Shown here piece by piece: positions 1 through 64,000 of a stretch of DNA of 64,000 bases. The notes below the pieces were generated by a model. It saw only the letters and a list, made by a program, of their open reading frames with translations. It did no database searches and had not been told where the DNA came from. The stretch is from Candidatus Aenigmatarchaeota archaeon (lineage in GTDB: Archaea > Aenigmatarchaeota > Aenigmatarchaeia > Aenigmatarchaeales > Aenigmatarchaeaceae). The stretch is taken from the NCBI GenBank assembly GCA_043814985.1, contig JBDRJK010000019.1, positions 1 through 64,000 of the forward strand, read 5' to 3'. Each line of letters begins with the position of its first letter. Within the stretch, counting starts at the first letter, position 1. The position numbers and the translations under genes are program-made.

Positions 1-4
1 CGGA

Positions 5-3000
5 GTGATTGTGTGGATTGATGATGAACCAGTATTGAATGCATGGAGGGACAGGGGCTACAAGACTGACACGTTCGTTGTTACGCTTGACGAAGGCTAC
101 CACAACGTGAGGATTGATTACTATGAGAACGGAGGGAGTGCGAAACTCTCGTTCAGCTACACATCACCGCCTCTGGGTTGCGATTCCCAATGCCAGTTGC
201 AAAGCTTCTCTTCTGGGGAATGTGTATATGGAACACAACCTCAAGAAACAGAAATTTTATTTTATACACAAAAAAATGCTAATGCTATTGAATCCAATTA
301 TGAAAGTTATGCCGAATACTATGACATGATCGATAACTCTTACCCTTGGACACCCACCTATGTGGGACAAATGAAAACCCTGAATTCTAAACTTAACGTT
401 ATACATTATTCAAGTGCAACTGGTATTTATGGAACGCCAGACTTTGACTATACCTCTTCACGTGGCTGGCTTTTGAAAGACAGTTCTGGCAACTACATCA
501 TTGATTCTGGATGGGGAGCTTACTACCTAGATATCGGAAACTCTGCTGTAAGTCACTGGTTGGGTCAACGCCTAAAAGATTATATTGACGAGGGTTATGA
601 CGGAATATTTTTAGACAATTGCCATCCGTTTCTTGTTGGTGTTGAAGTTGCCATTAATCCTAGAACAGGCCAGCCTTATTGGAGTGATACTTGGCCTCAT
701 ACGAGTGATGTTTTTGTTAATGATATGGTAAAACACATCGCAATTTTAAAAACCTATCTGCCCAACTCACTTCTTATAGGGAATGTCATTACCGATTCTG
801 GAGTTGTCAGCCACAGCTATTATGGTTTGAAGGAAAAGTCTGACAAAATCATAAATGTCTTGGACGGGGGCATGGCAGAGTTTTGGATTTCAGACCTTAA
901 TGACTGGCACGGTGAAGACGGATGGAAGGCAGGAATAGACTTGCTGCAGGAAATGAACTCAAGAGGAGACTTTATTTTTGTTCCGACAGACAGGAACAGC
1001 GCTTCAGAGCAGGGTGCTTGGTATTCCTTTGCCAGTTTCCTGATCGGTGTGGACGATTTTGAGCATACATATTTGTGGAGCCATTCGATAGACCCCACTG
1101 GCTATGCCGTTTCAAAAGAAATAATGAGCATGGATGTTGGTCAACCTTTGGGAGACTATTACAAGCGCTCTGATGGAGTTTATGTCCGTGAATTTTCGAA
1201 AGTTGATGTTTATGTCAACCCGTCAGATGTTGTAAGGGGCGGCATGCAGCCTCATACTGGAAGGGTAATAGAAAAGACAACACAATCAACATCACAAGCC
1301 TCATCATCATGCACAGGAACGTCAATATACAATGGGGAATGCTTACCTGGTGAGTGTTGCTGTTCTGGGACTCCAACAGAAACAGAACCAGTTACATTTG
1401 TTCAGTTTACTGACACACATTTCGGAGGAGGAAGTTATGGCGGTAATCTCGACTCAGTCTCACTAACCCAGAATGCCATCCAGCTGGTAAAGGACAAGTC
1501 AAGGCATGGTTTTGATGTTGATTTCGTGGTTGTGACAGGCGACTTGGTCGGCGACCCGTCCGATTACGCTTACCAGCAGGCAGAAAGCACTCTGGACAAT
1601 CTGAACCCAATTCCATACTACACGCTTGTCGGAAACCACGACTATAATTTTGATATGTATCTCGATTATTTTAGTGAGCACCAAACAGACCCAACAAGCA
1701 AGCGTTATGTTATAGATTATCCCGATGTTAGGGTAGTGACTATTGCACATAACGATGGAAGCCCTGGAGGAAACCCAGAGAACCCAACAATAACCCAAGA
1801 TGAACTGAATTTCCTAGACTCTTCTTTGTTAACAAACAAGCCTTCCATACTGGCCATGCACCATTTGGTGACTGGAACCTCCAGTTATCAGATTGCAAAT
1901 CCAGAAGACGTTATAGACATTATGAACAATCATCCTAATTCACCACTTGCAATAAGCGGTCATTTACATGCCAACCAGTTCATACAGGATGGTGATTTTT
2001 ACCAGTCAGTCATGGGTGGGACAGGCGCAGCATACGGTGGCACTTCAGGTTATGTGACCTTCTTCACAGTTTATTCAGACCATATTGAAATCCAATACTG
2101 GAGATCGAGCAATGCAAACTTTTATTATAATCCTGAAAGAGTTGACACGCGCATAGTCCCATTTGGAACACCTTCTGGAGATTGCACGCCAGGCAACGAC
2201 ATAATCGAGGAAACAGAATACCCGTCAGGCTCTTGTTCAGCAACTTCAGATTTGAAGTGGTCTCACTCGAACTGCGGTGAAGAAAGCGTCTGCAAGCAGG
2301 GCAACTGCGTTGATGTTGATGCTGACCTAACCTCCTATTCAACACCATCAGGCAAGATAGCCAGAAGCGACTCGTTATCAATACCCTACACCATCAGGAA
2401 CACCGGCCAAACCCAATGGTGCTTCCTCACAGAGACAGAATTGACAAAGGCCAACGGTGACAATGAATGGAGTACCAATTACAACTCATTATCGCCAGGC
2501 AACTCAGCCTCTGATTCATTATCCTACCAAGTCTCATGTTCCGATCCTTTGGGCCCATGGTCAGGTAAACTTTACACAACCACTGGCCTGTACGACAACC
2601 AAGCCTGGGACGTCTGGGGACCTGTCAATCATAACTTCCAGGTCGTCGAGTGTCTGAACAACCAGGACTGTGTTAATTGTCGCGGTTCAGGATACACATG
2701 CGAAAACAATGTATGCAGCTCAGGAACACAAGACTCCTGCTATGACGAGTGCCTGTCAAGGCCGGAAGGTTTCTCATATGGAGAATGTGTGGCTGAAACT
2801 GATACAGAAGATTGGGTCCCCTCTGATGCTGAGCTCTGGTTCAGTGCAAATTTTGAAAACACTAACTTTATTAACCCATATGATATTGACAATAACGGAA
2901 GGTTTAGTGGTGAAAGTTGGGACAATGTCGATTATCTAGTTCGTAGAATTCATAAAATGGCTATTGTTACTGATCCAGTAAATTCTAACAACAAAGTTTT

Positions 3001-5767
3001 GCGAGTGGTTTACGCTGGAAACACCGGAAGTGAGCATCCTAATGGTCTTGATGAGCCAAACAGACCAGATGTTGAATTATACGTTGATGATTCATCAGAA
3101 TACTGGTTCAGCGGTTGGTATTATTTTCCTTCAAGTTTTCAGATTTATGAATGGTATCTTTTTGGTTCTGACTGGGGTGGTTGGAGTGGAAGTAACGCTG
3201 CTACTTATGGGAATGGCATCTTAGGTGGTGTTGGATTTAGTGTTGATGGTGACCGTAGTGTTAGTATACATTCCAGTTATTATTCTGCTCCAAATTGGAA
3301 TAATGCTACTTATTTTATAACCTACACTACAATTGGTATACTTCCTTTAGGTAGATGGTTTAATGTTCATTGGCACTTGAAACTAAGTAGTGGTTCTGAT
3401 GGTGTTGTGCAAGTTTGGTTTGATGAATCAGATATAAATGCAGAACCAACATTCGAGTATTATGGACAAAACAAACCTCCAAGTTATCCAAGCGATGCAA
3501 GTTTTTCTATTTCAGTTGCTGATCATTACATGCACGTTAATGGCGACATTTATGGTGAACAGCCTCAATATACAGATAATGTCAAAGTGTGGATTAAAGG
3601 CGATGGAAGCGCTTCCACATCAACTGCTACCTGCTCAGGCACGTCAATCGGTCAGGACGGCTGCTCCTCAGGAATATGTTGCTGCTCTGGAACATCAGGC
3701 CAATGCACTCCAGGCAACGACATCATCGAGGAAACAGAATATCCTTCTGGTCAATGTTCATCCTCATCCACGTTAAAGTGGTCTCATTCTACTTGTGGTA
3801 ACGGTGTATGCTACCAGGGAACATGCAAGGATGTTGATGCTTATCTGACATACACACCACCAGCAGGAAAAATAGCAAGGAGCGATTCGGTGTCAATACC
3901 TTTTACCATTGAAAACACAGGAGACATTTCATGGTGCCTGCTGACAGAAATGGCTCTGACAAAGTATGATGGTTCAGGAGAATGGAGACATAGGTTAAAC
4001 TCTTTGTCAACAGGCAGTTCAGCTTCTGATTCGGTTTCCTACCAGGTAGAGTGTTCTGACCCGTTGGGACAATGGTCAGGTTCACTTTACACGACAACAG
4101 GCTGGTACAGGAACCAAGCTTGGGATGTGTGGGGACCAGTCAACTACAATTTCCAGGTTGTTGAATGCTTGAATAATGCAGACTGTTCCAACTGCCGCGG
4201 TTCCGGTTACACCTGCGACACATCTAGCAACACTTGCAAGTCAGGAACTCCTCCTGATACTTCTGACATACTGCAAAATATTGCTGACTGGGATACAAAT
4301 TCTATTGAGGATTCAGAATGGTGGGAAAGGAATACCATGGCTGCAACAGCAAGACTGTACCTTAATCACAGAGTTTCAGAAGCAAACGATTGGCTAGACC
4401 AGACAACTGATGCACAGGGAACAGAGAAATATGGAGCAATAAGCAATAAAAAGTATCCTCATCCTTATATGGAATCTAATGGTGCTTCTCATGACTGGGA
4501 TTTTGTTAATACATTCATTATCCGTGCTTATTTCCAGTTCAGGGGAACTGGCAAGCTTACATCAGCTGCTGAAAACAACATGAGAAACGTGCTTTCAAAC
4601 AGGGCCGGAACTCCTTCCTATGAAGATCCTAATTTTGGTTACTCCGAAAATCATGAAGCCATGATTGTTTCCGCTGGTTATTTTGGTAACATGATAACAG
4701 GTGGAAGCAACAGTCAAAACGAGGCATGGCTTATTGACTTCCTCGATGATAAACTAGAGCATCATTATTATGAAATGAACTCTCCGACCTATATGGGAGC
4801 AGAGTTCCGCGTTTTGTGGAATCTGTATGATTTTGCTGCTAGCTCAACTATCAGAAACAAGGCAAAGGCTGTTTTGGACATGCTGCTTGCCGAGCATGCA
4901 ATGATCAATATTGATGGCATGCGCGGAGGTCCCTTCTACAGGTATTACGGAGTGCATGTTGTTGACCAAAGCACTGATTATGCTTACAGAATTTCTCAGG
5001 TTTATTTTGATACATCCGCTGATTATGGGGGTACACGTTTCATAAACATATTTGCTTGGTTCTCTTCATACGAAGTGCCTCAGATAATCAAGGACATAGC
5101 CAATGGAAACAAGCAACCTTTTGTGTTAAAGTCAAGACGTTATTCAGTGCCTACCTATTATTATGTAACTCCCCATGCTGTCCTAGCCACTGGCCAAGGA
5201 GACTTCCCAGATAGTTTTTTCGATAGTGATTATGCTCAGGACAGCACAGGAGGAAGGGCTCACATTTGGGACATTCTCTTTGACACGTCCCCGAGGAAGG
5301 TTATATTCAGCGGTGATGAATTCAAACAATACTTCTACGATGAAGCTGACGCAGTCCAATACAAGAATGTTCTCATAACATCCAGGAGCGAGACAATAAA
5401 CTATGTTGGTGTTACAAAAGTCACTGAGAGTAACTGGAATTTTGTACAGGAAGGCAGGACCTTTGTTGCGGTCAGGAATCCATTATCCAATGGAAGAATA
5501 ATTGTGGAGATGAGGGATGCTGACGATTACGGCAGAACATTCAGTGAATTCAAAGCAGACATCAAGGACAATTCAGTTTCAGTCTCAGGCGACAGGGTCA
5601 CTTACACGAACACCTTTGGCGAGACAATAACATCTCCTACAAGATATACAATAGATGGAGATTCATTCTCCTACAAGCTGTTTGACAGCCCATACCTTGT
5701 TTCTAACTGGGGAAGCGGCGTCATCACAGTGAAATGGGGAGGTAGTGAATACATAATTCAGAGATAA
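5..5767 (+). CDS. Giant multidomain extracellular enzyme, 5'-truncated: PA14-like, TIM-barrel glycoside hydrolase-like, metallophosphoesterase, two Ig/CARDB-like repeats, polysaccharide-lyase-like domain and heparinase II/III-like C-terminus
   Basis: 1920-aa ORF open at the window edge. PA14-type 'VWIDD...GYHNVRIDYYENGG'; 'GYDGIFLDN'; phosphoesterase motifs DTH, GD, GNHD, HH, GHLH; duplicated ~180-aa module; CxxGxCCCSG linkers. Confidence 0.75.
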   Translation: MIVWIDDEPVLNAWRDRGYKTDTFVVTLDEGYHNVRIDYYENGGSAKLSFSYTSPPLGCDSQCQLQSFSSGECVYGTQPQETEILFYTQKNANAIESNYESYAEYYDMIDNSYPWTPTYVGQMKTLNSKLNVIHYSSATGIYGTPDFDYTSSRGWLLKDSSGNYIIDSGWGAYYLDIGNSAVSHWLGQRLKDYIDEGYDGIFLDNCHPFLVGVEVAINPRTGQPYWSDTWPHTSDVFVNDMVKHIAILKTYLPNSLLIGNVITDSGVVSHSYYGLKEKSDKIINVLDGGMAEFWISDLNDWHGEDGWKAGIDLLQEMNSRGDFIFVPTDRNSASEQGAWYSFASFLIGVDDFEHTYLWSHSIDPTGYAVSKEIMSMDVGQPLGDYYKRSDGVYVREFSKVDVYVNPSDVVRGGMQPHTGRVIEKTTQSTSQASSSCTGTSIYNGECLPGECCCSGTPTETEPVTFVQFTDTHFGGGSYGGNLDSVSLTQNAIQLVKDKSRHGFDVDFVVVTGDLVGDPSDYAYQQAESTLDNLNPIPYYTLVGNHDYNFDMYLDYFSEHQTDPTSKRYVIDYPDVRVVTIAHNDGSPGGNPENPTITQDELNFLDSSLLTNKPSILAMHHLVTGTSSYQIANPEDVIDIMNNHPNSPLAISGHLHANQFIQDGDFYQSVMGGTGAAYGGTSGYVTFFTVYSDHIEIQYWRSSNANFYYNPERVDTRIVPFGTPSGDCTPGNDIIEETEYPSGSCSATSDLKWSHSNCGEESVCKQGNCVDVDADLTSYSTPSGKIARSDSLSIPYTIRNTGQTQWCFLTETELTKANGDNEWSTNYNSLSPGNSASDSLSYQVSCSDPLGPWSGKLYTTTGLYDNQAWDVWGPVNHNFQVVECLNNQDCVNCRGSGYTCENNVCSSGTQDSCYDECLSRPEGFSYGECVAETDTEDWVPSDAELWFSANFENTNFINPYDIDNNGRFSGESWDNVDYLVRRIHKMAIVTDPVNSNNKVLRVVYAGNTGSEHPNGLDEPNRPDVELYVDDSSEYWFSGWYYFPSSFQIYEWYLFGSDWGGWSGSNAATYGNGILGGVGFSVDGDRSVSIHSSYYSAPNWNNATYFITYTTIGILPLGRWFNVHWHLKLSSGSDGVVQVWFDESDINAEPTFEYYGQNKPPSYPSDASFSISVADHYMHVNGDIYGEQPQYTDNVKVWIKGDGSASTSTATCSGTSIGQDGCSSGICCCSGTSGQCTPGNDIIEETEYPSGQCSSSSTLKWSHSTCGNGVCYQGTCKDVDAYLTYTPPAGKIARSDSVSIPFTIENTGDISWCLLTEMALTKYDGSGEWRHRLNSLSTGSSASDSVSYQVECSDPLGQWSGSLYTTTGWYRNQAWDVWGPVNYNFQVVECLNNADCSNCRGSGYTCDTSSNTCKSGTPPDTSDILQNIADWDTNSIEDSEWWERNTMAATARLYLNHRVSEANDWLDQTTDAQGTEKYGAISNKKYPHPYMESNGASHDWDFVNTFIIRAYFQFRGTGKLTSAAENNMRNVLSNRAGTPSYEDPNFGYSENHEAMIVSAGYFGNMITGGSNSQNEAWLIDFLDDKLEHHYYEMNSPTYMGAEFRVLWNLYDFAASSTIRNKAKAVLDMLLAEHAMINIDGMRGGPFYRYYGVHVVDQSTDYAYRISQVYFDTSADYGGTRFINIFAWFSSYEVPQIIKDIANGNKQPFVLKSRRYSVPTYYYVTPHAVLATGQGDFPDSFFDSDYAQDSTGGRAHIWDILFDTSPRKVIFSGDEFKQYFYDEADAVQYKNVLITSRSETINYVGVTKVTESNWNFVQEGRTFVAVRNPLSNGRIIVEMRDADDYGRTFSEFKADIKDNSVSVSGDRVTYTNTFGETITSPTRYTIDGDSFSYKLFDSPYLVSNWGSGVITVKWGGSEYIIQR
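2180..4240 (+). repeat. Internal duplication of a ~540-nt module (~2180-2720 and ~3700-4240)
   Basis: 'CTPGNDIIEETEYPSG...NQAWDVWGPVNxNFQVVECLNN...CRGSGYTC' occurs twice with strong nucleotide similarity. Confidence 0.9.
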
Positions 5768-5814
5768 GCCTTTAAGTGTAGTTTTATTAGACAAACAATA
5801 GAAATATTTTATAT

Positions 5815-8800
5815 ATGAGGGGCGTTGAGCTTTCAATTCTTGCCTTAGTATTAGTTGTAATGCTTACAATAACAGCGATTTCTATCATAGGCCCAGTTTT
5901 AAGTGTATTCGGGGCAACGACACCAGGAGCAACTGCCGATTCTGTGAAGACCTCTGCCTGCTATGTCCTTCAGGCTGCAGGATGTGAGAATCCCAGCTCA
6001 GTCAGAATTGATTTTGATGCTGACATGAACGGCGTTATTGACAACAATGATGATTTGCAGGATTTGTGCGACAATTATTACAATGCAGGAGGGAGCGTAG
6101 CTGAGTGTAAAAAACAGTGCAGGTGCATACCGAGCTATCAAGGAACCACGTCAGACAATGGCGGAGGAACTGAACCGCCAGATGAGGAACCGCCTGATGA
6201 AGAAATAACATTTGGTAGCTGCGAAGAAGCGTGCCAGAGCAATGATTTTATTTCTGGTGATTGTGTAGCTGAAGGCACCTTAGAAAACACTAAACTGTAT
6301 GTTGATGGTACTGTCATAAAAAGTCCCTCTGGAAATCCAATAAGACTACAAGGATTTAATGTTGAGCCAAGAGACATAGACGAAGAAGGAGTACAATGGT
6401 TAAAGGATAATGGATTCAATTATCTGCGAGTGAATATTTTTTGGCATAGATTCGAGCCTACAGAAGACGTTTGGGACAACACCTATGTTACTTACTTAGA
6501 TAACCTATTGGAGTGGTGTGAAGAAAACAATATCTATGTAAACTTAGCTTTAATGCAGTGGCAGTGGAGCCCATATTTCAAATATTACTCATCAGGAGGA
6601 GGTACAGGCTTTCCTTCTTGGCTAATAAGCGAAGGGAATTATGAGGATTCCGCCATTGGTTTGAGAGATTGCATTGCCGACTTCTATATGGAACGCAACA
6701 GCCATGGAATCAAAATGAGGCAGGAGTTCTACGAGTTCTGGGACTTCATAATAAACAGATACATGGACAACCCCTATGTCGCAGCATACGAAGTGATAAA
6801 TGAGCCGCTTATTGCAAAACAAGTCTATCATGTTTCCGGAGTCAACGCTGCGGTAATGGACTTGTACGAAGAATTTACAGAAAGATACAGGTCAATTGAT
6901 ACTGTAACAATTCATGTCTATCATGATTGTGGCGGCGAGAGAAAAGTCACGTATCCGAACATAGCATGGACCAAAAGCTGGTATGATGTAATGTGGGGCG
7001 GCTACTCTAGCGGAGAATACATCCAAATCGGACCAAAAATTACAGCACTCAAAAATAAATACAACATTGCCATGGGAACGCCATTTATAATCAGTGAAAT
7101 GGGGTTCACGGAAAGTGATGAAGCAAGCAATGGTGCGGAAGCATGGATCGAGGACAGCTTCGACGTCATGCGAGAAATAGGATTAAACAACGGCTACGAG
7201 AGTTATGGATGGTTTATTTACAACAAGGGAACCAAATACGGTTTCCGAACGCCTCGTAATTCTGACGGTTCAAATACTTGGATAATTCCTGTGCTTAAAA
7301 ATTATATAGAAGCTAGTTCAGGAATTTCACCATTCTATGTTGGCTTATCCAGTATTCCAAGACAGCAAGGATCACAATCACCATACGCAATTTCTTCTGT
7401 TGATGAGGTTATTTCTGTAACAAAACTAGAAAATCTCAATGTTTGGAGAATGAGTTTTCCTCCAACCTTCAGTGACTGGAAAACTTATATTCAACACTTC
7501 CTAGACAATTCCGATGCAGACTTGATTGTAGACTATTATCATTTGGATCCTGGTTCAATGAGTGACAGTCAATGGAGTGCATCAACTGCTAGAGGATTAG
7601 AAATTGCAGAAGAATTTGACAACTATCAAGACAGATTGTGGCTTGAACCATGCAACGAACAAATGAACACTGACATAGACGATAAGGCTCAGGATTTCGT
7701 TGATGCAATTAGAGAAGCAGGATATAGAAACAAAATCGTAGTCAACATTTTTTGGCAATCTGGTCGTCTTCCTATGATGAGTAGTGTAGATGACCCACTT
7801 GACAAGTTTTGGACTGGACAGCACATCTACTTCTATGATACAGGTAGTCAAGTCTGGTCTATGAGTAATGCTCAAAGCTGGATGCAGGAAGGTTTAGATG
7901 CAGGCTTAAAAATCCTTAACACAGAGTTGGGAGCTGACACTGAAGGACAAAGTTATTTCACTAACAGTGCGGTTGATAGAGTTAATGATTTCATGGCATG
8001 GTGTGCTGACAGAGAAATTAGTAACGTTGTTTGGACAATGTATGGTGACTATGACTATCCGCGCTACAAAGAGCTTGGGTTAGAGTTTCCATCAGTTGAA
8101 ACACCTATAATGTCGTCTGGTTCATGCCCCCCAGAGAACATTGTTGATTTTGACTGCCCGTCAGGTGTCTGTTGCTGCTCGGGAACACCTGTTTGTCCAG
8201 CAGAACCAGACTATCCAACTGATGAATGGGACAGGGTCTGGTGCGATATTGATTTCACAGAAAAGATTGCTGACTCGCCTGAAGAGACAAGTCTGGAGTT
8301 TGACAACAACTGGGGAATTAATCAGTTGATATCAGGTTATAATGATTACATTGGCTTCAGGTCTGGCAGGAGCATATACTTCCAGGGTGGAACATACGAA
8401 TTCATAGTGGGAGCTGACGACGGGATAAGGGTGTGGATAGATGGGAAGATAAAGGTTGACGAGTGGGTCAGGACCTCATACAAAACCTACACCTTCACTG
8501 AAACTTTGGCACAGGGCTATCACGATGTGAGGATTGATTATTATGAGGACTGGATAAATGCGCAAGTGTCCTTCAGCTATGAGAAAATTGATTCTGGTTC
8601 CTGTGTTGACGAGTGTATAGACCAGGGCTTCTCTTCTGGGGAATGCGTGGCAGAAGGTTCAGTCCAGTTCACCAAATTGCATACCGAAGGAAAATATGTA
8701 AAAAATGAAGCTGGACAAATCATTCATCTGGTAGGAGCTAATGTTTATGCTGCTGAGTGGTATCTTGGTAACATCGATGCCCAGCAATTCCAATACATGA

Positions 8801-11800
8801 AAGAATGGGGATTCAATTCTATAAGAATAACCATACCTAGTTGGACGATTATATACAATCATTGGCAGGATGCATCATTTCGTCAAAAATATTTGGATAT
8901 GATCCAATTTGCTAAAGACAATGAAATGTATGTTGTTGTCAGTGTTATGCACCTTGATGATGAAGATACAGATGAGCGTTTCAATCTTTTCACAAATACA
9001 TGGTCAACAGCAGATTGGACATATTATATTCAACACGTTAAAGATATAGTTACATTGACAAAGGATGAGGACCACGTGATTTATGACCTTTTGAACGAGC
9101 CCCTCTACCTTGAAAGTTGGGAATTCTACATGGGCATAATGGAAGATGCAGTAGATGCGGTTAGAGAAGCTGACTCCGGTCATGATGCAATCTGTATTGT
9201 TGAAGCTGGAAGTCGTGGTTATTTTGGTGAATCAAGAATGGGATTACATTTTTTTGATGATTATCCAAATGGCATAGACAAGAACAACATAATTTATTCT
9301 GACCATATTTACCAAGATGACGACTGGGCAGCTACAAGTGTATATTCTGAAGCTGACATTCGCTCAAGATTTGTGACAAGGGGTGTCTATAAACCGTTAA
9401 ATGTTAATAAACCTGTTTGGATAGGCGAGTTCAACACTGAAAAAGACTTTGTTGGTCATACAACCCTGAAAGGCGAGGAATTTCTTACAAGCGTTATGGA
9501 TATTGCCAGAAAAGACGATTTTGCTGGTTGGTGCGTTTGGGCTTGGGGACCAATAGGAAGACATGAAGTTATTGATGATTATGTTGGAACTCCGAGCGCA
9601 TCAGGAGAGGTAATAAAGAAATACTTGGAAGTATCTGCTCCCCCTACACCTGATGGTGTTCTTTGGGGAGTTAATTTAGGTGCACCCAGAGCCTATACTG
9701 AATATCCTTTTTTCAGTCAACCGGAAACCAGACAACTCTACAAGGATGCTGGAATAAAAGTTATACGACTTTTCAACACTTGGAGTTTCATGAATAATGC
9801 TGAGTCTGTTGTGGATGAAATTGAGTCTATCGGAGCTAAACCGATAATTGTGGTTGCGGAGAGCCGACTTCTTGAATTTGTAAGAAGACTTGGGACACGA
9901 GCAATATATCAAATTGGAAACGAACCAAATTATGACCAAGAAAATTATCCTACTGCTCAATCATATGCAGACTATTACAAAGAATGGGCTGACCAAGCAG
10001 TAGCTATTAATCCAGACATCAAACTTATGACGGCTGGAATTGGCGTATGGGCAGACTTAGGAAATATTAAGAATTATCCTGAAAGGGGGGTGGATTATCT
10101 AACCAAAACCGTAGCAACGGGGGCGCAAGTTGATTATGTAGCTTTTCATTACTATGCCAGCGGCACTGCTTCAGGGGATACATTTACACAATCAGATATT
10201 TATGAGAGGGCAGCAAGAGTCTCTGAAGCTATCCAAATAATCGGAGATGCAACGAATAAACCTGTTGCTGTTACTGAATGGAATTTTGGAGATTGGGAAG
10301 CTCCCCGATGGGACTTGGATGAAGCTTTCATTACTGAATACACTCGTATCACCATGGAAGGCATGAAAGATACTGCCATAAGTATACCTTGGTTTGCTCA
10401 ACATTGGGACGACCCAACAAACAATCATCCATTACCGATGCTTTATGCAGATGGAGCTCCAAAACCGTTGTATTATAAATTTAAGGAAATAGCAACAAAA
10501 TCTCCAAGTGGAGGAGCATCTACAACATCATGCCCACCAGAAAACATTGTTGATGCTGACTGTTCACCTGGTGTCTGCTGCTGTTCAGGAACACCCATAT
10601 GTCCGGAAGAGCCAACTTATCCCACAGACAGTTGGAACAGAGTCTGGTGTGATATGGATTTCACAGAGAAGTTGACAGAAACATCCGAGCCGAGCATACA
10701 GTTCAACAACGACTGGGGAACCAGCCAACTGATAGCAGGCTATGACGATTACATCGGCTTCATGTCAGGAAGAACAATCAACTTCCCAGAGAACGGCACG
10801 TACACCTTTAAAATCGGCTCGGACGATGGAGTGAGAGTTTGGATTGATGGAACAATAAGATTTGAGAATTGGACCAAGAGGTCATACAACGAGGATACTT
10901 TCACAACTTATCTTGATGCAGGTAATCATCGGTTCAGGATAGATTATTTCGAGGACTGGATAGATGCAAAAGTTTCTTTCAAGTACATGATTAACGATGA
11001 ACCTTCAGTGACGGATACTTGTGGTTCTGCTTGTAGTGACAGAGACTATTCAACAGGAACATGTAGGTCAGAAACGTCTGGTGGAACTTTAACACCAAAC
11101 GAATTGGCTAATTCGCCTGATAAGTGGAAGTTTATTGCTGGTCACGGTGGTGCTGGCAGCGTCAATACTTTTATGCCTGAAGATATAGCACAGCACGTTA
11201 TGGGGTTGGGTGCTAACGGAATTTACATTGGGGTTTACACTGATAACTGGGGTAATCCGAAGGCAATTCAAAGGAATGGGTTAACTCAGACAGATCATAG
11301 ACTGCGTTATGCAAATGAAATTCATCGTTTAAGCGGTTTGGTGTACATGCAGAATTACCCATATTCGTTTGAGTTGGACACCAACTGGACTAAACATGTG
11401 ATAAAACAAACAGAAGTAATCTACAACACCAACGGTATGCAAGATACATATATCGAATGGAGCAAAAGAGCTGTTGTCGGCGGTTACTGGCAGGATGACA
11501 CCTACGTAGAAGGTTTAAACCCTGACGTTATTCAGATAATGAATGAAGTTAAAGGTGATCAAGAAACCAGTTATGCTTCCGCAGAGTTTTGGGATAATTA
11601 TATTGCCTTTTGTAACAGGTTTATGGCTGAAATCTCAAAGGTTAAGTCAAATGCTGTCTTCACTGTTAGTAGTGTTCCGTTTTGGGATTTGAAGGAGATT
11701 GCAAAACATGCTCACAGGTTTATTGTTCCGTCCGGGTCTAAACTTTACTTTTCATTCCATTACTATTATGCTCTTTGGAATTCAGTTCCGTCTAGCTGGG

Positions 11801-12930
11801 AAGCTGGAAATGTGGCATACTGGAATAATGGTAATCCTTTAACACAGGCACAGCGAGAGAATGTTAAAAATACAGCTTATAACGTGTATTTAACTCGAAG
11901 CGGAGTTAAATCCCTTCTGGATATAGGTAAAACTGTTATTTGGGACGAAGTGGGAACTCACATAGACAATCCAAACATAGAAGCATTTATTCAAGATGTA
12001 AAAGAGTTCTCTGACACTTATGGTGTGGGCACAAGCTGGCTTGACAACACTGCAAATGACAATGAAGCGTGGAACCATATGCCTGGGCAGCTTTGGGATT
12101 CTGGAACATGGAACCTGAACAGACTTGGTGAAATATGGTACCAAACTATCAGCTCTGGGTCTACAACGTCACCTACAACAACACAGACATGCTTATCGGG
12201 AGAAACTCCCATAGACCAGGACGGCTGCTCCTCAGGAACCTGCTGCTGCTCAGAAGTCCTAACACAGTCAGAAGATTGTATTGATTATGTCAATAATGGT
12301 CCTGCCAATCAGAGACTGGACATACTTTTCATACCTGATGGTTACACAGACCTCTCACTTCTCCAAGATGACGTAGCAACAGTTTCAGAAAATTTACTTT
12401 CAACAGAACCGTTCTCCTCTTACGCTGACAAAATAAACATAAGATGGATGAACATAAAAGCTTCGTATGGCTGTGATGTTGAAAACTGTTATATAGGAGG
12501 ACTATCAATATGCGCTAATAATGATTATGAAAATTTGCTTCTCGAATGCCCTGCAGACAAGGTTATTGTCATTATAAATCAGGAAAGAACAGGGGCCTGT
12601 GCAGGAGGACGTGATGTTTGGGTTTCAAGGTCTAATCAACCAGGTGTTTTTGTTCATGAGCTAGGCCATAGTTTCGGTTCTCTGGCGGATGAATACGTCT
12701 ATAGTTCTTTAAAAGATACAGCAGGTCCTTCCCCAACAAATAAAATAAACTGTGATAACTTACCATGTTCTCAGTGGAGTGATGTTCCGGAAACCGATTG
12801 TATTGAAGGCTGTACCTACGGAAAAGATTGGTATCGACCAGTTGAAACATGTATGATGCGTTCTTCCAATGTAGAATTTTGTCCTGTCTGTGAAAACCAT
12901 TTAATAGAATTGCTGAGTAAATATCCATAG
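5815..12930 (+). CDS. Giant surface protein: pilin-like N-terminus, several GH5/clan GH-A glycoside hydrolase domains, two PA14 domains, C-terminal M64-like metallopeptidase
   Basis: 2371 aa. N-terminus MRG|VELSI plus hydrophobic helix; acid/base motifs INEP, CNE, LNEP, GNEP, MNE; nucleophile motifs ISEMG, TELG, IGEF, VTEW, DEVG; GADDGIRVWIDG and GSDDGVRVWIDG; HELGHSFGSLADEY. Confidence 0.8.
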   Translation: MRGVELSILALVLVVMLTITAISIIGPVLSVFGATTPGATADSVKTSACYVLQAAGCENPSSVRIDFDADMNGVIDNNDDLQDLCDNYYNAGGSVAECKKQCRCIPSYQGTTSDNGGGTEPPDEEPPDEEITFGSCEEACQSNDFISGDCVAEGTLENTKLYVDGTVIKSPSGNPIRLQGFNVEPRDIDEEGVQWLKDNGFNYLRVNIFWHRFEPTEDVWDNTYVTYLDNLLEWCEENNIYVNLALMQWQWSPYFKYYSSGGGTGFPSWLISEGNYEDSAIGLRDCIADFYMERNSHGIKMRQEFYEFWDFIINRYMDNPYVAAYEVINEPLIAKQVYHVSGVNAAVMDLYEEFTERYRSIDTVTIHVYHDCGGERKVTYPNIAWTKSWYDVMWGGYSSGEYIQIGPKITALKNKYNIAMGTPFIISEMGFTESDEASNGAEAWIEDSFDVMREIGLNNGYESYGWFIYNKGTKYGFRTPRNSDGSNTWIIPVLKNYIEASSGISPFYVGLSSIPRQQGSQSPYAISSVDEVISVTKLENLNVWRMSFPPTFSDWKTYIQHFLDNSDADLIVDYYHLDPGSMSDSQWSASTARGLEIAEEFDNYQDRLWLEPCNEQMNTDIDDKAQDFVDAIREAGYRNKIVVNIFWQSGRLPMMSSVDDPLDKFWTGQHIYFYDTGSQVWSMSNAQSWMQEGLDAGLKILNTELGADTEGQSYFTNSAVDRVNDFMAWCADREISNVVWTMYGDYDYPRYKELGLEFPSVETPIMSSGSCPPENIVDFDCPSGVCCCSGTPVCPAEPDYPTDEWDRVWCDIDFTEKIADSPEETSLEFDNNWGINQLISGYNDYIGFRSGRSIYFQGGTYEFIVGADDGIRVWIDGKIKVDEWVRTSYKTYTFTETLAQGYHDVRIDYYEDWINAQVSFSYEKIDSGSCVDECIDQGFSSGECVAEGSVQFTKLHTEGKYVKNEAGQIIHLVGANVYAAEWYLGNIDAQQFQYMKEWGFNSIRITIPSWTIIYNHWQDASFRQKYLDMIQFAKDNEMYVVVSVMHLDDEDTDERFNLFTNTWSTADWTYYIQHVKDIVTLTKDEDHVIYDLLNEPLYLESWEFYMGIMEDAVDAVREADSGHDAICIVEAGSRGYFGESRMGLHFFDDYPNGIDKNNIIYSDHIYQDDDWAATSVYSEADIRSRFVTRGVYKPLNVNKPVWIGEFNTEKDFVGHTTLKGEEFLTSVMDIARKDDFAGWCVWAWGPIGRHEVIDDYVGTPSASGEVIKKYLEVSAPPTPDGVLWGVNLGAPRAYTEYPFFSQPETRQLYKDAGIKVIRLFNTWSFMNNAESVVDEIESIGAKPIIVVAESRLLEFVRRLGTRAIYQIGNEPNYDQENYPTAQSYADYYKEWADQAVAINPDIKLMTAGIGVWADLGNIKNYPERGVDYLTKTVATGAQVDYVAFHYYASGTASGDTFTQSDIYERAARVSEAIQIIGDATNKPVAVTEWNFGDWEAPRWDLDEAFITEYTRITMEGMKDTAISIPWFAQHWDDPTNNHPLPMLYADGAPKPLYYKFKEIATKSPSGGASTTSCPPENIVDADCSPGVCCCSGTPICPEEPTYPTDSWNRVWCDMDFTEKLTETSEPSIQFNNDWGTSQLIAGYDDYIGFMSGRTINFPENGTYTFKIGSDDGVRVWIDGTIRFENWTKRSYNEDTFTTYLDAGNHRFRIDYFEDWIDAKVSFKYMINDEPSVTDTCGSACSDRDYSTGTCRSETSGGTLTPNELANSPDKWKFIAGHGGAGSVNTFMPEDIAQHVMGLGANGIYIGVYTDNWGNPKAIQRNGLTQTDHRLRYANEIHRLSGLVYMQNYPYSFELDTNWTKHVIKQTEVIYNTNGMQDTYIEWSKRAVVGGYWQDDTYVEGLNPDVIQIMNEVKGDQETSYASAEFWDNYIAFCNRFMAEISKVKSNAVFTVSSVPFWDLKEIAKHAHRFIVPSGSKLYFSFHYYYALWNSVPSSWEAGNVAYWNNGNPLTQAQRENVKNTAYNVYLTRSGVKSLLDIGKTVIWDEVGTHIDNPNIEAFIQDVKEFSDTYGVGTSWLDNTANDNEAWNHMPGQLWDSGTWNLNRLGEIWYQTISSGSTTSPTTTQTCLSGETPIDQDGCSSGTCCCSEVLTQSEDCIDYVNNGPANQRLDILFIPDGYTDLSLLQDDVATVSENLLSTEPFSSYADKINIRWMNIKASYGCDVENCYIGGLSICANNDYENLLLECPADKVIVIINQERTGACAGGRDVWVSRSNQPGVFVHELGHSFGSLADEYVYSSLKDTAGPSPTNKINCDNLPCSQWSDVPETDCIEGCTYGKDWYRPVETCMMRSSNVEFCPVCENHLIELLSKYP
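8120..10990 (+). repeat. Internal duplication of Cys-linker plus PA14 module (~8120-8580 and ~10530-10990)
   Basis: 'CPPENIVDxDCxxGVCCCSGTPxCPxEPxYPTDxWxRVWCD...YxEDWIxAxVSFxY' occurs twice. Confidence 0.9.
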
Positions 12931-12937
12931 TGATCGG

Positions 12938-13543
12938 ATGAAAAAAATATTGATAGTAACATTGATGCTTCTTCTAGTTGCGACTATTTCATTTGCCCAG
13001 GAGAATCCAACAAAAATCTACACAATAAATCTGAAATATGATAATGGAGATGTCAGTCTTATTGAATCTGAGATTGCATACGGCTATCCAGACGACAATA
13101 TACTCCAACCTGATAAGGGCTACACTGTCAATATTGTTTCTTTCTCGAATAATGTATTGGATTCCTTTAGGTTTGAATTCCCCTCAGAATTTTTCTATGA
13201 CACAGGCGACCCTAAAAACCCAGGGGGCTCTTTTGAATTAACAGAATCAGAGAAAAGCCTCTTGATACCGTACTTCAGGAACGGCAAGAATGTTGAGATA
13301 TACGATTCAAACATGGCATGGATACTTTCTGTTGACATTTCCCAGTTTGCGGAGGTGTGTGTTGAAAACGGTGAATGCGAGGCTGAATACGACGAGAATT
13401 CAAACAACTGTCCAAATGACTGTAAGGATGATATTGAGATAAATCTTACAATAGTAATATCATTGGTTGTAGTCTTACTAATCATTCTTATAATCACGAG
13501 AAGGAAAAAAGTGAAATACGTCTACAAAAGACCAGCAGTTTAA
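12938..13543 (+). CDS. Secreted, C-terminally membrane-anchored hypothetical protein
   Basis: Signal peptide, small Cys-rich module (CVENGECE...NCPNDC), C-terminal TM helix and basic tail. Confidence 0.7.
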   Translation: MKKILIVTLMLLLVATISFAQENPTKIYTINLKYDNGDVSLIESEIAYGYPDDNILQPDKGYTVNIVSFSNNVLDSFRFEFPSEFFYDTGDPKNPGGSFELTESEKSLLIPYFRNGKNVEIYDSNMAWILSVDISQFAEVCVENGECEAEYDENSNNCPNDCKDDIEINLTIVISLVVVLLIILIITRRKKVKYVYKRPAV

Positions 13544-13573
13544 TTTTATTAGACAGGCAATTAATAATTAATT

Positions 13574-16117
13574 ATGAATAAAAGGCATTATTTATTTATT
13601 TCACTATTTCTATTATTTTCAATTACAGTCTCTTTGGCCTTTTCAAGCACTTATTTTGCTAAAATCATAGAATTTGATTCAATAACAAAAAATGTTGAAA
13701 TACTGAACTTGTCAGACATTGTCAGAAGTGAAGAATTCTATCTTGATGGTTACATAATAAAGCCAATAATCCAGAACGAGACAATATCAATACTATTGAA
13801 AGATAGCAAAGGCACCTTATTTTCTCGCTATATGTTCAGGGATTTAAGAAGCGGTGTTTTCTCTGTTCTTGATTCCGAGGGAAACAAAAAGGATTACTAT
13901 CTCAACGTTGACACCAACCTTAGCTTGAGCCAAGCGAATGAGGAGAGCTATATAATAAAATTCAAGGACCCGCCCATAGCAGTCAAGGAGGAGGAGCTCA
14001 AGAGAGAGATGAAAGTAAAGCTGGAGAATTTAAAGGACATGAAAGGAGAAATGAAAATTATCAATAATAAAAAAATGAAAGAATTGGAAGAAGAGATGAA
14101 AGCTATCATTGAGGTAAGAAAGAAAGGGTTAGAAGACGAAATGAAAGAAAAGTTGGTTAATCACAGAAACAAAATAGAGATAGTTCATGATTCATTCAAA
14201 AACGAAATGAAAAAAATAAAGAAAACTGAAAAGAATGAAATTAAGGAATTCAAAAACGTATTCAACGGAGTTTCTCTGAACCTTTCTGAAGACAAGCTTA
14301 ACGATATTAGAAAGTTGTCCTATGTAGATAAAATCTACAAAGACGAGAAGGTGCAGCTCTTCTTGAGCGAGTCTGTAGATCAGATCAACGCGACAAATGT
14401 ATGGACATTGTTGGATGAAAACAGCAGGAATTTGACTGGCTTCAATATAACAATTGCCATAATTGATAGTGGAATAGATTACACGCATACAGACTTTGGC
14501 AATTGCACACAATCGCAGTTTTTAAGCCAGCAGTGCGGCAAAGTAGTGGGCGGTTATGACTTTGTAAACTTTGATAGCGATCCTATGGATGATCATGGAC
14601 ACGGTACCCATGTTGCTGGCACAGCTGCTGGCAATGGCACATTGAAAGGTGTGGCCCCCGAAGCAAAAATTTTGGCATTTAAAGTCGTAGACTCTTATGG
14701 TTATGGCCAAGACTCCAGCATCATATCTGCAATAGATGCAGCAGTTGAGAGCAATGCTGATGTAATATCTATGAGTTTGGGTAAAAGCGGCGGTAATCCT
14801 AATGACCCACTATCCCAAGCTGTTGACAACGCAGTTAACTCGAGTGTCATTGTTGTAGTAGCTGCTGGCAACAGCGGTCCTGGTTATGGCACTATAGGAA
14901 CGCCTGCCAATGCCTTGGGGGCAATAACAGTTGGCGCAGTTAATAAAAGCAGCATTATGGCTGATTTCAGTTCAAGGGGTCCTGTTTTATGGAATTACAC
15001 AGCAATACTAAAGCCTAATTTGGTATCACCTGGTGTGGAAATTTGCTCGGCTGAGTTTGGTTCTTCGTACTCAAGTGAACAATGCATAGACGATGAACAT
15101 GTATCAATGTCAGGAACTTCTATGTCAACACCCCACGTTGCAGGTGTTGTTGCCCTTTTGAAGCAGAAATACAATAATTGGACAGTCGAAGAGATAAAAT
15201 CAGCACTGCTCACATCAGCCAATGATCTGGGTTATAACGTGATAACACAGGGAACTGGCCTTGTTGATGCCTTGAAAGCAGTTAACACCTCTGTCTTGAT
15301 TGAGCCGTTCATAGTCAATGTAAGTGTCATAGGCAGCGCAACCCCTGTTACAAACACGACCATTATCATAAGAAACCTGAGGAATTACCAGATTTCAATA
15401 AATCTGACAATAGAAAATGCCACAGACGAATATCAGGGCAATTATAATATAAGCTATTCCAATGCCACTGATTTTACAATAGAGGCTAACTCACAAAGCG
15501 CAATTATTTTCACCACCAACATGACCAATCAGGGAGGATTGTTTTTTGGCAAGATTAAAATCAATGCTGAGGGAAGTAATTACACCTTACCGTACATAGT
15601 CAGCTCCTTGAGAAATCTGAATGTCTCAGTTGTGGGGGAAGGCATGGTTCTTTATCCGGACCTGTACATACACACGGACGATATTAAGGGCAGGTCACAG
15701 GCATACCAATCAGTTGATTTCATAGGGTCAAACTTCACTTTCTTGATACCGGCCAACAAGAATATCACTGTGTACGCTGTTGGCGATATTGTAAACGCAT
15801 CTCTGACTTATATTCTGATGAAGAGGGTTAATGCCTCATTTGATGACTCTAATGTTACTTTGAACTTCTCAAGCGACTCCAGGACATTCACGATAAATGC
15901 AACAGGCCTGGACGGTTCTGATATCAAGCTCTACGAGTATAATTTCGGCTTTGCCACATACAGAAACAACACAGACCCAATAAAAATCCTATACTCTTAC
16001 TCAATGATGTATGACTACAAAATCGGTAATCAGGTTATTTACGTTTCAAACAAGCCAGACAGCCCTTACAACACTGACATAATTCTAAAGTACGTGGGCA
16101 TCCCGGTGACAACATGA
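13574..16117 (+). CDS. Subtilisin-like S8 serine protease with I9-like propeptide
   Basis: Catalytic motifs IIDSG, HGTHVAG and GTSMSTPHVAG; oxyanion-hole AAGN; signal peptide. Confidence 0.93.
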   Translation: MNKRHYLFISLFLLFSITVSLAFSSTYFAKIIEFDSITKNVEILNLSDIVRSEEFYLDGYIIKPIIQNETISILLKDSKGTLFSRYMFRDLRSGVFSVLDSEGNKKDYYLNVDTNLSLSQANEESYIIKFKDPPIAVKEEELKREMKVKLENLKDMKGEMKIINNKKMKELEEEMKAIIEVRKKGLEDEMKEKLVNHRNKIEIVHDSFKNEMKKIKKTEKNEIKEFKNVFNGVSLNLSEDKLNDIRKLSYVDKIYKDEKVQLFLSESVDQINATNVWTLLDENSRNLTGFNITIAIIDSGIDYTHTDFGNCTQSQFLSQQCGKVVGGYDFVNFDSDPMDDHGHGTHVAGTAAGNGTLKGVAPEAKILAFKVVDSYGYGQDSSIISAIDAAVESNADVISMSLGKSGGNPNDPLSQAVDNAVNSSVIVVVAAGNSGPGYGTIGTPANALGAITVGAVNKSSIMADFSSRGPVLWNYTAILKPNLVSPGVEICSAEFGSSYSSEQCIDDEHVSMSGTSMSTPHVAGVVALLKQKYNNWTVEEIKSALLTSANDLGYNVITQGTGLVDALKAVNTSVLIEPFIVNVSVIGSATPVTNTTIIIRNLRNYQISINLTIENATDEYQGNYNISYSNATDFTIEANSQSAIIFTTNMTNQGGLFFGKIKINAEGSNYTLPYIVSSLRNLNVSVVGEGMVLYPDLYIHTDDIKGRSQAYQSVDFIGSNFTFLIPANKNITVYAVGDIVNASLTYILMKRVNASFDDSNVTLNFSSDSRTFTINATGLDGSDIKLYEYNFGFATYRNNTDPIKILYSYSMMYDYKIGNQVIYVSNKPDSPYNTDIILKYVGIPVTT

Positions 16118-19098
16118 TGAAGAAAATAATTTTGTTGATGCTTATAATACCTGTAGTAGCCTCAAGCGGATGCCTTTTCGGAGACGAGGACTATGCCACT
16201 GCAACTGAGCAATACTCAATGGGATGGATTTTGCATAACGTGAATGATTCCACTTCGACTGATGTCACTTATTCATTTGCTGACCTGGCAGTCTATAACT
16301 ACTCTTATGACTATCCAACAGACCAGCCGGTTGTGTTCGTAAACTACTTCACTTTCATAGCACCAGTTCCCAATAACATGACAGACGAGACAATAATCAT
16401 GGGCAACACCATAGCAGTTCCGATCAACAGAACCTACTATGTTATGGGCCTGAATCCGAATCCCGAATATTACAGGACCAACTGGTCCTTTTACAATGCC
16501 ATGGAAATAGATTATGCCTATCCTTCACACTTTGAGCATTATAACTCTACAAACGGCTACTTTAGCATAACACCAAAACCTGGGGATAGCTTCGCAGTAA
16601 CTTTCGGCAAGGCGCCATACACACCAACCTCATTTTTGGTTGATAGCCAATCTGTAAGATTCAGTGATTATCTGATAAAGGGATACATACCAAGATCCTA
16701 CTTGTTGAGGGACGTTTCAGGTTTTAATTACGATGAAATACCAAGGTACCAGATATATCTGAATGATTCTCTTGTGAATTCCAGCAATGCCATAGATTCA
16801 AGCGGCGTTTGGAACCATACACTATTCAACTATTCTTTCGTAGGCAATGGCACTTATTTCATTAACCTGTCTATTCCCTCATTCTATCCAATTTGGAACA
16901 TTACAGAAGTAGAGACAGTATTCTACAGGCCTGCCATTGATATGCAACCACCGATTCTGAACCATATAGAAGCAAGGCCCTACTTTGAACACAATATGCT
17001 TTACAACATAAGCATAAACGTGACTGATGATGTTGGAATAAAAAACATATCAGCCTATTACAGAGAGGACAATGCTTGGTATTCTATGGGCATCACTAAT
17101 AATTCTAACATCTATGAGACTAACCTGACAATCTCCAACATATCATTCGACAGCTTTGATTTCAAGCTGTCCGTCAATGACACGTCTGACAATCAGATAA
17201 ACTACACAATCAGTCCCCTATCTCTTGCCGGACAGAACATTTCTATAACTCTTGATCCAATAGATGTTGAATCTTTCCAGGGTGGCATCTTTCCCGTGAG
17301 CGGGGAATTGAGCGTCAATGGCACGAGTTTGGATGACCTACTAATAGATTTCTATTCAAATAACACAAAAATAGGAAGCGCAATGACATATTATTCGTTA
17401 TACTCAACCAATGTTAGACTGCCCTGCGGTTCAGATCCGAACCCTGATGTTACAGCATTGTTCTCGGGAACTGGCGTCTATAAATCCAATGAAACTTCTA
17501 ACACGACTTCAATCAGTATCATACCCTTGAATTTCACAGCCGACGACACAGTAACAATTCACACGCCAACAATTATCAATGCGAGCGGCTATGGCGCTTA
17601 TCTGACAATAAACAGTAGCTCCTGGGTGTTTGACTATCAGATGGAAGACAATCTATTCTTCTTTACACCCCACAGATACGGAAACTATACAGTGTCATTA
17701 AGCACAAGCTGCGGCGAGAACATATCCAAAACAATATTCGCCAACATAACAACAGAGCCTCTGATAAGCACTGTGAATATATTACCACAATACCCTCTTG
17801 ATAACAAGAGCCTAAGCATAAGAGTCTCCACCCAAAGCCAAGACCAGCACAACCTGGTTGGCAACATTAGCAACTCCACCACAGACAACACTCTGAACCT
17901 CTCATTCTCCTCATATCCCTACACAGATTACTATACAAGCCAGCCATACAACTACTCTTATTGTACCAACTGTTGGAGCGCTATTGTAGAAAACCTAGAG
18001 ACAGGCGTCTACAATGTCTCTCTACAGGTTTCAGATTTGATAGGCCAAATAAACAATACACTCACTACTGTGTACGTATACCCTGAAATGAACATAACCT
18101 TCAATGCCACAGACTTTTCCAATAATTCTGTGAACATGAACTTGAGTATTGGTTTGGATGAAGACTATAATGTTTATGATTACTCATTCAACGGCTCAGT
18201 GGATATCAATTCGATTCCAAACATATCATATTTCGACAAGAAATTCCACATAAGCATTGACAGATACATAAACAGCGACAATATGCTAATAATATTCGAA
18301 AATTCCACTATCTCTGAAGATGCTGAAATAGACCTTGGCTATTCAGAGCAAAGAAACGAGCTTGAAGACAAGATTTTGTATTCTACTTATTTCTACAACA
18401 CGTCTTGGAGTTACGGCAGCATCTACATGAGATTTGTCTATGAGAATGCCAACAGATTCAGTATGATTGATTTAGACAACCCTGCTGTTTATGCTTGCAA
18501 AGATTACAATTACCAGCAAAGCACATGCCCAGGCGGCTGGGTTGACATAACCTCAGGCTATTCCAGATCCGGAAACCAAATTACTGTCTACGGTAACATC
18601 GATGACCCTCAAGCAGTAAGTTTTGGCGAGCCACAGTCGTGCGGTGATGGATATTGCTCTGAGTATGAATCCTGCTCTTTATGTGTTTCAGATTGTGGAA
18701 GCTGTTCTTCAAACCCGCCATTGGTAGAAAGTGGTAATATTGATGATGATTTTGATGACGATGACTCAACACAAGAAGATGAAGACACTGATGAAGAGGA
18801 GGAGACTACTGAAACAATAGAAGATGAAGGAGGGACAACAGGCTATACTATTTCAGACAAATCCCAATGCCCCTTTGAGTGCTGTGTCGACGAAACAGGC
18901 TACAGCGATAAACCTTGCGATTCTGGTGGCGATTGTATGGACAATAAATGTCTGGTTAAGCCAGACAGTATTTTTGACAACAGTTATTTATGGTTAATGA
19001 TATCAGCAATACCAATTGCCATAGTGTTGGCATATATTCTGCTCGGCAAACAAGAGCCAAAAAAAGAATACTATTACTACGCTCATAAAAAAGAATAA
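16114..19098 (+). CDS. Large secreted, membrane-anchored surface glycoprotein
   Basis: Signal peptide, many N-x-S/T sequons, Cys modules, acidic linker, C-terminal TM; ATGA overlap with the S8 gene. Confidence 0.7.
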   Translation: MMKKIILLMLIIPVVASSGCLFGDEDYATATEQYSMGWILHNVNDSTSTDVTYSFADLAVYNYSYDYPTDQPVVFVNYFTFIAPVPNNMTDETIIMGNTIAVPINRTYYVMGLNPNPEYYRTNWSFYNAMEIDYAYPSHFEHYNSTNGYFSITPKPGDSFAVTFGKAPYTPTSFLVDSQSVRFSDYLIKGYIPRSYLLRDVSGFNYDEIPRYQIYLNDSLVNSSNAIDSSGVWNHTLFNYSFVGNGTYFINLSIPSFYPIWNITEVETVFYRPAIDMQPPILNHIEARPYFEHNMLYNISINVTDDVGIKNISAYYREDNAWYSMGITNNSNIYETNLTISNISFDSFDFKLSVNDTSDNQINYTISPLSLAGQNISITLDPIDVESFQGGIFPVSGELSVNGTSLDDLLIDFYSNNTKIGSAMTYYSLYSTNVRLPCGSDPNPDVTALFSGTGVYKSNETSNTTSISIIPLNFTADDTVTIHTPTIINASGYGAYLTINSSSWVFDYQMEDNLFFFTPHRYGNYTVSLSTSCGENISKTIFANITTEPLISTVNILPQYPLDNKSLSIRVSTQSQDQHNLVGNISNSTTDNTLNLSFSSYPYTDYYTSQPYNYSYCTNCWSAIVENLETGVYNVSLQVSDLIGQINNTLTTVYVYPEMNITFNATDFSNNSVNMNLSIGLDEDYNVYDYSFNGSVDINSIPNISYFDKKFHISIDRYINSDNMLIIFENSTISEDAEIDLGYSEQRNELEDKILYSTYFYNTSWSYGSIYMRFVYENANRFSMIDLDNPAVYACKDYNYQQSTCPGGWVDITSGYSRSGNQITVYGNIDDPQAVSFGEPQSCGDGYCSEYESCSLCVSDCGSCSSNPPLVESGNIDDDFDDDDSTQEDEDTDEEEETTETIEDEGGTTGYTISDKSQCPFECCVDETGYSDKPCDSGGDCMDNKCLVKPDSIFDNSYLWLMISAIPIAIVLAYILLGKQEPKKEYYYYAHKKE

Positions 19099-19107
19099 GA
19101 AATAATA

Positions 19108-19752
19108 TTACTTGAAGCCGTGCTTGCCTGTCAAGGGAACAAACATGAATGATCCTATTCCCTTTTTCTCAATGCCGCCCTTGATTTTCCTGACAACGTA
19201 CATTCTCTGCAGATAGAGGTTGCCGACAGGTATGACCATTATCCCGTTTGGCTTTAACTGACTCAATAATTCCTTTGGAATTTCAGGAGAGCCAGCAGTG
19301 ACAACTATCCTGTCATAAGGAGCATATTTCTTCAAACCTAATGACCCGTCGCCCTTTAACACCTTGACATTCTTTATTTTCAGTTTTTCCATGTTCTGCT
19401 TTGCAAAATCAGCAAGCTCCTTGATTATCTCAACTGTGTAGACTATTCCCTTATCACCAACTAACTCTGCAAGAATAGCAGCCTGCCACCCAGAACCGGT
19501 CCCTATCTCAAGTATCTTCTGGCCCTCCTTGATGTCCAGGGCTTCTGTCATCACAACAACCGTTGACGGCTCGGAAATGGTTTGGTCAGAGCCAATGTAG
19601 AGGGGAGAATCCCTGTAGGCAAGGTACTTCATATCATCAGGGACAAAGAACTCCCTTTTGACCTTTCTAAGGGCATCTTCTACTTCCCTTGACTTAAGGC
19701 GTCCCAGACCCTTGATATGCTTGATTAGCCTCTCATTTTCCTCGTTTACCAT
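19108..19752 (-). CDS. pcm: Protein-L-isoaspartate O-methyltransferase
   Basis: QTISEP, LEIGTGSGW, APYDRIVVTA and FVPL motifs. Confidence 0.93.
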   Translation of the reverse strand: MVNEENERLIKHIKGLGRLKSREVEDALRKVKREFFVPDDMKYLAYRDSPLYIGSDQTISEPSTVVVMTEALDIKEGQKILEIGTGSGWQAAILAELVGDKGIVYTVEIIKELADFAKQNMEKLKIKNVKVLKGDGSLGLKKYAPYDRIVVTAGSPEIPKELLSQLKPNGIMVIPVGNLYLQRMYVVRKIKGGIEKKGIGSFMFVPLTGKHGFK

Positions 19753-19785
19753 ATATTTATTTTATCCTATTGATATAATGAATTT

Positions 19786-20607
19786 ATGCCTGAGAGCCTT
19801 TCAAGCCTTGAGAAGAGGATAAAGAGCCTTGAGATACAGGGTGCCAAGGACATTGCCATCGAGAGCTTGGTTTTTCTGAGAAAACTTGTGAAGAAGAAAG
19901 GCTTTGGCAGGGAGTTCACCAGGGCAGCCAAGATGATTGAAAGGGTGAGGCCGACTGCAGTTGTCCTTCACAATTGCCTGGAAATAATCAGAAAGGACAA
20001 GGATGTCAAAACAATAAACTCCCTATTAAGGCAGATGAGCAATTCAAAAAAAGAAATTGCAAAAAGAGGCAGCAGGCTGATAAAGAAAAATTCCAAGATA
20101 ATGACCCGCTGCCACTCAACTGAGGCTCTGGCAGTGATAAAGCAAGCCTGGAAAGATGGCAAGAAGGTAACTGTCTACGCCACAGAGACAAGGCCCAAGT
20201 GGCAGGGAGTAAAGACAGCAAAGGAGCTTTCTAAGTTGGGCATACCTGTGATACTTATTGTTGACTCTGCCATGGCTTTCTTCATTGATGATGTTGACAT
20301 GGTCATTGTGGGCACAGACGCCATCAGAAAAGAGGGCATTGTTAATAAGATTGGAACTTATCCCCTGGCTTTGGTTGCCCAGAAACATAAGAAGCCTTTC
20401 TATGTTGCAGGCAACACTTTAAAATTGGACAAGAGGAAGAAACTGTTAATAGAAGAGAGAGATCCCGATGAAGTCTATACTGAACGCACCAAGACACTGG
20501 AAGTCAGGAATCCTGCATTTGACTTGACTCCATGGAAGTATGTTAAGAGGGTTGTTACAGAGAAGGGTGTCATGACACCATCAAATATTAAGAAGATGTT
20601 AAAATGA
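19786..20607 (+). CDS. Ribose-1,5-bisphosphate isomerase (eIF-2B alpha/beta/delta family)
   Basis: IQGA, RPT, CHS, ETRP, NKIGT and NPAFD motifs; adjacent to RuBisCO and AMP phosphorylase. Confidence 0.88.
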   Translation: MPESLSSLEKRIKSLEIQGAKDIAIESLVFLRKLVKKKGFGREFTRAAKMIERVRPTAVVLHNCLEIIRKDKDVKTINSLLRQMSNSKKEIAKRGSRLIKKNSKIMTRCHSTEALAVIKQAWKDGKKVTVYATETRPKWQGVKTAKELSKLGIPVILIVDSAMAFFIDDVDMVIVGTDAIRKEGIVNKIGTYPLALVAQKHKKPFYVAGNTLKLDKRKKLLIEERDPDEVYTERTKTLEVRNPAFDLTPWKYVKRVVTEKGVMTPSNIKKMLK

Positions 20608-21869
20608 GTTACAAAGATTTTATTGATTTGAGTTACAAGCCGACCAAGAATGATTTGGTTTGCGAGTTCAGAGTAGAACCAGCTAAAGGAATTTCATTGA
20701 GAAGAGCAGCAGAAATGGTTGCTGGCGAATCTTCTGTTGGAACATGGACAGATGTTGTAACAATGAAACCAAGGATAAAGAAAATTGGAGCCAGGATATT
20801 TTCTATAAAGGGTAACTATGTCAAGATTGCATACCCCTCCATTCTTTTCGAAGAGGGCAACATGCCTCAGATTATGAGCAGCATTGGCGGAAATGTTTTC
20901 GGTATGAAGGCTGTTAAAAACCTGAGATTGGAGGATGTTGACTGGCCTGATGACATAATGAAATCATTCCCCGGACCCATGTACGGAATCAAGGGAATCA
21001 GGAGATTATTGAAAGTTCCCAAGAGGCCTTTGGTCGGAACAATTGTCAAGCCGAAAATAGGTTTGAACGAGAAGGAGCATGCCAAAGCTGCTTACGAGGC
21101 TTGGGTCGGAGGCATTGACGTTGTAAAGGATGATGAGAACCTTTCCAGCCAGAAGTTCAATAATTTTTCCAAGAGAATTATAGAAACTCTGAAGATGAGA
21201 GACAAGGCTGAAAAAGAAACAGGAGAAAGAAAGGTCTACATGCCCAATGTAACAGCTGAGATAGACAGCATGTTGCAAAGAGCTAATTTCGTCAAAGAAG
21301 CTGGTGGAAGATACATGATGGTCGACATTCTAACAGTCGGCTGGTCTGGCCTGCAAACTCTAAGAAAAGCCAATAATGATTTGAAATTAGTCATGCATGC
21401 GCACAGAGCAGGTCATGCTGCATTCACACGAAGCAAGAAGCATGGAATCTCTATGCTTGTCATATCCGATATAGCAAGATTAATTGGATTAGACCAATTG
21501 CATATTGGAACTGTCATAGGCAAGATGGAAGGGCCAAGAGATGAAATAATGAGGATTAATGAAAGTATAGAAAAGAGCATGATCAAAGAGGGCAATCATA
21601 CTCTAGCAGAGAACTGGAAAAACATCAAACCTGTTTTTGCTGTTTGCTCAGGTGGATTGTACGCAGGCCATGTGCCAAAGCTTATAAAATTGCTAGGCAA
21701 TGATATTATAATTCAGGCGGGCGGAGGGGTGCATGGACACAAGAAAGGTACAAGGGCAGGAGCCATGTCCATGAGGCAGGCTGTTGAGGCTGCCATGAAT
21801 AATATTCCTTTAAAAAAGTACGCCAAGAAGAATAAAGAGTTGAGCATTGCATTAAAACAATGGGGTTAA
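20604..21869 (+). CDS. rbcL: Form III ribulose-1,5-bisphosphate carboxylase
   Basis: ESSVGTW, GTIVKPK, DVVKDDE, HAHRA, GKMEG, SGG and QAGGG motifs. Confidence 0.95.
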   Translation: MSYKDFIDLSYKPTKNDLVCEFRVEPAKGISLRRAAEMVAGESSVGTWTDVVTMKPRIKKIGARIFSIKGNYVKIAYPSILFEEGNMPQIMSSIGGNVFGMKAVKNLRLEDVDWPDDIMKSFPGPMYGIKGIRRLLKVPKRPLVGTIVKPKIGLNEKEHAKAAYEAWVGGIDVVKDDENLSSQKFNNFSKRIIETLKMRDKAEKETGERKVYMPNVTAEIDSMLQRANFVKEAGGRYMMVDILTVGWSGLQTLRKANNDLKLVMHAHRAGHAAFTRSKKHGISMLVISDIARLIGLDQLHIGTVIGKMEGPRDEIMRINESIEKSMIKEGNHTLAENWKNIKPVFAVCSGGLYAGHVPKLIKLLGNDIIIQAGGGVHGHKKGTRAGAMSMRQAVEAAMNNIPLKKYAKKNKELSIALKQWG

Positions 21870-21870
21870 C

Positions 21871-22251
21871 ATGACTGAAGAGCATAAGCACGAAAAGCCA
21901 AAGAAAAAGTTTTCCCTTAATCTGAAGATGAGCAAGTGGGATAAGATTTCAATAATGATTCTTCTAGTATTTGTTATTCTGGTTACCTTGCCTACTCTTG
22001 TTCCGAAAGATGGGTGTGAAGTTGCAAGGGCCGGGTACAAATGCGCTTCCCTTGAGGAAGTAATGGTAGAGCACTGTGAGTTCTGGGGTGAATACGACTG
22101 TGTTACTGAGGCTGACGTGAGCTTGGAGCAGGTTGAGTGGTACATTGGGAATTTGTGCAACCTCCAGAACCAGGAGCACAACACAGGCCTGGACTGTTCT
22201 AATTTAAAATCAGCATGCAATCAAATCTCCGGAAGTATAGTTTGTTCCTAG
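21871..22251 (+). CDS. Membrane-anchored Cys-rich hypothetical protein
   Basis: Basic N-terminus, one TM helix, 8 Cys; co-oriented with the AMP cluster. Confidence 0.6.
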   Translation: MTEEHKHEKPKKKFSLNLKMSKWDKISIMILLVFVILVTLPTLVPKDGCEVARAGYKCASLEEVMVEHCEFWGEYDCVTEADVSLEQVEWYIGNLCNLQNQEHNTGLDCSNLKSACNQISGSIVCS

Positions 22252-22290
22252 TAGAAATTATTTATTAAGCGGTAATTCTAATTGTAGTGT

Positions 22291-23832
22291 ATGAAGCTTA
22301 TAGCAAGACCAATTGATCTGGAAGTCGGTGGAAAGTATGTTGTTATATTGAACAAGGAAGATGCAGACTATCTGGGAGTAAGGGCATTAGACAGAGTGTG
22401 CTTGACTCTTAACGGAAAGCAGATGGCAGCAATAGTCGACATAACAACCAAGTTCACCATAAAGGGCGAAATAGTGACCAATGACGATGTTAGCAGGTTC
22501 TTCGGAATAATGGGAGGGGAGCATCTGGAAGTCAGGCCCCAGGAGCAGTTGGAATCCATTCTTTACATCAAGCAGAAGCTTTCAGGAGCGAGGCTTGAAT
22601 ACGACAAGATAAAGACGATAATCAGGGATGTTGTTGACAATAAGATATCAAACACAGAGCTGACAGCCTTTGTCACAGCCCTTCACACTCAAGGCATATC
22701 AATAGACGAGGCAGCCAACCTTTCAAGGGCCATGGCTGAAACAGGAAAAAGATTAAGGCTTAACCAAAAAATAATTTGCGATAAGCACTCAATAGGCGGA
22801 ATTCCGGGCGACAAGACCTCATTAATTCTTGTCCCGATAGTTGCTGCAGCAGGCTTGACAATTCCCAAGACTTCCTCAAAGGCAATAACATCTCCCTCTG
22901 GCACAGCCGAGAGAATGGGGACGCTTGCCCCGGTAAATCTCACTCTAGAGGAAATCAAGCAGGTTGTTGCAAAAACTAATGCATGCATGGTCTGGGGAGG
23001 GGCTTTGGACCTGGCGCCTGCGGACGACATGTTCATCAAAGTGGAATATCCTTTGGGCATAGACCCCATGTTATTGCCATCAATAATGTCCAAGAAAAAG
23101 GCAATAGGAGCCAATTATGTTGTTATAGACATCCCAACAGGCAACGAGGCAAAGATCAAGACAGTCTGTCAGGCGCGCGAGCTGGCAGAGGATTTCATGG
23201 AACTTGGCAAGAGGCTTGGAATTCATGTTGCATGCGGCATAACATTCGGGAGGCAACCTCTAGGCTATTATATAGGACCTGCGCTGGAGGCAAAGGAGGC
23301 TTTGTTGACTCTAAGAGGCAAGGGGCCAAATGACGTGATAGAGAAGGCAACAACACTTGCAGGCATACTATTTGAGACAGTTGGCAAGGGAGACAAGCAA
23401 ACTGCCCTGCATCTTTTGAAGTCAGGAAAGGCAGAGAAGAAATTAAGAGAGATAATAGAAGCCCAGGGAGGCAATCCGAAGATACAGCCAGACGACCTGC
23501 CAATAGGGGAGAAATACGCAACAGTGAAGTCAGCAAGTGAGGGCAAGGTCCTGTGGGTAAAGAACTCTGAGATTGTTTTGATTGCAAGAAGGGCTGGCGC
23601 GCCTCTGGATGCTGGGGCAGGCATACATCTTAATCTGAAACTAGGAGACAAGGTCAGGAAAGGGGAAACCTTGTTTACGATATTTTCTAACAATTATAAC
23701 AGGCTGGAGGAGGCCTTGAAAATGGCAGAAGAGCTCAAGCCTCTGGTTGTCGGGAAGCATTACGAGGACAAGATGCTATTAGGCAAGATGTTTGATGTTC
23801 CTGGGAAAAAACTATTCATGTTGGAGAGGTGA
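22291..23832 (+). CDS. deoA: AMP phosphorylase (thymidine phosphorylase family)
   Basis: DKHSIGGIPGDKT and KTSSKAITSPSGTA motifs; N-terminal extension typical of archaeal AMP phosphorylase. Confidence 0.93.
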   Translation: MKLIARPIDLEVGGKYVVILNKEDADYLGVRALDRVCLTLNGKQMAAIVDITTKFTIKGEIVTNDDVSRFFGIMGGEHLEVRPQEQLESILYIKQKLSGARLEYDKIKTIIRDVVDNKISNTELTAFVTALHTQGISIDEAANLSRAMAETGKRLRLNQKIICDKHSIGGIPGDKTSLILVPIVAAAGLTIPKTSSKAITSPSGTAERMGTLAPVNLTLEEIKQVVAKTNACMVWGGALDLAPADDMFIKVEYPLGIDPMLLPSIMSKKKAIGANYVVIDIPTGNEAKIKTVCQARELAEDFMELGKRLGIHVACGITFGRQPLGYYIGPALEAKEALLTLRGKGPNDVIEKATTLAGILFETVGKGDKQTALHLLKSGKAEKKLREIIEAQGGNPKIQPDDLPIGEKYATVKSASEGKVLWVKNSEIVLIARRAGAPLDAGAGIHLNLKLGDKVRKGETLFTIFSNNYNRLEEALKMAEELKPLVVGKHYEDKMLLGKMFDVPGKKLFMLER

Positions 23833-24259
23833 TTTTTTGGCTAAAAGAAAAGCAAAGAAGAAAAGAACAGCAAAAAGTAAAGTGGTAAGGAAGAGAGTGA
23901 CAAAGAAGAAGGACAGCAGGATGATGTCGCGTTGTATTTTCACTGGAATAATGATGATAATCCTGTTCGCATTACTCTTCTCAATGCCTTCAGGTAACAA
24001 CGGATTGCAGAATCAGGAGCAGACGCAGGATGCAATAACAGATTTAGTGATAGAAAAAGAGACTATAATGGAATACGCTTGCAAATCAAATCTGGACTGC
24101 CTTTTGATCAACTGCAAGAACACGCCTGACAATGTGGAATGCGTCAACTCAATTGCAACAGAGACCTATTACGAGAACTGTGATCCCGCAGAATACTGGA
24201 ATGTGGATGTTGACAAAGATTACGATCAATGTAGTTGCGTTGCTGGAATCTGCAAATGA
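23792..24259 (+). CDS. Membrane-anchored Cys-rich hypothetical protein (true start probably the TTG near 23837)
   Basis: Lys-rich N-terminus, TM helix, C-terminal CSCVAGICK; GAGGTGA just upstream of the TTG. Confidence 0.6.
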   Translation: MMFLGKNYSCWRGDFLAKRKAKKKRTAKSKVVRKRVTKKKDSRMMSRCIFTGIMMIILFALLFSMPSGNNGLQNQEQTQDAITDLVIEKETIMEYACKSNLDCLLINCKNTPDNVECVNSIATETYYENCDPAEYWNVDVDKDYDQCSCVAGICK

Positions 24260-24279
24260 ATAAAATAGATAAATGACCT

Positions 24280-25509
24280 ATGTATAATATTATTATGCGT
24301 AAGAAAGTTCTATTCGTAATTCTAGACGGGGCTGCGGATAACATTGAGAAGACTCCCTACATGCTGGCCTCCAAGCCAAACCTAGATTTGATAACAAGGA
24401 ACGGCTATGCAGGCTTAATAGAGAACGACGAGGAGCACCCTGATTCTGGCATTGCCAACTTCGTCTTGTTGGGATATCCAGAGGGTGAGTATCCTGGAAG
24501 AGGTTATTTAGAAGCTCTGGGAGCGAACCTGAGAATAACTCCTGGAAGCGTTTATGTGAGGGCCAACTTCGCGACTGTCAAAGATGTTATGGAGGATGAG
24601 TTGAAAACAGGTACCTATGAACCTAAGCTGCATGTCACTGACAGAAGGGCTGGCAGAGACAATTCTGGTTTGAGGGAAATGGCCAAGTCAATCAAGGAGT
24701 TCTTCCTCGATGGTGTTAGGATAGACTTCTACAAGTCCCTGGCTCACAGGGGAGTTGTTGCAATGAACAGCATTGCTATTTCTCCTAATGTCAGTGATTC
24801 TGATCCTGAGATAGAGGGAAAGCAAGTCAAGAAGGTAATGCCCCTTTCAAGAGACGAGAAGGCAGTCAGGACTGCTGCTGCCCTTAACAAGTTCTCAGCG
24901 GAGGTTCACAGGATTCTGAAGGATCATCCCTCGAACAAGTACAGGGAGGTTCCAGCAAACTACATCTTGCTGAGAGGTGCAAGCCAGTATCAATACATTA
25001 AAGGTTTCAAGGACAGGCATGGTTTGTCTGCGGCCTGCGTGGCTGCCTCGCCTGTTATCAAGGGAATTGCAAGAGCAATGGAAATGGAAGTTCTCGAGGT
25101 TTCTGGTGCAACTGCTGATTTGAAAACCAATCTAAGGGACAAGACCATGAAGGCATTGGAAGCTTTGAATAATCATGATTTTGTCATTTTGCACATTCTC
25201 GGTTGCGATATTGCTGCTCATGACAAGAACGTTAACCAGAAGAGATTCTTCATAGAGAAGATTGACAGGGAAGTTTTCAAAAGGATACTTGAGTATACTA
25301 ACTTTGAGAAGACAATGGTTGTTGTCATGTCAGACCACATCACATCTTCTAAGACAGGTCTGCATTGTCCTGGTTTCATACCTTTCACAATATACACCAA
25401 GGGAATCAAGCCAAATGATGTGCAAAAGTTAGATGAAAAAAGTTGCAGGCAGGGGCCTGTTATCAATATCAAAGACTTCATGGAAAAGGTAATGAGCTTT
25501 GAAGCATAG
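24280..25509 (+). CDS. apgM: 2,3-bisphosphoglycerate-independent phosphoglycerate mutase, archaeal type
   Basis: ILDGAAD, PNLD, YPGRG, RANFAT, DRRAGR, DIAAHD and SDH motifs. Confidence 0.88.
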   Translation: MYNIIMRKKVLFVILDGAADNIEKTPYMLASKPNLDLITRNGYAGLIENDEEHPDSGIANFVLLGYPEGEYPGRGYLEALGANLRITPGSVYVRANFATVKDVMEDELKTGTYEPKLHVTDRRAGRDNSGLREMAKSIKEFFLDGVRIDFYKSLAHRGVVAMNSIAISPNVSDSDPEIEGKQVKKVMPLSRDEKAVRTAAALNKFSAEVHRILKDHPSNKYREVPANYILLRGASQYQYIKGFKDRHGLSAACVAASPVIKGIARAMEMEVLEVSGATADLKTNLRDKTMKALEALNNHDFVILHILGCDIAAHDKNVNQKRFFIEKIDREVFKRILEYTNFEKTMVVVMSDHITSSKTGLHCPGFIPFTIYTKGIKPNDVQKLDEKSCRQGPVINIKDFMEKVMSFEA

Positions 25510-25518
25510 AATGGTAAG

Positions 25519-26196
25519 ATGAAATACCAACAAATTCTAAAAAAATTAAAGTCACAAGCCAATCCAAAGAATGTAGAGGGAATGGCAAGGTTCGGAATCA
25601 ACCCTAAGAACACTCTAGGAATTTCTGTCTATGTTATTCGAGCTATGGCTAAAGAAATAGGCAAGGACCATTCAATGGCAAAAAAACTCTGGAAATCAAA
25701 AATACATGAGGCGAGAATGCTTGCAGGCTTCATAGCAGAGCCTGAGAAGACAGACGAGAAGCTAATGGAGAGATGGGTAAAGGATTTTGATTCCTGGGAC
25801 ATCTGCGATCAGGTTTGTTCTAATTTGTTTGACAAGACACCTTTGGCATACAAGAAGGCTTTTGAGTGGAGCAAGAGAAAGGAAGAGTTTGTAAAAAGAG
25901 CTGGTTTTGTTTTAATGGCAGCTTTGTCTGTTCACGACAAGAAGGCTGATGACAAGAAGTTTGAAAAGTTCTTGCCAGTAATAAAAGGGGAATCTAAAGA
26001 TGAAAGGAACTTTGTCAAGAAGGCAGCCAACTGGGCGTTAAGACAGATTGGAAAAAGAAATAAGAAATTAAACAGGAAGGCAGTCAAAACTGCAAAAGAA
26101 ATAAAGAAAATTGATTCTAAAGCTGCCAGATGGATTGCTGCTGATGCTCTTCGTGAATTGACAAGCGATGCTGTCCAGAAAAGATTGAAAAAATAA
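25519..26196 (+). CDS. DNA alkylation repair protein (AlkD-like)
   Basis: HEARMLA, DSWDICD and FVKKAANWALRQIGK motifs. Confidence 0.88.
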   Translation: MKYQQILKKLKSQANPKNVEGMARFGINPKNTLGISVYVIRAMAKEIGKDHSMAKKLWKSKIHEARMLAGFIAEPEKTDEKLMERWVKDFDSWDICDQVCSNLFDKTPLAYKKAFEWSKRKEEFVKRAGFVLMAALSVHDKKADDKKFEKFLPVIKGESKDERNFVKKAANWALRQIGKRNKKLNRKAVKTAKEIKKIDSKAARWIAADALRELTSDAVQKRLKK

Positions 26197-26751
26197 TTAT
26201 TGTTCTGCTGGACATTCCCCGATTTCCCAGTAGTCAGCCTTGACAGAGCATGCCCCACACTTGTTGCCATAAGTCTGTGAAGTTCCATCAGACTTGAAGC
26301 CGCATACAGGAGCATATTCCATAGTGCATATTTCAGCTTTCTTCTCCTCTTCCGTGCAAGTGTGTCTTTTAATTGTTCTTTCAGTAGCATTCCAGTTGTC
26401 TATGACCACTACAGATAGGTCCTTGTTCTCACCTTGCTCAAGAGTCACTTCAAACATGCCCTCAAATTCCATTATTGTAACAACCTTTGTTATTGTAGTT
26501 GCATACTCGTAACCAGCAAATTCAACTGCTGTTCTCGCTGCCACTTTCTGTTCTTCATCAAGCTCCCATTCCCTTACGCAAGCTCCAACGCTTTCGTTCC
26601 AAGTGTAACCTGCAGGTCCCAGGCATCCATGCTCGTCCCTTTCTCCGCCTATTGGTTCATTGATGCATCCTGAAACCAGTACTATGGGCAATACCAATGC
26701 TACTAAAACAAATATTTTTTTGTCCATAATATAGAATTCATAAAACTCCAA
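26197..26751 (-). CDS. Lipoprotein with C-terminal Kazal-type protease-inhibitor domain
   Basis: Lipobox VSGC; GGERDEHGC module; ICTMEYAPVCG...TYGNKC. Confidence 0.75.
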   Translation of the reverse strand: MEFYEFYIMDKKIFVLVALVLPIVLVSGCINEPIGGERDEHGCLGPAGYTWNESVGACVREWELDEEQKVAARTAVEFAGYEYATTITKVVTIMEFEGMFEVTLEQGENKDLSVVVIDNWNATERTIKRHTCTEEEKKAEICTMEYAPVCGFKSDGTSQTYGNKCGACSVKADYWEIGECPAEQ

Positions 26752-26819
26752 TATAAAACGCTCTTTTTCATTAGGCTAAAACCTAATAACCTTAAATAAA
26801 TTTGTAAAACAGTATTCTT

Positions 26820-27203
26820 ATGAAGAAGGCTCTTAAGATAAGGAACCTTAGATGGTTTTTTATTGGATTCGGGACAGCATTCGTTCTGTTATCCTTCTTA
26901 GTGAGTTTCTACACTTTGAAAGTCATTGTGCCTAGCCAGATAAACTCTGCAGCTTCGTTCGCGGAAACAGCCTGCTATTCTAACACTTGCTATGAAATGT
27001 CGAACATCACGGCAGACGAGTACTACGAAATCCAAAAATTCTGCAGGGACAAAACAGAAGAGGCTTTGGTTCTGGCAATCAAACCAGAGGGGGAAGTGTT
27101 CCTCACGCTTGTGACTAGGAACTTCAACTGGATATTGATAACAGGGATTTCTTTCTTGATAGCGGGTTTTATTGTTTTTAGAATGGAGAAAAGGCCTGTA
27201 TGA
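26820..27203 (+). CDS. Hypothetical membrane protein
   Basis: 127-aa ORF with two TM segments. Confidence 0.6.
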   Translation: MKKALKIRNLRWFFIGFGTAFVLLSFLVSFYTLKVIVPSQINSAASFAETACYSNTCYEMSNITADEYYEIQKFCRDKTEEALVLAIKPEGEVFLTLVTRNFNWILITGISFLIAGFIVFRMEKRPV

Positions 27204-27238
27204 AGCTTCTACATATGAGTTTCAAGCCAACAATAACG

Positions 27239-27246
27239 TTTAAATA
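27239..27246 (+). promoter_or_regulatory. Probable TATA box of the 23S rRNA transcription unit
   Basis: TTTAAATA upstream of the structured 23S leader. Confidence 0.5.
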
Positions 27247-27386
27247 CTTTTTAAAATTAATAACTTCTTACGTGATAACATGTTAACTTTAATTTAACAT
27301 TGGAAAACTTGCTGATTAGGCGACTAGATGAAGCTCATTCTGACAACACTACAGTTGTCATCCAATCCATACTATCAAGTGTGGAT

Positions 27387-27453
27387 GCCATGTGACTTAA
27401 GAAACTAATTTTGAGCCCGCAAGGCTATGAGAAACCCAGGGGTAAATGATGGC
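27387..27453 (+). ncRNA. Box C/D-like guide RNA 1 in the pre-23S leader
   Basis: Terminal stem GCCA/TGGC; degenerate C box; D' TTGA at 27411; GCC-CGCAA-GGC hairpin; C' ATGAGAA; D ATGA at 27446. Guides are complementary to 23S 30111-30117 and 30125-30135. Confidence 0.55.
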
Positions 27454-27529
27454 GCGCTGTTATTAAATTGACAGCGTTTTAATAGTGAGATAAGATGCTC
27501 ATCGCAAAGCAATTTTTGCGGTGTAAGGG

Positions 27530-27602
27530 TAAAGAAGACGATGAATTGTTTGAACACCTATTGATGCGCAAGCAGATGAGAAATACGTCGAACGAGTCTT
27601 TA
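27530..27602 (+). ncRNA. Box C/D guide RNA 2 in the pre-23S leader; predicted to guide Um2552 (E. coli numbering)
   Basis: Stem TAAAGA/TCTTTA; C ACGATGA 27538-27544; guide TGAACACCT 27551-27559 pairs with AGGTGTTCA 30237-30245; D' TTGA 27561; TGC-GCAA-GCA hairpin; C'; D ACGA 27592. Confidence 0.7.
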
Positions 27603-30285
27603 GATCATCATGATCAATGATACCAGCAGAGGCAGAAGGTAGGGTCTGAGCAGTAATGCCAATAGGTGGATAGCTCAGTTCTCGAGATTGATGAAGATCC
27701 TAGCAAGCTGGGATAAGCTCGGGCTAGGCGCAAGCAGCCTTTGAACCCGAGATAGTTGAATGCGACATCGCACTGGTTTCGGCCAGTGATTCGAAAGAAT
27801 CAAGAACCCGCTGAACTGAAGCATCTTAGTAAGCGGAGGAGGAGAAAGCAAACGCGATTCCGTTATTAACGGCGAGTGAAAACGGAACAGAGCAAACCGA
27901 ATTGCTGCAGAAATGCAGTTTAGATGTGGTGCCTGGTACAGCTTAGCTGGTTGACTCGAAGTCGCCTGGAATGGCGCACTATAAACTGTGATAGTCAGGT
28001 AGAGGAAGACCGGAAAGTTGATTCAGGAAAAGACTACCATTTCTTGGATATGAAGTGGGAATACGGCTGGCATCAACAGCCAACTCTAAATATTTCGAGA
28101 GTCTGATAGCGGATAAGTAAGGTAACTGAAAGCTGAAAAGTATTCTTAACAGAAGATGAAAAGATCTTGAAACCTATTGGTTATAGTCATCTATGGTCTG
28201 AAAGGTGCTCTTGTGAAGGAAAGTTGAGTGATCAACATATACGAGCAGGAGCTTACAGGATTATAGAATCCGTTTTGAAACACGGAGCAGGGAGTTTGTC
28301 TTTGTGGCGAGCATAATTGCTTCAAGCAAGTATGCATAGCGAAAGCGAAAAGTGCGTAGCGCAAGCATGGCACTGGGTCTGAAAGGGCCTGCAGTCACAG
28401 GGGCAAGACCAGAAAGCACTTGATCTAACCCATGTCAGGATGAAGCGTAGCGAAAGCTGCGTGGAGGTCCGAACCATTGTTGAGCTGCAAATCACTAGGA
28501 TGAGCAGGGGTTAGGGGTGAAAAGCCAAACGAACGTGCTGATAGCTGGTTCCTTCCGAAATATGTCTTAGCATAGCCTTGTCTGAGATAGCTAAAAGGGT
28601 AAAGCACTGATTGAGGAGTCAAGGGAAGAAATTCCCAACTTCCCTGTCAAACTAATAATCTATTAGCGTCGTAGAAGACAGGAGTGCGGGTGCTGGGGTA
28701 AGCCCGGTATCCGAAAAGGGAACAACCTAGACTAAGGTTAAGGTCCCTAATTCTTAGCTAATTCACAAAGTTTGTCCCAGTCCTAAAACAGGAGGGGCGT
28801 AGGCTTAGAAGTTGCCATCGCATAATCAACGTGTAATAACGGACCTCTCTAGGTCTGGGGCGGCGAAAATGGATGGGAGTAAGTTAAGAACCGATACCTT
28901 AGATTGCGAAAGCAATAGTATAGGAAGGCGTTCTGCTTGGGTAGAAGCATCTGCGTAAGCAGGTGTGGACCGGGCAGAATTGAAAATCCTGCTGGGAGTA
29001 GCAGCAAAGAAAGGTTAGAATCCTTTCCACCTGAAGGATCAGGTTTTCACGACAACATTTATTGGTCGTGAGTTAGTCAGTCCTAACCCCACCCTTAACT
29101 GACGTGGGGGAAGGTAAACATGTTAATATTCATGTACCACGGGCATACGTGTGGCAACACAAGCTCGGCTGTAGACGCTTTAGGATATGCTGACGTAAGT
29201 TAAGCAGTTAAAACCAGGGAGTTCCGTCAAGGAGAGAACTGGTCGAATCTGTGAACAGCTCTGCTGTATAGCGGAGTTCAGCAAATTCCAAGAGCCCATG
29301 AAAATATAGCCGGGAAGGATTGTTCGTGTCTGTACTGAGAACCGATACAGGTATCCTTGCTGAGAAGGTAATGGTGTGTCGAGTGATCCCAATTTAGGGA
29401 ATTGGGCAAATTAGAGTCGTATGTTTGCTAGAAGACTTGCCTATGCAGAAGTGCATAGGTTGCAATAACAAGGAGGAAGCGACTGTTTAACAAAAACATA
29501 GCTGACTGCTAAGGAGAAATCCCTTGTATAGTCGGTGAGGCCTGCCCAGTGCGAGTGTGTCAAAGCTGGTTTCAACCGGCCTAAGCCCTCGTCAACGGCG
29601 GCGGTAACTCTGACCGTCTTAAGGTAGCGTAATCCCTTGTCGATTAAATGTCGACCTGCATGAATGGCTTAACGACTTCCTCACTGTCCCAAATTGGGGC
29701 TCGGCGAAACTGCTATTGTGGTGCATAGGCCACAGACCCTCAGGGGGAAGAGAAGACCCCGTGGATCTTTGCGGTAGCCTGTCGTTGTTGTATGGTTACA
29801 ATTGCATAGCGTAGGTAGTAGTTGTTATGTTAGAGCTTTCGGGCTCTAAATAGACGACAATGTAACACTGCCCTTTTGTAAACATGTAACTAACCCCAAA
29901 ATTTTGGGGAACACCGATTGGTAGACCGCTTGGCTGGGGCGGTACACTCTTGACAAAATATCAAGAGTGCCCAAAGTGATCCTCATCTCCGTCAGAAATG
30001 GAGAGTAGAGTGTAAGCGTAAAAGGATCATTTATTGGATTCAACATAGCAATGAATCCAATTGTGAAAGCATGGGCTAACGAGATGCCGAGCGTTCTTGA
30101 TGGATATCGGTAGTTTCAGAAAAGTTACCCCGGGGATAATGGAGTCGTGGCGGGTGAGAGCTCACATCGACCCCGCGCGTTGCTTCATCGCTGTCGGCTT
30201 CCCCTCTCCTGGCCGTGCAGTAGCGGCCAAGGGTACAGGTGTTCACTGGTTAAAAGGGGACATTAGCTGGGTTCAGTACGTCGTG

Positions 30286-30521
30286 ATCTGATATGGGTTT
30301 ATCTCTTCTCTTTGTATAGCATGATTAGCTTTAGCAATAGCTAGCGATGAAATCATGTGATCGAGTATGGATTAGGGCGATGACTGCACCGCCCCCTTTA
30401 GAATATCTATATATGATAGATAATTCGGGTGTAACTTATGAGCCAATTTTCAATCGATGCTGTGATGAATTGACATTAACTGTCTTGATGAACAGCAAAG
30501 ATTTTCCATATCAGACGACAA
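30286..30521 (+). other. Archaeal BHB-type intron in 23S rRNA helix 93 loop (after E. coli G2597)
   Basis: GTCG-TGA-TCTGATATGG ... CCATATCAGA-CGAC-AAA. Cleavage after the second nucleotide of each bulge restores the conserved GTCGTG|AGACAG. Confidence 0.9.
30371..30447 (+). ncRNA. Intron-encoded box C/D guide RNA; predicted to guide Gm2251
   Basis: C GCGATGA 30377-30383; guide ACCGCCCC 30388-30395 pairs with GGGGCGGT 29936-29943; D' TAGA 30399; C' TAGATAA 30417; second guide 30424-30437; D ATGA 30438. Confidence 0.65.
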
Positions 30522-30889
30522 AGACAGTACGGTCTCTAACTACTGAGGGTGTTATTACCTGACTCTAAGGAAGAATGAGTACGAAAGGAACGTTCTTCCG
30601 TGGCCTCTGGTTAACCGGTTATCTTTTGGTAACGCCGGGTAGCTACGCCATAGCTTTTAACAGCTGAAAGCATCTAAGCTGGAAATTGCCGGGAAAAATA
30701 GGTAATTGGCACAGATAGACTATCTGTTTAATGGGACAGGGATGTAAGCACGAAGCTTCGGCGACGTGTTCAGTTCACTGTTTCCAAGCCTTTTAGCTCA
30801 GACCCCTTTAATTGCCTCTGCTGGTAAAATCTCATTGGTTTTACCGCTTAGCGTTAGCTATATAAAGCTTTAGTTTTAACTATTAGGAA

Positions 30890-31360
30890 GTGATAAATAT
30901 GACAACTGAAGCAATATTAGTTAGCGAAGAAGGTTTGGGAATTTCAGAAAAGGCACTTTTTAATTGTAATGCATCATATCAAAGTGAATTGAACAATGCT
31001 AGTTCTTGTGCTCAAGAAGGAAAGATAGAAGGAGCCACATATCATTTGGTCAAAGCTCAATCTTATGCTCAAAAAATGCTTCTGAATGTTCCTGAAGAAA
31101 AAGGTAAAAAAAATATAACAGATGCCTTTGAAAATGCGTTTAGTAAGACCCTGGATGTTGCAGAAAACCTGAAAGTCGATGATATCGCACTCTTAGGAAG
31201 AACAATGGATGAAATGGCTTATTTAGCTAAAAACTTTCCAGGAAATAAATTAAGAAAACTCGCATTGATTAGGAAAGTTGAGGACACTGATAAAAAATTA
31301 AGCACAGAGTATAAGAAATACGTTTCAGAAGTTAGCAAGATTGTAGAAGGCTCTAAGTAA
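30890..31360 (+). CDS. Hypothetical alpha-helical protein
   Basis: 156-aa ORF preceded by a TATA-like element; no recognised motif. Confidence 0.6.
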   Translation: MINMTTEAILVSEEGLGISEKALFNCNASYQSELNNASSCAQEGKIEGATYHLVKAQSYAQKMLLNVPEEKGKKNITDAFENAFSKTLDVAENLKVDDIALLGRTMDEMAYLAKNFPGNKLRKLALIRKVEDTDKKLSTEYKKYVSEVSKIVEGSK

Positions 31361-31430
31361 AGAAAACATTTTTTCTAAATTTTTAATGATACTAGACATT
31401 TTTATAAACTTCTGTCTCTTTAATGATGTT

Positions 31431-31493
31431 ATGTGTTGCTGTTGCGGATGCAAGGACAAGAAGAAGACTACAAAGAAGAAGAAAAAGAAATAG
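31431..31493 (+). CDS. Putative 20-aa Cys/Lys-rich micropeptide MCCCCGCKDKKKTTKKKKKK
   Basis: Translated by hand; TTTTATAAA about 25-30 nt upstream and a T-run after the stop. Confidence 0.45.
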   Translation: MCCCCGCKDKKKTTKKKKKK

Positions 31494-31538
31494 TTTTTAA
31501 CCATCGCCCTTTTATATTTTACTTTCATTCTATTAGCT

Positions 31539-31694
31539 ATGAAAGAGGTAATTGTTCGCATTACTGAAAAACAATTAGAAGGTCTGGACCAGTTAGTAGA
31601 AAAAGGACATTATCATTGTAGATCATCAGCCATAAGAACAGCTGTCAGGGACATGTTACAGATTGAATACTTTAGCAAGCAAAAAGAAAGATGA
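31539..31694 (+). CDS. Ribbon-helix-helix (CopG/Arc-MetJ) regulator, 51 aa
   Basis: Hand translation: MKEVIVRITEKQLEGLDQLVEKGHYHCRSSAIRTAVRDML. Confidence 0.8.
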   Translation: MKEVIVRITEKQLEGLDQLVEKGHYHCRSSAIRTAVRDMLQIEYFSKQKER

Positions 31695-31742
31695 ATTTCT
31701 AAAAACAATTAATTTTTTATATTTTACTTTCATTCTCTAGTT

Positions 31743-31976
31743 ATGAGACAAGAAAGAGGAATGGAGACAGCAGACCTTCCAGAACCTCACATTGCTGCTC
31801 TTGACAGATTAGTAGAGGAAGGGTGTTATTCTAGCAGAGGAAGAGCTATAACAGTAGCTGTAAACATTTTTATAAATCGACACGTGATTTATGGTCATAT
31901 CAAAAGGCCAAAAGTTAAGAAAAATCCTGCTGATGAAAACCAATACAACGTGAGCATAGGAAGTCTTTTTAAATAA
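31743..31976 (+). CDS. Ribbon-helix-helix regulator, paralog of the preceding gene
   Basis: LPEPHIAALDRLVEEGCYSSRGRAITVAV. Confidence 0.75.
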   Translation: MRQERGMETADLPEPHIAALDRLVEEGCYSSRGRAITVAVNIFINRHVIYGHIKRPKVKKNPADENQYNVSIGSLFK

Positions 31977-31995
31977 TTGCAATTAATTCTTTAGA

Positions 31996-32263
31996 GTGGG
32001 CTGGGTAGACAGCTGCCCCTGTTAAGGGAGGAAATTCCATCCACCATTAGCCTCAAAGGCTTGCCGTCCCTCGGGATTAGGCTGAAAAGCTTAGGTGTCC
32101 AATAGGGCTTCATGTTCGACTTGGACGATGCTGGCAAGGTGCAAGACCAAACAGCTCTGATGACGAAAGAGGAGCGGGTAGGTTGCATCAGACGAATGCT
32201 GTCAAGCAGGAGTGATTGTTTTTACAGGATCTGCTCACAGAAGATGGATTATGCCCAGGCCAC
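31996..32263 (+). ncRNA. rnpB: RNase P RNA
   Basis: GAGGAAATTCCATC (32028-32041) and ACAGAAGATGGATTAT (32237-32252) form the P4 pseudoknot; P1 is GTGGGCTGGGTA/TGCCCAGGCCAC; T-run follows. Confidence 0.9.
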
Positions 32264-32462
32264 GACTATTTTTGTTCTATATGTAGACGTTTAACTGGCT
32301 GTTGGCTTAAGCGTTATAAAAATCTTGTCATTAGGAGACGACTTCTGCTATTATATAGTTTTGAACATAGTTATTAGAACTTAAAACTACACATATATCA
32401 AAACATCTAGCGTACATTATATGACTCATTTAATCAAAGAAAAAATATTTAGGTGATACAGA

Positions 32463-33005
32463 ATGGCCTTTAAAATAAAAATACAGAACATTGTTGCATG
32501 CGCTTCTTTAGGCATTAAGATAAATCTTGATAAAGTTATGTCTAAAATTGATAATACTGAGTATGAACCAAACCAGTTTCCTGGTCTGGTTTTGAGATTA
32601 AAACAACCAAAGGCAGCTGCTTTGATTTTTTCTTCGGGTAAAATTGTTTGCACGGGTGCCAAGTCTCCGAAAGAGGCAAAAATAGCTATATCAAAGGTTG
32701 TTAAAAAGCTTGGGGGAATAGGATTCAAAGCTCCTGAAAAATATAAGGTCAATTTAGTAAATATTGTTGCTTCAACGAAGCTTGATTTGAAAATAAATTT
32801 GAATAATATAGCATTTAATTTAGAGAATACGGAATACGAACCCAATCAGTTCCCAGGTTTGGTTTATAGAATGAGCGACCCCAAGGCTACATTCTTGTTG
32901 TTCGGTGGTGGCAGTGTTATTTGTACAGGAGCTAAAAATGTTGCAGATGTAAGAAGGAGTATAGAAAAACTTTATAATGTTTTAAAGGAATTAAAGTGTG
33001 ATTAA
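32463..33005 (+). CDS. tbp: TATA-box binding protein
   Basis: Two repeats of NIVA...EYEPNQFPGLV...CTGAK. Confidence 0.96.
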   Translation: MAFKIKIQNIVACASLGIKINLDKVMSKIDNTEYEPNQFPGLVLRLKQPKAAALIFSSGKIVCTGAKSPKEAKIAISKVVKKLGGIGFKAPEKYKVNLVNIVASTKLDLKINLNNIAFNLENTEYEPNQFPGLVYRMSDPKATFLLFGGGSVICTGAKNVADVRRSIEKLYNVLKELKCD

Positions 33006-33112
33006 CTCTCTTTGTTTTTTTAGATACTCTTATTCCCAGCACACGACTTCTTTTTGAGTCTAAACAATAGATATATAAACATTATTTTACTTTATTTTAA
33101 TAGTGAGTTAAT

Positions 33113-33271
33113 ATGACTTTGGAAGAAGACCTTTCATTAAAGAGTAAAAATGTAGTTGTTTCTGCAGAGAATGTAGTGTATGAAGTTGACGGTCCTTTGA
33201 CAAAAAAGAAAAAGAAATATAACGCACCAGATTTTAGAGAAATTTTGGTTACGGCCATGTCTCATTGTTGA
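33113..33271 (+). CDS. Putative RiPP precursor peptide 1 (52 aa)
   Basis: Hand translation: MTLEEDLSLKSKNVVVSAENVVYEVDGPLTKKKKKYNAPDFREILVTAMSHC. YxxP motif; ends 11 nt before the PqqD gene. Confidence 0.65.
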   Translation: MTLEEDLSLKSKNVVVSAENVVYEVDGPLTKKKKKYNAPDFREILVTAMSHC

Positions 33272-33282
33272 AGTGATTCCCT

Positions 33283-33546
33283 ATGAAGCAGACGACAGAC
33301 CTTAACTCTAATCTTATTGTTAGAACAAAATTAAAGAAAGTGAATGATGTATACATTCTCCCCCCTGGCTATATTCTGAACGAAACAGGGGTAAAGGTGA
33401 TAGAATATTGTGATGGCAGACATAGCGTTAAAGACATCATCATGCTAATTTCAAGGGAATATAATGAAAGACCCACGGTTGTAAAAAAAGACGTGATGAA
33501 ATTTATCAAAAGATTATTGTTTTTGTCCGCATTGAAGGTGGTATGA
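33283..33546 (+). CDS. PqqD-family RiPP recognition element
   Basis: LNETGVKVIEYCDGRHSVKDII...DVMKFIKRL. Confidence 0.85.
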   Translation: MKQTTDLNSNLIVRTKLKKVNDVYILPPGYILNETGVKVIEYCDGRHSVKDIIMLISREYNERPTVVKKDVMKFIKRLLFLSALKVV

Positions 33547-33547
33547 A

Positions 33548-34687
33548 TTGAACAATGATGTAATTGTGACAGGTAGAGAAATAAAAAAGTTGTTCAAAAA
33601 GTATCCGCTGGTAAGGCTGGCCATATCTGTTACTAACTGCTGTAATTTGAGGTGTATCCATTGCAGTCAGAACGCGGGGAATGCACTAAAAGAGGAATAT
33701 TCCATCTCGGATCTTAAGCAAATAATAAAGGACACATGCGATGAAGGGTTATGTACTGTTGGAATTACTGGTGGCGAGCCGACCATTAGAAAGGACTTGT
33801 TGTCCATAATGAGATATGCTGACAGGAAGGATATTAGCCTAGTTTTGAACACTAACGGTACTTTGATAACTAGGAAAATGGCCAAGGACATATCAAAACT
33901 GTCCAATCTGAGGATTGTTGCTGTTAGCTTAGACGGTTCAAACCCGAAGACGCATGACAATATAAGAGGAGTTAGCAGGGCTTTCTCAAGAACGATAAAA
34001 GGTATAAAGAATCTGGTATCTGAGGGAGTTGAAGTCACTCTAGCATATACCATAATGAACAGAAACAAAGGAGAAATTGAAGACTTGATAAAACTGGCAA
34101 AGAAGTTGAAAGTTTCAATTGTGAGATTTCTGTTTATGGAGAATTTCGGACGCGCCAAGACGAACTCCGAAGAAATAGTTCCTTATCTAGAGCGTCGGAA
34201 TATCATTGCAAGGATAAATAGATTGTATAAAAAATACAAGAAAAATTTAACTATATGGGTCTATGCACCTCCTTCATTGCTGCCTAAATTTTTGAGAGAC
34301 AGTATGCCGTATACTGCTGGTTGCCTTCCGGGTGTTACAATTTGCGATTTGCTAGCTGACGGCACTATGTATCCTTGTTTAGGTCTTGTTGATTTTCCAG
34401 AGATGAAGATCGGAAATGTCTTGGACAAAAACATTTTAAAACTGTGGAATGGATCAAAAGTTTTAACCCAGTTCAGGAAGGTAACCCCACAGAAGCTGAA
34501 AGGCGTCTGTAGAGATTGCTATTTCTTGCTAAATTGTATGGGACATTGTAGGGCCGCGGCATACACTTTCGGGGGAAGTATTTTTGCACCTAATCCATGG
34601 TGTCAAGAGTATTTTGATAATAATAAATTCCCTAAAAAATATTACAAGAAGGGAAGACTAAAAATTAGAGATAGAAAGACCTCATAA
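33548..34687 (+). CDS. Radical SAM/SPASM peptide maturase
   Basis: CNLRCIHC, TGGEP, and a full SPASM domain (GC...YPC...CRDC...C..HC...PWC). Confidence 0.92.
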   Translation: MNNDVIVTGREIKKLFKKYPLVRLAISVTNCCNLRCIHCSQNAGNALKEEYSISDLKQIIKDTCDEGLCTVGITGGEPTIRKDLLSIMRYADRKDISLVLNTNGTLITRKMAKDISKLSNLRIVAVSLDGSNPKTHDNIRGVSRAFSRTIKGIKNLVSEGVEVTLAYTIMNRNKGEIEDLIKLAKKLKVSIVRFLFMENFGRAKTNSEEIVPYLERRNIIARINRLYKKYKKNLTIWVYAPPSLLPKFLRDSMPYTAGCLPGVTICDLLADGTMYPCLGLVDFPEMKIGNVLDKNILKLWNGSKVLTQFRKVTPQKLKGVCRDCYFLLNCMGHCRAAAYTFGGSIFAPNPWCQEYFDNNKFPKKYYKKGRLKIRDRKTS

Positions 34688-34842
34688 CATTCTTTTATCA
34701 CTACCTTTAAGTTATAAACAATTAGCTTTAAATACTCCCAGAACATATCTATCTAAAGTAAAGTACAAAGTTGTTAAAAAATAGCGTTAGTTTATTATAC
34801 TAATTCTATGACTTTTGTGACTTTAGTAAAAAACATTAAGGA

Positions 34843-36087
34843 ATGATGGAAATGAAATTTGAAAATATGAATATAGAGCAGTCTATAAAAGACTCTCTAA
34901 ACAATCTGGGTTTTGAGAACCCAACCGAGATACAGGTTGAAACAATACCGTTGATAAAGGAAGGTCATGATGTTATTGGCCAGTCAGAGACAGGGTCAGG
35001 AAAGACCGCTGCCTTCGGCATACCCATTGTGGACAAAGTGGAAAAAGGAAAAGGTATACAAGCAATAATCCTTGCCCCCACAAGGGAACTGGCCAAGCAG
35101 ATATCCAAGGACTTGGAAAGCTACTCACGCCTAAAACAATTGTACGTGCAGACCGTCTACGGAGGCGTTGCAATGATGCCCCAGGTCTCCGGATTGAGAA
35201 AGGCTGACATTGTTGTCGGCACTCCAGGAAGGATGATGGACCACATGAGAAGGGGGACAATCGATACAAGGAATTTGAAATTCTTTGTATTAGATGAAGC
35301 AGACAAGATGATTGATATGGGCTTCATAGAGGACATAGAAGAAATAGAAAGACAAGTCCCTAAAGAAAGGCAGACATTGCTTTTCAGCGCTACAATGTCC
35401 TCAAGATTAGAGGATATTAGAAACAGGTTCACCAACAATGCCAAGAAGATCAAGACTAAGAACAAGGTGAGCGACGAAGTCCTGAAGCAGTACTACTGCG
35501 ACACAGACCCGAGAAGCAAGTTCTCCCTATTGGTTCACTTGATTAACGAGGAGAATCCAAGTCTGTCAATAGTCTTCTGTAATACAAGAAGGACAGCCGA
35601 CGAGATATGCATGAACCTTAATTCGAACAAGGTTGATGCCATGGCTCTTCACGGCGGATTAACACAGGACAAGAGGGAGAGAACGCTTGAGGCGTTCCAC
35701 AAAGGAAAAATGAGGATTCTAGTTGCGACAAACGTTGCTGCTAGAGGACTGGATATAAAGGACGTTTCCCACGTGTTCAACTACAACATACCTCAGGACA
35801 AAGAGGACTATGCGAACAGGATAGGCAGGACAGCAAGAGCAGGAAAAAGCGGTAAGGCAATATCGCTCCTGTGCAGGGAAGATCACGAGCCTTTCAGAAG
35901 AATAAACAGAGCATTCTCCTACGATGTTGAGAAACTTGTTATCAAGGACTTCAAGAATTTGCCCTTCAAGAGAAGTGGTCCGAGCAGGGAAGGCTTTAGG
36001 AGAGGCGGCTTCGGCAACAGGGCCGGGAACAACAGATTCGGGAACAGCAGGTTCGGCGGGAGAAGGTTTGGAAGCAGAAGGTTTTAA
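34843..36087 (+). CDS. DEAD-box RNA helicase
   Basis: TGSGKT, PTRELA, DEAD, SAT, ARGLD and RIGRTAR motifs; R/G/F-rich tail. Confidence 0.95.
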   Translation: MMEMKFENMNIEQSIKDSLNNLGFENPTEIQVETIPLIKEGHDVIGQSETGSGKTAAFGIPIVDKVEKGKGIQAIILAPTRELAKQISKDLESYSRLKQLYVQTVYGGVAMMPQVSGLRKADIVVGTPGRMMDHMRRGTIDTRNLKFFVLDEADKMIDMGFIEDIEEIERQVPKERQTLLFSATMSSRLEDIRNRFTNNAKKIKTKNKVSDEVLKQYYCDTDPRSKFSLLVHLINEENPSLSIVFCNTRRTADEICMNLNSNKVDAMALHGGLTQDKRERTLEAFHKGKMRILVATNVAARGLDIKDVSHVFNYNIPQDKEDYANRIGRTARAGKSGKAISLLCREDHEPFRRINRAFSYDVEKLVIKDFKNLPFKRSGPSREGFRRGGFGNRAGNNRFGNSRFGGRRFGSRRF

Positions 36088-36111
36088 AAACCTTAAGTGG
36101 TAATGATAGGT

Positions 36112-36276
36112 ATGGCTGAAAAGAAGCAGATGAGAGCACCATCAGGCATGGCAGGCTTAGTGAAATACGAGGACGAGGGAGATAGCCTAATAAAAATGAA
36201 GCCTATTCATGTTGTAGGCATAGCTGTTGGTCTGATTGTCTTTGAAATGATAATGTTCTTAGCAATTCCACTTTAG
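36112..36276 (+). CDS. secG: Preprotein translocase subunit Sec61beta/SecG
   Basis: Hand translation: MAEKKQMRAPSGMAGLVKYEDEGDSLIKMKPIHVV followed by a TM helix. Confidence 0.88.
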   Translation: MAEKKQMRAPSGMAGLVKYEDEGDSLIKMKPIHVVGIAVGLIVFEMIMFLAIPL

Positions 36277-36316
36277 AAATCATAACATCTTTATAAGAGG
36301 AAAACAAATATTCTAT

Positions 36317-36937
36317 ATGATTGACTTTAGGCTCTGGAAAGACGCGCTATTAAAGCCAGAGAAAACCTTTAGTAAAGAAAAATCAAAAGCAAGCCTTACC
36401 AAGGCAATGAAAAATATCTTTGTGGCAGGAATAATAGCAGGCGTCATAACCACTATTAGAGCTTTTAATTTGACCGAACTCTTGTCCAACATTATTCTGA
36501 GCCCTATAGCATCAATCCTTGGTCTACTATTAATCTCTGGTTTATACTACATATTTGCCAAGCTTCTTGGAGGAAAGGGAGCCTACACAGTGCAGACTTA
36601 TTTGATATCACTGTATACTGCTCCACTTTCAATCATAGGATCATTGATAGCATTGCTAGTCCCAGCAACACCAACCATGGGCGAAATAACCGTAGGCTTT
36701 TTGGCACCGTTTATTGTTTTCTTTTTACTAGCACTTGTACTATTTTTATATACCCTGTATCTGCTGACGCTTGCCTTGAAAGAGACCCACAAGTACACTG
36801 TTTGGAGGGCAATTTTGTCATGGCTGTTGGTAATCTTAATAATGGTTTTAGTCTTAATGGCACTGGTAGGCGTTGCCTTTATGGCTTTTATGGGTGGCTT
36901 CTCACCTATCTCAGAAATACCACAGCTTCTGGTTTGA
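36317..36937 (+). CDS. Yip1-family membrane protein
   Basis: LLKPEKTF and AKLLGGKG motifs; about 5 TM helices. Confidence 0.8.
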   Translation: MIDFRLWKDALLKPEKTFSKEKSKASLTKAMKNIFVAGIIAGVITTIRAFNLTELLSNIILSPIASILGLLLISGLYYIFAKLLGGKGAYTVQTYLISLYTAPLSIIGSLIALLVPATPTMGEITVGFLAPFIVFFLLALVLFLYTLYLLTLALKETHKYTVWRAILSWLLVILIMVLVLMALVGVAFMAFMGGFSPISEIPQLLV

Positions 36938-36962
36938 TTCTAGACGAACCTTGCAAGATAGT

Positions 36963-37463
36963 CTAATGTTTTTTCATGTAGTCAATAACAACCTGGTCAA
37001 CCCTTTTTGGTAATGTAGGTATAAGCCTTTTAGTTATGCTGTTTTTCGTTCCCCAATCTAAATTTGTTGGCAGATTTTGTGCTATTCTTTTACCAACTAG
37101 TGTTTCGTCCCCAATCACGTATGCTATTTTTTTACGATTTAACTTACCAAGAATATCACTCGAATAATGTTTATGTTTGAGAGTACATTTTCCCAGTGAT
37201 ACATAAAGAGTATTAACAGGACCCCTTCTCTCCAGCTTTCTTATTAACCCACTCGTGATGCGGACAGGTTTTCCTAAAGTCTCAGCAACTTCTTCTATTG
37301 TCAGGGGATTTCTCTTTAGAAGTCTGAAAATCTCATCCTGAGCTGGAGTTGGATATCCCTTCCTCCCTCTACCTTCATCAACTTCTTCCAAATCATCCAA
37401 ATAAGTTAGTTCTCCAAAATCAATCATAAGCCTAAATTGCAAAGAAAGCTTTAAGTGCTTCAC
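36963..37463 (-). CDS. Winged-helix domain hypothetical protein
   Basis: IFRLLKRNPLTIEEVAETLG...LIRKLERRG; start codon uncertain. Confidence 0.6.
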   Translation of the reverse strand: MKHLKLSLQFRLMIDFGELTYLDDLEEVDEGRGRKGYPTPAQDEIFRLLKRNPLTIEEVAETLGKPVRITSGLIRKLERRGPVNTLYVSLGKCTLKHKHYSSDILGKLNRKKIAYVIGDETLVGKRIAQNLPTNLDWGTKNSITKRLIPTLPKRVDQVVIDYMKKH

Positions 37464-37515
37464 TACCCTCGGTGGTAAGGAAGCAATAATCTGCTACTCC
37501 TTTCTATTATTCTTC

Positions 37516-37989
37516 ATGATAGAAAATAAGGTTGTGTTTGTCCCGCATTGTATTCTAAATCCTGCTATAAGGAATAATTCAAAATCAACAAAAGAAATTA
37601 TAGAACTTTTCACGAAATCAGATATAGGTATAATCCAATTGCCTTGTCCTGAATCGGAATACAATGGAAAACTGGTAAAACAATCAAAGAACAAAGAAAA
37701 ATACAGAGTTCATTGTAAGAAACTTTCCTTAAAGGTTATGAAAGATATTAGAAAATACTTGGATGCTAATTATAAGGTTCTTGGAATTTTGGGCGTTGAG
37801 TTTTCACCTACGTGTGGAGTCCATAGAATAAGAAATGGCAAAAGGAACGTTCCTGGAAAGGGCATTTTCATAGAGGAGTTGGAGAATGAAATGCAGAAAA
37901 ATAATTTCCAAGTGCCCCTTATAACGACAAACCTTCAAAACATTTTTTCAACTCTAGAGAAAATGAGTTTGCTAATAAAAAATTGTTGA
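37516..37989 (+). CDS. DUF523-like (2-thiouracil desulfurase-like) Fe-S protein
   Basis: HCILN, QLPCPE, SPTCG and GKGIFIEEL motifs. Confidence 0.7.
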   Translation: MIENKVVFVPHCILNPAIRNNSKSTKEIIELFTKSDIGIIQLPCPESEYNGKLVKQSKNKEKYRVHCKKLSLKVMKDIRKYLDANYKVLGILGVEFSPTCGVHRIRNGKRNVPGKGIFIEELENEMQKNNFQVPLITTNLQNIFSTLEKMSLLIKNC

Positions 37990-37998
37990 GGTGATAAT

Positions 37999-38202
37999 AT
38001 GGATGAATATATTATGAAAGATTCAGTCGGATATTCGCAGAGATCGTATCTGCAGCCTTCAGTCTCTTATTTCGGTGGGAACTTGGAGGCAGGGGAAAAC
38101 ACAGTCTCTGTACTGGCTAAAACAGCAGCTGCAATCGCTCTGGCGCTTGTCGGACTTGCTGCAACAGCGGCAAGAGGGTCTGAGAGCCCTCTAGATGGGT
38201 GA
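37999..38202 (+). CDS. Putative RiPP precursor peptide 2 (67 aa)
   Basis: GAGGTGA ribosome-binding site; YLQPSVSYFG leader motif; Ala/Leu-rich core; overlaps the radical SAM start. Confidence 0.65.
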   Translation: MDEYIMKDSVGYSQRSYLQPSVSYFGGNLEAGENTVSVLAKTAAAIALALVGLAATAARGSESPLDG

Positions 38203-39292
38203 TTGCTTGTTTGACTTTCAGCAATTGGTTTCAGACCTTAGCGAGGACAAGCTTTTACCGTCTGTTCCAAGAAAGGGAAACCAAGTTGAGCTCTTGAAAA
38301 CCGCTGAAAGATTTTTCGAGGATATGAAAAACAAGAAGATATATCCTAGGGAGCTTGACAGCCCTTTGGGGTGCCAGTTAGAACTGACGCACAAGTGCAA
38401 TCTTAATTGCAAGCAGTGCTACAATATGTCCAACTGCCAAAAGCCTGACATTTCCTTCAAGAGATGGATGAACGTTGCAAAACAGCTAGTTGATATGAAC
38501 ATATTTGAATGTGTGATATCTGGTGGCGAGCCATTGTTACTTGGAGACAAATTATACGACTTAATGGATGTTCTACATGACAGTGGAATGAGATTCATAC
38601 TTGTCACAAACGGGATGCTCGTAGATAAACATGTGATTGACAAACTGAGCAAGTACGACTATTACTGGGTCCAAGTCAGCATCGATGGTTCAAGACCTGA
38701 GATACACGACAAGATAAGGGGTGTTAATGGAAGCTGGAAAAAAGCTGTCAATGCTGCAAAGATGGTGTCCCAGTCTGGAATGCCACTGGTCGTATCCCAT
38801 GTAATTCAGAGGGATAATGTAGACCACATAGATGAGATGATTGAGACATCTTACCTTTTGGGAGCTAGAAGACTGATAACTGGCAAGTTCACATATTCGG
38901 GAAGAGCAATATTGAACAAAAATGAAATAGATATCGAAGAAAACAAACTAAAGCAGGTTTTCAATCTCTTGAAAACAAGACACAGTCAATACACTGGGAG
39001 CATGGAGATAGTCACTTCCACAGATCCGGTTTTCTATCTCAGATACAGGGTTTTCGAGCCGTGCAACGTGCTTTTGATAAGACCCAATGGTGACGTAAAG
39101 CTGGATTGCATACTGCCGTTCAAGATAGGAAATGTTATGGAAGAGGGCATATCCAGTATGTGGAGTAGGACTGGAAAGTCAGCTTGGAGAAATGAGCAGG
39201 TCATAAAATACATAGATTCGATAAAGGAGGAGAGCGACATGCTAAGGATTAGGCCGAGGCCCTATATTGACGAAGATATTTTGATAAGGTGA
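38195..39292 (+). CDS. Radical SAM peptide maturase with reduced SPASM/twitch-like domain
   Basis: CNLNCKQC, SGGEP, SIDGS...HDKIRG; C-terminal PC...PNGDVKLDC...IGNV. Confidence 0.9.
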   Translation: MGDCLFDFQQLVSDLSEDKLLPSVPRKGNQVELLKTAERFFEDMKNKKIYPRELDSPLGCQLELTHKCNLNCKQCYNMSNCQKPDISFKRWMNVAKQLVDMNIFECVISGGEPLLLGDKLYDLMDVLHDSGMRFILVTNGMLVDKHVIDKLSKYDYYWVQVSIDGSRPEIHDKIRGVNGSWKKAVNAAKMVSQSGMPLVVSHVIQRDNVDHIDEMIETSYLLGARRLITGKFTYSGRAILNKNEIDIEENKLKQVFNLLKTRHSQYTGSMEIVTSTDPVFYLRYRVFEPCNVLLIRPNGDVKLDCILPFKIGNVMEEGISSMWSRTGKSAWRNEQVIKYIDSIKEESDMLRIRPRPYIDEDILIR

Positions 39293-39588
39293 GAAAAATG
39301 CATGACTATATTATAGACTTACTCAAACCTTTAATGCCTAAGAAAATAGAATCCAAAAAGATCAGGAATGACAGTGATTTCTTGATACTCAGGGAAAGGA
39401 ACAAGAAGATACTCATCCTGAACCCCACTGCAAGAGAAATCTATGAAATATGTGATGGCAGGACAGTGGGTCAAATCATAAATGCTATGAGTTCGGTTTA
39501 TCCTAGTATAGACAGGAAGAAAATATCTGTAGATGTCATAAGGTGTCTTAGGGATATGGAAAGAAGAGAACTGCTTTTAATGAGATGA
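39289..39588 (+). CDS. PqqD-family RiPP recognition element
   Basis: LNPTAREIYEICDGRTVGQII...DVIRCLRDM. Confidence 0.85.
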   Translation: MRKMHDYIIDLLKPLMPKKIESKKIRNDSDFLILRERNKKILILNPTAREIYEICDGRTVGQIINAMSSVYPSIDRKKISVDVIRCLRDMERRELLLMR

Positions 39589-40328
39589 CCTTAATGAAGG
39601 AACTACCTGTAACATTTGAATGTAAAAAACAGCAGATAGTGGGCATATACCATCTTTCAAATAATAAAAACCCTCCAACAGTCATAATGTGCCATGGTTG
39701 GGGAGGAAATAAGCTAGGAACCTGGAACGGATTGTTTGTAAAGGCTGCCAGAGAGTTTTGCAAAAACGGTTTTTCAGTATTAAGGTTTGATTTCAGGGGC
39801 TCTGGAGATTCTCAGGGCGATTTTAATAAGCAAACAAACGACACCTTGCTAGAAGATTTGGATTGTGTGATAAACAGTATAGGTTCTGATGTTGGTCTTA
39901 TAGGCCATAGCTTAGGAGGCAAGGTTTCCATACTAAAAGCTTCTATGGATAAAAGAGTAAAATGCCTGGCAGCATGGGCCTCTCCCGTGCATAAGGACTT
40001 CTTTACTAAGTCATTTATTGAGGAAATAGAACAAAGAAAATTCATTTATTTCAATGAAATTGGTTATGGTGTCAGCAAGAAGCAGATAAACAGCTATTTG
40101 AGATATGATACTGTAAAAGCTGCAAAGAAGATTAAAACACCCTTTCTGATTGTTAATGGAAGCGAAGATACTTCAGTTTATCCTTCCCAGGCAAGGAAAT
40201 TGTATAAGAATACTAACCGGCTTAAAAAACTGGTCATAATAAACGGAGCTAATCATCTTTTTCTTAGCAAGGAAAAACAACTGATAAAGGTAACCCTGGA
40301 CTGGTTTAAAAAATATTTAAGAAAATAA
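39585..40328 (+). CDS. Alpha/beta hydrolase (S9-like peptidase or esterase)
   Basis: HGWGG, FDFRGSGDS, GHSLGG, catalytic Asp (GSED) and His (GANH). Confidence 0.88.
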   Translation: MTLMKELPVTFECKKQQIVGIYHLSNNKNPPTVIMCHGWGGNKLGTWNGLFVKAAREFCKNGFSVLRFDFRGSGDSQGDFNKQTNDTLLEDLDCVINSIGSDVGLIGHSLGGKVSILKASMDKRVKCLAAWASPVHKDFFTKSFIEEIEQRKFIYFNEIGYGVSKKQINSYLRYDTVKAAKKIKTPFLIVNGSEDTSVYPSQARKLYKNTNRLKKLVIINGANHLFLSKEKQLIKVTLDWFKKYLRK

Positions 40329-40362
40329 GAAAAATAAAAGAAAAAATTAAAAAATTTCAAGA

Positions 40363-40830
40363 CTAGCTCAGTGATCCGCTTAGAGTTCCTGTGCTCTTCA
40401 AGCCTGTCAAACTACCTGCTGTGTAGGTCACAATAAGATATACGTTGTAGTTCTCACCAGTGCTTCCCGTGTTTGCACCAGCACATGTTAGTGTTTGAAG
40501 ACCTGACCTACCACCTGCTGCTACAGTGCCGGGAGTAAACCCAGTACAAGCTGTTGGTGATGCTGGTAGTGTAGTTCCCTCGTCCACAGTAATGTCTGTT
40601 ATATTTATTGTCTGGCCAACCCTGTTCTCTAGCTCGAATCTGAGAACGTCTGCTGAGCTCAAATCCCAAGGTGATATAACATCAAGTTGTGAGAATCCTG
40701 TCTTTGTTGCAGGCATTGATGCTGCTGGGTTGAAGAAACCGTACCAAGCTAAGACCCCTGCTACTATCAAAATTATCAAAATTGCCCATCCATAGGTCAT
40801 TAGGTACTCTATTGCTGTTTGTCCTTTCAT
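40363..40830 (-). CDS. Type IV pilin (class III signal peptide)
   Basis: MKG|QTAIEYLMTYGWAILII. Confidence 0.88.
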   Translation of the reverse strand: MKGQTAIEYLMTYGWAILIILIVAGVLAWYGFFNPAASMPATKTGFSQLDVISPWDLSSADVLRFELENRVGQTINITDITVDEGTTLPASPTACTGFTPGTVAAGGRSGLQTLTCAGANTGSTGENYNVYLIVTYTAGSLTGLKSTGTLSGSLS

Positions 40831-40885
40831 TTTCTTACCTCCTATTTTAATAATTCTATTTTGTAAACCCGATACTTAAAGTTTT

Positions 40886-41908
40886 CTATAGCTGGAAAAA
40901 GCTGCCGAATATTGTGCTAATCAGGAAGAATGCCACTAGGAAAACTGATATTGCTCCCAGCATGAATAATGGTATGAATTTAATACCATTCTTCTCCTTG
41001 CCCGTCTGTATCAGTCCTATTATCAGTGACCCAAAGAAGGTTGTGATAGCTATTGAGGTTATGGCAAACCAGAACAGTTGGTCAGGGGTTATCTGTGGGG
41101 CGCTTGCCTGTGAGAGAAAACCACCTGCCATCTCAATGCTTCCACTCGCTTCTACGCCTCCTAACACCTCAGGCGACCACAACTTTGTCATGACCTCCAC
41201 GAAGAACAGGCTCATGGCATACAGCATGGGGGCGCCTAAAACAGCTGCAAACAGAATGAATATTGAATAAGTTGTGACAGATGCTTTTATCTCCCTTTTC
41301 ATGGCCTGGGTAACCCTTATGTTGTTGGCAGTCTCCTCAAGCAAATGTGCCAGCTCGCCTCCTGATTCAATGCCTTCAATCAGCAGCTTGACTGCCTTGT
41401 CAAGAATATCGGATTTCACCCTCTGCTTTATTTCCAGAAGTGCGATTTTGATGGGCTTTCCACCAACAGTCTTTGACCCGACTCTCCTTATCTCTTCCTC
41501 AAGCAATCCGAACTCAGGCCTTGCTGCAAGAAGTATTGCCCTGTCAACAGTCATGCCAGCCCTTATGTTTGCTGACATCAGCTGGAGAGCGTCAGGCAGT
41601 ACCTTCTCTATTTCCGCTGCCCTTGAGTCTGCTATCAGGATGATTAGGACTTGAATAATGCCCAGTGTCAGCCCTCCTATTCCCAGTCCTATTATGATTC
41701 CAGTGATGCCAAGGCCTATGAGAAACAGGTCAAAGGCAATTACCAGCCCTAGGAATATTGAGAAAAAGAAAGTGAAGCCTATGAACCTCTCAATTATGTT
41801 TTCCTTGACGCCCGCATATATTAGCTGCTTTACGAGAGATTGCTTGTACTTCATAGGTGTGTAATAAAACAATTTCTCTCTCATCTTGCCGAGTTTTTTC
41901 AATTTCAT
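40886..41908 (-). CDS. Type IV pilus/T2SSF membrane platform protein (TadC-like)
   Basis: LPDALQLMSANIRAG and SGGELAHLLE motifs; multiple TM helices. Confidence 0.88.
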   Translation of the reverse strand: MKLKKLGKMREKLFYYTPMKYKQSLVKQLIYAGVKENIIERFIGFTFFFSIFLGLVIAFDLFLIGLGITGIIIGLGIGGLTLGIIQVLIILIADSRAAEIEKVLPDALQLMSANIRAGMTVDRAILLAARPEFGLLEEEIRRVGSKTVGGKPIKIALLEIKQRVKSDILDKAVKLLIEGIESGGELAHLLEETANNIRVTQAMKREIKASVTTYSIFILFAAVLGAPMLYAMSLFFVEVMTKLWSPEVLGGVEASGSIEMAGGFLSQASAPQITPDQLFWFAITSIAITTFFGSLIIGLIQTGKEKNGIKFIPLFMLGAISVFLVAFFLISTIFGSFFQL

Positions 41909-42781
41909 CTATTTCACCATCATAGGCCTCTTTGTCTTGATTATGCCCATATAGAAGTATTGGAATATCGAAAGTACCACAATTATTAGTGGGAATACCA
42001 TTTCAGGGATTACAATGCCGGAAAACGAGGACAGAATTATCATGAATGTGATGCCTAGTGATGGCATTATCACAGCAACCAGCATGTACATCAGGGTGTA
42101 GGGCCCCAGCTCCTGCCCGTACTTTCTTATTGCAATCATCTGGTCCTGTGTCAGTGATCTGACACAGGATTCTAGGACGCATGCTATGTCTCCGCCCACT
42201 TTCATTGAATTGGTCAGCTGCCATATTGCCCTCCTGAAATGAAGCGAGGGGTTCCTCAAAGAGGCTCTCTGAAAGGCCTCAATTGTCGATGTCCCTGCAT
42301 TTATTTCCATGACAATTGTTCTGAATTCATCGCTTATCTCGCCGTAGCCCTGGCTGACGCTGAGTATTGCATTGAACAGCGGAACCCCGGACTTTATCTC
42401 TATCAGTATGTGCTCTAGGGCGTTCAATAAATCTGACTCGAGCTCTTTCATTCTTCTTGTTGCCACAAGTTTCGGGTATCTGATTAAATAGAAAAATACG
42501 AATACGGAAAAAATAGAGCCTACAACCAACGGAAGGACAATTTCAGGCCTTCCAGCTATGATGCCCACTAAAAATATGAGCAGTGTCAGGACGCCGAAAT
42601 AGAATGTTGTTGTCAGGGCTATGATGGATGAGTATACCTTTGGATGCAGTTGAATCTCAGCCTGATAGAGGTCTAGCTTTAAGGAGGGGTTCATCTTCCA
42701 GATGACGTTCCCGAATCTTTCAAAAACCTTGGACTCTTTGATTGCCTTTCTCATAGGGAATGGTACAAACGGTATTCCCAT
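41909..42781 (-). CDS. Type IV pilus/T2SSF membrane platform protein (TadB-like)
   Basis: IKSGVPL, YGEISDEF and GGDI motifs; TM helices. Confidence 0.88.
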   Translation of the reverse strand: MGIPFVPFPMRKAIKESKVFERFGNVIWKMNPSLKLDLYQAEIQLHPKVYSSIIALTTTFYFGVLTLLIFLVGIIAGRPEIVLPLVVGSIFSVFVFFYLIRYPKLVATRRMKELESDLLNALEHILIEIKSGVPLFNAILSVSQGYGEISDEFRTIVMEINAGTSTIEAFQRASLRNPSLHFRRAIWQLTNSMKVGGDIACVLESCVRSLTQDQMIAIRKYGQELGPYTLMYMLVAVIMPSLGITFMIILSSFSGIVIPEMVFPLIIVVLSIFQYFYMGIIKTKRPMMVK

Positions 42782-42782
42782 A

Positions 42783-44333
42783 TCAGCCAGCCTCCTCCTT
42801 TATCTCCTTTAACAGGGACCTGCCAATTAATTTTTCAGGCTTCCCATTCTCTTCAACGACTTTCAAAACTCTGTCCTTGTCGTGATAGTACTCAGCAACC
42901 ACCTTTCCAACAGTGTTGACAGTTTTTATGTTGTTCTGGAGCATCCACTCAAGTATCTTTTCCTTCTCTTTCAGATCAATCTGCATCTCATCGTCTGTCA
43001 TTCCAGTATGGAGCCTTATTTCATTCAACAGTCTGACGCTGTTCTTTACTTTTTCAATTGTATCTGTTGCTGGTCTCCATCTGTACAGGATTTCCAGTCT
43101 TGATGAGAACAGGCTCCTCCCTTCCCTTCCTGGAATGAACTCCGCAACTTCAAGAGTCCTTCTTATACCGTATCTTCTATGCCTGTATTGGACAAGGACC
43201 AGATGCAATGATTCCAAAAGGCTCTCAGGCAGGTTTATTGGAGGGTTGGTCAGCCTTCTCACTACCTGTTCAGCCCTGTCTGCGTGCAGAGTAGCGTAAA
43301 CACTGTGACCAGTGTGCATAGCCTCAAATAGAACTTCTGCTTCCCTCTGCCTTCTTATCTCTCCTACCACAATCCTGTCAGGCCTCATTCTTAAAGAGTT
43401 TACTAGAAGGTCAAGCATAGAGACCTCTCCCTTGCCCTCGGGGTTTGGTTGCCTTGTTGTCAATGGAATCCAGTGCAAGAAATCAGGGAGCCTTAGCTCT
43501 CTTGTGTCTTCTATTGAAATGATCCTCTGGTTTGGCGGCATGAAGGCCATTAAGGCATTCAATATAGAAGTCTTTCCAGACGCAGTGCCGCCAGCTACAA
43601 GTATGTTCAATTCGTACTGTATGCATAACCATAATAAAGAAGCGACCTCAGGGGAGATTGTTTTTATTTTTGGATCTATGAAGTGGATTATTGTCCAAGG
43701 ATCTCTCCTGAACTTTCTTATTGTTATGGTGTTTCCTTTTGATGAAATGGGAAACAATGTAGCATTAACCCTGTCACCGGTCGTGAGGTGGGCGTCCATC
43801 AAGGGATCTAGATTTGTTATCTGCCTCCCGACCTTTCTCCCAATAAGGCTCGCATAGTTGTATATCTGCTCCTCAGTGGGCACAACCAGGTTTGTTTTTA
43901 ACCAACCCAGCTCCTTGTGGAAGACCCAGATTGTTTCTGATGAGTTGTTGATAACAATTTCTTCCAGATTGGCGTCGTTCAGCAGGACTTCTATTCTACC
44001 CAATCCGAGCATCTCGTGAACTAAATGGCCTGCTAGAATGTTTTTTTTGTTTTCATCCAGCGCCGGGAGCTCATTTGATATAGACTCTCTGGCGCTTTCT
44101 ATGAATCTGTTTTTTATGCTTTCATTTGCCTTCGGGTCGAGAATCTCTGATATCTTGATCTTAACTACTTCTATCAGCCTCTCCTTTATGGAATCCAGAA
44201 CTGCCTGGGTTGCAGGCTCTATTGTCGGGAACCTGACCTCGTAGATAGGGGTGTACTCATCCGGCTTTTTTACTATTTTAACTTCTCCGGGAACATTCTC
44301 TGAAATTATAGTATAGCTTCCTATTATTTCCAT
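42783..44333 (-). CDS. Type IV pilus assembly ATPase (CpaF/VirB11 family)
   Basis: GGTASGKT, IEDTREL, LRMRPDRIVVGE and TGH motifs. Confidence 0.94.
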   Translation of the reverse strand: MEIIGSYTIISENVPGEVKIVKKPDEYTPIYEVRFPTIEPATQAVLDSIKERLIEVVKIKISEILDPKANESIKNRFIESARESISNELPALDENKKNILAGHLVHEMLGLGRIEVLLNDANLEEIVINNSSETIWVFHKELGWLKTNLVVPTEEQIYNYASLIGRKVGRQITNLDPLMDAHLTTGDRVNATLFPISSKGNTITIRKFRRDPWTIIHFIDPKIKTISPEVASLLWLCIQYELNILVAGGTASGKTSILNALMAFMPPNQRIISIEDTRELRLPDFLHWIPLTTRQPNPEGKGEVSMLDLLVNSLRMRPDRIVVGEIRRQREAEVLFEAMHTGHSVYATLHADRAEQVVRRLTNPPINLPESLLESLHLVLVQYRHRRYGIRRTLEVAEFIPGREGRSLFSSRLEILYRWRPATDTIEKVKNSVRLLNEIRLHTGMTDDEMQIDLKEKEKILEWMLQNNIKTVNTVGKVVAEYYHDKDRVLKVVEENGKPEKLIGRSLLKEIKEEAG

Positions 44334-44342
44334 GAGCGCACC

Positions 44343-45182
44343 TTATTTTACTAGGCCGAAAAACCTGCTCTTATTTTTAACATGCTTCTTTTTCTCCTCC
44401 AGCTTCCTTTTCATTTTATTAGTCCTTTTCTGCATGTCATCTTTCTCGGCTTTCATTTTCTCAGTTTTTTTATCGTGTTTGGCAAAAAGTTTTATATGGA
44501 ACCTGGGGGGTCTGGATTTCTTGGTTATCAGTTTCAGTAGTTTTGCTTCCTGGTTTAGTTTCCCAATCTCTTCTTCTATCTCCTTTTTGGTTGCCTCAAG
44601 CTCCTTTGTCTTGCCGCCGTGATTTTCTATCATTTCTATCTGTTGGTTTATTTTTTCTTCCATCTCTCTGATGTCTTTTCTGATGTTTTCAAGGTTTTTA
44701 CTTACAGAATTTGTAATTGCTTTTATTTCATTTGAATCCTTTATCATCTCCCTTCTCTTCCTTTCTATTGGTTCCAGGTTTTTCAGGTTTCTGTCAAGAT
44801 CCTTTATTTTTTTGTGGAGCTCCTTTTCTATTTTTCCGAATTTTCTGCTTTTCAATTGGGTTATTTTTTCAGTCTTTTCAATTTCCCTGTCAAATTTTTC
44901 AGCTACCTTCTCAATCTTGTCCTTCTTCTTCTCAAAGTCCTTGCCCATTTTTGTTAACTTTCTCCCTTTGATGTCTTTAAGTATTATTTGCGGTTCTCCC
45001 AGAGTAGGATATATGAGTTCCACGAATCCATGCTCCTCCAGAATCTTCACCCACTCCTCGACCTTTGACGTCTCCACCCCTAGAATTGAGGCTGCCCTGT
45101 TTAGTGTTATCTTCCTCTTCTCCTTTAGCAGTTCCACAAGTTCGTCAACAGGAGTTTCTATTTTCATCCCTTTATCACCCAT
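44343..45182 (-). CDS. N-terminal HTH plus coiled-coil protein of the pilus operon
   Basis: IETPVDELV...VEEWVKILEEHG followed by a long K/E-rich coiled coil. Confidence 0.7.
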   Translation of the reverse strand: MGDKGMKIETPVDELVELLKEKRKITLNRAASILGVETSKVEEWVKILEEHGFVELIYPTLGEPQIILKDIKGRKLTKMGKDFEKKKDKIEKVAEKFDREIEKTEKITQLKSRKFGKIEKELHKKIKDLDRNLKNLEPIERKRREMIKDSNEIKAITNSVSKNLENIRKDIREMEEKINQQIEMIENHGGKTKELEATKKEIEEEIGKLNQEAKLLKLITKKSRPPRFHIKLFAKHDKKTEKMKAEKDDMQKRTNKMKRKLEEKKKHVKNKSRFFGLVK

Positions 45183-45271
45183 ATATCTCCCTATTAAATT
45201 ATCAATATTGTATTAATAATATACTTTTCTGATATTAAGCTTATTTTTTATATCAAAGATAAATTAATTAT

Positions 45272-45811
45272 ATGAGAAAACTATATTTATTACTTTTAGT
45301 TATTGTCATGATTTTGATTACTGTGGTCATTTATTACTTGACTTCATCAGAGCCTTCTTTTATTGAAGTTATTCAGGAACAACTGCAGGAACAGGAAACA
45401 GAGGCTCCTGCTGAATCGCCTGTAACACCAGTAGAGCAAATTGAAAGAAATACTAGCGGTACTGGCGGAGGTGGGGGTACAGGAGGTGGTGGTTCAGACA
45501 ATAATACTATTATTAAGGTCAACTATACTCTAACTGTAGACTCTTTCCCACAGAATTTGAGTGTTCTTACTAACTATTCAATCAATGGCATTGACATGAC
45601 TTTTGAACAAGATACACCTTACTCAGCACTTATAGAATCTGGGACAATAGCATGTGCTTTATTGACATCTAGTGTGAAGGGAGGAACTGTTATAACTTGG
45701 GAATTGGATGGTCAAGAATGTGAACCTTATTTATGCTCAGGTTTTATTGGATGCGGTGTTCTCATGGATGGTCATCATACAGTTGCTGTTCACTATAGCA
45801 CACCTAGTTAA
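45272..45811 (+). CDS. Membrane-anchored hypothetical protein
   Basis: N-terminal TM, Gly-rich linker, beta-rich C-terminal domain. Confidence 0.65.
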   Translation: MRKLYLLLLVIVMILITVVIYYLTSSEPSFIEVIQEQLQEQETEAPAESPVTPVEQIERNTSGTGGGGGTGGGGSDNNTIIKVNYTLTVDSFPQNLSVLTNYSINGIDMTFEQDTPYSALIESGTIACALLTSSVKGGTVITWELDGQECEPYLCSGFIGCGVLMDGHHTVAVHYSTPS

Positions 45812-45814
45812 AAA

Positions 45815-47029
45815 TCAAGTTATCAAATCATTTATCCCATAACCAATTGCGTTTTGTGTGTCTATTTTGAACCATGTATAAACAGGATTGTAATTACTGT
45901 TTCTGATTTCAGAACCTACTATGTCATTCCAGTAGTTATAATCAACACAACTGGCCAAAGTATTCACAGAGACACTTGCAGCTGTTAGGTCTGGTAGATA
46001 AACAAAAGTTTCTAATCCGTAGACGTATTCTGGAGAAAGTGTAATTTTACCTTCCAATCTATCCAAAAAACTTGCACCAACACTTGAGTTGTGATAAAAG
46101 CCGTTTACTATATCCGATGTCAAATTTCCCAAATCCCAGACCTTCTTTGTGTTTTGATCCAGGTATATTTTTGAGTTGTTTGCTATTTTTTCTCTTGCCC
46201 CCGAAGCTCCTGTTATTGCTCTTCCAATTAACAGTGGTGGAATAATTGTATCGCCCTCAGAAACAACGCCTTTGAATATGGCTGCTATGGCTTCCTTGCC
46301 TGCCACAGTGTCTGTTACAAGTATCTTTTCGGCGTAAGCAGTTGTCAAGTCAGAGGAGTTAATTACAAAGGCATCGCCGCTAGCATATCCAGAAGAATTG
46401 GTGCCTTCAACCAAATAATTAGTATACTCACTGGAATTGGAAGCTCTTATGAATCTTACCACGCGACCATATGTGTTGAGAGGGAAGGTGGGATCCTCTA
46501 CACCCTCGATGGATACCAATGCAGAAGCTGTAATATTTTTTAGAATCCCCATGATTTCTATTTTGTCAGAGACATTGATTGAGACATTAACATTGAACAA
46601 AAGGTTAAAACTGTCACTTTGATTTATGTGGATTTGGATGTTTTGGAAATCAACATTAAAACCAGACCTGCCTGCTATCTCCACTATTTTACTTTTCCAA
46701 GTCTGCAGGTTGCTTGTGTCTACCAAAGGAGCAGACTCGCCATAGAGAGTTCCGTTTTCAACCATCTCTTTAAGCCTGAGCTGTGAATTATCAAGACCTG
46801 TCCCGTTTACAACAATTTTTGAAACAGCAGAAATTAGAGACCTTTTGCCGTTTATTTCCACGAATCTGGTCAAGTCCCTTTCTATGCTCTCAGTAAAATA
46901 GTCTAACTCATTTGCCCTTATCTCAACATCTATGTTCCCAGTCTGTATGTTTTCTGAATAGAATAATAATAAAGATAGAATAGGTATTAACATCAACGCT
47001 GTCATGATACTGTAAAATATGCCTTTCAT
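45815..47029 (-). CDS. Pilin-like protein (class III signal peptide)
   Basis: MKG|IFYSI plus hydrophobic helix; 'SIEGVEDP' motif. Confidence 0.7.
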   Translation of the reverse strand: MKGIFYSIMTALMLIPILSLLLFYSENIQTGNIDVEIRANELDYFTESIERDLTRFVEINGKRSLISAVSKIVVNGTGLDNSQLRLKEMVENGTLYGESAPLVDTSNLQTWKSKIVEIAGRSGFNVDFQNIQIHINQSDSFNLLFNVNVSINVSDKIEIMGILKNITASALVSIEGVEDPTFPLNTYGRVVRFIRASNSSEYTNYLVEGTNSSGYASGDAFVINSSDLTTAYAEKILVTDTVAGKEAIAAIFKGVVSEGDTIIPPLLIGRAITGASGAREKIANNSKIYLDQNTKKVWDLGNLTSDIVNGFYHNSSVGASFLDRLEGKITLSPEYVYGLETFVYLPDLTAASVSVNTLASCVDYNYWNDIVGSEIRNSNYNPVYTWFKIDTQNAIGYGINDLIT

Positions 47030-47030
47030 T

Positions 47031-48953
47031 TTAAACCCATAGTTGTAACTTTATTTGCACAGGTCCCCACATATAAGGAACCCCTGCAACACTAACAGAC
47101 TCAACAACAATATCTATAGTTGAAACCTCTTCTCCCAGTATATCATTTAACCTTTGGATTGCATCGTCTGATGCGCCTGTTTCATTAACGAAAATATCCC
47201 CATAGCTGACCGAGGCTGGTATCAAGAAGACTGTGTGACCCAAGGAGTTTCCAGGATTGATGCCATAACCTTGAGAGAAATTTAATTCAAATTTATTATC
47301 ACCAGCAATTAGAATACCATCTGGATTTATGTCATGACCAAACCTGACAAATTCTATTATAAGAGGATTGCTGGATGGGTCAGATGGGTCATGATTATAG
47401 AGGGTGTAATCATTGGATTTTGCTAGCTGCTGGGGATCTGAACCACTGTTATAAAGCCATGCAAGCTGCCATTTAGACAAGAGAGCTATTTTGTTGGTTA
47501 GATTGTAGTCCCATCTTACATATTTGTAAAAACCCACAGCAGACGTTGGGTCAGCACCAACATAGTTATCCAATGTTCTCGTTATGTCAATATAATTGTA
47601 GACTTCTTCCAGTTCAGAATAGTTTAGACTAATATAGGAATCCTCTGAAACGATTACTCTCTCATAATCTGTGAAACCATATCTGTAATATTCATCAATG
47701 TCAGCCATAAACCAGAAATATCTACCACTTAAATCATCATATGATATTCCTTGAGAGGTCAGGATGTTTTTTATTTCTTCGTCATACCATTGAACAATTC
47801 CGTTTGATACATCCTTTGTGCTGATGTTATAAAACCTACCATTCCATATGAATTTTAATGTTACATTTTTTACCTGTGTTTCATTAGTAAGGTTTAAGCG
47901 AACACTCATATTGTAGATGTCACCTACAACAAACACTGGTTTTTTGTATCTTATTGGCATTTCTGATTTTACAGTTTGGAAGTGTTGTTTTTTGAATGAT
48001 TGCAGTGTTGTAAGCTGTGTTGTGTTGTAACGGACAACGAAATGTGTTGCTCCGTCGTCTCCTCCCTCACAACCACCTCCAGCATTTTCATCAGGGTTTC
48101 CCCATCTGTATTCAACATAACCTATATTTCTTCCAGTATGAAGATAATCTCTTAAATCATCATAATCTAATAAATGACTACCACCGTCTTTTGGATCTCC
48201 TGTACTTTGGAATAAAAATTGACCATTTAAGAAAATTTTGAACTTGTCATCTACCCATGAAGATTCCACGAACCAATATGCATCAGTAATGTTAGCATCT
48301 GTTGGTACGTCTATTATGTAACTGATATTAACTGTATTGCCGTTGGCTCCTGCACATTTATCACCCTGATCAAATTTAGAAATGCTGCTGTATATGACAT
48401 CCCCCATCACAATTAGGGTGTTGCTCTTTTCCACTGACCTTGCCAAAGCTCTTGCAACATAACCTTCTGTTGCCCTGTACTTCTCATAGCCCGAAGCTAT
48501 TCTGTTAGAAGATATGGATATTGTTGAATCACTGTAAGCAGGTCTTGCTGTGTCAGAAGAATTGTAAACATCATCATTGTCTATCAGAATCCTGTATCCA
48601 AAATTGCTGGGCAAGAAGGTGCCCAAAATATCTTTTGTTATGTTTGCTGCTTCTTCAATTCTTCCTGCTGACCATAGAGAACCTATTATGTCTATGGTGT
48701 TCTTGTCCAAGTCAGTCTCATTCAGAACGCCGTTTGACAGATATATATCAGTCAAATTTTGGGAAGTGACTTCACTAAGCTTAGATTCGGAAAAAATAGT
48801 TAAAACGTCTTCTGACATAGAATGTAGTTGCTGAGCTGCCAAGTAAGGATAATTAGATTCTATTCTGATGAACATCAAACTTGAAATTATAACTGTCATT
48901 ATACCGAACGCTATTATGGAATCCAAAGTCAGTACTACGCCTCTTTTATCCAA
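47031..48953 (-). CDS. Large pilin-like/adhesin protein
   Basis: KRG|VVLTLD plus hydrophobic helix. Confidence 0.7.
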   Translation of the reverse strand: MDKRGVVLTLDSIIAFGIMTVIISSLMFIRIESNYPYLAAQQLHSMSEDVLTIFSESKLSEVTSQNLTDIYLSNGVLNETDLDKNTIDIIGSLWSAGRIEEAANITKDILGTFLPSNFGYRILIDNDDVYNSSDTARPAYSDSTISISSNRIASGYEKYRATEGYVARALARSVEKSNTLIVMGDVIYSSISKFDQGDKCAGANGNTVNISYIIDVPTDANITDAYWFVESSWVDDKFKIFLNGQFLFQSTGDPKDGGSHLLDYDDLRDYLHTGRNIGYVEYRWGNPDENAGGGCEGGDDGATHFVVRYNTTQLTTLQSFKKQHFQTVKSEMPIRYKKPVFVVGDIYNMSVRLNLTNETQVKNVTLKFIWNGRFYNISTKDVSNGIVQWYDEEIKNILTSQGISYDDLSGRYFWFMADIDEYYRYGFTDYERVIVSEDSYISLNYSELEEVYNYIDITRTLDNYVGADPTSAVGFYKYVRWDYNLTNKIALLSKWQLAWLYNSGSDPQQLAKSNDYTLYNHDPSDPSSNPLIIEFVRFGHDINPDGILIAGDNKFELNFSQGYGINPGNSLGHTVFLIPASVSYGDIFVNETGASDDAIQRLNDILGEEVSTIDIVVESVSVAGVPYMWGPVQIKLQLWV

Positions 48954-49441
48954 AGAATTACCTCCAGTATTATCTTTTTCACTTCGCCTTCTATTTCAGA
49001 AATTCCTAATCTTTTTATCAATATGGCTTTTTTCACATTAGACAAATCACTACCAAAAGAATATGTTATGCCACCACTTTCTATCAACTGCCCGCTTTCG
49101 TTTTTTACTGATAGATACAAATCATAATTTCCAATACCTAGCATATTCCTAACAATGTCATAACTCATAGTTTTCAAATGTTCAAATTTTGTTATGTTCA
49201 ATTTACCAGAATCAAAAAGGCCTATAACTTTAACATTGGAAGGGTTCCAGAACTCAGGATTACCGCTGGTTCTTACTAATGTGTCTGAAACGCTTATAGC
49301 CTTTCTATGCATTTCATTCAGACTATATTGTTCATAAATGTCTGTTTGAAGATTACTATAGTAAACTCCCAGAATGATTACTACTGATATGAATATCATA
49401 ATGCTTATAAAAAAATCTGTTGAAAACAATTCAGCTTTCAA
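48935..49441 (-). CDS. Minor pilin-like protein
   Basis: MKA|ELFSTDF plus hydrophobic helix; SGNPEFW. Confidence 0.7.
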   Translation of the reverse strand: MKAELFSTDFFISIMIFISVVIILGVYYSNLQTDIYEQYSLNEMHRKAISVSDTLVRTSGNPEFWNPSNVKVIGLFDSGKLNITKFEHLKTMSYDIVRNMLGIGNYDLYLSVKNESGQLIESGGITYSFGSDLSNVKKAILIKRLGISEIEGEVKKIILEVILWIKEA

Positions 49442-49835
49442 TTATTATCAACCCACCTTGGTTTTTGATCCTGTTTGTTCCTGGACTTACATTCCCAGAT
49501 ATCTGGTCTGTTATTATGTTCGATATAACATTACTACCATCCCACCTTATTACTACAATCCTAGCATCTTTGTCAATCTCCACAGAGTAACCATTCCTGT
49601 CCACGAGTTTTTGAGATATAGTAAATTCTCTGTAGTAACCTTCCATCCTTGCCGCAGTGTTAATTTCATATGCTATCTGATTAACTATATCTTGTGCGTT
49701 TGCAAAAACTCTTGACTCGTTTACGTCCCTTGTCTTAACTCCAATTATCCCAAAATAGAAAACAAAAAAAGCAAGCAAAATCCCCATAAAGATGATAAAC
49801 TCCATGGAAATTTCAGCCTTCCGTGACGTTGACAT
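49431..49835 (-). CDS. Minor pilin-like protein
   Basis: RKA|EISMEF plus hydrophobic helix. Confidence 0.72.
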   Translation of the reverse strand: MSTSRKAEISMEFIIFMGILLAFFVFYFGIIGVKTRDVNESRVFANAQDIVNQIAYEINTAARMEGYYREFTISQKLVDRNGYSVEIDKDARIVVIRWDGSNVISNIITDQISGNVSPGTNRIKNQGGLIIIES

Positions 49836-50217
49836 AGTTATCCTCTGCTATAATCTTTATTTTTTTCATTCCAGAAATGATTGAGATGTTGCCCTGCAAG
49901 GGGGCTTTTGATATTGCAAAAATGTCATTGGGCGCCGAACCTATGTTGACAGTCATTATCATGACGTTATTGTTGAACTCAATCGAATCTACCCTTTCTG
50001 GGATGTAGACTGAAAGTGTAATTTGTGAAGGTTTCCCCTGCGTGTACACTATGTTAGCAGCTTCTACTATCTTGTTGACAGTTGTTATCGCGTTTGTCAC
50101 TCTTATATCTTCCCTGTTTCTTGCAGTCATCTGCTGAGAAAAAAGAACTAAGATGCTGAGTAATGTGAGAGCTATAGAAAATAGCATCATGTATTCAAAA
50201 GCTGCTTGGCCACGCAT
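49813..50217 (-). CDS. Minor pilin (class III signal peptide)
   Basis: MRG|QAAFEY; start placed at the internal ATG of the 158-aa ORF. Confidence 0.78.
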   Translation of the reverse strand: MRGQAAFEYMMLFSIALTLLSILVLFSQQMTARNREDIRVTNAITTVNKIVEAANIVYTQGKPSQITLSVYIPERVDSIEFNNNVMIMTVNIGSAPNDIFAISKAPLQGNISIISGMKKIKIIAEDNYVNVTEG

Positions 50218-50302
50218 AAATATAATATATTTTCCTTTTATATAAGAAAATTTATACCAAGTGAACTCTCCGCCAATACAGCTAATCAAAAAACTTTAAA
50301 TC

Positions 50303-51976
50303 TTGTCAAACAAATCTGTTATTATGCCTAAGAATTTCTGGAATTCTTTAAAAGAAGAAATAGCCAAGAGCTTGGAAGCTAGTGTTGAAGAGATAGAGGA
50401 GCCAGAGAAATACGGGGACTTTGCATACCCGTGCTTTAATCTCTCAAAGAGGATGAAGAGGAATCCCAATGAGATAGCCAAGGAACTGGCAAAAAAGACA
50501 AAGGTAAATTTTATAGAAAAGGTTGAAGCCACAGGACCTTATGTCAATTTCTATGTTGACTGGTCGAAATTTGGGAACAAGCTTCTGGAAAGTATTGATG
50601 ATGAATACGGCTCATCTGAAGAGAAGGGTACTGTCATGATGGACGTTTTCCAGGCAAATCCCTTCAAGGCCTTTCACATAGGTCATGTGAAGAACGCTGC
50701 TACAGGAGAAGCAATAAGGAGAATGCTAGAAAAAACCGGCATGAAGACAGTTACTGTTAACTATAATGGTGATGTGGGCATACATGTGGCCAGATGGTTA
50801 CTTTATTATAATAAGTTCTGCAACGGGAAAGTTCCAGAGGACTTTACAAGGTTCTCTGGCGACATATACGCAAAGTCTTCTAAATTGTCCAAGGAGGACC
50901 CCAAGTTCGAGGAAGATGCGCAGGAGCTTAATAGGAAGCTAGACCAGCGGGACCCATCAATAATCAAGCAGTGGAAGAAATTCAGGGACCTCTGCTACAA
51001 GGACATTGAAAGAATACGTAAAGATATCAATGTAAAAGTAGATGCGATGATACCTGAAAGTGAATGTGAGGAGCCTGGCAAGAAGATTGTTATGGAACTC
51101 TTTGAGAAAGGAAAGCTTGTCAAGAGTGAAGGAGCAATCGGGATAGACATGGAAAAACATGGTCTAGGGTTCTTCATATTATTAAAGTCTGATGGGACTG
51201 CGATATACGCTACAAAAGACTTTGGACTGTTTCATCTGAAGCATGAAAGATTTGATTTTGATCGCATGATGTATGTTGTCGGGTCAGAGCAGAACTTTTA
51301 TTTCAATCAACTCTTCAAAGCTTTTGATCTGCTCGGTCTTTATCCTATTGAGAAGAGCAGGCACGTGTCTCATGGTATGGTCACACTAAAGGACACAAAG
51401 ATGGCTTCTCGACTTGGTAACGTGATAACTTATGAGGAGCTCAGAGATATAATGACAAAGAAGGCCCTAGAGGAAATAGAAGCCAAGAATCCTGACATGG
51501 AAAACAAGGAGGATACTGCAAAGAAAATAGCACTGGGTGCCATGATGTTCCAAATGCTTGACATGGAAAACAACAAATCGATAAAATTCGACTGGGAGCA
51601 GGCACTTGACATTCAGGGGAGATCAGGACCATATCTGCAGTATTCGCTTGTCAGAGCCCTTAACATAATAAATAAAGATAAGGTCAGTAGCTTTGATGCT
51701 TCATTGCTGAAAGAGGATATTGAACTGAAATTAATGAAGAAGATAGCAAAGTTCCCCGATGTTTTGAAGAATGCCACTGAAAACTACTCCCCAAGCATTA
51801 TAGCCAATTATCTCTTTGAGTTGTCTCAAATCTTTAATTCTTTCTACCACTCAGCTCAAGTCCTTAAAGCAGAAGAATCTTTGAAGAATGCTAGGCTGAA
51901 GCTTGTCGATTCTGTTAGTATAGTCTTGAAGTCTGGTATTTACCTTCTCAATATTCCTTTCTTAGAGAAGATGTAA
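50303..51976 (+). CDS. argS: Arginine--tRNA ligase
   Basis: GDFAYPC, NPFKAFHIGH, KMASRLG and GPYLQY motifs. Confidence 0.96.
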   Translation: MSNKSVIMPKNFWNSLKEEIAKSLEASVEEIEEPEKYGDFAYPCFNLSKRMKRNPNEIAKELAKKTKVNFIEKVEATGPYVNFYVDWSKFGNKLLESIDDEYGSSEEKGTVMMDVFQANPFKAFHIGHVKNAATGEAIRRMLEKTGMKTVTVNYNGDVGIHVARWLLYYNKFCNGKVPEDFTRFSGDIYAKSSKLSKEDPKFEEDAQELNRKLDQRDPSIIKQWKKFRDLCYKDIERIRKDINVKVDAMIPESECEEPGKKIVMELFEKGKLVKSEGAIGIDMEKHGLGFFILLKSDGTAIYATKDFGLFHLKHERFDFDRMMYVVGSEQNFYFNQLFKAFDLLGLYPIEKSRHVSHGMVTLKDTKMASRLGNVITYEELRDIMTKKALEEIEAKNPDMENKEDTAKKIALGAMMFQMLDMENNKSIKFDWEQALDIQGRSGPYLQYSLVRALNIINKDKVSSFDASLLKEDIELKLMKKIAKFPDVLKNATENYSPSIIANYLFELSQIFNSFYHSAQVLKAEESLKNARLKLVDSVSIVLKSGIYLLNIPFLEKM

Positions 51977-52477
51977 TCAGGAAAAACTAAGAAGAGACTG
52001 TATTTTTTCTATAGAACTGAAAATATTGTTCATGTTAACTCCCACTACTGGGACCTGGAAGTTCTTTTTCTGCATCTCCATTTCCAGCTCTTCCATGAAG
52101 ATGCCCTTGCCAGGAACATTCCTCTTTCCGTTCTGTATTCTGTGGACGCCGCATGTCTGCGAGAACTCGACGCCCAATATGCCGAGAACCTTGTAGTCGT
52201 TCCTAAGGTACAGCTCTATCTTTTTCATCACTTTAGAGGACAGCTTCTTGCAGTCATTCCTGTAGCCGTTAGTGGAATTTTTTGTTGTAGGCCTTCTGTT
52301 CAGACCGTTGTTGAACTCGAGCTGTGGGCAATCCAGTTGAACAATGCCTACACCAGCTTCTGCAAATACCTCTAACAAGTCTTTGACAGAACCTGTGTAC
52401 TTCTCCGTTCCTACTGCCATTGCATTTTGGTTCAGAAGACAATGTGATACGAACAGAACCTTTTTGTTCCTTTTCAT
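51977..52477 (-). CDS. DUF523-like Fe-S protein, paralog of 37516-37989
   Basis: HCLLN, QLDCP, SQTCG and GKGIFMEEL motifs. Confidence 0.7.
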   Translation of the reverse strand: MKRNKKVLFVSHCLLNQNAMAVGTEKYTGSVKDLLEVFAEAGVGIVQLDCPQLEFNNGLNRRPTTKNSTNGYRNDCKKLSSKVMKKIELYLRNDYKVLGILGVEFSQTCGVHRIQNGKRNVPGKGIFMEELEMEMQKKNFQVPVVGVNMNNIFSSIEKIQSLLSFS

Positions 52478-52707
52478 GTACTAATATACTAGCACTTTCT
52501 ATCTTATATACTTACTCGTGTCAAGTAGTAAATGTAAAGGGAATTACGTCATTCAACGATTTAAGGTATAATGCTTAAATAATGTCATTTTTATAATCCA
52601 TTTAATTCAAAGCAACTGCTTTGTTTGTCGTTCCTAAACGTATTTCATAATTTTTCAGGGCCGTTAAGATTGACCTTTTAATGGTATAACAGTAAAATGG
52701 TTGAATT

Positions 52708-53562
52708 ATGTCAGCAGAAGAAATCAAGTCATTGTTGAAGCAAGCAGGTTTGACTGAGTATGAGGCAAGGGCCTGTCTAGCTTTGGTTAGATTTGGAAAG
52801 AGTAGGGCAGACAAGATATCATCTGCAGAGGACATACCCCTTCCCAGGGTATATGACACTATGAGCAGCCTGGTAAGGAGGGGTCTGGTGGCAGTTTCCA
52901 GGACAAGGCCTCAGACATTCATGATAACTGATTTCAAGAGGTTCTTCAACATACTCAAGAACGACGAGGCAAGGAAAACAGAAAAGAAGATAAAGGAAAT
53001 AGACAAGATATCCTCTGATTTCATGAAGCTTTCCAATTCACTGAAAATAGCAGAGCCCAAGGAGGAGAAGGAGGACATCCTTTCATATTCCAGGGAGATG
53101 AACATCAATGAGGTCTGGGAGGAGGTTCAGAACCAGACAAAGAAGGAGTTCCTTGTTTTTGCCGGCGACCTTTCCTGGGTCAGTTCCAGATCCAATGATA
53201 TCAAGAAGCTCATCAAGAAAGGAGTCGATTACAGGATTTTATGGTCAAAGCCCGAGAAGGAAATTTTGCCTAATGTCAGGAAAGCCCTTAAGCTCGGAAT
53301 TAAATTGCGCTGCTACAATGACGCCTCAAACAGGCTCAGGGCCATAATATCAGACGGCAAAAAAATATCCCTCATAAGGAAGACCCTGAAGCCTGGGGTT
53401 GTTGCAGGTGCCAAGCCGCCGTTTTGGTCAGAGGACATTGCTGATTACAGTGGCGTTCTGATAACAAGTGGGATGGTGACCAAGGTCTTCAGGGACTATT
53501 TTTATCTTCTCTGGGAAAGCTCCATGCCAGCCGACAAGTTTATTAAGAAATTTAAAAAGTGA
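52708..53562 (+). CDS. TrmB-family transcriptional regulator
   Basis: GLTEYEARACLAL...IPLPRVYDTMSSLVRRGLV. Confidence 0.88.
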   Translation: MSAEEIKSLLKQAGLTEYEARACLALVRFGKSRADKISSAEDIPLPRVYDTMSSLVRRGLVAVSRTRPQTFMITDFKRFFNILKNDEARKTEKKIKEIDKISSDFMKLSNSLKIAEPKEEKEDILSYSREMNINEVWEEVQNQTKKEFLVFAGDLSWVSSRSNDIKKLIKKGVDYRILWSKPEKEILPNVRKALKLGIKLRCYNDASNRLRAIISDGKKISLIRKTLKPGVVAGAKPPFWSEDIADYSGVLITSGMVTKVFRDYFYLLWESSMPADKFIKKFKK

Positions 53563-53567
53563 AGTTG

Positions 53568-53581
53568 ATTTCTTATTATGA
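53568..53581 (+). repeat. attL candidate ATTTCTTATTATGA
   Basis: Identical to 60835-60848. Confidence 0.75.
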
Positions 53582-53665
53582 AGTAGGGTTCGAAATTGAA
53601 GTGCTAACAAAATAATATAAGTATATACTGTGATATATATATTGAACAATATAAGAGGTGAAAAC

Positions 53666-54796
53666 ATGCGAAGCACGACAAATGAGACCTTACTTAGATA
53701 CCAGCAGGAAAGAAGGATAAACGGAATATCTGAAAACAGAAGAAGATTAGACATGACTGTCCTTGTAAGACTGGATGAATTTCTAGGTAAAGACTTTGAA
53801 AATACAAAAGAGGAGGACATAAAGGCTTTCTTCGAGCTTTTGGACATAAAACAGAGCACAAAGAACCAATACATAAGCATTTTGAAGAAGTTCTTTTCTT
53901 GGTTGGGTAAGCCAGAGGCTACAGACTGGCTCAAGTTGGGAAAAATAAAGACAACAATATTAAAGTCAGACCTGCCAACAGTTGATATTCTGAATAAAAT
54001 GATATCAAGAGCTGATAATTCAAGAGACAAGTGTCTTGTGGCTTTGAACTTTGATACTGGCGGAAGAATCAGTGAAGTTTTGAACATTCGTTTATTAGAC
54101 ATTCATCTTGAGAACGAATGTATAGAGATAGACATAAGGGTAAGCAAGACAGATATGCGTTCAGTTGTATGTTTTGACAGCATGCCATATCTTAAAGCCC
54201 ATCTCAAAGAGCATAAGTTCAGGGACAACATGGACAGCTATCTATTCTGTAGGAGCAACAACCCAAACAAACACATTTGTAAAGAAATGGCCCACAAAAT
54301 CATAACATATTACTCAGAATTGGTATGTGGAAGAAAATTCAGTCCTAAAATGTTCAGACACTTGAAAGCTAGTTTGTTGAGTAGTCAATTATCAGATAGC
54401 CATATGAAAAAATACTTTGGTTGGTGTATGGACAGCAAGATGTTAGCTCGGTATGTCCACTTAAGCAGCGATGATGTGATAAATCAATTGAAGCAACAGC
54501 AGGGACTAATAACAACCCCACAAGACAGAAATCCAATAATGCCTAGAACATGTTCAGAATGCCAAGCATTGAATCCAAGACACTTAGAATATTGTCAAAA
54601 ATGTGGATATGGATTAACAACAGGTGCAATAGAAAAGAGTTCAAGAATCAAAAAACTAGAGAAAATGGAAGGATTTCTGCATAAGATTTGCACAACACTT
54701 GCAGTCACAGATGACCATGCACTTTTGAACGCAGACCAGAAGAGATTCAACAAGGATTTGGTCAAAAAGGCACAAGAAGAACTAATGTTGAATTAG
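53666..54796 (+). CDS. Tyrosine recombinase/integrase with C-terminal zinc ribbon
   Basis: TGGRISE, SKT, FRH, GW and RYVH motifs; CSEC...CQKC; GAGGTGA before the ATG at 53666. Confidence 0.92.
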   Translation: MRSTTNETLLRYQQERRINGISENRRRLDMTVLVRLDEFLGKDFENTKEEDIKAFFELLDIKQSTKNQYISILKKFFSWLGKPEATDWLKLGKIKTTILKSDLPTVDILNKMISRADNSRDKCLVALNFDTGGRISEVLNIRLLDIHLENECIEIDIRVSKTDMRSVVCFDSMPYLKAHLKEHKFRDNMDSYLFCRSNNPNKHICKEMAHKIITYYSELVCGRKFSPKMFRHLKASLLSSQLSDSHMKKYFGWCMDSKMLARYVHLSSDDVINQLKQQQGLITTPQDRNPIMPRTCSECQALNPRHLEYCQKCGYGLTTGAIEKSSRIKKLEKMEGFLHKICTTLAVTDDHALLNADQKRFNKDLVKKAQEELMLN

Positions 54797-54893
54797 GGGG
54801 GTTGGCTTTCTTTCTTTTTATCCTCCTAATAGAGTTAATAATATTATTAGAAATAACCATAGGGTTAAAAGCCTCACTTTTCATATTTCCAGT

Positions 54894-55112
54894 ATGAACA
54901 AAGTATTATTCGCTATATTTTTAACAGGAATCATACTTTCAGTTGTTGCAATATCTGGATGCACTACAGGAGCTTCTATAGTAAACCCATGCAGAGGTAG
55001 ATGTGATAGTGGATTTAATGAGTGCAATCGTAGATGCGGGCAGGGGATATTGAGCTCCATTTGTAAAGAAGTGTGTACATCAGATTATAACAAATGTTTA
55101 TCCTATTGTTAG
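54894..55112 (+). CDS. Small Cys-rich lipoprotein
   Basis: Lipobox ISGC followed by 8 Cys in CxxxC pairs. Confidence 0.7.
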   Translation: MNKVLFAIFLTGIILSVVAISGCTTGASIVNPCRGRCDSGFNECNRRCGQGILSSICKEVCTSDYNKCLSYC

Positions 55113-55120
55113 TGATTTAT

Positions 55121-55840
55121 ATGGCTAAAAAGAAAAAATGGTCTAAGCCTACTAAAATAATTGTTTCTGTTGTTGTGGTTCTTATAGCGATTACTATAAT
55201 TGGTAGTGCAGCTTCTGGTCGTTTCTTTATTCAATGTGAAAAAGAGGTTCAAGTGCCATATGATGCTCAAGAGACCTATACTGAGAATGAACCTTACATG
55301 TCAGAGGAATGTGAAACTGTTCAGGTCCCATATACAGATAAAATATGTCATAATATTCAAGTGCCTTATTCAGAAGAAGTATGTACCCAGAATTATTACA
55401 GTTATGCTGTTGAAAATAAAGGATATCATTATTGGAGTATAACTGATACAACTTGTTGGGTTCAGGCTGATATAGTAAATCATGAAGATAATGGAGGAAG
55501 TTTTATAGCCTATACTCATTTTGAATTGGTTGGTGAAGATTTTGTTTACAATCAGACACATTGGGTATATGCTAATTCAAAAAAGACTGTAAGGGCAACT
55601 TATGACTGTGCTATGGGTGAAGATATAAATTTGTACCATTTAACTATCAAACCACCATTGAAAACAGATTGTGAAACAGTTACTAAATACAGGTCTGAGC
55701 AAGAATGCAATGATGTTATAAAATACAGAAATGAACTACAATGTTCAGATGTTACAAAATATCGTGAAGTTGAAAAAACGAGAACAGTAACTAAGTATAA
55801 GACAGAAACAGAAAGCAGTTTCAGTGCTTGTTTCGATTAG
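55121..55840 (+). CDS. Membrane-anchored surface protein with VPY and V-x-KYR repeats
   Basis: TM helix, then 12-residue-period repeats flanking a beta domain; start placed at MAKKKKW. Confidence 0.7.
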   Translation: MAKKKKWSKPTKIIVSVVVVLIAITIIGSAASGRFFIQCEKEVQVPYDAQETYTENEPYMSEECETVQVPYTDKICHNIQVPYSEEVCTQNYYSYAVENKGYHYWSITDTTCWVQADIVNHEDNGGSFIAYTHFELVGEDFVYNQTHWVYANSKKTVRATYDCAMGEDINLYHLTIKPPLKTDCETVTKYRSEQECNDVIKYRNELQCSDVTKYREVEKTRTVTKYKTETESSFSACFD

Positions 55841-55904
55841 TCTTTTAAATTCTCTTTGGTTTTAGTCAAATAAGCTTTTAAACATATAATTCTAAAGAAG
55901 AAGT

Positions 55905-56126
55905 ATGGGAATTCCCACAATACCTAAGGATTTTTATCCAGCCATGATAACTGTTTCTTTGTTTTTCATAAGCCTAAGTGTATTATTTTACTATCAGCCA
56001 AAAGATAGCCAAATATTTGAATTATCCATACCTCTGGCTCTTGTTTCTGTCCTTTCATTATTGTATTTTATTTACAAATGGTATGAAGAACGAAAACCTC
56101 GTAAATTCAAATTTTCACTACCTTGA
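55905..56126 (+). CDS. Small two-TM membrane protein
   Basis: 73-aa hydrophobic ORF. Confidence 0.55.
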   Translation: MGIPTIPKDFYPAMITVSLFFISLSVLFYYQPKDSQIFELSIPLALVSVLSLLYFIYKWYEERKPRKFKFSLP

Positions 56127-56270
56127 GTGGTAGGGAAAACATATATTGATTTTTCTTGACATTCTAGGTATGGAAACATCACTATTAGCCCAAATAATCA
56201 AGATGGAAGGAAATTCTCAAAGGCTGGGTCAGGAGAACAATTAAATTCCTGAACTTTCTAAATATTTAGT

Positions 56271-56744
56271 ATGAAATACAGTGAAATATATTTAAAAAAA
56301 CTTGAAAGTCAAAACAAGTATCCATGGTCTACTTATGAATCTTTATCAAAAAAAATAAGTATATTACTTCAATTCTGTGATATAATCGATAAACACTTTG
56401 ATGAACTTGAGGAAAGTTTAAAATTAACAATAAAAAAATATGAGCTTGCTCCATGTAGCATGCTTTTAGAATACGTAATTCATGAAATTCAATCATTCTA
56501 TAGGCTTTCTTGGAAAAATAAAGAGAAAATAGGTATAACAGAAAAGGATTTTCCTGAATATCAGAATACAGTTTTAAGAAAATTTAGAGATAGAATAACC
56601 GGACATCTTGAGGACATGGATATGAAAGAATTTATAGAATTATATAGAGAAATTGATAAAATTGGGATTAAAAATATTTTAAAAGATTATTTAAAATTTA
56701 GAGATATAGTTATCAAAAAATTAAAAGATACGGAAAAGACTTAA
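56271..56744 (+). CDS. Hypothetical helical protein, possible HEPN-like domain
   Basis: E...RDRITGH (R-x5-H) in an all-helical context. Confidence 0.5.
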   Translation: MKYSEIYLKKLESQNKYPWSTYESLSKKISILLQFCDIIDKHFDELEESLKLTIKKYELAPCSMLLEYVIHEIQSFYRLSWKNKEKIGITEKDFPEYQNTVLRKFRDRITGHLEDMDMKEFIELYREIDKIGIKNILKDYLKFRDIVIKKLKDTEKT

Positions 56745-56768
56745 ATCCTCGTTTTCCATATTTTTATT

Positions 56769-57152
56769 GTGAGTATTCTTGATAGATTTAGAAAAAAGAA
56801 GGAAGTAGATAAGAAAAAAATTCGATTAGAAAAGTTAAAAATGAGGGGTTTTACTCAAAGAAACGAAGATGAAGTTATGAAAAAAGAAGATATTTTAGGT
56901 TTTTGGTGTCATACTTGTGATAAAAATATAACAAAAAGAGACATAAGAAAACATCTAAAAAATAAACATAAAGTGTTTCTAGCAAAGTTTGGAGAAGAAA
57001 CAAAAATTATACATGTGTTAGATAATGATAAAAAACAAGAATTTCTAAAAATAGAGGAAGTAGCATTAAGAAAACACAAAAAAAAGACTAAAATGAAAAA
57101 AGAAAAGGTTACACCTGTAAAATACATCTTGGAATTATACTTAAAAGAATAA
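56769..57152 (+). CDS. Basic protein with C2H2-like zinc finger
   Basis: CHTC...HLKNKH. Confidence 0.55.
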   Translation: MSILDRFRKKKEVDKKKIRLEKLKMRGFTQRNEDEVMKKEDILGFWCHTCDKNITKRDIRKHLKNKHKVFLAKFGEETKIIHVLDNDKKQEFLKIEEVALRKHKKKTKMKKEKVTPVKYILELYLKE

Positions 57153-57163
57153 CCCTTAAATCC

Positions 57164-57370
57164 TTGTTTTTCTATAGATTTAGTGTGGGTGCCATACGAA
57201 TTTTAGGTCTAATCTTATTGATAGTAGGTATCATACTCTTAATTGGTCCGGTTCTTTTTTCATTTCTCGGTTTAGGTGGCTTCCTAATAACTGGAATTTT
57301 ATATGCGATTTTATTCGTCCCATCAATTATTTTAATTGTTGTGGGAGCATGGCTCTACGGAAAAAAATAA
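57164..57370 (+). CDS. Small two-TM membrane protein
   Basis: Hydrophobic ORF; start codon uncertain. Confidence 0.5.
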   Translation: MFFYRFSVGAIRILGLILLIVGIILLIGPVLFSFLGLGGFLITGILYAILFVPSIILIVVGAWLYGKK

Positions 57371-57388
57371 GATTAGAATGGTTTTAGT

Positions 57389-58003
57389 ATGAAAAAAATA
57401 GCTTTGGTAGGCTTGATTTTATTTGTGGTTCTTATAGCTGGCTGTAGTCAAACTACTACAACTACTTCTGATACAGGTCAAGAAGCAACAAAACAAGAAA
57501 CACAAATTTACACGGGTAATACAGAAAATCTTCTACCTGAAAGAGATGAAATCAATACAGAATATGAAATATTAACAACTGAAGATTTCGATATAACTAA
57601 ATATTTTTCAAAATATCAAACAAAAGGTTTAATGACAACAGGATTTGAAAGTGGTAGTTATATGGAACATGAAATTTTGGAAGAATTTCCTAGAAACACC
57701 ATAACTGTAGGATACATTTTCATACTAAAGTTTGATTCTGTTGATAATGCCGATTTATTTTATACTACTATGATTGATATGATAAAAAACGAGGGTGGGT
57801 ATAAAGAGATAAGTTCTTTTTGGATAGATGCTGACTGTTTTGGTAAAGAAGGGTTTTATCCTGATTACCCCCTGAACAATTATTATCAAAATTTTTTCTG
57901 TAAAAAGAAGAACATCTTTTTCAATACAGAAACTTCAGGTTATAAAAAAAGCAGATTATCTGATTCTGAAGAATGGGCTAAAACAATAGCCGACAAAATT
58001 TGA
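57389..58003 (+). CDS. Lipoprotein
   Basis: Lipobox IAGC; Thr-rich linker. Confidence 0.7.
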   Translation: MKKIALVGLILFVVLIAGCSQTTTTTSDTGQEATKQETQIYTGNTENLLPERDEINTEYEILTTEDFDITKYFSKYQTKGLMTTGFESGSYMEHEILEEFPRNTITVGYIFILKFDSVDNADLFYTTMIDMIKNEGGYKEISSFWIDADCFGKEGFYPDYPLNNYYQNFFCKKKNIFFNTETSGYKKSRLSDSEEWAKTIADKI

Positions 58004-58467
58004 ATAGTATGAAAATCCTAATAGCTATTTTGATTCTAGCAACAGTTTTGATAGCCGGGTGTATAAATGCACATTTGGATGTTTCTAAGTCTAAACAAGA
58101 ATTTAATTGTCCATTTGAAATGGAGATAAAAGATGCTATACAAAATAGATTTCTTTATCAAAAAGAATATGGAGCTAGTACGGAAGCTGCTCTTGTAAAT
58201 TGGAATATCTCAGACACATTACTTTTTCAAGATGATTATGAAACAAAATCAATGACTATAGTTTGTAGATATGGTTTAGAAAAAGGAGAAAATATAAACT
58301 ATCTTTATTGTCATTTTGGAATTTTTGATTATACAATCCAACAATTGATTGTGGATTCTCAAGACATCGTAAAAGAAAAAGTAGTACATAGGATACTAGA
58401 ACCTATAATTGTTGATACGAGTAATAACTTTACAGTTGTTGAATTGAAATGCCAAAAGGTTTCTTAG
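58000..58467 (+). CDS. Lipoprotein
   Basis: Lipobox IAGC. Confidence 0.68.
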   Translation: MNSMKILIAILILATVLIAGCINAHLDVSKSKQEFNCPFEMEIKDAIQNRFLYQKEYGASTEAALVNWNISDTLLFQDDYETKSMTIVCRYGLEKGENINYLYCHFGIFDYTIQQLIVDSQDIVKEKVVHRILEPIIVDTSNNFTVVELKCQKVS

Positions 58468-58706
58468 ATTCTCTCTGAAAAGAAGGTATTTTGGCAGTTA
58501 AAAGTCAATTTAACAGGTTGTAAGGCTGCACCTACCTTATGTGTAAGTGTTTAAATTCTCTTTCTTAAAAAAGGGGTAATTTTTTGACGATTTTTTTCGA
58601 TTCTTCAAATTTTTAGCGATAGAAAGCGATTTGATGATATTTTCAATTTTTTAAGCTTTAAATATCGCCACAAATGACCTATCTAAGCTAGGTAAGGTGA
58701 TTTAAT

Positions 58707-58988
58707 ATGGTAAGTGAAAGAAGAATAGAGGACATGAGCAGAGAAGAATTAATCCAAAAACTCAAAGAGACAGAGAATCTAGGTGTAAAAATGACCAGAC
58801 CAAATGACGACAGTAGAATTCAAATGAAATTGTCAGAGGACAGATTCGTTGCAGAACTGATGGACTTAGGTTTGTCAGAGAAATTAGCAACTAGACGATA
58901 TAAGGAATTTTTGAGACTAGGCGGTCTCAGTAATTTCGTCGTGCTGAAAAACGGGTCAGTTACAACCAAGAGAATTTCAAGGTATTAA
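58707..58988 (+). CDS. Hypothetical protein
   Basis: AGGTGA ribosome-binding site; first gene of a tightly coupled 5-gene run. Confidence 0.6.
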   Translation: MVSERRIEDMSREELIQKLKETENLGVKMTRPNDDSRIQMKLSEDRFVAELMDLGLSEKLATRRYKEFLRLGGLSNFVVLKNGSVTTKRISRY

Positions 58989-58989
58989 C

Positions 58990-59151
58990 ATGACAAAAAA
59001 AGGATACTCCGTCTACTTAGGACGGGAGTTGAGCTTTATGGTAGACAAACTTATAGAAAACAACTGTGGAAAGGTCAACGATACACTTAGTGGATTGATA
59101 AAACGAGGAATTGACAGTTTCGAGAAAGAGATAATTAGGGGGAATAAATAA
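58990..59151 (+). CDS. Small RHH-like protein (53 aa)
   Basis: Hand translation: MTKKGYSVYLGRELSFMVDKLIE...LSGLIKRGI; stop overlaps the next ATG. Confidence 0.5.
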   Translation: MTKKGYSVYLGRELSFMVDKLIENNCGKVNDTLSGLIKRGIDSFEKEIIRGNK

Positions 59152-59546
59152 TGACAGACATACACTTTGAGAAATGGTTATACCAAAAATTCCAGAGCGA
59201 ATTTAAAAACAGTTTGAAAAAACAGAAGCAGAAAGCCAATGAGATTTTTGAGAAGCAGAAGAAGAAAAACGACAAAAGAAGGGAAGAAACACAGAAGATA
59301 GCCAGCAATGTTCTTGACAAATACCCTTTATTTGCCAATGGTGTGCAAGTGAAGGGTAAAATTACATGCAACAACAAACTTGAAGATGGTAAGCTATGTG
59401 ATTTCGAGTTTGAGCCTAAGAAAATGCTGTTGGATAGGGCACCAAACATCCAAGATGAGAATGAATTGCTGAAATACTTCTTGGGTATGGATTTGACTGC
59501 TATATGCAGGAAATGTGGGAAGACCTTGAAAATTTCATTGAGGTGA
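59151..59546 (+). CDS. Coiled-coil plus zinc-binding hypothetical protein
   Basis: K/E-rich helix; C..C...CRKC. Confidence 0.6.
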   Translation: MTDIHFEKWLYQKFQSEFKNSLKKQKQKANEIFEKQKKKNDKRREETQKIASNVLDKYPLFANGVQVKGKITCNNKLEDGKLCDFEFEPKKMLLDRAPNIQDENELLKYFLGMDLTAICRKCGKTLKISLR

Positions 59547-59550
59547 TTGA

Positions 59551-59715
59551 ATGGACTATGATAAATTAGCTAAGAAAATTTCTAAGCATTTACAAAAGGA
59601 TTTTGTATCAAGAAAAGAATTTAAACAAATGGGCAAAGCTGTAGATACCTTGCTATTGATACATGATGAGGAAGCCAAGAAAATCAATGCTGATAAGATA
59701 AGATACATTGGCTAA
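59551..59715 (+). CDS. Small hypothetical protein (54 aa)
   Basis: Hand translation: MDYDKLAKKISKHLQKDF...; GAGGTGA ribosome-binding site. Confidence 0.5.
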   Translation: MDYDKLAKKISKHLQKDFVSRKEFKQMGKAVDTLLLIHDEEAKKINADKIRYIG

Positions 59716-60433
59716 AAATATGAATAATAAGAATGTAAGAATTCAACGAATGCACAAAAAAGCTTATTTTGTACTTTACCATATGTTATTCTTGCTATCT
59801 GAGGAAGAATATAATCTTACATCACTCGCTAAAATTATCGGAGAAAGCAAACAAAACACTTTATTTCATCTTAAAAAAGCACAAAAGAAGGGATTGGTAA
59901 ACCAACATAGAGACACAAATTTCTGGTTCGTATTACCCAAAGGATTGGGGTCTATCCGACTATTGAAAGCTTTTGTCAAATCAAAGAAGAGAATACCTAA
60001 AAAATACATAGGAAAGAGACGTTTTCATGCTTTCAAGGTAAATGGTAAATTGGGAACTAAATTAGATACAAGACAGATTATAGAGCGTAATGGTGCGATT
60101 TTTGAGAATTCAGTCTATCAAGCTACTTATGGAATTGTGGTATGTGAGGATAATTTTGTTGCAACATCTAAAAAGCTTGGTTTGGCTACCTATACATTTG
60201 ATTATAGTGAAGTATATTCCATTTTTGATGAAATAATTAATAAAATTAATAAGGAAACTCCATTCAAGATAAAAACTTACGAGTGTGAGATGGAGGTTGC
60301 TGAACTTCTGGACCAAAAGGACATAATTCAGGATGCTGAAAATAATGAAGGTTACCTCTCAGAATACTATTGGTACGATAATAGCTGGGACTTCTTAGAA
60401 AGGGAATTTAGAACAGAATTTAAAGATGTCTAG
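59708..60433 (+). CDS. Winged-helix protein, possible replication or regulatory protein of the element
   Basis: LTSLAKIIGESKQNTLFHLKKAQKKGLV HTH; RFHAF motif; acidic C-terminus. Confidence 0.55.
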   Translation: MAKNMNNKNVRIQRMHKKAYFVLYHMLFLLSEEEYNLTSLAKIIGESKQNTLFHLKKAQKKGLVNQHRDTNFWFVLPKGLGSIRLLKAFVKSKKRIPKKYIGKRRFHAFKVNGKLGTKLDTRQIIERNGAIFENSVYQATYGIVVCEDNFVATSKKLGLATYTFDYSEVYSIFDEIINKINKETPFKIKTYECEMEVAELLDQKDIIQDAENNEGYLSEYYWYDNSWDFLEREFRTEFKDV

Positions 60434-60776
60434 TGTTTTTCATCTGTAGGTCTTCTTTATCCTTTTGATGTTTAAATCCCAAAAGGGCAAAAAATATAGA
60501 AACTGAACAAAAAGCTACTCCTAATGCTAATAAAAAAGCTGAATTATTCAATGTAAATTTTGAGTCTTCTAGAAAAACATTTGATACAGAATCAAAACTT
60601 TCTTTTTGCTGTTCATAAATTTGTGGTTTTTCCAAATGTAAATCATTAGTATAAACAATGAAATCTAACCACTGACCACGTATACTAACAAAAGATGAGA
60701 ACATAAGACTGCAAATTATACCACTGAATCCTGCCAAAGTTGCCAATACTTTAGCAAATTCAAAGAATCTGTTCAC
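60420..60776 (-). CDS. Two-TM membrane protein
   Basis: 118-aa ORF with two hydrophobic helices. Confidence 0.55.
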   Translation of the reverse strand: MNRFFEFAKVLATLAGFSGIICSLMFSSFVSIRGQWLDFIVYTNDLHLEKPQIYEQQKESFDSVSNVFLEDSKFTLNNSAFLLALGVAFCSVSIFFALLGFKHQKDKEDLQMKNTRHL

Positions 60777-60834
60777 ATAAATTATTTAAAGTTCAAATTT
60801 TATATACTAAATAGGTATTTTAATTTCAGACCCC

Positions 60835-60848
60835 ATTTCTTATTATGA
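60835..60848 (+). repeat. attR candidate ATTTCTTATTATGA, including the archease ATG
   Basis: Identical to 53568-53581. Confidence 0.75.
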
Positions 60849-61261
60849 GATTCAAATTTTTGGAGGATATGGCAACAGCAGATGTTGCGTTCGAGGCTTA
60901 CGGGAAGACTCTGGAAGAGGCCTTTGCTAATTCAGCTCTTGCAATGTTCGAGGTTCAGACTGATGTTGGAAAAATTAAACCGATTATTTCCAAGGATGTT
61001 GAGATTGTTTCCGAGAACAAGGAGTCTCTTTTGTTTGACTGGCTTTCCGAATTGCTTTATTTCAGGGACATAGAGAACATGTTCTTCGGCAAGTTTGACA
61101 TCAAGATTGAGAAGAATGAGAATTTCAAGCTGACTGGCAAGATATATGGTGAGAAGATAGAGGGGCATGAGCTGAGGACCGAAGTGAAGGGTGTCTCCTA
61201 CCAGTTGATGAAGATAGAGGAAAAGCCGGAATTCAAGATCAGGGTTATTCTTGACGTCTGA
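60845..61261 (+). CDS. Archease (RtcB cofactor)
   Basis: TADVAFEAYGKTLEEAF, LLFDWLSELL, EVKGVSY and C-terminal LDV. Confidence 0.93.
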   Translation: MRFKFLEDMATADVAFEAYGKTLEEAFANSALAMFEVQTDVGKIKPIISKDVEIVSENKESLLFDWLSELLYFRDIENMFFGKFDIKIEKNENFKLTGKIYGEKIEGHELRTEVKGVSYQLMKIEEKPEFKIRVILDV

Positions 61262-61310
61262 TTTTTACTACTAAAGAGTATTTAAAGTTTGCTATCTTAT
61301 TTCTATTAGG

Positions 61311-61604
61311 TTGTTTGTAATGGCTAGAATTAATAATACGATAAGAGAATCTTTGGATAAACTTAGTTTTCATTTGAGGACAGAAGAAAAGAATGACCAT
61401 ATGTCTATTAAAACCAAGCCTGACATGCTTCTTGAACTGGTCAAGAAAAGAAAGAGGACCGTTAGGGAATTGTGCAACATACTGGATGTTGATCAAAGAA
61501 TTCTGTCCAGCTGGGTTAATGCCCTTGAGAGCAATAAAATCCTGAAAACAGAAGCTTCTATTTTTGGTGAATCTTTTATTAAACTGAATGGTTACAAGGA
61601 ATAA
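61311..61604 (+). CDS. Small winged-helix protein
   Basis: IKTKPDMLLELVK...SWVNALE; resembles the N-terminus of 44343-45182. Confidence 0.55.
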   Translation: MFVMARINNTIRESLDKLSFHLRTEEKNDHMSIKTKPDMLLELVKKRKRTVRELCNILDVDQRILSSWVNALESNKILKTEASIFGESFIKLNGYKE

Positions 61605-61677
61605 TAAAATTATATATTAAAATAATTAAAAACAAAAATAAAGATGGTTATATTCTTTATTTGACAAAAAAACTTAC

Positions 61678-61734
61678 TTAATAATCATCATCTTCTTTTT
61701 GAACTTCTTCTTTCATTTTCTTTTTCTTTGGCAT
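61678..61734 (-). CDS. Putative 18-aa micropeptide MPKKKKMKEEVQKEDDDY
   Basis: Hand translation; strong GGGGTGA ribosome-binding site and T-run downstream. Confidence 0.35.
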   Translation of the reverse strand: MPKKKKMKEEVQKEDDDY

Positions 61735-61840
61735 GGATATCACCCCCTGTAGGCACTATCTCTGACAGATGGAAGAATTATGGACAACCTCTATTTAAAC
61801 TTTTAACCGTATTTAAACATGACCTCTCACTTGCCAGTTA

Positions 61841-62407
61841 TTAAAAAAACGACAGTATCAGGTCTATTCCTCTGGCAGCTATGAATATGCCCATTACCTT
61901 TGAGATTATGTCAACTGTTCCCTTGCCCAAAAACTTGTTTATGAAGCCGTAGGCCCTTAGGAATACCCATATTAGAGAAAGTGAAAGCAGCAATGCAAGA
62001 GAAGTCAAAACCGCACCTATGCTGTTAGTAAAAAATATTACACTGGTTATTACTCCAGGCCCTGTTGTTATAGGGGTGGCTATTATAACAGCTGCCACAC
62101 TGTAGTTCCTAGCCTTTTCCTTTGATATTTTGAAGTTAAGTATCATCTCCAAACCCAGAAGGAAAAGGACAATGCCGCCGACAATGGTAAAGCTCCTGAG
62201 GGATATGCTGAACACGTCAAGTATGGAGTTGCCACCTATGATGAAAATAAACGCAAGAATGCCTGCAACAGTTACTGCCTTGTTTACGCTCTTTATTTTC
62301 TCTTTCTTGCTGAACTTTTTGGTTATGTCCGCGAAAACTATGTACGAAGAAAAGGGGTCCATTATCATGAAAAGTATTATGAATGCCTGTAAAAAACCCG
62401 TCAACAT
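61841..62407 (-). CDS. marC: MarC-family membrane protein
   Basis: IMDP, GGIVLF and ATPITTGPG motifs; 6 TM helices. Confidence 0.88.
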   Translation of the reverse strand: MLTGFLQAFIILFMIMDPFSSYIVFADITKKFSKKEKIKSVNKAVTVAGILAFIFIIGGNSILDVFSISLRSFTIVGGIVLFLLGLEMILNFKISKEKARNYSVAAVIIATPITTGPGVITSVIFFTNSIGAVLTSLALLLSLSLIWVFLRAYGFINKFLGKGTVDIISKVMGIFIAARGIDLILSFF

Positions 62408-62444
62408 AAAGTATATTCACTTTTGTTGTTTTATAAACCTATAA

Positions 62445-63878
62445 TCAACCTTTTACAACACCCAAAGGCTTCAATCTGCAAACAATCTTACTTATACCAG
62501 CCTTCTCACAAGTCTCAACAACCTCTGTAACATCCTTGTAGGCAAAGTCTGCCTCTTCAGCCAATGTCTTCAACCCAGCGCTCCTGACAAAGATTCCCCT
62601 TTTCTCCATATCTCTTTTTACTTCCTCTCCACTCTTTCTTCTCAATGCCGCATGCCTTGACATTAATCTCCCAGCTCCGTGGGCAGTGCTGAAGAATGTA
62701 TCCTTTCCAGTCTCTGTCCCGACAAGCAAATAAGAATAAGTTCCCATTGAACCTCCTATGATAACTGGCTGGCCGATATTCTTGTAGATGTCAGGTAAGG
62801 CAGCATGACCAGGTGGAAACCCTCTCGTCGATCCTTTCCTGTGAATCCATACTTTTTTCTTGTTGCTATCAATAACATGCTCTTCCTGTTTGATGGTGTT
62901 GTGGCTGACATCGTAAATTAGTTCTAATCCTAAATCTTCTGCGCTCTTTCCAAAAATATTCTCAAAGCTCTGCCTGACCCAGTGAAGTATCATTTGTCTA
63001 TTAGCTAAAGCATAGTTGACGGCGCATGATGCAGCCTTGAAATAATCCTGTCCCTCCATGCTCTGTGCCGGGGCGCATGCAAGTTCCCTGTCAGGAATCT
63101 TTATTCCGTATTTTCTCATTGCTCCCTCCATGACCCTTATGTAGTCTGTTGCAACTTGATGTCCTAGTCCTCTTGAGCCGCAGTGTATCATGGCTGTTAT
63201 CTGGCCCTCTTTTTCTATTCCCATTGTTTTGGCGACTTCAGGCAGGAATATCTTGTCAACCCTTTGGACCTCTAGATAATGGTTTCCTGAACCAAGGCTT
63301 CCCAATTGTGGAATGCCTCTCTGCTTGGCCTTGTCAGAAACACGGGAAGCGTCAGCTTGCTTCATTCTTCCCCTGTCCTCAATCCTTTCCAAGTCCATCT
63401 TCCAGCCATAGCCGTTCTTGACAGCCCACTCAGCTCCTGTTTCCAATACCTGATTCAGCTGATTCATGTTCAGTCTTATTCTTCCTTTAGAGCCTAGACC
63501 GCTTGGGACATTCCTGAAAAATGCCTCCACCAAGCTTTTTACTTTTGGTTTCATGTCCTTCTCATTCAGGTTGGTTCTTATCATTCTCACTCCGCAAGAA
63601 ATATCATAGCCGCAGAATCCAGGAGATATGATGCCAGTATCAAAATCAAATGCCCCGACCCCTCCGATTGGAGCCCCGTATCCCTCATGTGCATCTGGCA
63701 AAACAATAATGTTCTTTAAAATTCCCTTTAATGTTGCGCAATTAGAGGCCTGCCAAAATGTCCTGTCTCCCTGTATCTTTTCAATCATCTGCCTAGAAGC
63801 GTGAACCCTGACAGGAACCAGCATCTTGCCGGTTTTTGGAATCTCCCAGAGAACATCGTTTATTTTGTTTATCTCCAT
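62445..63878 (-). CDS. rtcB: RNA-splicing ligase RtcB
   Basis: PDAHEGYG, GYDISCG, GSGNHY, HCGSRG, HN, HRKG and HGAGR motifs. Confidence 0.96.
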   Translation of the reverse strand: MEINKINDVLWEIPKTGKMLVPVRVHASRQMIEKIQGDRTFWQASNCATLKGILKNIIVLPDAHEGYGAPIGGVGAFDFDTGIISPGFCGYDISCGVRMIRTNLNEKDMKPKVKSLVEAFFRNVPSGLGSKGRIRLNMNQLNQVLETGAEWAVKNGYGWKMDLERIEDRGRMKQADASRVSDKAKQRGIPQLGSLGSGNHYLEVQRVDKIFLPEVAKTMGIEKEGQITAMIHCGSRGLGHQVATDYIRVMEGAMRKYGIKIPDRELACAPAQSMEGQDYFKAASCAVNYALANRQMILHWVRQSFENIFGKSAEDLGLELIYDVSHNTIKQEEHVIDSNKKKVWIHRKGSTRGFPPGHAALPDIYKNIGQPVIIGGSMGTYSYLLVGTETGKDTFFSTAHGAGRLMSRHAALRRKSGEEVKRDMEKRGIFVRSAGLKTLAEEADFAYKDVTEVVETCEKAGISKIVCRLKPLGVVKG

Positions 63879-64000
63879 ACTATCATCACTATCTTATTAT
63901 TCTTTATAAAGATTTAATTGCAATAACTTGTATGCCAGTGAGTACAGCACCATACAGGAGGGCTTATTTACATACGAAAAGCAAGGGAAGAGAGGGCACT

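Follow-up and report, generated by a model that had tools for sequence, protein, structure and literature searches.

Putative box C/D guide modules in the leader and intron of an aenigmatarchaeal 23S rRNA precursor

The 23S transcription unit and its helix 93 intron

The window, i.e. the whole 64,000-nt stretch of contig JBDRJK010000019.1 to which all positions refer, carries a 23S rRNA gene that matches the full Rfam model LSU_rRNA_archaea at 2416.3 bits and is divided into two exons by an insertion in the loop of helix 93. The elements of this transcription unit are as follows.

27239-27246, + strand: archaeal TATA-type promoter box of the 23S transcription unit
27623-27651, + strand: 5' strand of the pre-23S processing stem with its bulge-helix-bulge (outer helix 27623-34, central helix 27635-38, bulge 27639-41, inner helix 27642-51)
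27642-30805, + strand: 23S rRNA gene (exons 27642-30285 and 30522-30805)
30280-30296, + strand: 5' half of the intron bulge-helix-bulge (central helix 30280-83, bulge 30284-86 with the cut after 30285, inner helix 30287-96)
30286-30521, + strand: bulge-helix-bulge intron of 236 nt in the loop of helix 93
30506-30522, + strand: 3' half of the intron bulge-helix-bulge (inner helix 30506-15, central helix 30516-19, bulge 30520-22 with the cut after 30521)
30796-30824, + strand: 3' strand of the pre-23S processing stem (inner helix 30796-805, central helix 30806-09, bulge 30810-12, outer helix 30813-24; cut after 30811)

The promoter box forms an invariant block in 8 of the 8 aligned leaders, and transcription of the 23S unit probably starts about 25 nt downstream of it. 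The processing stem was delineated from the predicted fold and an RNA junction, and the intron from an RNA joint. The RNA evidence consists of assembled contigs of three public RNA runs (X3, X8 and X9); these are blind to small RNAs, transcript ends and modification, leave positions 27230-27595 uncovered and give low cover inside the intron. A junction of 30811 to 27641, corresponding to a circular pre-23S, is present in run X3 (depth 858.7) and in two contigs of run X9. Two contigs of run X9 also join 30285 to 30522 and thereby omit exactly 236 bases, the shorter side of the match being 42 letters. This intron-skipping joint was seen in one of the three RNA runs, its absence from X3 and X8 being an uninterpretable gap, and a contig of the DNA run X1 spans the intron and does not contain the spliced joint. 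At both the splice and the circle junction, the joined ends lie where cleavage behind the second base of the 3-nt bulges would place them. Neither a leader-trailer ligation junction nor, at the low cover of the intron, a back-joined junction of intron ends (a circular intron) was found among the RNA contigs, and neither absence can be interpreted.

The intron motif comprises a 4-bp central helix (30280-83/30516-19) between 3-nt bulges on opposite strands, and the predicted cuts coincide with the RNA joint. Its outer helix is weak, so that the motif is of the relaxed type. The splicing endonuclease EndA is encoded in this genome by one ORF of 185 aa, whose catalytic domain scores 97.6 bits. No homing endonuclease gene was found in the intron, where the ORF scan gave mechanical ORFs only.

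An insertion is found at the same spot of helix 93 in 19 of the 20 related loci. This wide occurrence at a hairpin-loop site tolerant of expansion, along with the preservation of the helix 93 stem in the minimum-energy fold, where the exon strands pair as in mature helix 93 and not as the central helix of the bulge-helix-bulge, would suit an expansion segment that stays in the mature ribosome, with the C/D-like motifs of the leader as chance look-alikes. We regard this reading as barely credible. The RNA contigs omit exactly 30286-30521, and the expansion-segment reading of the insertion was rejected on account of this joint between 30285 and 30522; for the stems described below, the covariation statistics rule out chance. 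The P-loop has an established role, with which an internal segment that pairs with it in a working ribosome would be incompatible.

C/D-like modules of the leader and the intron

At least three C/D-like units had been proposed for this locus in the earlier note, two in the leader and one or more in the intron. We identified four such modules, as well as two further structured elements.

27311-27345, + strand: leader element L-A (D'-like box, short tetraloop hairpin, C'-like box, second D-like box 8 nt on)
27386-27454, + strand: leader module L-B (5' stem 27386-90, box C 27392-98, 12-nt spacer 27399-410, D' 27411-14, hairpin 27415-26, C' 27427-33, 12-nt spacer 27434-45, D 27446-49, 3' stem 27450-54)
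27534-27601, + strand: leader module L-C, putative A-loop guide (5' stem 27534-39, box C 27541-47, 13-nt spacer 27548-60 with guide core 27551-59, D' 27561-64, hairpin 27565-75, C' 27576-82, 9-nt spacer 27583-91, D 27592-95, 3' stem 27596-601)
30312-30370, + strand: intron domain I-1, a hairpin (stem 30320-26/30351-57, apical stem 30325-29/30340-44)
30376-30444, + strand: intron module I-2, putative P-loop guide plus a second guide (stem 30376-78, box C 30380-86, 12-nt spacer 30387-98, D' 30399-402, loop 30403-12, C' 30413-19, 18-nt spacer 30420-37, D 30438-41, stem 30442-44)
30459-30496, + strand: intron module I-3, putative single guide (stem 30459-63, box C 30465-71, 16-nt spacer 30472-87, D 30488-91, stem 30492-96)

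The boundaries given earlier correspond to module and intron ends: the 5' stem of L-B starts at 27386/27387 and the intron ends at 30521. In all four modules, a linker of 1 nt separates the 5' side of the terminal stem from the box C core, and the box D core abuts the 3' stem. L-B, L-C and I-2, but not I-3, also have internal D' and C' boxes flanking a small hairpin or loop. The boxes are degenerate, the consensus being kept only at positions 1-4 of box C and at the last two positions of box D (G-A). Spacer lengths are 12/12 nt in L-B, 13/9 nt in L-C, 12/18 nt in I-2 and 16 nt in I-3, as compared with a consensus of about 12 nt.

L-B and L-C were also picked up by a pattern scan, independently in the case of L-B. 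The loose C/D pattern matched 7 sites genome-wide as opposed to 3, 7 and 3 sites in shuffled genomes, and is unusable as a census of sRNAs. An Rfam search of 27200-31000 with E values of up to 10 returned three noise hits only in the leader and the intron. For annotation, this means that Rfam misses these modules, whose boxes are so reduced that standard snoRNA finders would miss them as well.

The modules are supported by covariation. Among relatives, 95-98% of the cells in their terminal stems are paired, as opposed to 13-54% in slid controls. The terminal stem of I-2 is 97.3% paired, with double changes at 5 of 5 pairs (16 sequences; slid controls, 13.3-53.1%). In L-C, whose internal hairpin covaries as well, 95.3% of cells are paired and double changes occur at 9 of 10 pairs (15 sequences); none of 500 shuffles scored as high, and slid controls reached 27.4-44.0%. 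The stem and hairpin of L-B are 98.1% paired, with three double changes among seven sequences. The I-3 module recurs with different stem letters in the introns of loci L016, L017 and L019 and in the leader of L025, so that its five loci show four versions of the stem, with the register identical in four of the five. The invariant columns of the alignments are the box cores and the guide cores.

The remaining two elements were rejected as guide modules. L-A is the most conserved block of the leader by BLAST and in the alignment. The distance between L-A and a conserved stretch upstream varies, and L-A is therefore not a ruler-type guide; in view of this and of its 8-nt spacer we left it as an element that is probably K-turn-like. 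I-1, which was recognized by eye and in the predicted fold and is kept in most related introns, has a box C-like core in its asymmetric loop (30345-50) and lacks a box D at its 3' end; it was likewise left as a K-turn-like element, and its role as a K-turn or an L7Ae site would be a guess.

Predicted guide-target pairings and their conservation

Four spacers pair with the following segments of the 23S rRNA, N+5 being the nucleotide that faces the fifth spacer base upstream of D or D'.

29936-29943, + strand: predicted target of the I-2 D' guide (P-loop), 8 Watson-Crick pairs with 30388-30395; N+5 = G29937
30122-30128, + strand: predicted target of the I-2 D guide, 7 pairs; N+5 = U30126
30237-30245, + strand: predicted target of the L-C D' guide (A-loop), 9 Watson-Crick pairs with 27551-27559; N+5 = U30240
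30522-30528, + strand: predicted target of the I-3 guide on the 3' strand of helix 93, 7 bp and 2 wobble pairs; N+5 = A30524

The two best matches reported earlier, with the fifth base of the guide on G29937 and U30240, were reproduced. Going by rRNA landmarks, we take these nucleotides to be E. coli positions 2251 (P-loop) and 2552 (A-loop), respectively, both presumably sites of 2'-O-methylation almost everywhere.

Within this one sequence, the length of the matches is not above chance. Complementary 8-mers between leader or intron and the rRNAs were about as frequent as in shuffles (27 vs 22.4 and 18 vs 15.8), and raw counts of 8-mer and 9-mer complementarity to 16S and 23S rRNA were rejected as evidence because their shuffled expectation is equal. 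Guide shuffles equalled the observed match length in 85 of 1000 cases for the 9-mer, in 344 of 1000 for the 8-mer and in more than 500 of 1000 for each of the other five guides. The position of the matches speaks for the guides, N+5 having landed on 29937 or 30240 in just 1 of 7000 guide shuffles. The five or six guide segments that had been claimed do not rise above the shuffle level on this sequence alone; four guides (L-C D', I-2 D', I-2 D and I-3 D), however, are raised above chance by the comparison with relatives. Published screens, according to a passage of PMC6009581, usually require at least 9 continuous pairs, a length that only the L-C D' guide attains. Every sequence seen has a Watson-Crick pair at N+5 for the three best guides.

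The I-2 D guide and its target vary together in 17 of 17 loci: one letter type occurs only in the four loci that have the matching change in the target (the present locus, L016 and L010, all of one genus, and L021 from another family), and the other type occurs in the remaining 13. The variable base of the P-loop guide pairs in both of its forms. Between this order and others, changes are seen in the D guide of L-C as well as in its 23S target; a perfect 8-mer complement is found in 5 of 6 loci from other orders and in 3 of 11 loci of this order. In the present genome this guide has decayed, its 9-nt spacer falling below the usual rule and its complement being lost. The core of the A-loop guide of L-C, on the other hand, was found in 14 of 16 leaders, and the leader location of this module is maintained across several orders. 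Conservation in related genomes, on which the earlier note had made its proposal depend, was therefore borne out in that stems covary, boxes and guide cores are invariant, and guides and targets change together.

The guides of L-B are less clear. The best match of its D guide, 7 bp at 30125-30131, is ambiguous: the D guide of the relatives, which is one base longer, can form 9 bp with the 5' strand of helix 74, whereas that of the present genome fits 30125-30131 better than the helix 74 site. The match at 30125-30131 overlaps the I-2 D target (30122-30128), so that the two could not bind simultaneously. The D' guide of L-B is not conserved, and the comparison with relatives revealed no conserved target for it.

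Within the order, the P-loop module lies in the intron in 14 of 18 loci, in the leader in three and in the trailer in one; the search had given 21 hits, of which three matched the 23S P-loop itself in antisense and were excluded. In other orders none of 14 loci has a 23S gene within 1.5 kb of the module, which is thus free-standing there. These free-standing copies have the textbook 12/12 layout, with the D' core exactly 12 nt past box C in 13 of 13; within the order, the G-A of D' is missing at the expected place in 5 of 16 modules that retain the guide. On this distribution, the modules are independent units. The introns of loci L009 and L020 persist without the P-loop guide, which therefore is not the sole reason for intron retention.

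These observations bear on the idea that the modules are merely K-turn sites for protein, landing pads for L7Ae that serve the processing or stability of the precursor, and that their complementarity to 23S rRNA has no function. The idea gains something from the K-turn-like L-A and I-1, which have no usable spacers and share the leader and the intron with the modules, and from the chance-level length of the matches. It leaves unexplained the invariant spacer cores, the joint change of guides and targets and the retention of the guide pair in free-standing copies distant from rRNA genes, and we judge it to be quite improbable.

Machinery, proposed function and known systems

The genome encodes the proteins that a C/D guide requires: fibrillarin (265.9 bits), Nop5 (166.2 bits) and L7Ae (60.2 bits) all exceed the Pfam cut-offs, and the Nop5 gene adjoins that of fibrillarin on contig C5. 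In the same genome, which is 91% complete, no SpoU-family methyltransferase was found, and FtsJ-like enzymes were represented by marginal matches only, the best of them at 23.7 bits as against a cut-off of 24.1. The central claim of the earlier note, that the 23S precursor carries its own box C/D guides in leader and intron, is thus upheld by covariation, free-standing homologues, the encoded machinery and the removal of the intron. In our view, the discarded parts of the pre-23S rRNA probably host four box C/D guides for methylation of 23S rRNA by L7Ae, Nop5 and fibrillarin.

In the proposed mechanism, the box C and box D cores of each module would form a K-turn for L7Ae, after which L7Ae, Nop5 and fibrillarin would assemble on the module and the spacers would pair with domain V of the 23S rRNA. 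Fibrillarin would then methylate the 2'-OH of the nucleotide at N+5, i.e. G29937 (I-2 D'), U30240 (L-C D'), U30126 (I-2 D) and probably A30524 (I-3). Cleavage of both bulge-helix-bulge motifs by the splicing endonuclease would produce the circular pre-23S and free the leader, the intron being removed later, so that each transcript would supply one set of guides. RNP assembly and methylation are what we infer for the modules, and the guides may act before or after their release, that is, in cis or in trans, and may serve as folding chaperones as well.

Some eukaryotic box C/D snoRNAs serve as folding chaperones. The modules might do nothing else, binding L7Ae (and perhaps Nop5 and fibrillarin) and holding strands of the P-loop, the A-loop, helix 74 and helix 93 open during the assembly of domain V, with no methylation. 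All supported targets lie in or beside the peptidyl transferase centre, and those at 30122-30128 and 30522-30528 are helix strands that must later pair elsewhere. The five in-order P-loop modules that keep the guide without the D' core would also fit such a role, as would the conserved guide-target pairings mismatched at N+5 that are described in a section of PMC6009581 favouring a chaperone function. Against an exclusive role of this kind, the N+5 pair of the three best guides is always Watson-Crick, and the register of guide and box is fixed at 12 nt in all 13 free-standing copies, a constraint that mere pairing does not need. Moreover, the two main targets are generally regarded as near-universal 2'-O-methylation sites, with sRNA-guided methylation predicted at both in archaea (PMC4644070), and no stand-alone enzyme for G29937 or U30240 was found in the 91% complete genome. 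We therefore consider chaperones devoid of methylation unlikely, although still the strongest competitor; chaperone and methylation roles are mutually compatible.

A far more specific version of the guide reading, which we offer tentatively and hold to be rather doubtful as a whole, is that the guides moved into the 23S precursor in this order and act in cis and co-transcriptionally, as methylation guides and chaperones supplied one-to-one with each nascent 23S rRNA. The intron would then be retained by selection as a guide host, and no earlier rRNA intron would be known to serve the cell; the removal of leader and intron by the splicing endonuclease would be a checkpoint that frees the P-loop, the A-loop and helix 93 only after their modification.

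The closest parallel is the euryarchaeal pre-tRNA-Trp intron, described in passages of PMC7994747 (which cite Clouet d'Orval 2001 and Singh 2004) as a box C/D guide that was later reported to act in trans. Like that intron, the present one has a bulge-helix-bulge and would carry C/D guides aimed at its host RNA. Here, however, the host is 23S rRNA, the intron lies in the loop of helix 93 and contains two guide modules plus an extra structured domain, the predicted targets belong to the peptidyl transferase centre and lie as far as ~350 nt from the intron, and more modules are located in the leader. Free-standing C/D sRNAs are also known for these sites: according to the relevant part of PMC4644070, sRNA-guided methylation is predicted at the equivalents of E. 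coli 2251 and 2552 in three and five, respectively, of the archaeal species studied. The modules described here would share with those sRNAs the machinery, the N+5 rule and the target nucleotides, and homologues of the P-loop module stand free in other orders of the same class. Unlike the sRNAs of that account, the present modules are promoterless and embedded in the precursor of their putative target (leader, intron or trailer), with boxes reduced to the K-turn core.

For leader-hosted guides, the part of PMC4247193 concerned provides one partial precedent, the Tko-19 snoRNA gene upstream of the rRNA operon of Thermococcus kodakarensis, which is considered part of the 5' leader and cotranscribed with the rRNA. 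That case is a single remark on a single genome, the gene lies upstream of 16S and its target is not stated in the passage, whereas the A-loop module keeps its leader position across several orders and appears to target the downstream 23S rRNA. The rRNA introns of Thermoproteales and Desulfurococcales, as portrayed in sections of PMC3608112, resemble the present intron in their bulge-helix-bulge motifs, their location at conserved rRNA sites and their excision by the tRNA splicing endonuclease, but contain homing endonuclease genes or nothing of known function; the same sections state that whether archaeal rRNA introns yield non-coding RNAs needs more work. In the portions of the full-text literature and of context papers on archaeal C/D sRNAs that we covered, no rRNA intron with guides for its own host rRNA was found. 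Box C/D guides and bulge-helix-bulge introns are both well known, but a guide-bearing rRNA intron is, as far as we found, apparently undescribed. Eukaryotic intron-hosted snoRNAs, in the corresponding passages of PMC7994747, are similar in that spliced-out introns yield guides whose supply is tied to transcription of the host gene, and the present system would be their prokaryotic counterpart if the guides do act in cis.

If the guide reading is correct, it would provide a functional reason for an ORF-less rRNA intron inherited across an order, and would show how a 0.8-Mb genome can lack dedicated enzymes and still maintain those ribose methylations of the peptidyl transferase centre that are most conserved. 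The locus would also be a simple natural system for testing the action of a guide RNP in cis on nascent rRNA. It would further imply that sRNA genes shift among free-standing, leader, trailer and intron positions. Model R1 detects the P-loop module in 26 of the order's 42 genomes and in 66 of the 151 genomes sampled from the class, with a single copy in each.

Endonuclease motifs of the pre-23S transcription unit

The window covers bases 1-64000 of contig C19 in an 808-kb genome (21 contigs, ~40% G+C, estimated 91% complete). It encodes a full-length archaeal 23S rRNA, with the gene for RNase P RNA on the same strand ~1.2 kb downstream; the neighborhood of the related locus L043 is alike. The features of this region that are relevant here are as follows:

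27642-30805, full-length archaeal 23S rRNA (Rfam, 2416.3 bits)
31997-32262, RNase P RNA (Rfam)
27623-27651 with 30796-30824, BHB motif in the pre-23S processing stem
30280-30283 with 30516-30519, 4-bp helix of the helix 93 BHB motif, with 3-nt bulges at 30284-30286 and 30520-30522
30287-30296 with 30506-30515, 10-bp inner helix of the helix 93 BHB motif
30286-30521, predicted intron

The loop of helix 93 is the insertion site. Cleavage behind the second nucleotide in both bulges gives the predicted intron, whose removal would restore an uninterrupted helix 93, as seen in the intron-less loci L033 and L107. The corresponding 30285-30522 joint was found in one of the three public RNA runs examined, where two contigs of run X9 lack the 236 bases (42 letters on the shorter side), and one contig of the DNA run X1 traverses the intron. 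A back-joint from 30811 to 27641 is present in RNA run X3, in a contig with a depth of 858.7 and a shorter side of 60 letters, and in two contigs of X9. It is the joint of the circular pre-23S that would form when the processing-stem motif is cut and its ends are ligated. Intron and processing stem are both genuine, their two endonuclease motifs being used within one transcription unit, and the genome has one splicing-endonuclease gene. The minimum-energy fold of the intron region retains the inner helix, with the exon strands in their mature helix 93 pairing; since its outer helix is weak, the helix 93 motif is a relaxed BHB with alternative conformers.

An insertion occupies the same spot in 19 of the 20 related loci with a helix 93 flank, the single exception, L033, being an additional 23S from a bin that is 4% contaminated. 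A 23S match was found in 26 of the 41 genomes of the closest set, and many of these genes (L014, L017, L019, L022, L025, L027 and others) span 3.1-6.5 kb, so the order must contain many more insertions than the one in helix 93.

Box C/D-like modules in the leader and the intron

Four modules were delineated, two in the leader and two in the intron:

27386-27454, leader module L-B: 5-bp stem, 1-nt linker, box C, 12-nt spacer, box D', 12-nt hairpin, box C', 12-nt spacer, box D, 3' stem
27534-27601, leader module L-C: layout as in L-B, spacers of 13 and 9 nt
30376-30444, intron module I-2: spacers of 12 and 18 nt
30459-30496, intron module I-3: single-guide unit, spacer of 16 nt

Their boxes are reduced: constancy is limited to positions 1-4 of box C and to the terminal G-A of D and D'. 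A K-turn takes its bulge and its tandem G-A pairs from these positions, and, judging from sequence, all four modules appear to be of the K-turn type. A permissive Rfam scan of 27200-31000 detected no known families in the leader or the insertion. A genome-wide blind search with a pattern gave just seven matches, L-B and L-C among them; as the same pattern yielded 3, 7 and 3 matches in shuffled genomes, the scan alone is no proof.

Comparison with relatives shows that the four modules are under purifying selection. The leader could be aligned in seven of the relatives with a 23S match, and the core of the A-loop guide, carried by L-C, is present in 14 of the 16 leaders examined; the two without it are a fragment of 139 nt and L021, where a different module takes this position. 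In a 15-sequence alignment of L-C, the terminal stem and the D'/C' hairpin have 95.3% of cells paired, with double-sided changes in nine of ten pairs; none of 500 shuffles scored as high, and slid controls had 27.4-44.0% of cells paired. The corresponding values for L-B (seven sequences) are 98.1% and three double changes. Modules of the I-2 type, which carry the P-loop guide, were identified in 18 loci: in the helix 93 intron (14), in the leader (L013, L014 and L021) and ~80 nt behind the 23S (L009). Three further regular-expression matches were antisense to the P-loop and were excluded from this count. Across 16 such modules, pairing in the terminal stem reaches 97.3%, with double-sided changes in every one of its five pairs. 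Modules of the I-3 type occur in the introns of L016, L017 and L019 and in the leader of L025; their stems differ yet remain complementary, and the register between guide and box D is identical in four of five.

Search model R2, for the A-loop module, matched 20 of 151 class-sampled genomes, with one copy in each; its seven matches in other orders also lie 5' of a 23S, with a gap of ~120-190 nt as read from sequence and 23S landmarks within 6 kb from the unit onward in all seven. Model R1, for the P-loop module, found exactly one copy per matching genome. Of 42 genomes from the order 26 matched, as did 66 of 151 in the class sample and 65 of 151 in the phylum sample, all of the latter within the same class. 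A 23S lies within 1.5 kb of four of six same-order loci, as against none of 14 from other orders. In the free-standing copies, the terminal stem is long and perfect, both spacers measure 12 nt and the same two guides are present; in all 13 copies listed a D' core lies exactly 12 nt after box C. The existence of these copies in other orders indicates that the intron module belongs to an old sRNA family, which in this order moved into the 23S precursor. Family f8 (L008, L065/L066), whose helix 93 intron apparently contains an A-loop guide core and a short P-loop module without the hairpin, seems to be a further case of modules changing place.

Two other elements resemble parts of these modules. 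Conservation in the leader is highest at L-A (27311-27345), where D' and C' boxes of canonical appearance flank a 3-bp hairpin with a tetraloop and a second D-like box follows 8 nt beyond the C'-like box; it looks like a guide-less K-turn protein site. I-1 (30312-30370) is a hairpin having an asymmetric loop with a box C-like core. No other part of the helix 93 introns is as constant throughout the order, and L009 has it in duplicate; lacking a box D, it was ruled out as a guide module.

Guide-target pairing

The best pairings of the spacers with this genome's 23S through the N+5 position (the target base facing the fifth spacer base upstream of the D' or D box) were as follows:

L-C D', 9 pairs, faces U30240
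I-2 D', 8 pairs, faces G29937
I-2 D, 7 pairs, faces U30126
L-B D, 7 pairs, faces C30129
I-3 D, 7 pairs and 2 wobble pairs, spans the exon junction, faces A30524
L-B D', 7 pairs, faces A30112

From sequence context, we take 29937 to be the second G of the P-loop (E. coli 2251) and 30240 to be the A-loop's first U (E. coli 2552). The two best guides place D+5 on G29937 and U30240, just as the earlier note had it. Its own refuting condition, equally good D+5 hits from shuffled controls, comes out even when applied literally to this sequence alone. Here 8-mer complementarities are as frequent as in shuffles, and matches at least as long as the real one arise after shuffling in 85 of 1000 cases for L-C D', 344 of 1000 for I-2 D' and more than half for the others, so that count and length of matches do not distinguish the real guides. 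Their placement does: N+5 falls on 29937 or 30240 in 1 of 7000 shuffles versus two of seven real guides. These two sites were chosen after the fact; they are also the two ribose methylations that one would name in advance.

The suggestion that the precursor carries its own guides is strengthened by covariation across relatives, which shows that guide-target pairing is under selection. The 23S positions 30122-30128 occur in two letter types, one shared by this genome, L016 and L010, all from a single genus, with L021 from a different family, the other found in 13 further loci; the I-2 D guide letter matches its target in all 17, which amounts to two apparently independent compensatory events. 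The P-loop guide has a single variable base, which lies opposite a G and can pair with it in either form. The L-C D guide and its helix 69-71 target both shift in step between this order and others, with a perfect 8-mer complement in five of six other-order loci and three of 11 in this order, where several of the rest retain 6-7 bases. In this genome and in L016, the complement has been lost along with 3 nt of the spacer.

In L016, one of these two genomes with a decayed guide, and in L026, the eight bases of 23S helix 69-71 before the conserved anchor are wholly unlike those of other loci, which suggests a further intron exactly at the L-C D target. The near-identical strain of run X1 has small deletions confined to the D'-C' loop of I-2 (within 30408-30418) and single-letter differences at 27409, 27461 and 27480; the latter fall in the L-B D' spacer, which is not conserved, and in the variable hairpin that follows L-B. 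Its supported guides are unchanged.

The earlier note had also proposed that the guides explain why an ORF-less intron is retained. For the P-loop guide this cannot be the sole reason, because L009 and L020 keep the intron without it. In L020, the I-2-type module retains its stem, boxes and D guide, and the whole P-loop guide stretch is missing; R1 found no copy of the P-loop module elsewhere in that genome (G012, 64% complete).

Machinery and proposed mode of action

Archaeal C/D sRNA genes are described, in the sections of PMC7994747 consulted, as intergenic, near or cotranscribed with their neighbors, in tRNA-sRNA dicistrons, or in tRNA introns, and PMC4247193 places one snoRNA gene likely inside the rRNA operon leader of T. 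kodakarensis. The non-coding RNA output of rRNA introns is said in PMC3608112 to need more work. Nowhere in the portions of the full-text literature searched, which included these three papers and PMC6009581, PMC4644070, PMC3491384, PMC5539422 and PMC6125680, is an rRNA intron reported to carry a box C/D guide; an earlier report may exist elsewhere.

The genome encodes neighboring fibrillarin and Nop5 genes on contig C5 and L7Ae on C19, the contig of the 23S gene. No match to the SpoU family of methyltransferases was detected in this 91% complete genome, and FtsJ-like matches were marginal only (best 23.7 bits versus a cut-off of 24.1). This scarcity fits RNA-guided methylation of the P-loop and A-loop sites; protein-only enzymes are possible.

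On the proposed mechanism, the modules would recruit L7Ae, Nop5 and fibrillarin, which would then methylate the N+5 nucleotides. Modules in the leader would depart with it upon excision of circular pre-23S, and the intron modules at splicing. The targets of the intron modules lie 0 to ~580 nt away, in domain V, a proximity that would favor action in cis while the modules are still attached; to judge from the free-standing homologues, the same guides would operate in trans elsewhere. A chaperone role alongside methylation is likely, because two of the targeted stretches form strands of helix 74 and helix 93.

The 16S rRNA gene is located on a separate contig (C21:1500-3320, locus L006), unlinked from the 23S gene. 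It exceeds the Rfam model by 108 nt, its flanks are able to form a processing stem, and its leader contains several box C-like cores.

Follow-up and report, generated by a model that had tools for sequence, protein, structure and literature searches.

The locus analysed here raises the question of how the A loop's first nucleotide in 23S rRNA, the equivalent of E. coli U2552, could become 2'-O-methylated in an archaeon with a reduced genome, and whether a small RNA element in the leader of the 23S rRNA gene takes part in this process. The methylated uridine, Um2552, is among the most widely conserved rRNA modifications. An earlier note on this DNA had predicted that the leader bears a box C/D RNA guiding the 2'-O-methylation of U2552, and the comparison of sequences across genomes supports this prediction. 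The analysed contig C19 is part of an archaeal genome of 808 kb, which is assembled in 21 contigs and 91% complete. The window, i.e. the whole stretch of 64,000 nucleotides that was analysed, harbours the 23S rRNA gene and the RNase P RNA, and the 16S gene is situated on a different contig. The features relevant for the leader are:

27642-30805, + strand: 23S rRNA (Rfam RF02540, 2416 bits), the molecule that the leader guide is predicted to target
31997-32262, + strand: RNase P RNA (Rfam)
27239-27246, + strand: TATA-like box TTTAAATA, read directly in the sequence
27387-27453, + strand: box C/D unit 1, in the same leader upstream of the 27534-27601 unit, read in the sequence
27500-27523, + strand: hairpin CATCGCAAA / TTTGCGGTG of the leader, with the motif GGTGTAAGGGT after it, both conserved
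27534-27601, + strand: box C/D RNA unit 2, about 40 nt upstream of the 23S gene, downstream of the TATA-like box and just before the leader/trailer helix
27603-27615, + strand: small hairpin separating the C/D unit from the processing helix, found by cofolding and kept in the leaders of family f1

The open reading frame upstream of the leader ends at 27203, which together with the position of the TATA-like box indicates a 23S leader of about 370 nt. To judge from its sequence, the box is likely the promoter of the pre-23S transcript, with a start near 27270. Comparable TTTAAATA boxes are present upstream of the leaders L024, L027 and L033 of relatives, and reading of the sequence between the box and the 23S gene revealed no run of five or more T. 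Both arms of the hairpin at 27500-27523 co-vary among the leaders of the relatives, as judged by eye. The succession of this hairpin and a GGTG[T/G]AAGGGT motif, here at 27500-27529, was seen in nearly all leaders of the order.

The unit at 27534-27601 displays two K-turns in the correct register with box-like motifs, the register being assigned by the fit to established K-turn geometry. Its parts and the proposed target are:

27534-27539 / 27596-27601, + strand: terminal stem of 6 bp (C-stem of the K-turn), indicated by covariation and present in the minimum-free-energy fold
27538-27544, + strand: box C ACGAUGA, with TGA invariant in 18 of 18 aligned units
27551-27559, + strand: D' guide TGAACACCT, with A27556 as N+5 and the core GAACACC invariant in 18 of 18 aligned units
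27561-27564, + strand: box D' UUGA (consensus CUGA) after the single spacer base A27560, with GA invariant in the alignment
27565-27574, + strand: internal stem UGC/GCA of 3 bp with a GCAA loop, the C-stem of the C'/D' K-turn, in the minimum-free-energy fold
27574-27579, + strand: box C' AGAUGA, from sequence and alignment
27580-27591, + strand: D-guide spacer of 12 nt, diverged in this species
27592-27595, + strand: box D ACGA (non-consensus; consensus CUGA), which is ATGA, TTGA, GTGA or ACGA in relatives
30237-30245, + strand: A loop (helix 92), predicted target AGGTGTTCA of the D' guide and exact reverse complement of 27551-27559

The C box ACGATGA, the guide, the single spacer nucleotide and the D' box TTGA were all found where the earlier note had placed them. 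The terminal C/D K-turn of archaeal box C/D sRNAs is present, with a 3-nt bulge (G27540-A-U27542) and sheared pairs of G27543-A27544 with G27594-A27595, and so is the internal C'/D' motif, the stem of which co-varies. The guide spacers follow the archaeal length of about 12 nt only in part: the distance from C' to D is 12 nt, whereas that from C to D' is 16 nt and ranges from 14 to 26 nt in relatives. A 12-nt spacer is typical for archaeal C/D RNAs, not strictly defining, and insertions into the C-to-D' spacer reportedly lowered the activity of a Methanocaldococcus model RNA. Box C contains a C in place of the U of the consensus RUGAUGA, and despite such off-consensus letters the GA dinucleotides of the boxes are invariant among the aligned units. 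The 16-nt C-to-D' spacer and the off-consensus boxes make 27534-27601 a putative and atypical member of this class, and they are the main reservations regarding its predicted guide function that arise from the sequence. No C/D family of Rfam reached the gathering threshold across the 64-kb window, and nothing was reported over 27534-27601 even at E-values up to 10. The fold energy of the unit is likewise unremarkable (z = -1.36).

The 9 perfect base pairs claimed between the guide at 27551-27559 and the organism's own A loop at 30237-30245 were confirmed by the sequence, as was the pairing of A27556, the fifth base back from D', with U30240. Hence, the unit contains a guide of at least 8 bp, in fact 9, with its target at the fifth position from the D/D' box. 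The A-loop pentaloop UGUUC begins with U30240, which by alignment to the E. coli A loop we take to be the equivalent of E. coli U2552. This assignment agrees with the accessible part of PMC4644070. However, complementarity of this kind is no rarity. Between the leader (27270-27641) and the 23S rRNA, 8 cases of perfect 9-mer complementarity exist versus 4.2 +/- 2.5 in 500 shuffles, 11% of which reach 8, therefore, the A-loop pairing alone is not significant. It gains its significance from the register with the K-turns and from the conservation in relatives.

The comparison within the Aenigmatarchaeota detected the unit in the 23S leader of 36 genomes. A query made of the leader and the 23S 5' end matched 28 of the 41 genomes searched in this order (the genome under study, G000, included), and in 25 of these 28 leaders G[A/G]ACACCT precedes a single base and then a D-type box. 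The alignment comprised 18 full-size units, in which the inner pairs were fixed by the invariant GA dinucleotides and the outer boundaries were picked by complementarity, so that the covariation of the outermost pairs is partly circular. The 8 aligned pairs of the terminal stem form in 100% of the 18 sequences, with changes on both sides in 7 of the 8; in the internal stem all 4 aligned pairs change on both sides and 84% of the cells are paired. The covariation score was 0.496, which none of 500 shuffles reached, versus 0.18 in shuffles, and it fell to at most 0.094 when the partners were slid by 1-3 columns. The covariance model R1 built on this unit recognizes 27534-27601 with 66.7 bits (E 7e-13) as its single match in this genome. 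It matches 23 of 42 genomes of the order, in exactly one copy per genome and always directly upstream of the 23S gene; the order genomes without a match either had no match to the 23S 5'-end query, or bear half-size forms (G026, G027, G032), or belong to three exceptions treated further below. In the class sample of 151 genomes, which is approximately the same set as the phylum sample, R1 matched 24 genomes, and nine matches outside the order, likewise directly upstream of the 23S gene, belong to f9 (3 of 9), f18 (5 of 8) and f30 (1 of 1).

The same guide also occurs in scaffolds that R1 misses, namely in half-size or rearranged form in the leaders of f8, f16 and f23. Family f8, two members of f7 (G038 and G031) and G074 have it in a single-guide half unit, and in G049 the A-loop guide occupies the D position of another double-guide RNA. 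Whole-genome scans for C/D RNAs were also performed. The first one was discarded as too permissive, since 722 of 1661 candidates passed versus 390 of 983 in the reversed control. A stricter version returned 9 candidates versus 1 in the control, with 27534-27601 among the 9; it missed unit 1 of the same leader and is therefore no census.

Whether the guide follows its target when the target changes was examined in the relatives as well, and the outcome favours the guide reading. Guide position 5 faces U2552 in all 29 genomes in which both the guide and the A loop are known, with 8-11 contiguous pairs. Guide position 2 pairs with 2549, as T:A within this order and as C:G within f9 (3/3), and the guide base opposite 2555 forms A:U in the majority of genomes, whereas G049 and G074 have G:C there and G026 the intermediate G.U. 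The nucleotide at 2552 is not U in five genomes of four families, being G in G023, G030, G025 and G047, which have U at 2556, and A in G043; an A-loop guide was found neither in the leader nor in the 3-kb locus of any of these five. A pattern scan for a guide retuned to G2552 in G023, G025 and G030 yielded 4 hits against a control count of 2, which is chance level; no hit lay in a leader, and no two genomes had one in common. The co-loss of the guide with a non-U at 2552 may represent only three or four events. Generally, the relatives are not independent of each other, therefore the tracking patterns amount to a handful of events and not to 34 data points. The tracking is also imperfect, since guide position 2 in f18 and f30 is A opposite A or G, i.e. 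a mismatch in 5 of 5 cases. The genomes offer a natural experiment, in which the guide was lost by lineages that replaced U2552 with G or A and was altered to match by those with a changed 2549 or 2555.

Several families of the Aenigmatarchaeota have thus exchanged a nearly universal nucleotide, U2552, and their 23S genes with an altered A loop seem otherwise intact. They occur as single genes, with 2552 being G in L046, L055, L060, L145 and L148 and A in L144. The variant loops mostly read GGGUUU, where C2556 is also changed to U, and one reads GAGUUC. The sole pattern match in G025 was excluded as a guide, because it lies antisense inside the 23S gene, like the second matches in f18.

An exception is G127 (f23), which retains AGGTGTCCA, hence U2552, in a helix 92 with two insertions of about 31 nt flanking it:

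L149, about 1400-1560, - strand: helix 92 of G127 with insertions, from the 23S sequence

Judging from the sequence, these insertions may be small introns or expansion segments. The leader of G127 contains no A-loop guide, and the genome-wide pattern scan returned 8 hits versus 6 in the control. Three of the 8 are of the GGACACC type, and these three, which were the ones inspected, are without C/D architecture.

The second arm of the unit has a different history. The earlier note had proposed that AATACGTCG at 27582-27590 acts as a second, weaker guide by pairing with 30762-30770 including one G-U pair. The pairing does exist, the guide role did not stand because it is not conserved. In the closest relatives, G002 and G001, the site 30762-30770 is identical, yet their D guides differ, and when paired by hand the D guide of G002 has a mismatch at N+5 itself; accordingly, this site was rejected as second target. 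In most relatives the D guide is AAGACGGT, which is complementary to another site:

29611-29620, + strand: UGACCGUCUU, 3' side of helix 69, D-guide target in relatives and unmatched by the D guide of this species

In other orders, 7 of 8 units have AAGACGATC as their D guide, with G118 as the outlier, and 7 of 8 loci read UGAUCGUCUU in the 23S rRNA (G154 was missed by the pattern). The base that changed between AAGACGGT/UGACCGUCUU and AAGACGATC/UGAUCGUCUU is the N+5 nucleotide itself, which is equivalent to position 29614 of the window and by alignment to the E. coli sequence presumably corresponds to about C1920. That the D guide and its target on the helix-69 side change together provides independent evidence for the unit as a working rRNA guide. 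On these grounds, 29611-29620 is the putative ancestral target of the D guide. The D guide has diverged in this species (27580-27591) and in the sister G002 (L011), differently in each, with 29611-29620 unchanged. In our view, the D arm has probably decayed in this species, a recent loss of one of the two arms.

The protein partners of such an RNA are all encoded in this genome, as profile searches identified fibrillarin (266 bits), Nop5 (166 bits) and L7Ae (60 bits). According to the accessible part of PMC12123411, three routes lead to Um2552: RlmE-type enzymes (RrmJ/FtsJ), the SPOUT enzyme RlmR and C/D guides. The suggested check for RrmJ/FtsJ turned out in favour of the guide, as the enzyme was not found in this genome or in 41 genomes of the order; given the 91% completeness, it is to be regarded as not found rather than as proven absent. 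The FtsJ profile obtained three weak hits here, of at most 23.7 bits, which are better matched by Methyltransf_31, TRM5/TYW2 and MTS, and its best score in the 41 order genomes was 40.6 bits. Full-length FtsJ (187-200 bits) was encountered in 2 of 151 class genomes, G078 and G095, the 23S genes of which are both unassembled. A search for the SpoU_methylase domain, which detects it in all 14 control genomes, had no match in this genome. The guide-RNA machinery is the only one of the three known routes to Um2552 that the assembled genome contains. Since neither RrmJ/RlmE nor the SpoU-type RlmR was found, the guide would be the only known route to Um2552 in this lineage.

Cofolding of leader and trailer revealed the following elements:

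27622-27634 / 30813-30825, + strand: processing helix of 13 bp, from the leader-trailer cofold
27636-27639 / 30806-30809, + strand: central helix of 4 bp, bulge-helix-bulge-like, from the cofold, with the bulges on opposite strands
27640-27641, + strand: leader bulge U27640-A27641 with the cut at 27640/27641, from cofold and RNA contigs
30810-30812, + strand: trailer bulge with the cut after A30811, from cofold and RNA contigs
27642-27651 / 30796-30805, + strand: 23S end-to-end helix, from the cofold

In RNA contigs of the runs X8 and X18, which come from two metatranscriptome studies, A30811 is joined directly to A27641. The junction contig of X8, a groundwater metatranscriptome, comprises 120 nt identical to the contig studied here and has a word depth of 859. 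The junction falls into both predicted bulges, as is characteristic of a pre-23S rRNA cleaved and ligated at a bulge-helix-bulge motif. This finding points to a circular or ligated pre-23S rRNA, which possibly persists at a high level. Both C/D units are situated upstream of the leader cut. Four metatranscriptome runs contained no contig over 27346-27633, and such contigs cannot show the ends of small RNAs; a low-depth RNA contig of a relative covers 27269-27345.

Unit 1 (27387-27453) shows a similar construction, with a terminal stem GCCA/TGGC, TTGA on the D' side, TATGA on the C' side, ATGA on the D side, and an internal stem GCC/GGC closed by the loop CGCAA. The best 23S pairing of its D guide is with 30125-30137, comprising 7 + 3 bp with one mismatch and C30129 as N+5, and this stretch adjoins the GGGGAUAA stretch of the peptidyl-transferase ring. 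Homologues of unit 1 were read from the sequences of relatives' leaders, where the terminal stems differ yet stay complementary. The leaders L022 and L025 of family f4 contain at least 4 C/D-like units in tandem, whose guides include GACCGTCCC and GTTATCC; their sequence suggests polycistronic arrays of guides that are transcribed together with the 23S rRNA.

Taking the comparative evidence together, we regard it as very probable that 27534-27601 is a genuine box C/D guide within the pre-23S leader, which is predicted to direct Um2552, so that the precursor of the rRNA apparently includes a guide for its own modification. In such a mechanism, the unit would be transcribed as part of the pre-23S leader, L7Ae would bind the two K-turns, and Nop5 and fibrillarin would then assemble on them. 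By pairing with the A loop of its own 23S rRNA in the opened state, the D' guide would place the 2'-OH of U30240 in the active site of fibrillarin, leading to Um2552. The leader would remain covalently attached until the trailer is transcribed and the leader/trailer helix has formed; subsequently, the splicing endonuclease would cut at 27640/27641 and 30811/30812, followed by ligation of the pre-23S ends and release of the leader together with its C/D units. Because the outer helix needs the trailer, the guide is expected to be tethered while domain V is transcribed, which makes it plausible that it acts in cis before its release, action in trans afterwards being the alternative. A wider proposal, which we put forward tentatively and consider somewhat doubtful in its entirety, is that the pre-23S leader represents an array of C/D units that form RNPs during transcription, act intramolecularly on the peptidyl-transferase region and are discarded by bulge-helix-bulge splicing. 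If this were true, the sites served by the array would be the A loop, the helix-69 side and the 2440s region, each ribosome would obtain one guide with modification coupled to processing, and the array would replace the protein enzyme RlmE in a reduced genome.

Other functions of the leader element have to be weighed against methylation guidance. By analogy to certain C/D snoRNPs of eukaryotes that function in processing, the leader C/D RNP might mainly be a tethered folding chaperone or assembly checkpoint that keeps the A-loop strand open until late 50S assembly, with methylation being secondary or absent. The covalent linkage of guide and target until the bulge-helix-bulge cut fits such a role, the long and variable C-to-D' spacer suits the compact geometry of archaeal methylation poorly, and the leaders of relatives bear several units aimed at the peptidyl-transferase region. 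However, mere pairing would not need the N+5 register on U2552, which is kept in 29/29 genomes despite varying flanks, nor would it explain why the guide is gone where only 2552 and one neighbour change and the rest of the helix is kept; moreover, fibrillarin is retained in the 808-kb genome. A chaperone function is compatible with the guide reading, but we judge it unlikely to be the main role.

Still less probable, and in our opinion very unlikely, is that the K-turns are L7Ae-binding structures for pre-rRNA processing and that the complementarity to the A loop is a functionless relic. The unit adjoins the processing helix, and the decay of the D guide in this species demonstrates that guides of this unit can lose their function, but a relic would hardly keep a 7-nt guide core invariant in 18/18 aligned units while neighbouring spacer bases vary freely, change together with its target in f9, f16 and f23, and reappear in different C/D scaffolds (D' position, D position, half-size units). 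The idea that short motifs have been assembled by chance in an AT-rich spacer could draw on the fact that a complementary 9-mer alone is expected here, as well as on the inconspicuous fold energy and the missing Rfam family match. The conservation and the compensatory changes over at least four orders' worth of families leave it a negligible probability, and judged on these comparisons the chance reading is effectively refuted. The preferred reading remains that of a leader-borne guide for U2552.

Related systems are known from other organisms. The snR52 of yeast is a separately encoded snoRNA, whereas the guide described here is part of the precursor of its target and no FtsJ- or SpoU-type enzyme was found beside it. 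As covered by the accessible part of PMC12123411, snR52 and Nop1 guide the equivalent Um in 25S rRNA, so that both cases concern a C/D-guided 2'-O-methyl group at the U2552 equivalent, which is a prediction in our case. The same part describes RlmE (RrmJ/FtsJ) and RlmR, which yield the same product at the same nucleotide but are protein-only enzymes, and neither family was found here. For archaea, C/D sRNAs have been predicted for the first A-loop nucleotide (E. coli U2552) in five species, according to the available part of Dennis et al. 2015 (PMC4644070). The present unit shares with them the RNP class, the target nucleotide and the N+5 rule, but differs by its location inside the pre-23S leader, its long spacers, its non-consensus D/D' boxes and its affiliation to a DPANN lineage from mesophilic habitats. 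As gene contexts of archaeal C/D RNAs, the accessible part of a 2021 review (PMC7994747) gives ORF overlaps, clusters, tRNA fusions, tRNA introns and free-standing genes. Closest in its logic, in our comparison, is the C/D element in the intron of pre-tRNA-Trp, which guides in cis the methylation of the tRNA it belongs to (D'Orval et al. 2001, via its citation in the accessible part of PMC7994747). In both cases the guide is embedded in the precursor of its target and would be removed by the bulge-helix-bulge splicing endonuclease; the difference is that intron and targets belong to a tRNA there, whereas here the guide sits in an rRNA leader with the target about 2.7 kb downstream, and its action in cis is inferred. 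Dicistronic tRNA-C/D sRNA precursors and C/D clusters are described for Nanoarchaeum equitans and other archaea in the available parts of PMC3491384 and PMC7994747. There too, C/D RNAs without a promoter of their own are matured from a longer stable-RNA precursor, but here the host transcript is the very rRNA that would be modified by the guides. The openly available literature searched, PMC3608112 and PMC5539422 included, contained no report on C/D guides inside an archaeal rRNA leader or on DPANN C/D RNAs. C/D-guided Um2552 is already known, and the conserved arrangement in the pre-23S leader is new with respect to this literature.

The results indicate the route to Um2552 that is most likely used by a whole DPANN phylum. 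Guides situated within the rRNA precursor make the cis and co-transcriptional action of archaeal guide RNPs directly testable, and the rRNA leaders of uncultured archaea appear worth scanning for guide RNAs when modifications are predicted. Two further observations were made during the comparison. The alignment of the 23S 5' domain is broken by gaps of about 1.1 kb and 0.5 kb in G009 (L032/L038) and G014 (L036/L039), which to judge from the sequences suggests introns or insertions. Finally, a free-standing C/D sRNA candidate is located on another contig of the genome under study (C13, + strand, near 47813), with a stem GACA/TGTC, the D' box CTGA and the D box ATGA; it displays perfect matches of 10 nt and 8 nt to 16S rRNA.

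Follow-up and report, generated by a model that had tools for sequence, protein, structure and literature searches.

A spliced intron in the 23S rRNA gene of an aenigmatarchaeal genome probably carries a dual-guide box C/D sRNA for its own host rRNA

In archaea, the guides for rRNA modification usually have genes of their own, and in eukaryotes they are located in introns of unrelated host genes. To our knowledge, tRNA-Trp is the only described case in which a guide lies inside an intron of its own target. This box C/D guide in the archaeal pre-tRNA-Trp intron has been described in Haloferax volcanii and, as sR50, in Pyrococcus (PMC7994747). The consulted part of the same paper gives tRNA introns, positions downstream of tRNAs and intergenic regions as the contexts of archaeal C/D sRNAs, an rRNA intron not being named there.

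The RNA described below and both of its predicted targets, a guanosine of the P loop and a uridine of helix 74, are of a known kind. In the consulted portions of PMC4644070, the position numbered G2520 is equated with E. coli G2251 and guides for it are predicted in three of seven archaeal species, and Additional file 1 directs sR7 of Thermoproteus tenax to G2520 and U2544 and assigns sR14 of Nanoarchaeum equitans to a uridine of helix 74 (U2712 in that numbering). For H. marismortui, Table 1 of PMC11542601, a source consulted in part, gives Gm1950 as the equivalent of E. coli Gm2251; PMC2584109, which PMC11542601 cites, places Gm1950 in helix 69, at E. coli position 1909, and has no Gm2251 equivalent for H. 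marismortui. Our full-text literature search yielded no published case of a guide RNA hosted in an rRNA intron or in the flanks of a 23S gene; papers beyond that search could report one.

Here, a stretch of 64,000 nucleotides (the window) from the genome of a Candidatus Aenigmatarchaeota archaeon was analysed, the features of the 23S locus being on the plus strand. The genome assembly (G000) comprises about 0.8 Mb in 21 contigs, with a completeness of 91%; it belongs to one genus (g1) with G001, its sister species, and G002. An archaeal 23S rRNA gene was found at 27642..30805 (Rfam RF02540, 2416 bits, model positions 1-2987), and its Rfam alignment is broken once, in the helix 93 loop, where about 237 nt are inserted after ...ACGUCGUG. 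We propose, with a probability of about 0.8, that the intron at this site carries a dual-guide box C/D sRNA for methylation of the equivalents of E. coli G2251 and U2438 in the rRNA of its own host gene, a reading drawn from comparative sequence analysis.

The insertion corresponds to a bulge-helix-bulge intron of 236 nt (30286..30521), located after what we take to be the equivalent of E. coli G2597. The 5' half of its splice motif (30280..30296) consists of the central strand GUCG (30280-83), the bulge UGA (30284-86) and an intron strand (30287-96), and the 3' half (30506..30522) consists of an intron strand (30506-15), the central strand CGAC (30516-19) and the bulge AAA (30520-22). Exon GUCG pairs with intron CGAC to form 4 bp between the two 3-nt bulges, and this central helix is extended by an intron helix of 10 bp (30287-96 with 30506-15). 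Since the helix on the exon side is weak, the motif is a relaxed one. Cuts are predicted after 30285 and after 30521, that is, after the second base of each bulge, which would release a 236-nt intron and restore GUCGUG joined to AGACAG. Among the homologous introns, the central helix is kept and the intron helix is altered by compensatory substitutions.

The intron is absent from assembled RNA. Contigs from three metatranscriptome studies (X8, X12 and X13) and from one DNA run (X2) were mapped on 30000-30800. The exons, up to 30286 and again from 30522, are covered in all three RNA runs, while the X2 DNA contig runs through the whole intron. In X8 and X12, two contigs each start with (AG)TACGTCGTG and continue at 30522, exactly the predicted junction, and one of these junction contigs matches 30522-30600 without a mismatch. 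No RNA contig from X8, X12 or X13 covers 30297-30512, a result from assembled contigs, which cannot show small RNAs. The junction contigs could in principle derive from intron-less kin; the two closest genomes, G001 and G002, also have the helix 93 intron. The locus thus combines 3-nt bulges around a 4-bp helix and symmetric cuts with absence from RNA contigs in a genome that encodes the splicing endonuclease EndA (97.6 bits), and the tRNA-splicing endonuclease would be the enzyme that removes the 236-nt intron.

When 61 related genomes were searched with the intron DNA, 8 of them, G000 counted, proved to have it at the corresponding rRNA position. A search of Rfam at a permissive threshold returned nothing significant on this intron (best E 0.89) or on that of a relative (best E 3.3). 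The rRNA genes of the order to which the window belongs are multiply interrupted. The 23S genes of G023 and G025 (L041-L045) have, in addition to the helix 93 intron, extra insertions in the peptidyl-transferase loop, directly after its GGGGAUA, and G014, G004 and G010 have a second insertion in 23S domain V (L020 1821-1868, minus strand; similar in L019 and L021), which holds a bare k-turn hairpin (stem, AAUGA ... AAGA, stem) with a weak match of 24.7 bits to the C/D model described below. In G000 itself, the 16S rRNA gene is on a separate contig (C21:1700-3285), so that at least 27 kb lie between the 16S and 23S genes; with 1586 nt it exceeds the Rfam model length by about 100 nt and may therefore hold an insertion. 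An archaeal RNase P RNA lies at 31997-32262, about 1.2 kb downstream of the 23S gene.

The original prediction, made from this DNA alone, had proposed an intron-encoded C/D RNA with guides for the P loop and for helix 74, and all the motifs that it named were found in the sequence where it had placed them. Exact 8-mer complements between the intron and mature 23S rRNA numbered 10, compared to 10.45 +/- 4.05 in 500 shuffles. Complementarity in the single sequence is thus at chance level, and the case rests on conservation in relatives. We built a covariance model, R1, on eight intron copies. Its match in the window spans 30368-30453, scores 68.5 bits and keeps every invariant base. Each positive genome has one copy, and positive genomes amount to 11 of 21 in the family, 25 of 42 in the order and 55 of 151 in an even sample of the class. 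The guide is therefore conserved among homologous introns, on which the original prediction had made itself depend, and the intron-borne dual-guide RNA that it had put forward is supported by the homologues, by covariation in the stem, by the pattern of variation in guide 1 and by covariation of guide 2 with its target.

The sRNA proper spans 30376..30444 and is closed by a terminal stem of 30376-78 with 30442-44. In alignment A2, which holds the 26 R1 matches and was fitted to the model structure, a procedure that favours that structure, 85.6% of the terminal-stem positions are paired and the stem covariation is 0.662, compared to 0.240 in shuffled alignments (0 of 500 reach 0.662) and to at most 0.164 with the partners slid. 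Its three inner pairs are formed in 26 of 26 rows, with three to four pair types each. Counts for single columns refer to 25 rows, the 26th, a weak second match in L020, being left out. In the window, the stem is followed by a k-turn with the bulge GAU (30379-81), G.A pairs from GA 30382-83 and GA 30440-41, then N.U and U-A. The four G.A bases are invariant (25/25), the bulge reads N-A-U with U in 25 and A in 24 of 25 rows, and A13, U14, G15 and A16 of the alignment, which are positions of the C box, are conserved in 24-25 of 25. At the pair between C-box position 6 and the first base of the D box, which is G-C in canonical boxes, U-A occurs 21 times, A-U three times and C-G once.

These columns define a C box AUGACUG at 30380..30386, which contributes the sheared GA at 30382-83 and the end of the 3-nt bulge at 30379-81, and a D box AUGA at 30438..30441, whose GA is present in 25 of 25 rows and whose first base pairs with C-box position 6. 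Both boxes are non-canonical (AUGANUN versus RUGAUGA for C, AUGA versus CUGA for D), so that a C/D k-turn with invariant G.A bases and a covarying stem is built here from variant boxes. Across the homologous introns, the conserved block consists of a short stem, AUGA, 4 nt, ACCG(C/U)CCC, 3 nt, then a hairpin, another conserved stretch, a second AUGA and the strand that completes the stem. The C box had previously been read as GCGATGA. This sequence does occur, at 30377-83, but it is displaced by 3 nt from the conserved register: UAAUGA or AAAUGA stands at this place in relatives, so GCGAUGA cannot be the conserved box and only AUGA (30380-83) is shared. With AUGACUG at 30380-86 as the C box, the spacer to the D' box becomes 12 nt, the archaeal norm.

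That spacer (30387..30398) holds the first guide and ends at the D' box UAGA (30399..30402), an NNGA motif that is found exactly 12 nt past the C box in 16 of 25 homologues. A connector hairpin between D' and C' follows (30404..30422), and it includes the C' candidate AUGAUAG (30413-19). The C' box originally suggested, UAGAUAA, is not supported, its letters being absent in relatives; AUGAUAG is the better candidate and matches AUGAUAA in the sister species. The hairpin at 30401-26 that was feared to compete with the sRNA fold exists, but it is the ordinary D'-C' connector, present in most relatives, rather than a competitor; in the window it is 6 bases longer than in G001. The second guide, the 12-nt CGGGUGUAACUU (30426..30437), directly precedes the D box.

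The internal boxes are degenerate in this family of genomes, in agreement with the earlier description of the boxes as degenerate: D' reads UAGA, and 18 nt separate D from the C' candidate, part of which is in the hairpin. Among the 25 homologues, a C'-like motif occurs in 11 and a clean 12-nt layout in six, and no internal D' or C' motif of any kind is present in G032 and G027. Distant families retain a clean C-12-D'-hairpin-C'-12-D layout.

Guide 1 is directed to the P loop, GGGGCGGU (29936..29943). ACCGCCCC at 30388-95 is the exact complement of GGGGCGGT at 29936-43, and, as first predicted, the fifth base upstream of D' TAGA (30399-402) is C30394, paired to G29937. This nucleotide, the predicted 2'-O-methylation site, is the second G of the P-loop GGGG run and presumably the equivalent of E. 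coli G2251. The guide makes 8 bp in the window versus 9 in most relatives, and with 12-mer scoring the P-loop match does not rank first among the 23S sites. Across 25 rows, guide 1 reads A-C-C-G-N-C-C-C, where N is C in 14 and U in 11, with one further C-to-U change at position 2. All these changes lie opposite G of the invariant P loop, so the pairing is kept, and the guide is the most conserved stretch of the whole C/D RNA. The GA of D' is retained at the exact distance in the genus of the window, and in the 16 of 25 homologues with NNGA at 12 nt, counting five bases upstream always leads to the third C, which faces the second P-loop G.

Guide 2 is directed to the 5' strand of helix 74, AAGUUACCCCGG (30122..30133). 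TTCGGGTGTAACTT is found at 30424-37, followed by ATGA at 30438-41, and the fifth base upstream of this D box is A30433, paired to U30126, again as first predicted. Of the 12 positions of the D guide (30426-37), 10 form Watson-Crick pairs with mature 23S positions 2481-92, its best site, leaving one mismatch or bulge in the window. The predicted site, U30126, corresponds to E. coli U2438 by the E. coli row and ruler in the consulted supplement of PMC4644070. Mature positions 2763-74 of 23S rRNA were also considered as a site for the relatives' guide 2 and were rejected, as they fit the rRNA of the window and not the relatives' own sequence.

The helix 74 pairing covaries. Guide 2 reads GGAGUAGCU in most of the order, opposite the target AAGCUACCCC, and GGGUGUAACUU in the genus of the window, opposite AAGUUACCCC. 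Among the 15 genomes of the order with a readable helix 74, a target U faces a guide A in four (G000, G002 and G001 of one genus, and G025 of another family) and a target C faces a guide G in 11, with no discordant case. Outside the order, AGUUACCU lies opposite AGGUAACU in G087, also covarying, and AGCUACUCU opposite AGAGUAGCU in G045, where two target changes are answered by two guide changes; the pairing amounts to 9-10 bp without a mismatch in G076 and to 7 bp in G166. The one-bulge pairing given in the original prediction is borne out by the free-standing relatives, which show that the guide of the order has one extra base. Complementarity to rRNA has thus been maintained in evolution, by C-to-U changes opposite G only in guide 1 and by covariation in guide 2, and the spacing is that of a guide: a 12-nt spacer between C and D', 12 nt before D lying on helix 74, and position 5 falling on G29937 and U30126.

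In the proposed mechanism, the terminal stem, the 3-nt bulge and the two tandem G.A pairs would form a k-turn that serves as a platform for L7Ae, Nop5 and fibrillarin. ACCGCCCC in the spacer would pair with the P loop, with D' UAGA putting G29937 at the methylation position, and the 12 nt before box D would pair with the 5' strand of helix 74, putting U30126 there. As the two targets are 300-450 nt upstream of the guide on one transcript, the RNA could act in cis, on nascent pre-23S rRNA that still has the intron, or in trans once the intron has been excised, presumably as a stable processed RNA. Methyl transfer would be performed by fibrillarin, which is encoded together with Nop5 in adjacent genes on contig 5 of G000. 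No SpoU/RlmB-type methyltransferase was found in the G000 genome.

The only match to the L7Ae family (PF01248) in G000 is L30e, encoded between rpoA'' and nusA. True L7Ae proteins are encoded in G001, G003, G013 and G006 (91-106 bits) and were not found in the G000 and G002 assemblies. The 3.2-kb neighbourhood of the G001 L7Ae locus has no counterpart in G000 by tblastn, blastn or tblastx, and G002 is also without it. Since the whole neighbourhood is absent, the missing L7Ae of G000 likely reflects an assembly gap.

We then compared where the sRNA gene sits. Among the 25 positive genomes of the order, the unit lies in the helix 93 intron in 21, in the 23S flanks in three and elsewhere in one. 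The flanking copies are 143 nt (G023) and 40 nt (G025) before the 5' end of 23S and 75 nt after its 3' end (G011), and in all three genomes the helix 93 intron is still present without a C/D unit. In the remaining genome, G022, no rRNA was found within 1.5 kb of the unit, and a 23S probe had no match anywhere in the assembly. Seventeen loci from other orders of the class have the unit as a free-standing gene with full C, D', C' and D boxes. Neither exon motif was found at 16 of these loci, and at the other one a loose match to the 5' motif lies about 970 nt off. Helix 93 is uninterrupted in G087, G166 and G045, the three genomes with free-standing copies that were read, which supplies the free-standing guide in intron-less relatives for which the original prediction had suggested looking. 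By these comparisons, the RNA of the window does belong to a DPANN family of C/D sRNAs and has moved into a spliced intron of the very gene whose RNA it is predicted to target.

The physical tie to the 23S gene, seen in 24 of the 25 positive genomes of the order, would also suit an RNP of the C/D type that pairs with the P loop and helix 74 as a chaperone of domain V folding or assembly until the intron is removed, without methylating either site. Both targets belong to the peptidyl-transferase region, near the intron site, and the internal boxes are degenerate or absent in many members, with NNGA at D' in just 16 of 25 and nothing of the kind in G032 and G027. We nevertheless regard this role as improbable, because the 12-nt spacers and a position 5 within both duplexes are exactly the spacing of methylation guides, the free-standing relatives possess the full set of boxes, and ordinary methylation guides are assigned to both sites in other archaea in the consulted part of PMC4644070.

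The weakness of the internal boxes could alternatively mean that only the D guide, for helix 74, is active in G000, the P-loop element being a conserved pairing segment whose D' and C' have decayed and G2251 being unmethylated. A D' box reading UAGA, a C' candidate held in a hairpin 18 nt from D and a guide 1 of just 8 bp instead of 9 would agree with such a loss; the confinement of substitutions in guide 1, the most conserved stretch, to C-to-U changes that preserve pairing, and the exact distance of the D' GA throughout the genus, make it very improbable. That the motifs are a chance constellation, or a dead relic in a selfish intron, is what degenerate boxes and complementarity at chance level in one sequence would suggest on their own, and it is hardly credible for an RNA that is conserved in 55 of 151 genomes of the class, covaries both in its stem and with its target, and in the window still scores 68.5 bits with all invariant bases present. 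A dual methylation guide thus remains our preferred reading of the unit.

The best-conserved part of the intron, ahead of the C/D unit, is a hairpin at 30299..30376, defined by alignment A3, pair counts and model R2. It comprises a lower stem, an internal loop, a stem of 30320-26 with 30351-57, GA at 30349-50 and an apical hairpin (30328-45). A further possible C/D unit had been suspected here, at 30308-64; alignment and covariation show a conserved k-turn hairpin instead. In 11 copies, the order is lower stem, internal loop, upper stem (5-7 bp), k-turn and apical hairpin, and in most relatives the k-turn has an AAU bulge and GA/GA. The stems (P1, P2 and apical) are 88.6% paired, with a covariation of 0.453 versus 0.219 in shuffles (reached in 0 of 500). 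The copy of the window departs from this pattern in having one clear G.A pair only, a shifted P1 register and other loop sequences. Model R2 matched 13 of the 151 class genomes, 12 in the order of the window and one (G137), free-standing, in another order; the 12 matches in the order lie in the helix 93 intron wherever the surroundings were read, G023 and G025 included. In G011, whose intron (L016) is without the C/D unit, the k-turn element shows a tandem duplication of its apical hairpin.

With its lower stem, internal-loop pocket, upper stem and k-turn above, this conserved hairpin resembles an archaeal H/ACA guide in layout. Cbf5 with a PUA domain and Nop10 are encoded in G000. By eye, 7 of 10 relatives have ACA or AUA at a distance of 14-16 nt past the upper stem, and neither triplet occurs at that distance from the pocket in the copy of the window. 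A weak candidate for an H/ACA target is the uridine at +15 of exon 2, which ranked first in 2 of 11 genomes, fourth in 1 of 11 and outside the top four in 8 of 11, with scores around background. A site in helix 94 (mature position 2676), the best in the rRNA of the window, was rejected, as the genomes of family f7 have no U there.

Two more elements are C/D-like. A third k-turn unit at 30459..30496, with the stem GCUGU/ACAGC, GUGAUGA and AUGA, is present in G000 and G002 only and is a weak, species-specific candidate. Its spacer includes ACUGUCU, which complements AGACAGU at the start of exon 2 (30522-28), a 7-mer match that is within chance. Family f7 has longer helix 93 introns, and those in L029, L031, L032, L037 and L027, the introns of G038, G040, G035, G039 and G026, respectively, include another conserved unit of C/D-like type (AUGA ... 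GAAGUCACA ... a UGA/CGA box, with a closing stem). For this unit, no convincing target was found in the rRNAs of the window, the best sites reaching 9.5-10 of 14.

It is conceivable, if rather unlikely, that the helix 93 intron of the order is a dedicated guide-RNA host whose C/D, H/ACA-like and further C/D-like units act in cis on nascent 23S rRNA. If so, modification or folding of the peptidyl-transferase centre would be coupled to splicing, and the intron would be an archaeal counterpart of the eukaryotic snoRNA host introns, within the rRNA itself. The sRNA family can be traced from free-standing genes in other orders, via the leader and trailer of 23S, to the 23S intron, a series of locations in which one can study the route of guides into introns and the importance, if any, of being transcribed together with the target. 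A further prediction is that very small DPANN genomes retain the near-universal P-loop methylation by means of an RNA guide and not of an RlmB-type enzyme.

Compared with the known systems, the predicted P-loop modification has its functional parallel in RlmB of E. coli and in the eukaryotic C/D snoRNPs for Gm2251 equivalents, by which the P-loop nucleotide, one of universal importance, is ribose-methylated, according to the consulted part of PMC11542601. RlmB is a protein-only enzyme of the SpoU type, a family of which G000 has yielded no gene. T. tenax sR7 and the other sRNAs for the G2251 equivalent are, like the RNA of the window, C/D guides for the P-loop guanosine; as far as the consulted part of PMC4644070 describes them, they differ in having another second target (U2544 in T. 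tenax), in being free-standing and in belonging to hyperthermophiles. N. equitans sR14, again as described in the consulted part of PMC4644070, shares the helix 74 uridine as a target and includes GGAGUAGCU in its D guide, whereas it is free-standing, has a D' guide without a predicted target and lacks a P-loop guide.

Similar in composition are the free-standing dual-guide C/D sRNAs of other DPANN archaea, which have the P-loop guide, the helix 74 guide and the k-turn in common with the RNA of the window, but are encoded on their own and have canonical C, D', C' and D boxes. Similar in arrangement is the pre-tRNA-Trp guide. In the consulted part of its description (PMC7994747), it is likewise located inside a protein-spliced intron of its own target RNA and has two guides for two nearby nucleotides. 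The host there is a tRNA and the targets are adjacent, whereas here the host is 23S rRNA, the targets are 300-450 nt off, and the intron combines a guide with variant AUGA/AUGA boxes with further structured elements.
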